The position numbers and the translations under genes are program-made. A stretch of 63,952 bases of DNA, filler included, from Octopus bimaculoides (lineage: Eukaryota): the NCBI RefSeq assembly GCF_001194135.2. It is 7 parts of 7 records of this genome, joined end to end, with 100 filler letters (N's around TTAATTAATTAA, not from the genome) between each part and the next. Parts side by side here need not be neighbours in the genome. Positions count along the whole stretch, not along the records: positions 7,068 to 16,335 come from NC_069006.1; 6 more parts are not named here. One strand, 5' to 3'. Shown here in pieces: positions 1 through 63,952 of the stretch. The notes below the pieces were generated by a model. That model was not told where the DNA came from. It did not search any database and was given only the letters and a program-made list of their open reading frames with translations. The stretch's first letter is position 1, and every line of letters starts with the position of its first letter.

Positions 1-844
1 AAAAGCTCTACATTGTAATTTGTCCATTTTCTGTATTTAGCCCTGTGTGGCTATAATAAAAAGATATCTACCTATCTATCTATCTATCTACCTTCCAGTC
101 AATCGAAACTGAGTTTTCAATATTCTTCCGTGATGTGGAGACAGATAAATGCACCATTCCCCGCTTTGCGGAACGCGAAAATATTTATTTTAGCAATTTT
201 ATTTTTAAGTGTTAATACTATGGAAATATATCTTTCTCTCCAGTAACATTCCGTTCTGTGTTATCAGTAGAACCAAACAGTTACATGTAAAATAGACAAC
301 GCAAAATATGGTCTGGTCTCGCACCTCACTGTCTATTCTCAGTAGAACTTAAGGAACGCTGCTAATGTGTTTAGAAATATATCAATCTCATACACATCGT
401 AATATCCAATATAAATGTTCGTATTTCAGGGATGTTCCTTAATAAGAGATTAGTTTTCCCGATTTTTACATTTTTCACTTACACGTGTGCTAATTATTTT
501 ACTTCACTGTCGCAAATAAAGCCGAAAATGCCAAAGACGTAAACAATAACCAATTGAATCATCTTCAGAGCACAAAATGTCCTTATTTTATCGATCCTGG
601 AACAATTGAAGGTAAAGATACCCTGATGACATTTGATTTTGTAATGTCGACCGACAAATGTAAATGAGTACCTCTTATATTCTGGCGCCTTAAAACATCT
701 GTTTCGCTTCATGTTAACTATAATCTACATTAATAACATTTATGTTACTTAGAGAAATGCATGGTATATAATGTCACATCGGCACCACTGCTGAATATTT
801 AATTTCACTTTTAGAATATTGGCTGTACTTACTGAAGAACTGCC

Positions 845-1260
845 ATGTGTATGTATGTATGTATGTATGTATGTATGTATGTATTTATGTATGTATGTAT
901 GTATGTAAGTATGTAAGTATGTATGTATTATGTATGTATGTATGTTTGTATGTATGTGTGTGTGTATGCATGTATGCATATATGTATGTATGTATATGTA
1001 TATACATATATAAGCTACACATATACTTATATTCGCATAAATGTGTATGTATATATAAATATAAATATATATATGTATTCATATATATATTTGTTTGTAA
1101 TCTGGTTATGTACGTATATAAACGTATATATATCCACACACACGCACACACACACACACACATATATATACGTACCTATATGTATATACATACATACATA
1201 CATACACACACACCAACAGACACTTGCATATGTAAACATGTAAGAGTATACATATGATAA
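845..1260. repeat. Compound (TATG)n/(TA)n/(CA)n microsatellite
   Basis: Direct reading. Similar tracts at 3544-3650, 9990-10660, 34200-34770, 34930-35075, 55150-55300, 56100-56280, 59830-59950 and 61390-61590. Confidence 0.97.
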
Positions 1261-3536
1261 GATAGTATAAAACAAACAGATTTTCATAGTACGTTGGATA
1301 TTAATTTTCAAGCAGTATAAAGCGATATAAAGACACTCCAATATTCGTTCTAAAATAAATACTGAGGTCGCGATCTCACACATCAAAAGTGGTTCCGACG
1401 TCATATTTATTGTTATAAGACGTCATATTCCTCCAAAATATACATTGATGAATCTCCTTTTACCACTTCTATAGAGATCATTCTGAATTGTTATATTTCA
1501 TGTTGAACTACAGTATATGATATTCACGGTGATCATAAGGAATCAGCGTGAATGCTTTATACTTATCTAATTCTTTGCTTTGTATCTCTGAGATTAAATA
1601 CGACTTAATATTTCATATCTTGGCATTGGATCAAATAAGCACAATATACTTGGTTTGATTGAATCTATCGTGACTCTTCCTTCTAGCAAGAAGGAAGAAA
1701 TTGTTATTATTGTAGATAATATCATCCAGCCAGTTATTAGAATGAATAGTCATGCAACGTTTTAGAGCTTTTCTTCTGCTTTCTGATTTTGAATTATCTT
1801 GGGCCAGGTGTCGATGTATAAAGAAATGGTTTTGTATAAATTTCAACGGGAATTTATTCTTTTATTAGTTTACCTGTTCCAGTCGTTGATCTGCGACTAT
1901 TCTGGAGCCATCATGTTGCAGGAATACTCGATCAAATTCGTCTCAATACCTGTCACAGTTATAGGGACGTAAACAAGCGTTTTTAAGTAGTCACGACTAA
2001 AATGCAGGCATACACACATACGTACAAGCAAGGACACACACACACACACACACACACAGACAAGCACAGGTGCACACATGCAGATACACACACATACAAG
2101 AGGGTGCTGAAGACTTCCTGGTTTTAAAGCCTTGCTGGAGGTCCAACCATCCGAGTTTTTTTTACAGGGCTTAGAAACCTAAAGGGCCGCTGCAATAAGT
2201 GTGTGGATCTCAGAAGGGACTGTGTTGAATAAAATCATAATTAACAATTAACTGAATCTCCTGTATTTTCTTTTACCCAAAGACTGAAACTTTTCAGCAT
2301 CATCTCGTATGAATATACACACGGCGGGCAGAGATTCCACCTATCAAACCCATTCACAGCATATTGGTCGATTAAGATGTACAGTGGAAGATCTTCAACG
2401 TCCTATGAAGTGGCACTGAATCTAAATCCACGTGATTGCAAAGCGAACATGTTATCAACTCAAGCATACCTTTACCTAGTTGTGGCTTGTGAAATCCATT
2501 CTTGTTTGTGGTCTTCTAGAAGAAATTGTGTATATTGTTCTCGATTTTGGTTCCAACGATATAGGATGTAAGTGAAGCGGAGGAGACTTAATTGTGTTAC
2601 CCAAAATAATATCGACTGAGAGAAGATAAGTCTGTCTAAACCGGAGAAATATTTAAAAGAAGAGACAGCAAGTTTCTTATCCAGTCACTGAAGTGCGTTG
2701 GTGGGTGAACTCTTCTTCAGATAACTTTATAGGTAGCAACAGCACTCGATTGCCGGTTTCACTCGAGGTATTATAGTCAATCAATGAAATCATTAGCAGA
2801 TTAAGTAATAAGGCAATGAACGGCATACGACTTTCTGCGTAAGTCATTGTTACCATGCCAGGTTGGGTTTTGCATTTGATCGTCAAATAATTTTATCGAT
2901 CTCACAAATTTGGAATCGATATAACGTTTGAATAGTAAGTATGCCAAGTTATTCATGCGAACATATGCATAACTACAGAAACGACCATGCCTATCTATTA
3001 TATTACTATGATAGATAATAAAGGTGACGGGAGAACAGAGACAGTGTACATTTGTATTAAATTCTCTGCAGAAATTGAAAGACAATTACATCTTCTTTAT
3101 TCTGAGTTCTTTAAGTTTCGATCTATAACATATTAACGATATATTATGGTAGCGTCAAGGGCACCATCCAGTTCATGAATAATATTTTGCCTTTTGTCAT
3201 CTTAAGTAATATTTATTATCATATATTTTATAACGTTGAATGCGAGCGTATTGGCTGGTTAGAACATTTCAAATATCAAATTTATTTATCATTTTTTTTT
3301 GTATGTTTAATATTGATTTCAAATTTAGCTCAAGTCCAACAATTTTGGGGGAAAAGGTAAGTCGATTTTAATGACTCCAATGCTGAAATGGTGCTTATTT
3401 TATCGGTCCCGAAAGGATGAACGGCGAAGTCCACTTCGGTGGAATTTGGACTTGAGGTTAATTTAGCCGTTTATGTGTATATTATTGAAAACCTGTTTCA
3501 GTATTACGCACACACATACGAAGGCACGAACACTCA

Positions 3537-3639
<103 letters not shown>

Positions 3640-6519
3640 ACGCACACACAAGCAAATATTATTTCCTGGTAGGGTATTTCCAATGCAGAACTCAAGCTGA
3701 GCTCTGAGCTATCTACACTGTCGTATTCCTCAGGTTAAACAAATCCTACTTTCACGATCGTAAAACCGTTGAGCGGCCTGATCGAGGAGTAAAATATAAT
3801 CGAAATAGAGATAGATTTTAAAACATCTTTAGTGATCAGTTACAATTGTTTCTCTCCCAACTCTGCTTTCAATGCCAGTTCATACAAAATTGGAAGATGA
3901 AAATTTACATAACATTTGCACCATTGATGTTGGTCTGAGGAAATGCCATTCGACTGTTTAAAACCGCAAATAGTTTGTACATTTCCACCTTGATCTCTTG
4001 CATGAAGTGGCGTTGAAAGTAAAGTTGGTACAGAAACAATTGTAACTGATTATTACCTTGGCCTTCACTAAGGCGGAGGTATTCTTTTCAGTCGTGTTTG
4101 TTTGTTTGTCCGTGGACAGGATATCTCAAGAATTGCTAGGTGGTTTCGGATGAAACTTTTAGGGATGTTTGACCCTGTGACTGGCACGAAATGATTAGAA
4201 TTTGGGATCCATCCAGTACCGAATAAGGATTCTGGATTATTTTTCCTTTTTTTTTTTACGTCATTTTTGAGAGCGGTGGGGTTCATTTTTGGTATAGTCG
4301 TTTGTGAGAAAAGACAAGTTTATTTCAGATATTGCCATTTTAAAAGTGAGAGGACGTTGGTGTTTCTTTGGTAGAGATTTGCGCTCTTGGTAAAGAGGTT
4401 TTAACATCTATCACGATCGTCCTATTTCAGTTATATACATATGTACATATATATGGTTATACAGACATAGTACTTCAAGACGATCGGTCACCAGGAAATG
4501 TCGAATATATACACAGAAATTATATCTAATATTTTCCTGAAAAAGAAATAAAGAGTGCAACAAATAACTTATTTCAACCTAAATATCTTATCATTAATTA
4601 TTTTGATCGTAGAAATTTACGTATTATAGAACTAAACTAGTAGAAGATGCAGGCCCGATGTGTATTAACTGCAACGACACTTTGCATGGACATAAGTGTC
4701 TAATGATCGAATCTTCATAATAAAGCCGGAGAAACGTTATAGGCTCTTCGTGTTGGTATTTACGTATTGAACGAACGCAACTTAGTAGAGGATTCATTGC
4801 CGATATCTTTTAACGCAACAACATTGTTTTACATGGTGAATGTCGAACCTTCAAGAATATTCTTCGTTATAATAGATCTAATATATCTCTAACTTGAAAT
4901 ACATTCTGAAAGGTTTGAATTTTCATTTCAACTCTTTGTTAGATGTTTGACATCGTGGATTACCTTTACCAAGACGCAAGGGCAAACTTTAGACATAAAG
5001 GGAAACTGAGTCTTCATGGTCCATAGTTAATCAGCTCAGAAATGATAAATTCACATTGATAAAACAGTGATTTAATCCATAACTGCCAAGTTTTTCCATT
5101 CATATGTTTTGGCTGTGACAGGTGTCTTAGTAAAAGTAATGTTATAGCATTTAAATTGTCTTCATATGTGAATTATTTGGGAAATTAAGATAAATTTTTC
5201 GGAAAGTCCCAAAAGGGGATCGCTGAGAGAAAGCATCTTCACCCTTTTCTGTTTGATTGCAGTAATAAACATTTTAGCTTTTTGGGGACTATTGTATGAA
5301 ATGCGAATGTGTATGAAATGTTAATGAATGAATCAGATGGGAAATGCCAAAAAAAAAAAAAAGAACTTTTCGAAACAGTCAATATTTTTTTTGTTAAACT
5401 ATTGCGATTTATGACATAAAATGTCCTCTAGAATTAGCCAAAATATAACGACTTCAGTGAAAAGATATAAAGTTTTATTTTCAACTAAGAATAAAATTGT
5501 TTACGATGCCATGAAATTATGATGCCACTCAAAATACCTAAACCAGGTACATCATATGTATCTAATGAATACATACATAAGAATATGTGTGTGTGCGTGA
5601 GTGCGTGCGTGTGCCTCTGTGTGTGTGTATCCGGCTGAAATTACTGAAAATTAATGTTGAACATGTATGTTTGTGCAATTTTGGAAATCGTTTAAGGTTC
5701 TTCTATAGATGCTTCACATTACACCAGTTTATGTTTTAAATCAAAATTGCGATATAATCTACTGCACTTTTCATGCTTCTATGATCGATAAAATACGTAC
5801 CATCAAGTGCTGATATCGATTATAAATGCTACCCTTCTTTCTTTCTCCCACACAATTTGCGGTCTAATGTAAAACTGGGAATGGATATATTTAACCAATT
5901 ATACTTTCGTCTAAAACGGTTTTGTTAAGAGCTAAATGAGTACTAAACAATTTTATACTATGAAGATAAAAATGGTCTCCATTTCTAACATTAAATAATA
6001 CTTATTGAAAACCGTTAGAATTGGGTTACTCACATGTTAATTCCATCTAAAGAAATCTCATTGGTTGTGCTTGAAATATCTCAAGTTCCTTATAGACTTA
6101 AATGAAGGAATGCAAAGCGGCAAGCATTTCAAGCCGATATATGTTTACAAAGTATTTTTCATCGAGATATTATGTGGTGACTATCTTTTGAGCACTTTCC
6201 AGATGGGTGGTTAGAAAATTACTAAATGTTATCAAGATTATTAGATTTTCTTGACGAGTATACGAAGTAGATACCCAAAACTTATTGATACTAATAATAC
6301 ATGTGAATTGATGACCAGCATACATTGCAATAAAGCATCATCTAATAATTCAAACTAAACGGATTTTATTCAACGCTGTAAAACTAGCAATACCAAACGC
6401 GAAATACTCCTTAGTGCATCGCAAATTGTGCACTCTGTCTCATTTTCCAAACCACAGTACTCTCTTTCTCTCGTTCACCAAATAGTCTCTACTAACTGTC
6501 CAGAATCGTCACACCCTAA

Positions 6520-6725
6520 ACTTTTTAATCGACCTGCTTCTGGGAAGCTGTAGTGTCGCTACGTTCTGAGTTCAAATTCCACCGAGGTTGACTTTGCCAT
6601 TCATCCTTTCGGGGTCGATAAATTAAGTACCAGCTGCGTATTGGGATCGATCTCTTCGACCGGCACCCCCCCACAAAAAAAAAAAAATTTTCGGGCCTTC
6701 AGCCTAGAGTAGCAAAGGATAATTA
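6520..6725 (+). mobile_element. tRNA-derived SINE (family 2)
   Basis: GAGTTCAAATTCCACCGAGGTTGACTTTGCC-TTCATCCTTTCGGGGTCGATAAA core. Related copies near 3340-3450(-), 8030-8190(+), 20700-20800(-), 22330-22500(-), 39395-39560(+), 47860-48070(-) and 51460-51600(-). Confidence 0.8.
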
Positions 6726-7067
6726 TAGAGTCTCTATTCCATATACATATAGATGTATGTATGGCTATATGCATATGTTTATATATTATTTATATTATTA
6801 TATGATCGAACGCCACTTATTCTTTTCGAAGTAAGTTTTATATTAATAATTACAATGCGCACTCTACTACTATTACTATCACTTCCCTGTCTATCTCTCT
6901 CCCTCTCTTGTTCTTCATCCTTTTTTGTTTTTCCCTCCCACCCTTTCCCTATTCTTCTCTCCCTTTCNNNNNNNNNNNNNNNNNNNNNNNNNNNNNNNNN
7001 NNNNNNNNNNNTTAATTAATTAANNNNNNNNNNNNNNNNNNNNNNNNNNNNNNNNNNNNNNNNNNNN

Positions 7068-7217
7068 TGAGGAATTATTTACATTATTTACATTTGACGG
7101 ATATTTGTCCTCATCTTGTTTGTTTTTAACACGTTTCGGCTGATATACCCTCCAGCCTTCATCAGGTGTCTTGGGGAAATTTTGAACCTGAGTTCTCATT
7201 CCTAAAGTAGTTTTCGA

Positions 7218-7309
<92 letters not shown>

Positions 7310-7600
7310 TCATTGCCTGGAATCAAACTCAGAATCTTTGGTTAGTAGCCCGTGCTCTTAACCACTACACCATATGCCCACGGGCATATAGCGTAGTGGT
7401 TAAGATTCCAAGTTCGATTTCAGGCAGTGACCTGAATAATAATAATAACAATAATAATAACATTGAAAAATACCTTAGGAATGAGAATCCAGGTTCGAAA
7501 TTTCCCCAAAACACCTGATGAAGGCTGGAGGGTATATCAGCCGAAACATTGTGTTAACAACAAACAAGATGAGGACGAATATCCGTCAAACATAGATAAT
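7068..7600. repeat. Head-to-head inverted dimer of a tRNA-headed, (AAT)n-containing, Penelope-tailed element
   Basis: Symmetry centre at 7380-7381. Each arm has a tRNA-like head, an (AAT)n tract and a CCTGATGAAGGCTGGAGGGTATATCAGCCGAAAC motif. Confidence 0.8.
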
Positions 7601-7666
7601 GTAAATAAGGATTGTTTATTCTCCATTACTGATGTTATCTTGTAAAATTCTCTTTTCAACTTCAAG

Positions 7667-7876
7667 ATAAAACAATCAGCATTGATGTGGAATGGAGGAA
7701 AAATTTTCTAAAACCAGGAGCTACATTTCTTGTTCACCTGCACCAGACTACCTCAACCTTGATGGTAAATGTTACAGCAAAATTCTGTCTTCGAGGACGA
7801 TTCCATGTGTGTCTCCCAACCGTTGAAATTCTCACTGGTGTCCAGATTGAGAAACCGGCCAGAAATTGTACCAAAG
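7667..7876 (+). CDS. Candidate internal exon (phase 1-1, 70 codons) of an unidentified, possibly extracellular-domain protein
   Basis: Acceptor ttctcttttcaacttcaag, donor AAAG/gtcagt. The 210 nt are open: KTISIDVEWRKNFLKPGATFLVHLHQTTSTLMVNVTAKFCLRGRFHVCLPTVEILTGVQIEKPARNCTK. Unique sequence with FN3-like beta-strand patterning and NVT/NCT sequons. Confidence 0.5.
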
Positions 7877-7942
7877 GTCAGTAGTTCTTTAATCGAAATA
7901 ACTCTTCCCTTAAATCATTGGCTTTGTTCCAAAATTTGAAAC

Positions 7943-7979
<37 letters not shown>

Positions 7980-7988
7980 GTTATTGTT

Positions 7989-8026
<38 letters not shown>

Positions 8027-8189
8027 CATATAAGGCGGCATGCTGATAGGATTGTTAGCATGCTGGATGAAATGTTTAATTGCATTTCATCTGTCTCTAT
8101 AGTCTGAATTCAAATTCCACTGAAGTTGACTTTGCCTTTTTATCCCCCCCCCCCCCNNNNNNNNNNGCCCTAGTGGCAAAATTTGAAAC

Positions 8190-8249
<60 letters not shown>

Positions 8250-8250
<1 letters not shown>

Positions 8251-8812
8251 TTATGTTTGGCTTTTGCTTTGTATTTGTACAAGATGACTTCAGATCTCAT
8301 CCAGAAACCTCAAGAGACAAGTCCAAGTTGATGTTATGACTAGGGAACCATATTGCTTGGTTTTGCACAGAGTATTGCTCCAGAGAGTGTCTGTCAAAAC
8401 ATAAGAAAACTAGAAGGTGATAATGTGATCTTAAGATGACAGTAAAAGGTGTTTGCTATTATGTATATTTAGAAGTACTTTCAACAATATTTACAGATTA
8501 AAATGTTTTGGGGGATTATGTAGACAATATTTTTCATAGAGTATGAACAGTTCCCATGAGCACTGTTTTTTTTTTTAATTTCTTCCATTTTGGGGTTTCC
8601 TGGTGTCTGAGCCAGGTACCAATCAGCCCCTTTTGCTATCATCCCTAGGGTACCTATGACAACAGGTATTGTTTTAGTCTTGTGGTTCCACATTTTGCCA
8701 ATTCCTATTACAAGATCTTTATACTTGCTCAGTTTTTGGTAGGTCTTGACAGATGCGTTTATATCGATTGGGACAGCCATATCAATGAGGAGGCATGATT
8801 TTTGTCAGAAAC
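8250..8812 (-). mobile_element. R4/Dong-like (restriction-like endonuclease) LINE 3' end, copy 1
   Basis: LLIDMAVPIDINASVKTYQKLSKYKDL..KMWNHKTKTIPVVIGTLG; flanked on both sides by (ATT)n. Confidence 0.8.
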
Positions 8813-8834
8813 TATTATTATTATTATTATTATC

Positions 8835-8861
<27 letters not shown>

Positions 8862-8867
<6 letters not shown>

Positions 8868-9425
8868 GATTTTGTTGGAACTCCTGATGTCTTGCATACA
8901 TAGAAGGTTTTCTGCCTGCAGCCTACAGTACCATGCTATCCATTCTTTTCGGCTATCTAATACTTTCCTGATTATTCTGGCCATGCCAAGGAATCAAACC
9001 TTTAGTAACAGTTCTACAGGGCACTCTATTCCAGTTTCCTTTATATTCCCCCTTAATGCTTTCTGGTACTATTCCCAGGGACCCAGCAATAATTGGCACT
9101 GTCTTCGCCTTCTTCATTTTCCATAGCCAGGCTATTTCGTACTTAAGAGGGTTGTATTTATCTATCTTTGCGCATTCTTTTTTGTATGTTTGTAGGTTAA
9201 AGGAGCACACAACATCAACTATATAGTACACATGGTGCATCTTGTTGACCACCACCACTAGGTCCGGTCTGTTATGCTCTAGCACCTGATCTATTTGGAT
9301 TGGGAAATCCCAGAAGATTTTGCAAGTCTCCAATTCTGCCATGGTCTGCAGTTTGTGCTCATACCATGTGCCGCCCACTAGCTCCCACTTTTTGCACAGT
9401 TTCCAATGTAGCACTTTCACTACCT
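8862..9425 (-). mobile_element. R4/Dong-like LINE 3' end, copy 2
   Basis: KIFWDFPIQIDQVLEHNRPDLVVV..IVDVVCSF..KECAKIDKYNPLKYEIAWLWKMKKAKTVPIIAGSLG (PD-(D/E)xK REL domain). Confidence 0.85.
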
Positions 9426-9469
9426 TATCATGTCACCTATTATGATTATTGTTGTTGTTGTTGTTATTA

Positions 9470-9812
9470 TTTTATGGAAACTCACAGCTTATTTTGTTTG
9501 GTATGATGGAAAGTGTCAGCTGTCCACAACCAGCAGACTAAGGTGAAACTTGTTCACTGGTCATGCTTCAAAAACCCTGCGAAGAATTCCTGCAGTTCCA
9601 AGCAATGCTGATTTTTGCAGGTGTTCTCCCTTCACACTTGCACCAATCTTTCTCAGCCATGTTGGTAGCTGAGTGCTGATTCTTCCAAATGCGCCAGTTA
9701 CTATTGGGATCACCTCTACTCTCTTCATTGACCACAATCTTCGTATTTCCCACTTCAAATCGTCGTACTTGTTTATTTTTCTTCTTCTTCTTTTACAATG
9801 ATCCTGTTGTCT
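9470..9812 (-). mobile_element. R4/Dong-like LINE 3' end, copy 3
   Basis: KYDDLKWEIRRLWSMKRVEVIPIVTGAFG..LQKSALLGTAGILRRVFE; bordered by ATT/GTT repeats. Confidence 0.8.
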
Positions 9813-10754
9813 CTTCTATGATTATTATTATCAGCCACCTATGAACTTCCATCAATCGATGAGGAAACAAAGTCAATGACCCTTGAAGAATTCATTGATG
9901 CAGCTATTGATATGAATGTCAACCAGACGGAATTGTTGAAGATTGGAGACAGTTTACGTGGAGCCATGTCAGAAATAGTAAGTTGGTTACAACAGGATAT
10001 GTGTGTGTGTCTATATGTGTATTTGTGTTAAGTCTATGGGCGTGTTTGTGTAATGGCATGTGTGTGCATGTGTGCGTGTGTATGAGTGCATGTGAGTGAT
10101 TTTTGTGTGTGTGTGTGGGGGGGTGCATTTGTGTATATGTATTTGGGTGTATTTGTGTGTGTGGAGGGTTATGTGTGTATGTGCGTGTGTGATTGCATGT
10201 GTGTTCATGTGACTGCATGTGTGTATATCTGTAAGTCTGGGTATGTATGTATATGTGTGTGATTTCACATGTGTGTGTGCGTTTGTATGTGAGTGCGTGC
10301 ACGTGAGTGTGTGTGTGTGTTTGAATGTGAGTGCGTGCACGTGAGTGTGTGTGTGTGTATTTGTATGTGAGTGCATGCACGTGAGTGTGTGTGTGTATGT
10401 GTAAGCATGTGTATTTGTGTTAAATCTATGGGTGTGTCTGGTTGATTGTATGTGTGTGCATGCGTGTGTGTATGCGTGCATGTGAGTAATTGCATGTGTG
10501 TGTGTGGGTGAGTGCATTTGTGTATACGTATCTGGGTGTATTTGTGCGTGGGGGGTTATGTGTGTATGTGTGTGTGTGATTGCATGTGTCTGTATGCATT
10601 TGTGTAAGTCTGGGTATGTGTGCATATGTGTGTGATTGCACATGTGTGTGTGCATGTCCCACCATGGTGTGACATGCCTATACTATAGGGTTCCTAGAGT
10701 GGGGTGGTGGGGTGATGTGGGAGGAGGTTACAAATGGAAGCAGGGATATCAAGG

Positions 10755-11165
10755 ACATCATCATCATCATCATTACAGCCATCACCAACAAGAACAATGA
10801 CCACATCATCAACCATTATTATCACCACTGCCACCACTGCCACCACTGCCACTACTACTAATACCCCAACAACAACAGCAATTGCATGAAGAATGACAAC
10901 AAAATTATCATCACAACCGCCACAACCGCCACAACCGCCACAACCGCCACAACCGCCACAACCACCACAACTGCCACAACCACCACAACCGCCACAACCA
11001 AGAACAAAAACAACGACAAGAGTAACGGAAACAATGACATCATTGCTGTTGTCGTCGTCAACATCATCATCACCACCACCACCACCACTACCACCTCCAC
11101 CACCTTCACCATCACCACCACCACCACCACCAACAACAATAACAACAGCAATAATAGCAAAATGT
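10755..11165. repeat. Trinucleotide/9-mer low-complexity tract ((CAT)n, (CACAACCGC)n, (CAC)n)
   Basis: Direct reading; it yields Thr-, Pro- or Gly-rich ORFs in several frames. Confidence 0.9.
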
Positions 11166-11231
11166 AACAATTCTTTCAGTTAATCATGGTTTTGTGACTG
11201 TATTTCTGTTGTAGTGTTCTTGTTATTGTAG

Positions 11232-11423
11232 TTGTTGTCTTTGATTTCCAGCTCAATGAAAAAGATAGGAATCAGTCAAAAGCACGGGATGACTTTGAGG
11301 AGGAAATTCCCTCAGCTTCCACCGATATTTGCTGCAATGGTGATATACCTGTCAAACCCCTTGATATCACATTCTTCGATCTCCATTACATTTTCATGGT
11401 AGGACCAGTACCTTTGTCACTTG
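11232..11423 (+). CDS. Candidate internal exon (phase 1-1, 64 codons)
   Basis: Acceptor gttcttgttattgtag (alternative tttccag at 11251), donor TTG/gtaagt. Open frame VVFDFQLNEKDRNQSKARDDFEEEIPSASTDICCNGDIPVKPLDITFFDLHYIFMVGPVPLSL. Identity unknown. Confidence 0.45.
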
Positions 11424-11910
11424 GTAAGTATCATCACCACCATCTGCAATCATCCACCACCATTTCCCTTGCTACTATCATTACCACCACCATTACCACC
11501 GTAACAACAATCACCGACACTATAACCACCACATCACCATTTCAAAGTTACCATTGTAACTTTGAAAACTTAATCTAAGTGATAACTTGTGGATGTCTGG
11601 AAAACTACAATGGCTAGACAGGAATACCATTACATGAGCAAATGACCTTACACCAATAACAAATCCATGATGTAAACATGAGAAAAATTCCTTTAAGTGA
11701 GCATATAATAATATGTGCAGGGTTGAACCTCGTTAATTTTACAGTACTACCCTTCTAAGCATACTCAGATTCAATTACAAAGCAACGAAGAATGAACAAA
11801 GAACAGCAATTTATCAATACAAGTCAGTTCTAAAATTAATAATGCTTGTATTCAACACTAGAATAGCTTTAAACTTTAACTGATACTCCATTGAATTCAT
11901 CTTTTTGTAG

Positions 11911-11978
11911 AACTGCACAAAAACTCACACATATACATATTTATATTGACAAGCAGTATGTTACTGGTTATGGCATAA
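11911..11978 (+). CDS. Candidate terminal exon with hydrophobic C-terminal tail
   Basis: Acceptor catctttttgtag; the phase-1 frame gives ELHKNSHIYIFILTSSMLLVMA-stop. Confidence 0.3.
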
Positions 11979-12082
11979 AATTGAGAAGAGTGTTACTGAC
12001 AGTTTTGCTCCAGCTTGGCAATACTGAAGACTTTTCAGACATGCTACCAGGAAGTAGTGTGTGCTTTTTTTTTTTTGACTTA

Positions 12083-12800
12083 TGAGGGGTGGCTGAAAAG
12101 TTCATTAGCTGATTAAGATACTCTCATGGAACATGATCAAATGAGGTTTATTTTTCAACATAGTCTCCCCCCCCCCCTTGTGCTCCACACACTTCTTCCA
12201 TCGGTGTTGCAGTGTTTGGATCCCATTGGTAAAGAATCTTTCATCACGTTGGTCAAAAATGTCATCAACAACAGAGATGACGTCATCATCACAGTTATAT
12301 TTGGTTCCCAGCCATGTGTTTTTTTTTCATTTTGCCAAACATATGATCGTTAGATGGAGAATAGGGAGGGTGATCAAACAATTCAAAGCTACAGTCACAC
12401 ACAGCAGCCATTGAAACCAAGGACTTGTGGGCTGGAACATTGTCCTAATGAAACAAGACCCTTTCATTGATTTTTCCTTGGCATTTGGTCCTGATAGTCT
12501 TCATAACTCCCTTAGCAAGTTGGCATAGTACTCTCCATTGAAGATAGTCAACAAACGCAATACCTTTTGCTTTACCAAAAGAAACTGAGGCCATCACCTT
12601 CCCTGCAGACGAAATGACTGTGGCCTTCTTTGGAGCAGGTGAAGAGGGATGTTTCCACTGCATGGATTGTCTCTTTGTTTCTGACTCAAAGTGACAAAGC
12701 TAATATTTATCCTTGCTTAGGAAACATTCAAAGAAACCAGCTGGATTTACCTCAGACAATGTCAGATTTTTCCTTGATATGATCAACCTGGTGTGCTTTT
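12083..12800 (-). mobile_element. Mariner (DD34D-type) transposon 3' remnant
   Basis: TA plus TIR-like TGAGGGGTGGCTGAAAAGTT at 12081-12102. Degenerate transposase QWKHPSSPAPKKA..SAGKVMASV..VLFH continuing to ..GDYVEK-stop. Confidence 0.85.
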
Positions 12801-13364
12801 GGTCAGGTGTCAGAAGACCTTTGTCATGTCAAGTTCATTGTGTAGAATATTCTCAACTCTCTCATGGGATATGCTAATAGCATTGGCTATTTGATTTACA
12901 GTCATTCGCCTGTCATCCATGCTCTAACCACTGAGCCATGTACCTTCACACACACACACACATGTACATATTTTCCTCATGTTAAACTGTTAATCCTGAT
13001 ACATTTTTTCTATTTATGTTTTTTCCTCTCTCTTTCGATTTTCTATTTTCTTCTCATCCCTTTCTGTCAAAGACTGTAGGCTCAAAACATCAAAAGCTTG
13101 CCCATTTTTCTCGAGGTCAAACTAATACACCTACTTCTTGTTCCCTCACCTGTCTTTATTTTTTGTACATTGGAACCATTTTGTGTATTTATACACTCTC
13201 ATAAACAAATATTTCCCATCTTATGACTTTTATTATACGTGCGGACCACTGGAAATAAATTATTCTAATAATTTTTACTCTATATTTATATAGTTATATG
13301 TATGTGTGTGTGTGTATGTGTGTGTGTGTGTATACACACACACATACATATATATACATATATA

Positions 13365-15710
13365 TCATCACCATCATCATCATTTAGCATCTGCTTTCCA
13401 TGCTAGCAAAGGTTGGATGATTTGACTGGGGACTGGCGAACCAGATGGCTACACCAGACTCCAATCTAATCTGGCAGAGTTTCTTTCTACAGCTGGATGC
13501 CCTTCCTAACGCGAACCACTCCGAGAGTGTAGTGGGTGCTTTTTACGTGCCACCGGCACGATGGCCAGTCCAGCGATACCGGCAACAGCCATGCTCAAAT
13601 GGTGTTTTTTTACGTGCCACCTGCACAGGAGTCAGTCCAATGTTTTGTTCACATGCCACCGGCACAAGTGCCAGTAAGGCGAAGCTGGAAACGATTGCGC
13701 TCAAATGGTGCTTTTTACGTGCCACTGGCATGGAAGCGAGACCGCTGCTCTGGCAGTGCTCCCGCTCAGATGGTGCTGTTAGCACTCCACTGGCACGGGT
13801 GCCAGTCATCGAATTTGGTTCAGTTTCAATCTCACTTGCCCCAACAGGTCTTCGCAAACTGAGCTTAGTGTCAAATGAAGGAAGGTTGGCATGAGTGCCA
13901 GTCAATGAATTTGGTTCAATTTTCGATTTCGATTTCTCTTGCCTCAACAAGTTTTCGTAAGCAGGGTTTTGTGTCCAAAGAAGGAAAGGTACACATAAGT
14001 GGATTGGCTACACCCCTGGTAAAGGCCACGGGTTATGGTCTCACTTTTCTTGCCGGGTCTTCTCACGCACTGCATATTTCCCGGTCACTAGTCATAGCCT
14101 CAGTGAGGCCTAATGTTCGAAGGTCATGCTTCACCACCTCATCCCAGGTCTTCCTGGGTTTACCTCTTCCACAGGTACCCTCACCGCTAGGCTGTGGCAC
14201 TTTATCACACAGCTATCCTCATCCATTCTCGCTACATGACCATACCGGTGCAATAGTCTCTCTCGCACACCACAGCTGATGCTTCTTAGGTCCAACTTTT
14301 CTCTCAAGGTACTTACACTCTGTCTAGTATTCACACTGACATTACACATCCATCGGAGCATATTGCCTTCATTCCTTGCGAGCTTACGCATGTCCTCAGC
14401 AGTCACAGCCCATATTTTACTGCCATGTAGCATGGCTGTTCGTACACATGCATCAAACAGTCTGCCTTTCACTCTGAGTGAGAGGCCCTTTGTCACCAGC
14501 AGAGGTAAGAGCTCTCTGAACTTTGCCCAAGCTATTCTTATTCTAGCAGCTACACTTTCAGCGCACCCACCCCCCACTACTAACTTGGTCACCCAGGTAG
14601 CGGAAGCTATCAACTATGTCTAGTTTTTCTCCCTGGAATGAGACAGACGTTTTTTTCAGCATATTTACAGTGTTTATTGCACCTGAACATCTGCCACATA
14701 CAAAAACTAACTTCCTAGTTAACATTCCTTTGATATTACTGCACCTCTTATGTGTCCATAGCTTGCACTGGGTACATCTTATAGAGTTTCTACCTACGCC
14801 TTTTCAACAGATCAAGCAGGGCCATCTACCTGAAGTGGTTTGTGTTTTCTCTACCTTTCTACTTACTAGGACTTTGGTTTTAGCTCGGTTGACTCTAAGG
14901 CCCTTCGATTCTAATCGTTGCTTCCACACCTGAAACTTCTCCTCTAGTTCTGATAGTGACTCAGCAATTAGAACAAGGTCGTCAGCATAGAGGAGCTCCC
15001 AGGGGCAACCTGTCTTGAATTCCTCTGTTATTGCCTGGAGGGGGCTGAGGACTGAACCTTGGTGGACCCCTACCTCTACTCGGAATTCTTCACTGTACTC
15101 ATTGCCAACCCTCACCTTACTGACAGCATCCCTGTACATGGCTTGCACAGCTCTCACTAACCAATCATCTATCCCTAGTTTCCTCATTGACCACTAGACC
15201 CTGTCAAAGGCTTTCTCCATGTCAACGAAAGCCAGGTACAGAGGTTTATCTTTCACTAGGTATTTCTCCTGCAGCTGTCTTACCAGAAATCTAGCATCAG
15301 TGGTGCTTTTCCCTGGCACGAACCCAAACTGCATCTCATCTAAACTGACTCTCTCCCTAATTAGCTGGGCTATGACACTCCATGACTTTCATTAACTGAT
15401 CCAACAACTTGATGCCTCTGTAATTATTTGTGTCTAAAGAGTCACCTTTACCTTTGTAGCAGTTGACTATGGTGCTGCTACACCAGTCATTGGGTATGAC
15501 TCTATCATGTATCACCTGGTTAACTATAATGGTTACTAGGCTATAACCGACACTACCAGATATTTTGAACATCTCTGCAGTGATTCCTGATGAGCCGGGG
15601 GCTTTCCCTGTCTTCATACTCTTGATCGATTAATCTACCAAGGTACTGTCAATTAGGATAGCTGGTCCCTCTGTTGGGTTGACATTTGCCAGACTCTCTT
15701 TTTCCCATTC
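13365..15710 (-). mobile_element. 5'-truncated RTE-clade LINE (RT plus 3' UTR with (GAT)n tail)
   Basis: RT motifs GKAPG, NYRGIKLL, QFGFVPGKSTTDA, FVDMEKAFDRV, VGVHQGSVLSP, ELLYADDLVL across frameshifted ORFs 14131-15617; (CAT)n tail at 13365-13383. Confidence 0.93.
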
Positions 15711-15915
15711 ATTCATTCATTCATATATATAATATAAACATATATAATATATATACTCAAGTACCCAAAATATCAAGGAGTTTCTACCTCATAAACAGGA
15801 GTTACACCACAGTTATTTTGTGATCTTTGCTACCCTGGTATCCATTAACCAATTTATTTTGTCTGAGTTATATATTAATTAGGAGAAAATAAATACATAT
15901 AATAAAATATATATA

Positions 15916-16335
15916 TCATCATCATCATCATCATCGTTTAACGTCCGCTTTCCATGCTAGCATGGGTTGGACGATTTGACTGAGGACTGGTGAAACCGGA
16001 TGGCAACACCAGGCTCCAGTCTGATTTGGCAGAGTTTCTACAGCTGGATGCCCTTCCTAACGCCAACCACTCAATGAGTGTAGTGGGTGCTTTTACGTGT
16101 CACCCGCACAAAAACGGCCACGCTGGAAATGGTGTCTTTTATGTGCCACCCGCACAAGCCAGTCCAGGGGCACTGGCAACGATCTCGCTCGAAAATCCTA
16201 CAGGAGCCAGTCAGGCGGTACTGGCAACGGCCACGCTCAAAATGGTGCATCTCATGTGCCACCCGCAAGAGCCAGTCCAGGGGCACTGGCAACGATCTTA
16301 CTTGGCTTGCCGGGTCTTCTCACGCACAGCACATT
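15916..16335 (-). mobile_element. RTE LINE 3' end running into a gap
   Basis: (CAT)n followed by CGTTTAACGTCCGCTTTCCATGCTAGCATGGGTTGG, the same 3' UTR as the neighbouring RTE copies. Confidence 0.85.
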
Positions 16336-17007
16336 NNNNNNNNNNNNNNNNNNNNNNNNNNNNNNNNNNNNNNNNNNNNTTAATTAATTAANNNNNNNNN
16401 NNNNNNNNNNNNNNNNNNNNNNNNNNNNNNNNNNNTATATATATATATACATACATATATGTATATATTTATATATATGTATGTATGTATGTATATCACT
16501 GTATAGTCCAGTCTGCTGTATGTTGTTACACATAATTAGTCACAAAGCTCATCACAGTGTTTTAGCTATCAGATGATGCCACTTTGCTAGCTAAGCAAGC
16601 AAACAAGCCAACAGTCACTCTGAACGGACCACTAATCCATCTGGAAATTGAAAGAACAATCTCACAATCATCAATGCAACAACCTAACCAGTAGGCCACT
16701 TGCCTTCATATATATGCATATGTTTGTGTGAATATCATCATCAACATCAACATTTAACATCCAGTTTCCATGCTGGAATGGGTTGGATTAGGTTGGCAGG
16801 AACTGGCAAAGTCAGGGGCAGCACCAGGTTCCATATATACACACACACATACATATACATTTATATGGCCATCTTCCATGCTATATATATATATACTTCA
16901 AGAAAACTAATATTTCTGAAGAACTCATCCTTATTTTCCTAGTTGTGCCAAAAATGTTGGGCTGATAGATTGGTGAAGTTATCTTAAATATGATTAACAT
17001 CTCACAC

Positions 17008-17109
17008 CTTTTGTGTTCCTATCATTGCTCGTGATACAATAACATCTTTCTGAATAATGTCTTTGAAATATAACTTGACTTGTGCTTTAACTTCTTTCTC
17101 ATGGGCAAT
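17008..17109 (-). CDS. RAD50: RAD50 coding exon 3 (34 codons, phase 0-0)
   Basis: IAHEKEVKAQVKLYFKDIIQKDVIVSRAMIGTQK (human [34 protein letters not shown]). Pyrimidine tract plus CAG acceptor at 17112-17110, GTGTGA donor at 17007-17002. Confidence 0.93.
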
Positions 17110-17835
17110 CTGGAAGGAAAAAAACATCAAACATGTATTAAATAACTGATAGATATCTGAGAAGCTATTTGTTTTGAGTGATACCTCAGAAGTATCATCA
17201 TTATCATTTAATATCCATTTTTCCATGCTTATATGGGTCGGATGGAAAGATTTTTTACAGCTGGAAGTCCTTCCTGTAGCCAACCTTCACTTGTTTCCAA
17301 GTAAGGTAATATTTCCCCATGATTAGATAGGTTTTCCCAGAAGACTAGAAATGAAGGACACTGCTTGCATGATGGGGATATTCATTTACAACTATTACAT
17401 GACATCAAGGCAAGAAGACAGTAGTACACACCCACACATGTGTGCGTGTTTGTGTGAACTTTCAGTTTGTTAAACTATGTTTGTGACATGTTACAACTGC
17501 TAAAGGCAAAATCATTGCAGTTACATTGGAGAAACAAAATTCTCTTTTATGGTGAAAAAGGTGTAAAAACACCACATCTACCTAGTGCTGCCACCTGTCA
17601 GATTCTCAGACATCGATGTTTCTAGCTTTTTAGCCATTATCAATGGCAAATACCTAAAAGAAGCAACTCTGGATAAATCTAATGAAGCCCTGGTGCCAAT
17701 AGACCACCAAGGTCATGAAAATGACAGTAATATCAGTGCCAAGCCATGTTTAGGCATAAACAAACTTTAGGTTAATTTATATATGTTTGTGACATATTTC
17801 AACTGCTAAAGGCAATATATATACATACATATATA

Positions 17836-20110
17836 CCATCATCGTTTAACGTCTGCTTTCCATGCAGGCATGGGTTGGACAGTTTGACTGGAAACTGGTA
17901 AGCCGGGAGGTGGGGGTGGGGGCTGCACCAGGTCCCACTCTGATTTGCAAGGTTTCTACTGCTGGATGCCCTTCCTAACACCAACCTCTCCAAGAGCATA
18001 GTGGGTGCTTTTTACGTGCCACCAGCACGGGTGCCATTGACTCGACACCAGCATTGACCATGACTATGGTCTCACTTGGCTTGACAGGCCAACACAAGCA
18101 TGGTATATCACCAAGGGTATTGGTCACCTGTTACTGCTTCCATGAGGCCCAAAGCTCGATTGGTGCTTTTTACATGCCCTTCAGATGGCTCTGGCATCGG
18201 CCACAACTATGATTTCACTCAGTTTAACAGATCTTCACAAACACAGCATATCGCCCAATGATTAAAGGGTGCTTTTAACTGGCCAGTTGCGCAACACTGG
18301 CATCGGCCATGACTTCAATCTCACTTGGCTTGACATCACTGCCTCCATGAGGCCCAATGCACTAACAGTGCTTTTTATGTGTCACCGGCATGGGTGCCAG
18401 TCAGATGGCACTGGCATCAGCCACGACTACGATTCACTCGATTTGACAGGTCTTTACAAGCACAGCATATCTCTAAAGGTCTCGGTCGCCTGTCATTGCC
18501 TCTGTGAGACCCAATGACTGAAGGGTGCTTTTAATGGGCCAGTTACGCAACACTGGCATCAGCCACGGCTATGATCTCACTTGGCTTGACAGGTCTTCTC
18601 AAGCACAGCATATCTCTAAAGGTCTCGGTCGCCTGTCATTGCCTCTCTGAGACCCAACATTTGAAGATCATGCTTCACCACCTCATCCCATGTCTTCCAG
18701 GGTCTACCTCTTCCACAGGTTCCCTCTACCGGTTGAGTGTGACACTTCTTCACACAGCTGTCCTCATCCATACCAGCATAATCGTCTCTCTTGCATACCA
18801 CATCTGATGCTTCTTATGTGCAACTTTTCACTCAGGCCGCTTACATTCTGTTGTGCATGCACAGACATTACACATCTAGCGGAGCATGCTAGCTTCATCT
18901 CTTACAAGCCTACGCATGTCCTCAGCCGTCACAGCCCATGTTTCACTGCTGTATAGCATGCCTGTTTGCACACAGGCATCATACATGAGAAGCCTTTTGT
19001 TACCTGCAGAGATAGGAGCTCTCAGAACTTTGCCTAGTCTATTCTTATTCTAGCAGCTATGCTCTCAGAGCATCCACCCCTGCTACTGACTTGGTCACCT
19101 AGGTAACGGAAGCTATCAACTACTTTTAGTTTTCCCACCTGGCATGTGATGGAATGTATTTTCTGTACATTTTTGCTGTTTATTGTACCTGTGCACCTTC
19201 CACACACAAAAAATATATTCACTGGTAACTTTCCCCTGACACGTAAAAGCACCCACTACACTCTCTGAGTGGTTGGCGTTAGGAAGGGCATCCAGCTGTA
19301 GAAACTCTGCCAAATCAGACTGGAGCCTGGTGTTGCCATCCGGTTTCACCAGTCCTCAGTCAAATCGTCCAACCCATGCTAGCATGGAAAGCGGACGTTA
19401 AACGATGATGATGATTGCTGCACCTCTTATGTGTCTATAGCTTACACCAGGTACATCTTATGGTGTTTCTATCTACACCTTTTCTACAGATCGAACAGGG
19501 CCATCTACCTGAAGGGATTTATGATTTGTCTGCCTTTCTACTTACTAAGACTTTGGTTTTTGTTAGGTTAACTCTAAGGCCCTTCAATTCTAGACCTGGC
19601 TTCCACTCTTGAAGCTTCTCCTCTAGTTCTGGTAGTGATTCAGCTATAAGAGCAAGGTCATCAGCATAGAGGAGCTCCCAGGGGCAGCCTGTCTTAAATT
19701 CCTCTGTTATCACCTAGAGGACTATGATGAAAATGAGGGAGCTGAGGACTGATCCTTGGTGAACCCCTACTTGTACCCCAAATTTTTCACTATATTTGTT
19801 GCCAACCGTCACCTTACTGACAGCATCCCTATACAAGGCTTGTACAGCTCTCACCAACCACTTGTCTATCCCTAGTTTCCATATTGACCGCCAGATAAGG
19901 GATCAGGGAACCCTGTCAAAGGCTTTCTCCATGTCAGCAAAAGCCAAATACAGAGGTTTATCTTTGGCTAGGTATTTCCCCTGCAACTTTCTTACCAGAA
20001 ATATAGCATCAGTAGTGCTTCTCCCTGGCACAAACCCAAACTGCATTTCATCTAAACTAACTCTCTCTCTAATTAGCTAGGCTATGACCCTCTCTGCGAC
20101 TTTCATCACA
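17836..20110 (-). mobile_element. 5'-truncated RTE LINE in the RAD50 exon 2-3 intron
   Basis: RT motifs QFGFVPGRSTTDAIF, ADMEKAFDRV, GVHQGSVLS, ELLYADDLAL, FRYLG; same family as 13365-15710. Confidence 0.92.
19240..19413 (+). mobile_element. Short RTE 3'-end copy inserted antisense inside the RTE at 17836-20110
   Basis: Near-identical reverse complement of 15930-16100; interrupts RT-coding sequence that is continuous in the paralogue near 14720-14750. Confidence 0.88.
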
Positions 20111-20984
20111 TAGAATTTATTTTGGGGTTTAAAAATGTACCCGAATCTCAAAACATGTAGTCATTTTTAAATTTTGTAATAGATTTATTCAAAATCCACT
20201 CACAAAGTTTTGGTCAGCCTGGGGCTCTAGTAGAAGACACTTTCCCAAGCTATCACACAGTGGGATTGAACCCAAGATCATATGATTAGGAAGTCAATTT
20301 CTTATCACACAACCACACCTGAAGATATTATATCAAGGACGAGAAGAAAATAAGAACTACATGACTACTGTGTTACAAGGGATGAATAAAATGGTTGAAG
20401 TGTTAAGGCAGAGAATCACCAATTCAACACTAAGAATTCGTAGCAGTTCATTCCTTCCTAGGAATTGAACTTTACCCCTTTTGATTTACATCATTTTTAC
20501 AATTATCAATAAAAAACTACTTATGACTAACCATGTCTTCAATAACTTATGACTAATCAACCATTTCCCATTTTACCTGGTTTATTTTGGTGCTGAAATT
20601 ATGGAAAAAAATTAGCTTTTTCAAACTGCCAAAACACAACACAAAACAAATGAAGTGAATTTTTAACCTGTTGTCTAAATCTTAACAAAAAATTAGCTTA
20701 TCAGGCTTTAATGGAATTTGAACTCAGAACGTAAAGCAAGACTAAATGCTGCAAAGCATTTTGTCCAAATTTTGTGCTAATGATTCTGCCAGCTTGCCAC
20801 CTTTTTTGAAAATTAACAATCACACCATGAAAATCTCGAGGCTACAAGATAATGCATGATTAATTCAAAACAGTGTGAATAAATAAGTACTACATTTGAC
20901 AGAGTAATCTGAATGCAAAAGGGTTAAAGTGCTGGAAAGGGTTTGCTTCATCCCTGATGTGTGAAGTATTAACCATTTACTTAC

Positions 20985-21071
20985 CTTTGGATCATGGACA
21001 AAAGCACCATTCGTTTTAGTTCCAGGTGGTAAGTCACCTGTTGTAATATATTTCAAAGATTCTATAATAGT
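20985..21071 (-). CDS. RAD50: RAD50 coding exon 2 (29 codons, phase 0-0)
   Basis: [29 protein letters not shown] (human [28 protein letters not shown]). CAG acceptor at 21074-21072, GTAAGT donor at 20984-20979. Confidence 0.96.
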
Positions 21072-21299
21072 CTGTAAAATAAAACATAAATTAAACGTTA
21101 CTTTCAAATAACAAATAACCTACCATATTAAGTTTGGTATTATATAAATAAAATGATATCAATCTAAACTTTATATTTCATGAAAGAATCAAGAAACTTT
21201 AAATTTTTAAGCATGAGAGAAAGAGCAATATTATGCATTTTTAAACAGCATCAACTAAATAATTAGGCTTCAATATTTCACATAAGAGGAATTAGATGT

Positions 21300-21789
21300 A
21301 GTATGCAAGAGAGAAGACTGTGCTAGTTTGGTCATGTGAAGCAGATGGATGCCAATAGCTCCATAAAGATGTGCTGTTCACTCAAACTGAATGGAACTCA
21401 TGGAAAAGAGAGACCCAGGAAGATATGGAACAAAATACAGAAGGATGACCCCAGAAAAATTAACTTTTCAAATGAAATGACAAAGGACCAAGAGATACCT
21501 GGTGCTTTGTTGTACTCCAAGAAGACCTGTTCTCCACAACAGAAGTGTTAAGGCCACATCCTCTGATGAAGAGGATTGGCCTGCAAGAGCCATGTGCTTG
21601 TACCAAGCACTCATGCCGGTGCCACATTAAAAACACACTGTAAAGTGATTGGCAGTAGGAAGAGCATTGCCATAGAAACCAAGTCAAATCAGACTGGAAC
21701 CTGGAGCAGCTCTCTTGTTGGCCAGCTCTAGTCAAACCGCCCAACCCATGCCAGCATGGAAAACAGACATTAAAGGATGATGATCATGA
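21300..21789 (+). mobile_element. Short degenerate RTE 3' fragment next to the RAD50 exon 1 donor
   Basis: GKERPRKIW motif, RTE-type 3' UTR and GATGAT tail. Confidence 0.7.
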
Positions 21790-21832
21790 TTTTATAGAAA
21801 CAAAATACATAGACAATTCCAAAAATACTCAC

Positions 21833-21961
21833 TGTTTTACCAGTTCCATTCTGTCCTAATATCAAAGTCAAAGGGCAGAAGAACTTTATGACTTGTTTAT
21901 CACTATCATCAGGGCCAAAACTACGTATCCCTTGGATACTCATCTTTATTATTATCGACAT
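21833..21961 (-). CDS. RAD50: RAD50 coding exon 1 (43 codons; exon includes about 18 nt of 5' UTR up to 21979)
   Basis: Translates [43 protein letters not shown], matching the RAD50 N-terminus with Walker A (human MSRIEKMSILGVRSFG...GPNGAGKT). GTGAGT donor at 21832-21827; TTTTCAG acceptor at 21986-21980 upstream of the ATG. Confidence 0.96.
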
Positions 21962-22070
21962 ATTTATTTAGTGCTGGTTCTGAAAATTAATCAGATACAT
22001 TACAATAGTGATAAAGATTAAAGAAAGTAACGTAAAACATAAATATGTTTAAAAATGATTTTGATCCTTA

Positions 22071-22174
22071 TAATTAATAATAATGCTTACTACAACATAT
22101 AAGTAATTAATAATAATGCTTATTACAACATATAAGTAATTAATAATAATGCTTACTACAACATATAAGTAATT
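22071..22174. repeat. 33-bp minisatellite, three copies
   Basis: TAATTAATAATAATGCTTACTACAACATATAAG three times, with one substitution. Confidence 0.95.
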
Positions 22175-23704
22175 GTAAATCTTGCAGACTCATAAACTTA
22201 GGGTTGAGTGCTAAGACTCATAAGATCAGTTTCCCAGTTTCCATGACATATCAATGATGAAGATCACAATATTCTCCTGAAAGGGATGCCAGTTCATTGC
22301 ATCAAGGCTAGCATTTTGAAGAGAAGAGACAAGTCAATTACAATGATCCTGGTACTTGACTGGTACTTTATTTTATCAACCCCAAAAGGATGAAAGGCAA
22401 AGTTGGCATCAGTAGGATATGAACTCAGAACTTGAAGTGTTGGAAGAAATGCTGCTAAGCATTTTGTTTGGTAAGCTAACAATTCTGCCAGTTTACAGCA
22501 TTATAAAATGAAAATATTACCAGTACAATATGCCATGCCATCACTTCCATAGTCATTCTCTATTTATCATTCAACAGCTTCTTCCTTCAACACTGCCATT
22601 AGGAAGGCAGTGCACAAAAAGTTTAATTATTTTGTAAATAACTCAATATCTTACAGGCAAACAAAATTATTTACATTCAGAAAAATTAGCTTAATAAAAA
22701 AAAAATACACCATACTGTATCTTTGAAAAATATAACAAACACAATATCAAAAGTGTTAAGGTTTATTTTATTTCCACCTGATGTTGTGTCTTACACCACT
22801 CAGAAATCCCTCCAAAGTCTACCTTTTCATCACATAATCCAGATTTAAATTCTTTAAATGCTGCTAATACTTTTTTGTAGTACATTTGACTTTTCTTGTT
22901 GGCTCACCATAAAAACCCATAATCAAGACTACTTGATAGTCTGATTACTTCTAATACTTCCAATAGCCTTCCAGATAGGTGAATGCTCATGTCTCCAAAA
23001 TTCTAATTGTCATATAGATTTTTATGAGCCTCTTCATCAATGGTTGCCTGATGGGCATTCCATAACTGTGAAGAAACAAGCAAGGAATTCTCCACAAGCA
23101 CAGTGAAGAAAGATGATGGTTGGATATGGCAACAAATGCAGAATATACAGGTGCAACTGAAATAATCCAATAGGCCACATGGCCCTTCGACATTAAGTGC
23201 AATCACTCACTATCAGACAATCCATCCCACTGGTCATAGGTAGAAAAAACAGTCCATCAAATATTCTATAAAAATGTTCCACTCAATCACCACTCCTGTA
23301 TGCAGTGGTCAGCCCTAAGCTTTGCACTTTTGTATTTTGGATTAGATGATAGAAACAAGATGACAAATGTGGTCACATAAATATAGAAATAGCAAGGATC
23401 ATAGCATGTTCACGGGTAATTTTGCTGACAGAAAGGTGTACACGTGTTAGAGATAGCCCAAAGCGAACTGGGATGATGTATATTGAAATCCATAGTCTTC
23501 ATCACCTGCCATACACACATGTAAATACTCACCATCTTAAAAACACAAATACAATGCAAATGGAAATAACAGAACATGAGCAAAATTCACCATTGGAATT
23601 TGAGACACGTACAAAGAGAAGGGACGTGAAGAAAGTGCATGAGGGTTACACGATAACGTCACAGACTGTTGAAAGAATTTTGACAACTCCCACCTCCAAA
23701 AAAT

Positions 23705-23883
23705 GGTACTACTAAAGCAGCGCGGACCCGAACGCGCAGTCGCGCGTCCGCGCTAGCTAGTCTCGAGTGGTCGATCCTAACCCTAACCCGCGTGTGCAAC
23801 TGAATACGTGTTTAGGGTTAGGGTTAGGATCGACCACTCACGACTAGCTAGCGCGGACGCGCGACCGGGTCTTTAGTAGTACC
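23705..23883. mobile_element. Merlin-like foldback MITE with 8-bp TSD and internal telomeric hexamers
   Basis: TIR GGTACTACTAAAG...CTTTAGTAGTACC; CAAAAAAT at 23697-23704 and 23884-23891; the arms pair almost to the centre. Confidence 0.8.
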
Positions 23884-26288
23884 CAAAAAATAATCAATTT
23901 ATTTAAATAATCTAATTAATTCAAAATAGAATTCAAACGAAAATGAAATGAAAAATCAGACTTCACAAAAAACTTTCCACTTTTAATATATCTGTATTGC
24001 AAGATGTTTTTTTTCCTACATGTAACCCAACTGAACTTTACAAAGAGGAACTATTTGCTATAGCAAGAAATGTGATACATGTGAATCCAAAAACCTTGTC
24101 CTCGGTGATGTTATAGTGCTAATTAATAAAAATGGTTGTCACTATATTCGTTATCAGGAAATTCTAATGTAATAAAAAAAAAAAAGTCCTGTTGAGTGCT
24201 GGATGAAAGTGAAAGCAAATTAGTTACGTACACGGTTAATTTTCTAGTCATTATTTAATTTAAACAACTAGTCTGTGATCAATAATCAAATAGAAGGAAC
24301 AACGAAATGTTGACATTTTCGTCCAACTAAAGACTTGATTTAATCTAAAAACCATTTTTACAAAAAGTATTACTTTTTATATTCGTACATATCACTGTAG
24401 TCGAGGAAAATCTAATGTAGTGCTAAAACAAATTAACGGATCTCCTACTTTGACTGTATGATGACCAAAGATCGCTGGCAACTGCTGTTGCTTGTAAATT
24501 ATGCCATTATAGTACATTTAACAGTGTTCATGATGAATTAATCAATGACACTCCGAAAAAGAAAATTCCTATAAACTTCAATACTGCGCATGAAGTAAAA
24601 CCCAATGAAAAGCGCGCCACTTTTGGATTATCTAATTATAAGAGGAAAATCACTTGTGAGAATTTTTTTAACAATTAAGAATAGACACAAAATATTCTAA
24701 CCAACTACTTTTCGAAAGAGCATTATTTTTTATATTCCATATATATCACTGTAGTCGAGGGAAAATACGATCTGACAAACTTACCAATAAAATGCCCGTT
24801 CCTGCAGAATATCCGAATGAAATGTCAACAACATTCAAGTTCAAAGTTGAAAGTTAGGTATATGTATATTTTTTTTTACTTAGTTTTAACTACTGAATGA
24901 AAGATGAAACGATCATGACGCTTATCAGAGTATTTGTGTAGTTAAAACAATGTTGGTGATATATCAAACCACTAATTAAATAAATTTTAGAATACTTAGA
25001 CACGTGAATAAAACAAACAGAAAATATTTGCTGGTCCTTTTCTAAGGGAAACAACTCTGGTATACTTCTCAATACCACAAAAATAACATGGAGAAAGCAA
25101 TTAGGTTGCGAGGCGATAGTGTCTTTTTAATGAAGGGCATTATACAATATTGGTCAGCGCCATATTAAGACATGGATACACCGGACAGTTGCCCATGGGG
25201 ACATGCAGGTCTGAGTTTCGAATTCTGGTCTATATATATTGTTGCTTACTGTCAATAAATAACTTCTATAAGGCCCTGCTGTTAAGAGAGCCCCAATATT
25301 GGTGTTGATAAATTACTCTTGAAGTATATTATAGACAGCTGTTCTTCAATAATGCCACATAACATGCTTATTTTAATTCTTATATTAAATAACTACAAGT
25401 CAGTCTCTGGAGTTAGCAATGTTAACCGGTTAGTACGGAGGTAGGACAGTGGAAAATTTTGCTCAGTGTCTTTAAGACAGCGACTGCATTACTGTATGCT
25501 TTGACTTCAAATGCCACTGAGTTTCATGAAATAGTTAACCACATATTTTAACTGAAATTAAGTATAGCCTTTTGCTACAAAACTAAGCTATCAGTTTGGT
25601 TTTTTCCCCTTATCTTTTCTGTCTCTGACAAAGAAACAAGTTTCAAAACTTGTCTTTACTCTTCCGGTGAAACCACTTTTGAAGAAAGTATAAACATCAC
25701 AGCCCTATTAATTTTCTGTCTCATACATTTTTAAAGAAAGATTATTAAAACAGTGAGATATTATTTCAGATATTATAATATAGACATCATGATACTTGAT
25801 AGTAATATTAAATTGGGTAGGAGACTACATCCAATGTGTACTTCCTTTTAAAGATTGTAGGTTGTTGATTATAGATAGATTTGGCTGCTATCTTTAGCTG
25901 TTCGAAAGACGGCAGAGAGAATCATCGTTGGCCTGCGGCAATATCTATAATAATGATGATATCGGGCAACAAATCCAGCATTTTTTTTTATCCGGTGCAA
26001 AAGTCAATAGTTTTATTGCTTTTTTAATAATTAATTTACTAATAAGGAAGCTACAGGTTGACCACAGAACAAGCATATATATTGTAACCAAGTGTTACAA
26101 GAAAGAGGAATAATAATAATGGAGGTCATTAAATAGCAGGGTTGTGTCTCAAGGAATCTAAGTAGTCAATTAAATCGAGATAGATCGAAATAAGCAGTAA
26201 AGCTCAGTTGTCTCTGACAATACCAATCACAAATAATAAAAACCAAATATGTTAATGAGGTGGGGAAAAAAATGTAGGAGCGATTATT

Positions 26289-39141: not shown

Positions 39142-39752
39142 TACTTTTGTTCCAGTTTTGAAAATAAAGGGCTTAGTAAACTATCTTTGTCGTTATTCAG
39201 CTGGTGTTGAGAAGATATATTAAGACAAAAATTTTGAAGGAAGGAGTTTTAGATCAGTTTAAAACAAGAGGCTTATATCATAAATGACTGAAACAAGTAA
39301 AAGAGAGATACATACACACACACCAATATCCTGACATATATGTATACATACGCACACACACAATATGCTGATATATACACTAACACAAGGGTGTTGGGTT
39401 GGTGTAATCGGTAGAGCATCAGATAACGTCTTGCAGTATTTAGTTCCGACCCTTTAGATTTTTGAGTTCAAATCCCTTCATGGTCAACTTTGCCTTTCAC
39501 ATCCCTCCAGAGTCGATAAAATAAAGTACCAGTGATCTACTGGGGTCGATGCTATCGACTGCACTCCCCATTCTCCCTTATATATTTATGGCCTTCTACC
39601 TATGCTACAAACAATTATAATATGTTGATATTATTATATATTTCACTTAAATGTCTATTTTTTTTTTTTATTTCAATTATTTTTTCCATGTTGTATAATT
39701 AATTCTGTGAATAAAAAACAAAACTCACTTCACTCACATCTGATATTCTCAA

Positions 39753-39807
<55 letters not shown>

Positions 39808-39959
39808 TTATGTTTGACTTTTGTTTTGCATTTGTACAAGTTGGATCCAAGTCTCACCCAGAGACCTCAAGTTAGAAGTTCATGTAGGTGTTATGCCTTG
39901 GGTACCATACATTTGGATTTGTACATAGTGTTGTTCTAGAGAATTATAATTTATTATCA

Positions 39960-39998
<39 letters not shown>

Positions 39999-40330
39999 GT
40001 TTGACTTTTGCTTTGCATTTGTACAAGTTGGATCCAAGTCTCACCCAGAGACCTCAAGAGACAACAAGTTAGAAGTTCATGTAGGTGTTATGCCTAGGGT
40101 ACCATATATTTGGATTTGTACAGTGTTGTTCTAGAGAATGTTTAAGAAACCATAAGAAAATTATGTGTTTGTTTTAAAATTTGAGATCACATAGACAGTA
40201 TTTTACGTAGAATATGGGCAGTTCCCATGAGCACTATCTTTTGAACCTCAGCCATTTGGGAGTTTCCTGGTATCTGAGCTAGGTAGTAATCAGCCCGTTT
40301 CGCTGTCATTCCCAGGGCACCTGTGACAAT
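39808..40330 (-). mobile_element. Two tandem R4/Dong-like 3' ends within (ATT)n
   Basis: 39808-39950 duplicates the 3' UTR at 39997-40140; the coding tail ..GALGMTAKRADYYLAQIPGNSQMAEVQKIVLMGTAHILRKILSM is present; (ATT)n at 39755-39807 and 39960-39996. Confidence 0.82.
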
Positions 40331-40574
40331 ATCGGTCAGTCCTCTCCAATATTTTAGACTTGTGCCTTTAGTAAAAAGTTTTATTATTACTTATATGTTT
40401 TAGATTCTAAAGTTTAGAATCTAAAATAAATTAATTATAAAAGAATTTAAACATTTCCTTGAGAGAGGTTTAATTGACTAATTGCGTGGGTAACGTTACT
40501 CGATCGGAGTTTTTTACTGGACCCGACACAATTTGTCCTACTAAAACATTTGTAAACTTTCGGTATTTTCCGTA

Positions 40575-41320
40575 GAATTTAAAAAGAGAGGAGAGAAAAA
40601 AGAAAGAGAGAGAAAAAAGAGCGTGTGGGCAAGAGAGAGCTACAAATATAGTGAGAGGAGGAGGAAGAGACTTTTTTTTATATATATATAGATAGATATT
40701 ATAGAGAGAGAGAGAGTAAGAGATACAGAGATAACGAGAGATACGGAGATATCAAGAGGGTATGAGATAGAGATACACAGAGACAGAGAGAGTGGGAATG
40801 AGAAAGATTCAAAGAGATAGAAAGAAGATGTGAGAGAAATATCTACAGAGACGGTAGAGGGTACATACAGAGTAAAAGAGTGATGGGGTGAGAGAGAGAG
40901 ACACACACACACACGCGCGCAAAGATAGACGGGATGTTAGAAAGACAGATACAGAAGAAGAGGGTGTGAGAGAGAGAAATACAAGGATAATGGAAGTGTG
41001 TTAAAGAGAAAAAGATAAAGAGACAGCAAAAGGTGTAAGGGAGAGAAAAAGAGAGAGAGAGAGAGAGAATGACACAAATTGTAAGAAAACGAAAAGAGAA
41101 AGACAGGCAAAGAGAGGGCGTATCTGTGTGTAAGAGAGAGACACTAAGTGGTGTAGGAGGGAAAGGGGAAGTGACAGTAAGAGGGAGTGAGAGTGAACAA
41201 CACAAATATAGTAAGTGATTGACAAAGAGAAACAAATAATATGAGAGAGGGTGTTGGAGATGGAAAGTGAGAGATTGAGAGAGACAGATAGAGGAAAGTA
41301 TAAAGAGTAATAGTGAGAGG
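40575..41320. repeat. About 750-bp purine-rich (GA)-type tract upstream of the ALYREF-like promoter
   Basis: Strong plus-strand A/G skew with degenerate GA repeats. Confidence 0.8.
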
Positions 41321-41699
41321 GTGACGTTGTCTCCGACAACGCCACGTTCGATGTCGTAACCAGTGTCGTAGTGAACCGAACGCCGAGATGTGGAGAAATA
41401 ATTTTTAAAAAATTCTTTTTAAAGTATAATTTTTTTTTTTACTTCTCTTACATAATATTTTATAATATCATTTTAAATTACTTTTAATTATATATATTTT
41501 AATTATATTGATAATAATTTAATTCATCTCTTTTTATGCTTCGTTACATTTTCAACCCAAACCATTTTCAGCTTCATCAATACTTGTTTTATATATTTTA
41601 TTTATTGTTTTTTTTCCCTTTCTGATTTTTCTTTCAGACATTATGAATATGTATCTTCCACATATTTTATAGAACACTAAGTGTTTATTATTTGAGAGA

Positions 41700-41890
41700 G
41701 ACTTTGAAACGTTGCTGCTATTTCTGGCAGACCCGTACGATCGACCGGCCTGCCTGCCCTTCCCTCCACGTCGCGGCTGTTGCTGGTTGCGTGTGTGTGT
41801 GTGTGTGTGTGTGCGCGCGCTTCCGGAATAATTCGTTGTTTTCCGTCCATTTCCGACAACAACAAGATACTAGACGTCGCGAAGATGGCG
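41700..41890 (+). promoter_or_regulatory. CpG-rich promoter/5' UTR of the ALYREF-like gene
   Basis: Local CpG enrichment in an AT-rich background; CTTCCGG ETS-like site near 41820; AAGATGGCG YY1-like motif over the ATG and repeated in the intron near 42053. Confidence 0.55.
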
Positions 41891-41912
41891 GATAAGATAG
41901 ACATGTCTCTGG
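41885..41912 (+). CDS. ALYREF: First coding micro-exon of an ALYREF/THOC4-like (or UIF/FYTTD1-like) mRNA-export adaptor
   Basis: aagATGG Kozak context; encodes MADKIDMSL plus one G, then GTGAGT donor (phase 1, consistent with the next D of the UAP56-binding motif MSLDDII). Lies in a CpG-rich promoter-like patch. Downstream exons not found, so ALYREF versus UIF is unresolved. Confidence 0.65.
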
Positions 41913-42211
41913 GTGAGTCCAGCCTTTTATATCCATCTTTTCCCTTTTTATATACACCTACTGCATTTCTCTACATACATGTCACTGACTTAACTATACA
42001 AATGTATGTATAATACACCCGTAAAGGGAGATATTTGTATATATACCCTGTAAGATGGCGTGGACGGGAGGTTTCGTGGTCGTTGTTTATTTAACTATCT
42101 CATAATATAAACATTCTCTGCCTTTGTACGGCAAGTATATGGTTTAAAAACGATCCAACCGTGACTATCCCCTTTTTTAGACCTCTTAATGTCTATTTTT
42201 ATTTTTGTTTT

Positions 42212-42826
42212 TACGTTTTTTACTTTCAAGTCACGGTGTAACTTGGGGGTAGATTTGACTGCTATTTCTAGCAGATCCAGCCACAACACAAGATCCCTTC
42301 GCAGACATAATCCACGACATTCCAACCGTGATCATCCCGCCTGGGTATTGTTGATGTAGACTTATTGTTTAGCCCTAGGTCAGTCAGTCCTGATTTAGGA
42401 GACGTATATGATCACAGCCAATCCAACCGTGACTACGCACGCCGATGTAACTTGAGGTAGATTTGACTGCTATTTCTAGCAGATCCAGCCACAACACAAG
42501 ATTCCCTCGGAGACATAACCAACGACATTCCAACCGTGATCATCCCGCCTGGGTATCGTTGATGTAGACTATTATTGTTTAGCCCTAGGTCAGTCAGTCC
42601 TGATTTAGGAGACGTATATGATCACAGCCAATCCAACCGTGACTACGTACGCCGATGTAACTTGAGGTAGATTTGACTACTATTTCTAGCAGATCCAGCC
42701 ACAACACAAGATTCCTTCGCAGACATAATCCACGACATTCCAACCGTGATCATCCCGCCTGGGTATTGTTGATGTAGACTTATTGTTTAGCCCTAGGTCA
42801 GTCAGTCCTGATTTAGGAGACGTATN
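42212..42826. repeat. About 208-bp tandem array (about 3 copies, runs into a gap)
   Basis: AGATTTGACT recurs at 42251, 42459 and 42669; the units are highly similar. Confidence 0.92.
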
Positions 42827-42925
42827 NNNNNNNNNNNNNNNNNNNNNNNNNNNNNNNNNNNNNNNNNNNTTAATTAATTAANNNNNNNNNNNNNNNNNNN
42901 NNNNNNNNNNNNNNNNNNNNNNNNN

Positions 42926-42968
<43 letters not shown>

Positions 42969-43218
42969 TCACAGATTTAACTTGGTTCTGTCATTTGACA
43001 GTGGCCATGCTGGGACATGGCTACTTGAGTTTTGTCAAACAAATTGATGCTAATATTGCTTATGCCTGATACTTAGCACATTAGTCTCTTTTGCCAGAAC
43101 TGCTAAGTTCACAGAGCAATAGTAGAAGGTACTTGCCCAAGATGCCACACAATGGGACTGAACCAGAAACCATGTAGTTGCAAAGCAAGCTTCTAACCAC
43201 AGATCCATATATAGTTAC

Positions 43219-43629
43219 TCACTTTACTCTTTTACTTGTTTCAGTCATTTGACTGTGGCCATGCTGGGGCACCGCCTTTAGTCAAGCAAATCGACCCCAG
43301 GACTTATTCTTTGTAAGCCTAGTACTTATTCTATCAGCCTCTTTTGCAGAACCGCTAAGTTACAGGGATGTAAACACACCAGCATCGGTTGTCAAGCGAT
43401 ATCGGGGGGGACAAACACAGACACACAAACATATACACACACATGCATATATATATATACATATATACGACAGGCTTCTTTCAGTTTCTGTCTACCAAAT
43501 CCATTCACAAGGCTTTGGTCAGCTCGAGGCTATAGTAGAAGACACTTGCCCAAGATGCCACGCAGTGGGAATGAACCCGGAACCACGTGGTTGGTAAGCA
43601 AGCTACTTACCACACAGCCACTCCTGCGC
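43219..43629 (-). mobile_element. tRNA-derived SINE (family 1)
   Basis: Closely similar to 38733-39141 over about 400 bp. Confidence 0.85.
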
Positions 43630-45054
43630 TTATTGTGCAATAAGTCTTTATATATCAAAAAGAAAAAAATCTACAACTATATATTAGGCAATAAAGTAGA
43701 TATATTAGACTGTATTATAGATTTAATCTCATAACAGTGAATTTATCTTACTGATTAGTTTCATTTTAAAGAAGCTTCTATGTGTGTAATGGTATGTTAA
43801 CAGTCATCATACATGGTTGAATGGAAGTGTATAAATTGGGCTCTTTATAACAAAGCTGACCCTTAAGCACATCTGAGTTATATCTCTTAGATGGTCCTTT
43901 TTTAGTTATTGTCCTACATGTCGGTATTCAAGTGGTAACTATCCACCCCAATATTTTTTATTTATGTGATTGTAGAATGGAGAGTGAGAGCTGGAGAGGG
44001 TAAGGGAGAAAGAGAGAGAGAGATAGGAAAGATAGATTGGGGAAAACATGCTTAGATGTGTGTGTGTATGTGTATGTGTGTAAGCACTTGGTGTGGGCAG
44101 GAGGGTACCTTTTTACAGTGAGAGGACTTTAAATGAGACATGAACCAAATCTTACTATTAGGATGTAACTGACCTGTTGACTAAGATATATTTTTGTGAT
44201 GAGGTCAAGGGGGGAAATTTTCAAGTCTAGAGTTCAGTAAGACCCCCGGTTGGAACAAATTCTTCTGAATAGTCCTTTTCTCTGCTAAACTATGTCTTCA
44301 CCTCTTATTACAGTTGAAGTAAAATTTGCAATTTTCCAATAATCTCCAATTGAAATATTGTGCAGTTTTCTTTTTCATTACCTGTGTGTATCTCACCTAT
44401 GTTGCTATGTTGTGTCTCTCCTGGATTTCATAAAAAGGGCTTGAGTCTGGTTTTAAAAGCACTTTTTGTTGCACCCACATCTCTATACATGTATTGTACA
44501 GAATCCTATATTACTACCTCTGCCTCATTTACCACAGCCTCTATGTTACACTGGACATTTAATATGCATGTAACATCACCTTTGCATGAACAGCCTGACT
44601 TTGCAGGCCTTTTTACTAAAATTTGGTTTATATTGCAAGGTGAATGAAAGACACACAAAGCATGTCAATTAGAAGTTTTCCTGTACATATGTACCAGTGG
44701 AAAATGTTACCTTCACAAGAATTAACATTAAGAGGAAACGAGGATGCTAGCCATATAGCATTAAAGTAACACTTTCTCATCATCATCATTTAACATTCAT
44801 TTTTGCAATCTTGCATGGGCAGACAGAGTTATTTGAGGCAAATTTTCTATAGTCAGTCAGATGTCTGTCCTGTTGCCAGCCCTCATCTGTTTCTAAGCAA
44901 GGTAATAATATTTTCCTATGAGCTAGACATGTTTTTCACAGAAAACTAAAAACAAAGAAGTTCACTTGTGTGAGAATGTTGTTCATTTACTATCCTCACA
45001 TGATGTCTTGTCAAGGGTACTCACAAACACACACATGCATATATATGCTGTAAT

Positions 45055-45662
45055 TGCAGAGGATATGCAAAGACTTGAAAGAAGCTAATATGTGCGATGA
45101 AGCTGGATGTGCAATGTCAGTGTGCACATATAGCAGAGTGTAAGTGTCTTAAGAGAAAAATTGGGTATGAGAGGCATCAGATGTAGTGTGCAAGAGAGAA
45201 GACTGTGCTGGTATGGCCATGTGATGTGTCTGAATGAGGACAGCCATGTACAGAAGTGGCAATCTGTAAATGTGGAGGAAACCTGTGGAAGAAGTCAACC
45301 CGGCAAGACATGGGATAAAGTGGTGAAATCTAATCTTCAAGTGTTGAGTCTCACGAAGGTGATGACAAGTGACCAAGGCTTTTGGCAACTTGCTGTGCTT
45401 GAAAAGACACATCAAGCTAACTAGTTGTGGCCAGTACCAGTGGCACATGAAAGGTACTTGTGCCAGTGACATGTATAAGGCACCCATATCAGTGGTATGT
45501 AAAAGATATCCACTCTGTGGAGTGGTTGGCATTAGGAAGAGCATCCAGCCATAGAATTCAAGCCAAAACAGGCAGAAGTCCAGTGCATCTCTCCAGCTTA
45601 CCAGCTCCAGTCAAACTGTCTTACCCATGCTAGCATAGAAAATTGAACCCTAAATGATGATC
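45055..45662 (+). mobile_element. RTE LINE 3' fragment
   Basis: ORF 45161-45424 RCSVQERRLCWYGHVM..EETCGRSQPGKTW, followed by the RTE 3' UTR and tail. Confidence 0.85.
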
Positions 45663-45806
45663 ATATATAATGTTATCCTTTAGGGTGACAATCTCAAAAG
45701 AAACTATGTCTGGCCACTTAGAATAAAGTTCCCAATGAGCCATAGGTAAAACGCAATTTATATTTTGTCAGACTAACAATTATGGATTAAATATTTCAAA
45801 TATATA

Positions 45807-47048
45807 CAGGGTGCGTAAGGTATTTGAGGACATACCATTTCGGGGTCATTGCTGCACTTTTTGCTAACTCTGTATAATCTTTGTTTCAGAAAATAATAAT
45901 GGCAGACTCTCAGCTTACTCAAGAAATGAAGAGGCATACTGTTATTGTGGTTATAAAGGCTGAGCACAGCGATTTAGAAATATCTCGATTTTTTAAAGTT
46001 GCCAGATCTTTCATCCACAAAGTTTGTAGATGGAAACATATCACCGGTATCAGAGCATAAAAAGCATTCTAAATGCTCTGAAATCATCAGAACACCTGAA
46101 CTTATCCAGCAAGTTCAACAGACCATTGATTATAATCCCAGAAAGTCTATGAGGTCAATTGCACAAGATCTCCATGTGTCAGAAGGAACTGTCAGAAATG
46201 TTGTCTACAAAGACATCAGATATAAGTCTTATATGATGAGGAAAGGCCAGTTTGTCAGAAAAGGCAAAATAAAATCACTACATCAGATCTAAAAGGTTCT
46301 TAAACAATCTGAAAAATCCAACAGAAGATTTGATTTGATTTTTCTCAAATGAGAAAAACTTCGACCAAGATCAAAAAGTTAACAGAAGAAATGACAGATG
46401 GTTATGTGCAGACCTTTCTGAAGTTCCAAGTGTTATACATACAAAATTTCCTGCAACTGTCATAGTTTTAGGGGTTGTCAGCAATGAAGGACATGTGATG
46501 CCTCCTTACTTCTTTCCACAAGGCCTTAGATTTAACTCTGCTGTTTACATTGAGATCCTGGAAATAATTGTTAAGCCCTGGATAGACAGTGTATGCAATG
46601 GAAAGCCATATGTGTTTCAGTAAGACTCTGCAGTATCACACATGTCTCTATTAACACAGGAATGGATGGCTGAAAATTTTCATGGTCACATAACCCCTAA
46701 CATTTGACTTCCTAATTCTCCAGATCTCAATCCATTGGACTATTACATGTGGAGCGTTGTTGAGAGAGAGGTCAATGAACATGCCCATAACACCAAAGAT
46801 TCTTTGAAAGCTGCCATAGTCAGAGTAATGTCCAAAATGAACCAGGACCACTTGATTCGAGCATGTAGATGATTTAGATCTCATATAGAAGCAGTTTTTG
46901 AAGCTGAAGGTGGCTTTCTTGAATAACATTATAGAAAAGAAGGTTTATGTTTATCCTCATAACATTTCTTGATAAATAAAGTTATCTGTTATTACATATC
47001 TGTTTTTTTATAAACATAAATCTTTCCTCAAATGTCTTACATACTCTG
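45807..47048 (+). mobile_element. Near full-length DD37D (maT/Bmmar1-like) Tc1/mariner-superfamily transposon, inactivated
   Basis: TA on both flanks; imperfect TIRs CAGGGTGCGTAAGGTATTTGAGGA and reverse complement CAGAGTATGTAAGACATTTGAGGA. Transposase from ATG 45899 has FSxEKNF, VFQ*DSA and (W)LPNSPDLNPLDY; catalytic D at 46624 and D at 46738 are separated by 37 residues. Several stops and frameshifts. Confidence 0.9.
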
Positions 47049-47168
47049 TATAATGCATAAACAGAACCTGAGATCTTGCTTTAAGATTCATGGCGTGTTT
47101 TATAAATATGCCTCTTCGAGTATCATAATAGCATGAAACTATTAGTATCTCTTTCAGCTGTGTATTTA

Positions 47169-47201
<33 letters not shown>

Positions 47202-48785
47202 GCGTGTTGTGTTTGTGTATGTATGAGTATGTATGCATGCAGTTAAGAAGCTTACTCCCCACCATCACTGCTATCTTTCTTCTTTATCTTCATCTTTCCA
47301 ATTGTCACTACTTACTCTTACAATGTGAGATAGCTGTGTGTCCCCCTCTGTCATACCTTAGCTCCTTAGCACCTGGCATAAAGTCACCTTCTCCTTCCTA
47401 AGAACTTAGCCACGTGAACTTTCCTCTTTCCTCATATTCTCTGCCTTCCAACTTACTTGGCAATCTCACTAGTGCCTGTGGTGAAAAAAAAAAGAAGCAC
47501 TCAGCATGCATTGTCTGGTGGCTGGCATTAGGAAGGGCATACAACCATACAGCCATACAAAACATGCCAATGTTGACACTGAAGGCAAACGCAGCCTTGC
47601 TGCATGCCATATCCTATCAAACTGTCCAACTCATGCCAGCAGGGAAAATAGACATTAAATGATGGTGATGACGATGACAACAATGATGCTGATGGTGGTG
47701 GTGGTGGTGGTGGTGGTGGTGGTGATGGTGATGGTGGTGATGATGATGACATGTATCTTTGGTGTCATGGGTCTGTCCCTGACCTCACTACTTGGCCACC
47801 AGTATAGGTTTGTTTATGTCCCCATAACTTAGCAGTTCAGCAAAAGAGAATATTGGTTTCAAATTTTGGCACAAGGCCAACAACTTCAGGGGAGGAGGTA
47901 AGTCGATTATATCAACCCCAGTTCTTGAATCACACTTATTTTATCGATCCAGAAAGGATGAAAGGCAAAGTTGGCCTTGCTGGGATTTGAACTCAGAATG
48001 TAAAGACAGACAAAATATCACTAAGCATTTTTGCCCAGCGTGCTAATGATTCCACCAGGATGCTGCCTTAGACTTAATAAATATTGGGGTTCACTTGTTT
48101 GACTTAAAACCCTTCAAGGTGCCACTCATGCAGGATTTACTTGGGAGATAAACAATAACGGTCTTTGCTGTTTTGGGGGAATAATTGACCTAAGGATTGC
48201 ATCATAATGCCCTTGACTTTCCTAACGCCTCAACTGTGAGCTACACCACCACCATCACCACCACCACTACCACCATCACTATACCATCATCACCACCACC
48301 ATCACCACATCAACAACAAATCTTTGTTAATTAGTATGTTAAAGCTTGAAATTCACTGTGACTAACAAAAACAAATGCTATTGACTCTAGTGCAAGAAAA
48401 CAAAAGAATATAGCTGTTGTAATGTAATTAGCAATTGAAATTAAATTATATAATAAGTCATGCCATAACTTTAAACAAAAGACTGGTCGTTTTGTAATCT
48501 TGTAATTATCTGAAAGTAGTGTCCTCAGTTTATGTATTCATATATGTATGAATGTATGTATGTATGTATGTATGTATGTATGTATGTATGTATGTATAGA
48601 TTGTGTATATAGATAATATCATTTCCACTCCATTTTTTCCATCTAAAACTTTCACTGAGTGTCAATCTGATATATTCACAATGTACATCTAATTAAATTC
48701 TGTTGTTTTTCCTGTTTTGGGTTTTGATTTGCCCCCACCCACGCATGTATCTATGTATGTGTGTGTTTGTGTATATATTTATATA

Positions 48786-49620
48786 TTGGCTCATCCCATA
48801 AATAATGCGGTTTTTTATACTTCTTTTATGTTTCAAAATTAATATAAACAAAGTTCTTTTTTAATCTAAACTATACTCTCCTCCATTTTCTACAATGCTC
48901 CTCTATCTATCTGGTAGACTTGCAAGGCCCCTCTTCTAAAATTCACTTGTCCATGATGAAAAATACTCCTCCAGTACTCTTCTGACCTTGTCTACAAAAT
49001 TCATATTTTATTCATCCAAACGATTTTGTAGACTGTGGAATAAATGATAATCACATGGGGCAAAGTCTGGCAAATATGGTGGATGGGGCATCGTTTCCCA
49101 TTCAAACTGCTCCAGCCTTTGGAATTGACATTGTATGTGGCTGAGCATTATCCTGATGGAAGAACACCTTTCGTCTTGAAACCAAAGATGGTCATTTTCC
49201 TTCTAGCACTGACTTAAGCTACCCAAGCTGCTCACAGTAGATTTCTGTTGTTATCATTTGGTTTGGGTTTAAAAGTTCAAAGAGGACTAAACCTTTTATA
49301 TTGCACTAAACAGATAGCAACACCTTATATGGGTGAAGACCTTCTTTAGCCTTGTGTGCCGGTGTTTCTCCTTTCTCTACCCACTATCTTTGGTGCTTGA
49401 CATTCTTATAGAGAACCCATTTCTAGTCACCAGTCACTATTTGGTTAAAAAAAAAAGGTTCATTCATGAGACATGACACCAAAGAAGAGCACACATTCAC
49501 TCATGTGTGCATGAATTTGTGAGGAACCCATTGATCCAATTTGATGACTTATGTGATGACACACAGGAGTCAATGAATGGTTGAATGCAACTGAAAAAAA
49601 ACTGCATTATTTATGGGATG
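48786..49620 (-). mobile_element. Second mariner remnant (different family)
   Basis: TA plus TTGGCTCATCCCATAAATAATG terminus. Minus-strand motifs KLDQWVPH, IVTGD*KW, VFFHQDNAQPHT and HPPYLPDFAPCDYHLF, with frameshifts. Confidence 0.85.
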
Positions 49621-49689
49621 ACCTAATGTGTGTGTGTGTATGTGTGTGTGTGCGTGTGTGTGTATGCTGCTCCACTATATAACAATTCC

Positions 49690-50180
49690 CCTAAAGCAAA
49701 CATATTTAAAGAAGAAATAGCTTACACACCTACTATTAGACCAGAAATAAAGAAAAGAAAACATGGACACAGGAAAATTATCTGGTTCACACCCCCTTAC
49801 TCCCCTGAAGTGACCTTTAATATAGGTTAATATTTCTTGTTACTTATAGACAGACATTTTCCAATACATTATAAATATAGAAAATTCTTTAATAGGCATA
49901 ACCAAAAAATTAGTTTTAATTCCACCCCAAACTTTAAAGCATAATTACACACAATGCAACACAACAACACGAAGCTGGCTGTTCCCGCAGGGTAAAAGAC
50001 TTGTGCAGACTAAATGGAACCTGTATGACTGAGGCCATTATTTATGAAACCACCATAATTTCCACGAATGCTAATAATAGTTTCATCCAAGAGATATGTA
50101 GGTCTCACAGAGGGAAATTTCAGAGCAAGATTCAACAATCACACCTTAAACTTCAGACACTGGAATAAACGAAAAGCTAG
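49690..50180 (+). mobile_element. Penelope-like element remnant (C-terminal/GIY-YIG region)
   Basis: RKIIWFTPPYSPEVTFNIG..LIDRHFP..FNRHNQKIS, CRLNGTCMTEAIIYE, RYVGLTEGNFRARFNNH. Confidence 0.75.
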
Positions 50181-50194
50181 AACATTCATATTGC

Positions 50195-50510
50195 CAGACA
50201 TCTCGGTCCACTGTCAATTCCTCTGTGAGTCCCAACATCCTGAGATCAGTACTCACCACTTCATCCCATGTCTTCCTGGGTCTTCCTCTTCAACAGGTGC
50301 CATCTACTTTCACTGACTGGCATTTCTTTATACAGCTGTCTTCGTTCATACGCATCCCATGTCCAAAGTCTCTTCTCTCTTGCATGCTGCATTTGATTCC
50401 TCTTATGCCCAACTTTTCTCTCAGCACATTTGTGCTTTGTCATTCATGCACATTGATGCTGCACATCCAGTAGAGCATACTGCCTTCATTTCTCTCTAGT
50501 CTACGTATGT
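50195..50510 (-). mobile_element. RTE LINE ORF2 C-terminal fragment
   Basis: RRLERNEGSMLYWMC and GTC*RGRPRKTWDEVV motifs. Confidence 0.75.
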
Positions 50511-52324
50511 AAAGCAGGAGGGGAGAATTTATGACAGCCGTAACTTGCCTGAAGATTCTGTTCACTAATAGGTGAAACTCAGAATAGCAAAAGACTGACT
50601 TAACGAACATGAAATACATTATCAATCTGTATATGGTACTGAGTAGTATTTCCCCAATATTTAACAATAAATGGATACACTCCTCTCCCAGCTGAGGGGT
50701 CTTTGTCAAGCAAGTTACTTGACAACCCTGTTGGTGTTGGTGCCACATAAAAAGAACTAGTGCTGGTACAACATGAAGAGCACCCAGTACACTGTAAAAT
50801 AGTTTGTCTTTAGGAAGTACATCCAGTCATAGAAACCATGTCAAAGCAGACAACAAAGCTGGCAGTTCTCTGGCTTGCCAGCTCCTTTGGGACTGTCTAA
50901 CCCATGCCAATATGGAAAAAGGGTATTAGATGATGACAATGATACATACACACACACACACATATATATCCTCTGATGGAAATATATNNNNNNNNNNNNN
51001 NNNNNNNNNNNNNNNNNNNNNNNNNNNNNNNNNNNNNNNNNNNNNNNNNNNNNNNNNNNNNNNNNNNNNNNNNNNNNNNNNNNNNNNNNNNNNNNNNNNN
51101 NNNNNNNNNNNNNNNNNNNNNNNNNNNNNNNNNNNNNNNNNNNNNNNNNNNNNNNNNNNNNNNNNNNNNNNNNNNNNNNNNNNNNNNNNNNNNNNNNNNN
51201 NNNNNNNNNNNNNNNNNNNNNNNNNNNNNNNNNNNNNNNNNNNNNNNNNNNNNNNNNNNNNNNNNNNNNNNNNNNNNNNNNNNNCAGACCTGGTACTATT
51301 CAGCTACAGTAATCACCTCACTACAGAAATTGGCACTTATCACCAACCCTCTCACTTCTTATTTCTTATTTTTTTACTACCCACAAGGGGCTACACACAG
51401 AGGGGACAAACAAGAACAGACAAATGGATTAAATCAATTCTCTCGACCCCAGTGCGTAACTGGTACTTAATTTATTGACCCCAAAAGGATGAAAGGAAAA
51501 GTCGACCTTGGCGGAATTTGAACCCAGAACGTAAAGACAGACGAAATACCACTAAGCATTTCACCTAGTGTGCTAATGTTTCTGCCAGCTCACTGCCTTC
51601 CTAAGCATTTCACCCGGCATGCTAACCTTTCTACCAGCTCACCATCTCATTTCTGGTTACCTCCCTCCTTCCTCCTGTCTTCTCAGGACCACATTCATTC
51701 CTCATTGACACCCCTGCCTACATTTATTCCCACCAATCACCTCCTTGCTGTGCCTTTAGCCACTGCTCTCCCCCACTGCACAATACTCCATTCTTAACAC
51801 TTCTCTTATCCCATATTATTCTCAAAGCTCTCTCATGACCCACTGTCTGTATCTTCTCTTATGCTCAGCATCTTGTACCTTGAGAGTTTGTTCTAGCACC
51901 ACATCACTACCTTCCTTTTATCTCCTTCGGCTTTGTACCACCTCTACACAAAGACACCTCTGCTGTCCCTCTATCATACTTTAGCTTTTTGACACCCTAA
52001 TTAATTCTACTGGCCTTAGTAAATATATATGGGAACTAAAATCTAAAAGCATTAAGTACAATTTAAATTAATTAATTTAGCCTACTCACTAAAATCATGA
52101 TGAAGTATATATACGACTTAGTAACTTCAATAAAGAAGATTTATAGAAAATATGTAATAATTCAAGTATCTAAAACTAAAATTGTTTATTTACTTAATTA
52201 GCTTGTATCTATAACGACTGCAGCCCAATATTAACTAAAGGAAAATTAATGCTATAGGGCATGCTACCTATGCACTGATTATAAACTTAGAAGTACATAA
52301 TAGGTTTTAAATCACAAGATTTAA

Positions 52325-52394
<70 letters not shown>

Positions 52395-52395
<1 letters not shown>

Positions 52396-52735
52396 TACCT
52401 ATTGTCATAGGTGCCCTGGGAATGACAGCGAAACGGGCTGATTACTACCTAGCTCAGATACCAGGAAACCCCAAAATGGCTGAAGTCCAAAAGATAGTGC
52501 TCATGGGAACTGCCCATATCCTACGTAAAATACTGTCTATGTGATCTCAAATTTTAAAGCAAACATAATTTTCTTATGGTTTCTTAAACATTCACTTGAA
52601 CAAAACTGTACAAATCCAAATATATGGTACCCTAGGCATAACACCTACATGAACTTCTAACTTGTTGTCTCTTGAGGTCTCTGGGTGAGACTTGGATCCA
52701 ACTTGTACAAATGCAAAACAAAAGTCAAACATAAA
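52395..52735 (+). mobile_element. R4/Dong-like LINE 3' end within (AAT)n
   Basis: IVIGALGMTAKRADYYLAQIPGNPKMAEVQKIVLMGTAHILRKILSM-stop; near-identical to the reverse complement of 39997-40330; (AAT)n on both sides. Confidence 0.85.

Positions 52736-63952: not shown

What the first reader, a model, noticed from the sequence alone, without database searches (positions are those of the whole stretch)
7667..11978. Possible unannotated plus-strand cell-surface gene where RAD50 intron 3 should be
Seen: three unique-sequence blocks with good splice sites chain in frame through phase-1 junctions: 7667-7876 (210 nt), 11232-11423 (192 nt) and 11911-11978 (ends ELHKNSHIYIFILTSSMLLVMA-stop). Known: symmetric phase-1 exons are typical of FN3/Ig-type extracellular modules. 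Inferred: a membrane- or GPI-anchored protein with Cys and N-glycosylation sequons, antisense to and apparently nested in RAD50. Weaker upstream candidates are 522-611, 1869-1968, 2685-2767 and 5709-5796.
Basis: partly seen in the sequence, partly recalled or inferred. Interest (0 to 1): 0.72.

Follow-up and report, generated by a model that had tools for sequence, protein, structure and literature searches.

The report
Three exons of giant secreted protein

Summary

The 174-aa product matches residues ~1384-1530 of a 5,123-aa uncharacterised Haliotis asinina protein (library-wide E 6e-5; pairwise 9e-14). It also matches two amphioxus proteins. In the Haliotis gene the matching exons are 201/140/160 nt, with the same phases and junctions at the same aligned residues (CT[K/P]|, E[I]|L, L|G). 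That settles it.

Block 11911-11978, which supplied the "hydrophobic tail and stop", has no homology. It is also chance-level: 106 of 249 downstream AG sites give an equally long open frame. The homologues continue with a 71-nt "FGAGG" exon that is absent from this piece.

There is no FN3/Ig signal in these exons and no evidence of a membrane or GPI anchor. The assembly gap (8157-8166) lies in intron 1, inside repeats, and no frame crosses it.

No close match exists in 1.84 billion representative proteins, so these exons may be unannotated. Function is unknown; the protein is probably an extracellular matrix or adhesion glycoprotein.

The parts
7667..7876 (+). Exon A, 210 nt, phase 1 in / phase 1 out. 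Encodes KTISIDVEWRKNFLKPGATFLVHLHQTTSTLMVNVTAKFCLRGRFHVCLPTVEILTGVQIEKPARNCTK(+G..).
   Evidence: Boundaries are caag|AT and AAG|gtcagt, with a single open frame out of six. Similar to Haliotis residues 1365-1430 (18/66 identical; z=6.9) and to B. lanceolatum 235-271 (tblastn E 0.03). The Haliotis counterpart exon is 201 nt, has the same phases and ends at the same aligned CT[K/P]|G.
7877..9834 (+). Intron 1 (1,958 nt as assembled). Holds the assembly gap 8157-8166, (ATT)n/(GTT)n microsatellites, SINE-like 3' ends and three minus-strand retroelement ORF remnants (8481-8780, 8953-9420, 9561-9758).
   Evidence: No frame of the gene model crosses the gap.
9835..9977 (+). Encodes (A)TYELPSIDEETKSMTLEEFIDAAIDMNVNQTELLKIGDSLRGAMSEI.
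   Evidence: Boundaries are tattatcag|CC and ATA|gtaagt, with one open frame out of six. It is needed to keep A and C(11252) in frame. The Haliotis counterpart exon is 140 nt with the same phases and ends at the aligned position (ILHE| against MSEI|); amphioxus also has a 1→0 exon here. Sequence similarity alone is weak: 4/47 identical and 22 positive. In context it beats shuffled B in 292 of 300 trials. The acceptor has a weak pyrimidine tract (9 of 15).
9978..11251 (+). Intron 2 (1,274 nt). TG-rich low-complexity sequence is followed by CA/CCA-rich low-complexity sequence.
11252..11423 (+). Exon C, 172 nt, phase 0 in / phase 1 out. Encodes LNEKDRNQSKARDDFEEEIPSASTDICCNGDIPVKPLDITFFDLHYIFMVGPVPLSL(+G..).
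   Evidence: Boundaries are tttgatttccag|CTC and CTTG|gtaagt. tblastn of three homologues hits 11321-11425 with E 3e-7 to 7e-6. 20/54 residues are identical to Haliotis, including the FMVGP(V/I)P..LG motif. The counterpart exons in Haliotis (160 nt) and amphioxus (157 nt) start in phase 0 and end in phase 1 inside the same Gly codon.
11424..16335 (+). Start of intron 3 (more than 4.9 kb; the next exon is not in the piece). Contains a mariner-type transposase remnant (~12100-12930, minus), non-LTR retrotransposon remnants with reverse transcriptase (~13364-15700, minus) and the 3' end of a second copy (15918-16335).
   Evidence: No match was found anywhere in the piece to the conserved 71-nt 'FGAGG' exon of the homologues. 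Pfam gives Transposase_1 and RVT_1.

Best explanation
Window 7667-11423 (+) carries three consecutive internal coding exons: A 7667-7876, B 9835-9977 and C 11252-11423. They belong to a very large secreted multidomain glycoprotein gene. This is the counterpart, in this probably cephalopod genome, of Haliotis asinina XP_067664253.1 (5,123 aa) and of amphioxus Hypp3968 / Bbelb_394410.

Shown:
- The exons are spliced A→B→C through canonical GT-AG introns full of transposon remnants and microsatellites.
- Together they encode about 174 residues, corresponding to residues ~1365-1531 of the abalone protein.

Suggested only by low-confidence models (mean pLDDT 38.5 and 33.5):
- Exon A encodes a Cys-containing segment of beta-strands.
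- Exon B and the start of C encode a poorly conserved helical linker.
- The end of C begins the best-conserved hydrophobic, Gly-rich core (FMVGPxP..LG|FGAGG...).

Inferred:
- The gene extends far beyond both ends of the piece, which holds about 3% of the expected coding sequence.
- By homology the protein has a signal peptide, a lipoprotein/vitellogenin-type N-terminal domain, a PAN/apple domain, many FN3-like repeats and cadherin-like domains.
- It is most likely an extracellular matrix or adhesion glycoprotein, possibly lipid-binding, and not a membrane-anchored one.
For: - An exhaustive HMMER search of 1.84 billion representatives gave one real hit: P0003, query 24-174 against residues 1388-1530, E 6.2e-5. 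Pairwise blastp gave 9e-14 across all three exons with few gaps.
- P0003 is XP_067664253.1, Haliotis asinina.
- tblastn of the Haliotis and two Branchiostoma proteins hits exon C (E 3e-7 to 7e-6) and exon A (E 0.03).
- Shuffle tests gave A z=6.9, C z=19.2 and A+B+C z=25.
- Exon maps of the Haliotis (L001) and B. lanceolatum (L002) genes show the same order of exon phases (1→1, 1→0, 0→1). Sizes are near-identical: 210/143/172 nt here against 201/140/160 nt in Haliotis. Junctions fall at the same aligned residues.
- Each exon has one open frame of six and canonical splice sites, and lies outside the repeats.
- Domain content of the homologue: Vitellogenin_N 8.8e-8, PAN_1, fn3 1.4e-10, Big_9/cadherin-like.
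- Its only hydrophobic stretch is residues 1-19.
Against: - Identity to the nearest homologue is only about 26%, and only one protein in the library reached significance with the window's peptide.
- Exon B is not significantly similar on its own (z=1.2). It rests on splice sites, frame, length and intron-position conservation.
- No RNA evidence could be consulted, so expression and the exact junctions are inferred.
- The rest of the gene is outside the piece, so an intact full-length gene is not shown.
- The function of the whole family is untested. Structure prediction failed (pLDDT 38.5 and 33.5), and there are no relatives in PDB or Pfam for this region.
Confidence: 0.88

Rival explanations
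1. One reading: a small plus-strand gene whose last three exons are 7667-7876, 11232-11423 and 11911-11978. It would encode a membrane- or GPI-anchored FN3/Ig-type protein ending in ...ILTSSMLLVMA-stop.
For: The three blocks do chain in frame with AG/GT boundaries. The last 15 residues are hydrophobic.
Against: - Block 11911-11978 has no similarity to any homologue and is chance-level (106 of 249 AG sites).
- The homologues continue for thousands of residues with a conserved 71-nt exon after the L|G junction.
- Exon B, with conserved length and phase, lies between the first two blocks.
- There is no fn3 or Ig Pfam hit.
- The abalone protein has no C-terminal hydrophobic segment.
Confidence: 0.03
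2. The three exons are relics of a decaying or fragmented gene copy (a pseudogene or partial duplicate). They are still intact here, but the gene no longer makes a full-length protein.
For: The introns are heavily invaded by transposons. No close cephalopod protein was found in the large protein collections. Only three exons can be seen.
Against: All three frames are intact and all six splice dinucleotides are canonical. The conserved Cys residues, the sequon and the FMVGPxP..LG motif are kept. Transposon-filled introns are normal for large invertebrate genomes.
Confidence: 0.07
3. Chance open frames or transposon-derived coding remnants that only look like exons.
For: A simple AG/ORF/GT screen also finds exon-like segments inside transposon remnants of the same piece.
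Against: The blocks show significant similarity to single-copy host genes of abalone and amphioxus, with conserved intron positions and phases. They have no transposon domain hit and are not repeated within the piece.
Confidence: 0.01

Closest known systems
Haliotis asinina XP_067664253.1 / Haliotis rubra XP_046569948.1 (LOC124278272), uncharacterised 5,123-5,124-aa secreted proteins
   Same: The only significant library hit. The alignment spans all three exons (residues ~1384-1530). The three corresponding exons have the same phases, nearly the same lengths and the same junction positions. Conserved Cys residues, an N-x-T sequon and the FMVGP(I/V)P..LG motif are shared.
   Different: Identity is only about 26%. 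The window shows 3 exons of a gene that in abalone spans 47.7 kb. Introns here are longer and full of transposons. Orthology as opposed to paralogy cannot be decided from this piece.
Branchiostoma lanceolatum Hypp3968 (746 aa) and B. belcheri Bbelb_394410 (719 aa), PAN-domain proteins
   Same: They share the end of exon A (CL.P.EIL.GVQI) and of exon C (TFF......FMVGPIPMYLG). The phase-0 B/C junction and the phase-1 junction inside the Gly codon after exon C are the same, followed by a 71-nt FGAGG exon.
   Different: The A/B junction sits about 10 residues further on. The gene models look partial: the B. belcheri model skips the A-end and B region, and the B. lanceolatum model contains odd repeat-derived mini-exons.
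Large lipid transfer proteins (vitellogenin / apolipophorin / apoB; Pfam Vitellogenin_N)
   Same: The abalone homologue has a Vitellogenin_N match above Pfam's cut-off (31.6 bits, residues 246-534).
   Different: The window's exons lie about 800 residues downstream of that domain and match no Pfam family. The remaining architecture (PAN, FN3-like repeats, cadherin-like domains) is unlike classical members. Membership is not claimed.
FN3/Ig-module cell-surface proteins
   Same: The protein is extracellular, Cys- and sequon-containing. The full-length homologue does have FN3-like repeats elsewhere, and exon A is a symmetric phase 1-1 exon.
   Different: These exons give no fn3 or Ig hit. Exons B and C are not phase 1-1. 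The secondary structure in the (low-confidence) models includes a long helical stretch. No anchor signal is supported.

Membership tests
Haliotis XP_067664253-like giant secreted proteins (unnamed family) | Significant sequence similarity over the central region (~residues 1365-1531 of the abalone protein) | tested here: met
   E 6.2e-5 against 1.84 billion proteins. Pairwise 9e-14. z=25 against shuffles.
Haliotis XP_067664253-like giant secreted proteins (unnamed family) | Same exon-intron structure: positions and phases of the introns around this region | tested here: met
   Phases are 1→1, 1→0, 0→1 in both. Exon sizes are 210/143/172 nt against 201/140/160 nt. Junctions are at CT[K/P]|G, E(I)|L and L|G. 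In amphioxus two of three junctions are identical.
Haliotis XP_067664253-like giant secreted proteins (unnamed family) | Conserved FMVGP(I/V)P..LG motif followed by the 71-nt FGAGG exon | tested here: inconclusive
   The motif is present at the end of exon C. The FGAGG exon was not found in 11424-16335, so it presumably lies beyond the end of the piece.
Haliotis XP_067664253-like giant secreted proteins (unnamed family) | Full architecture: signal peptide, Vitellogenin_N, PAN, FN3-like repeats, cadherin-like domains | not testable with these tools
   This was seen only in the abalone protein. The rest of the window's gene is outside the piece.
FN3 / Ig-type extracellular modules | Match to fn3 or Ig-family profiles, or a beta-sandwich fold | tested here: not met
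   The Pfam scan of the spliced peptide found nothing but a sub-threshold DUF. The AlphaFold models had too low confidence to judge the fold.
FN3 / Ig-type extracellular modules | One module per symmetric phase 1-1 exon | tested here: not met
   Only exon A is 1-1. B is 1-0 and C is 0-1.
GPI- or single-pass membrane-anchored proteins | C-terminal hydrophobic segment that is part of the real coding sequence | tested here: not met
   The hydrophobic tail exists only in block 11911-11978, which has no homology and is chance-level. The abalone homologue has no hydrophobic stretch other than residues 1-19.
Gene nested antisense in a RAD50 intron | RAD50 exons on the minus strand flanking the locus | not testable with these tools
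Minus-strand ORFs in this piece are transposon remnants or low-complexity sequence.

The most novel reading that the evidence does not exclude
The exons belong to an undescribed family of giant secreted proteins conserved between molluscs and cephalochordates. Its central region, including the FMVGPxP..LGFGAGG core, matches no Pfam family and no solved structure. In this genome the gene, or at least this part of it, is missing from public protein annotations. An exhaustive search of 1.84 billion representatives found nothing closer than 27% identity.
Probability: 0.45. Interest if true: 0.35.

Novelty: new member of a known kind. Interest (0 to 1): 0.22.

Why it matters
This is mainly an annotation result. 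It replaces a speculative small nested cell-surface gene with a firm reading: three internal exons of a giant secreted protein gene. It also gives exact exon coordinates that could repair or seed a gene model.

A secondary point is the protein family itself. It is large, conserved from molluscs to amphioxus and entirely uncharacterised, and its central region has no known domain. That could interest people working on invertebrate extracellular matrix or lipoprotein-like proteins. Nothing here suggests an unusual mechanism.

Tried and rejected
- **Word-indexed protein searches.** The search with the spliced peptide found nothing. The search with a four-sequence alignment also found nothing, not even the alignment's own members, so that tool's negatives are weak here.
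- **Spurious representative hits.** Two strong-looking hits (P0001 and P0002, E 6e-26 and 4e-12) were rejected. They are summed weak matches to tandem-repeat proteins, with 24 and 6 stretches.
- **Pfam and PDB.** Pfam on the peptide gave no family. PDB sequence searches with the peptide, with the family alignment and with two large parts of the abalone protein gave nothing significant. The E 0.04 and 0.9 hits were disregarded.
- **AlphaFold2.** The peptide and the abalone region, each with a 4-sequence alignment, gave pLDDT 38.5 and 33.5. No fold search was run because it would be meaningless.
- **Exact-product look-ups.** Three window ORFs were looked up to identify the species or find transcripts. 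None was on record.
- **RNA genes.** tRNA and Rfam scans of the piece found nothing.
- **Literature.** A search for the domain combination returned no paper.
- **Neighbouring exons.** Searches for the next (FGAGG) and previous exons of the homologues inside the piece found neither.
- **A minus-strand gene.** This was considered and rejected, because every minus frame of the three blocks has stops.
Full report
**What is in the piece.** Only 7068-16335 is real sequence. It is AT-rich and crowded with (ATT)n microsatellites, TG- and CA-rich low-complexity tracts and retroelement remnants. I think it comes from an octopus-type cephalopod, because the CAAAATTTGAAACC(ATT)n repeat ends resemble an abundant octopus SINE. 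That rests on my memory and was not verified with a tool.

**Checking the observation.** They have AG/GT boundaries and chain in frame to a stop.
- Blocks 7667-7876 and 11232-11423 each have exactly one open frame out of six. Every minus-strand frame has stops.
- None of the blocks overlaps a repeat family found within the piece.
- Reading the intervening sequence, I found another exon-like block at 9835-9977 (tattatcag|CC...ATA|gtaagt, 143 nt), again with one open frame of six.
- This block accepts the phase-1 end of the first block and ends in phase 0. That fits the much better acceptor tttgatttccag|C at 11252 in front of the second block.
- The chain A (7667-7876), B (9835-9977), C (11252-11423) reads through without a stop and gives 174 residues.

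**The assembly gap (8157-8166).** It lies in the A-B intron, 281 nt past A's donor and 1,668 nt before B's acceptor.
- It is flanked by a poly-C run and by a repeat whose 3' end plus (ATT)n tail occurs both before (about 7926) and after (about 8176) the gap.
- No frame of the model crosses it. The ORFs listed across it are microsatellite translations.
- In the homologues the A-like and B-like exons are adjacent in the mRNA, and the alignment leaves no residues unaccounted for.
- The gap therefore affects only intron length.

**Homology.**
- The word-indexed search and Pfam found nothing for the 174-aa peptide.
- The exhaustive HMMER search of 1.84 billion representatives returned three proteins. 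Two are tandem-repeat proteins whose scores are sums of many weak stretches, and I discarded them.
- The third, P0003, matches query residues 24-174 in one stretch (its residues 1388-1530, E 6.2e-5 library-wide). Pairwise blastp gives 9e-14 at 26% identity over 156 columns that span all three exons.
- P0003 is XP_067664253.1, an uncharacterised 5,123-aa protein of Haliotis asinina, with a twin in H. rubra.
- Searching with its central region found two amphioxus proteins, Bbelb_394410 and Hypp3968.
- tblastn of all three against the piece hits the end of exon C (IPVKPLDITFFDLHYIFMVGPVPLSLG against IPVKSIDMTFFAVRNRFMVGPIPMNLG; E 3e-7 to 7e-6). Hypp3968 also hits exon A (E 0.03). Nothing else in the piece is hit.
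- Against shuffled controls, exon A scores z=6.9 and exon C z=19.2 versus Haliotis. Exon B alone is not significant (z=1.2), but in context it beats shuffled B in 292 of 300 trials. Block D (11911-11978) scores at or below random.

**Gene structure, the decisive test.** I fetched the Haliotis gene (L001, 47.7 kb) and the B. lanceolatum gene (L002) and mapped the proteins onto them.

| Exon | Window | Haliotis | B. lanceolatum |
|---|---|---|---|
| A | 210 nt, 1→1, ends ...NCTK\|G | 201 nt, 1→1, ends ...MCTP\|G | 124 nt as modelled, 0→1; the junction into B sits about 10 residues later |
| B | 143 nt, 1→0, ends ...MSEI\| | 140 nt, 1→0, ends ...ILHE\| | 173 nt, 1→0 |
| C | 172 nt, 0→1, ends ...PLSL\|G | 160 nt, 0→1, ends ...PMNL\|G | 157 nt, 0→1, ends ...PMYL\|G |
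| next | not in the piece | 71 nt, FGAGG... | 71 nt, FGAGG... |

- Three introns at the same aligned positions and phases, with near-identical exon lengths, cannot be explained by chance ORFs or by a transposon origin. They also validate exon B, whose sequence is poorly conserved (4/47 identical, 22 positive).

**What follows exon C.** Neither the FGAGG exon nor the preceding Haliotis exon is present anywhere in 7068-16335.
- The third intron is therefore longer than 4.9 kb. It is filled with a mariner-type remnant and non-LTR retrotransposon remnants on the minus strand.
It has no homology, overlaps simple sequence, and is unremarkable statistically: 106 of 249 downstream AG sites open at least 22 codons in the required phase, 17 of them with a pyrimidine-rich upstream tract.

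**What the protein is.**
- The abalone homologue has a signal-peptide-like N-terminus as its only hydrophobic stretch, 78 Cys and 57 sequons.
- Pfam finds Vitellogenin_N (8.8e-8), PAN_1, fn3 (1.4e-10) and Big_9/cadherin-like domains in it.
- The part matching the window lies between the Vitellogenin_N region and the PAN domain. It hits no Pfam family and no PDB sequence.
- AlphaFold2 with the shallow four-sequence alignment gave unusable models (pLDDT 38.5 and 33.5). At low confidence they suggest strands in exon A, a long helix over exon B and the start of C, and strands further on.
- My best reading, by inference from the architecture, is a giant secreted extracellular matrix or adhesion glycoprotein, perhaps lipid-binding through its lipoprotein-like N-terminus. 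The window encodes a disulphide-containing strand segment, a variable helical linker and the start of the conserved hydrophobic Gly-rich core. Function is untested for the whole family.

- Right: a real plus-strand gene, probably extracellular, and possibly unannotated. No protein closer than 27% identity exists in a collection that does hold RefSeq mollusc and GenBank amphioxus proteins. I could not verify that this species' proteome is in that collection.
- Wrong or unsupported: the exon chain, the all-phase-1 pattern, the FN3/Ig module, the membrane or GPI anchor, and the stop at 11978.
- The RAD50 nesting comes from other pieces and cannot be judged here.

**Verdict.** This is an ordinary but genuine fragment of a large, conserved, uncharacterised gene. 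It is a new, probably cephalopod, member of a catalogued but unstudied family. It has low general interest and some value for annotation.

Noticed in passing
window 7068-7640: A long imperfect palindrome sits immediately upstream of exon A. The arms 7075-7245 and 7435-7608 are 86-91% complementary, and an inner pair is 7271-7338 / 7402-7469. (ATT)n/(AAT)n tracts and a tRNA-like-looking core lie in the middle. It looks like two inverted copies of a short retroelement or a MITE-like hairpin. ARAGORN and Rfam find no RNA gene there.
   Followed up: partly
window 8481-8780, 8953-9420, 9561-9758 (minus strand): Three truncated minus-strand ORFs in intron 1 share a motif (KY..L..EI..LW.MK...IP(I/V)V.G.LG). 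From memory it resembles the C-terminal end of non-LTR retrotransposon ORF2. Each lies next to an (ATT)n/(GTT)n microsatellite, and two share the junction TTTTATG. None has a Pfam match.
   Followed up: partly
window 9990-11150: Intron 2 is almost entirely low-complexity sequence. About 650 nt of TG-rich sequence is followed by about 400 nt of CA/CCA/CCG-rich sequence. GC skew swings from +0.69 to -0.43, and this creates many long spurious ORFs on both strands.
   Followed up: no
window ~12100-12930 (minus strand): A mariner/Tc1-type transposase remnant (Pfam Transposase_1, E 4.7e-4 on ORF 12445-12663), broken by frameshifts.
   Followed up: partly
window 13364-15700 and 15918-16335 (minus strand): A non-LTR retrotransposon remnant with reverse transcriptase (RVT_1, E 3e-11), split into several ORFs. 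Its presumed 3' part (13364-14078) has internal 65-113-nt sub-repeats and ends in a (CAT)n-type tract. That part recurs at 80-93% identity at 15918-16335, so two copies lie in tandem, the second cut by the end of the piece.
   Followed up: partly
Using 11252 without B would not. This could allow an in-frame B-skipping isoform, but there is no evidence for one.
   Followed up: no
L002 8269-8625 (B. lanceolatum) and P0005 (B. belcheri): The amphioxus gene models look imperfect. Hypp3968 contains two mini-exons that encode a repeated TGCITTCLLYTGLRL peptide from tandem repeats. The B. belcheri model skips the region corresponding to the end of exon A and all of exon B. The next annotated gene in L002 (809 aa, faint fn3) may be the continuation of the same gene.
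   Followed up: no
P0003 residues ~1000-1100 (Haliotis): By eye, the abalone protein has a stretch resembling a degenerate peptidase-M23/LytM-like barrel (GVDVSARRGLTIVNPVAGLV...IGTAGDTRCVPNFIHVALR) upstream of the region that matches the window. Pfam reported no such hit at E ≤ 0.01.
   Followed up: no
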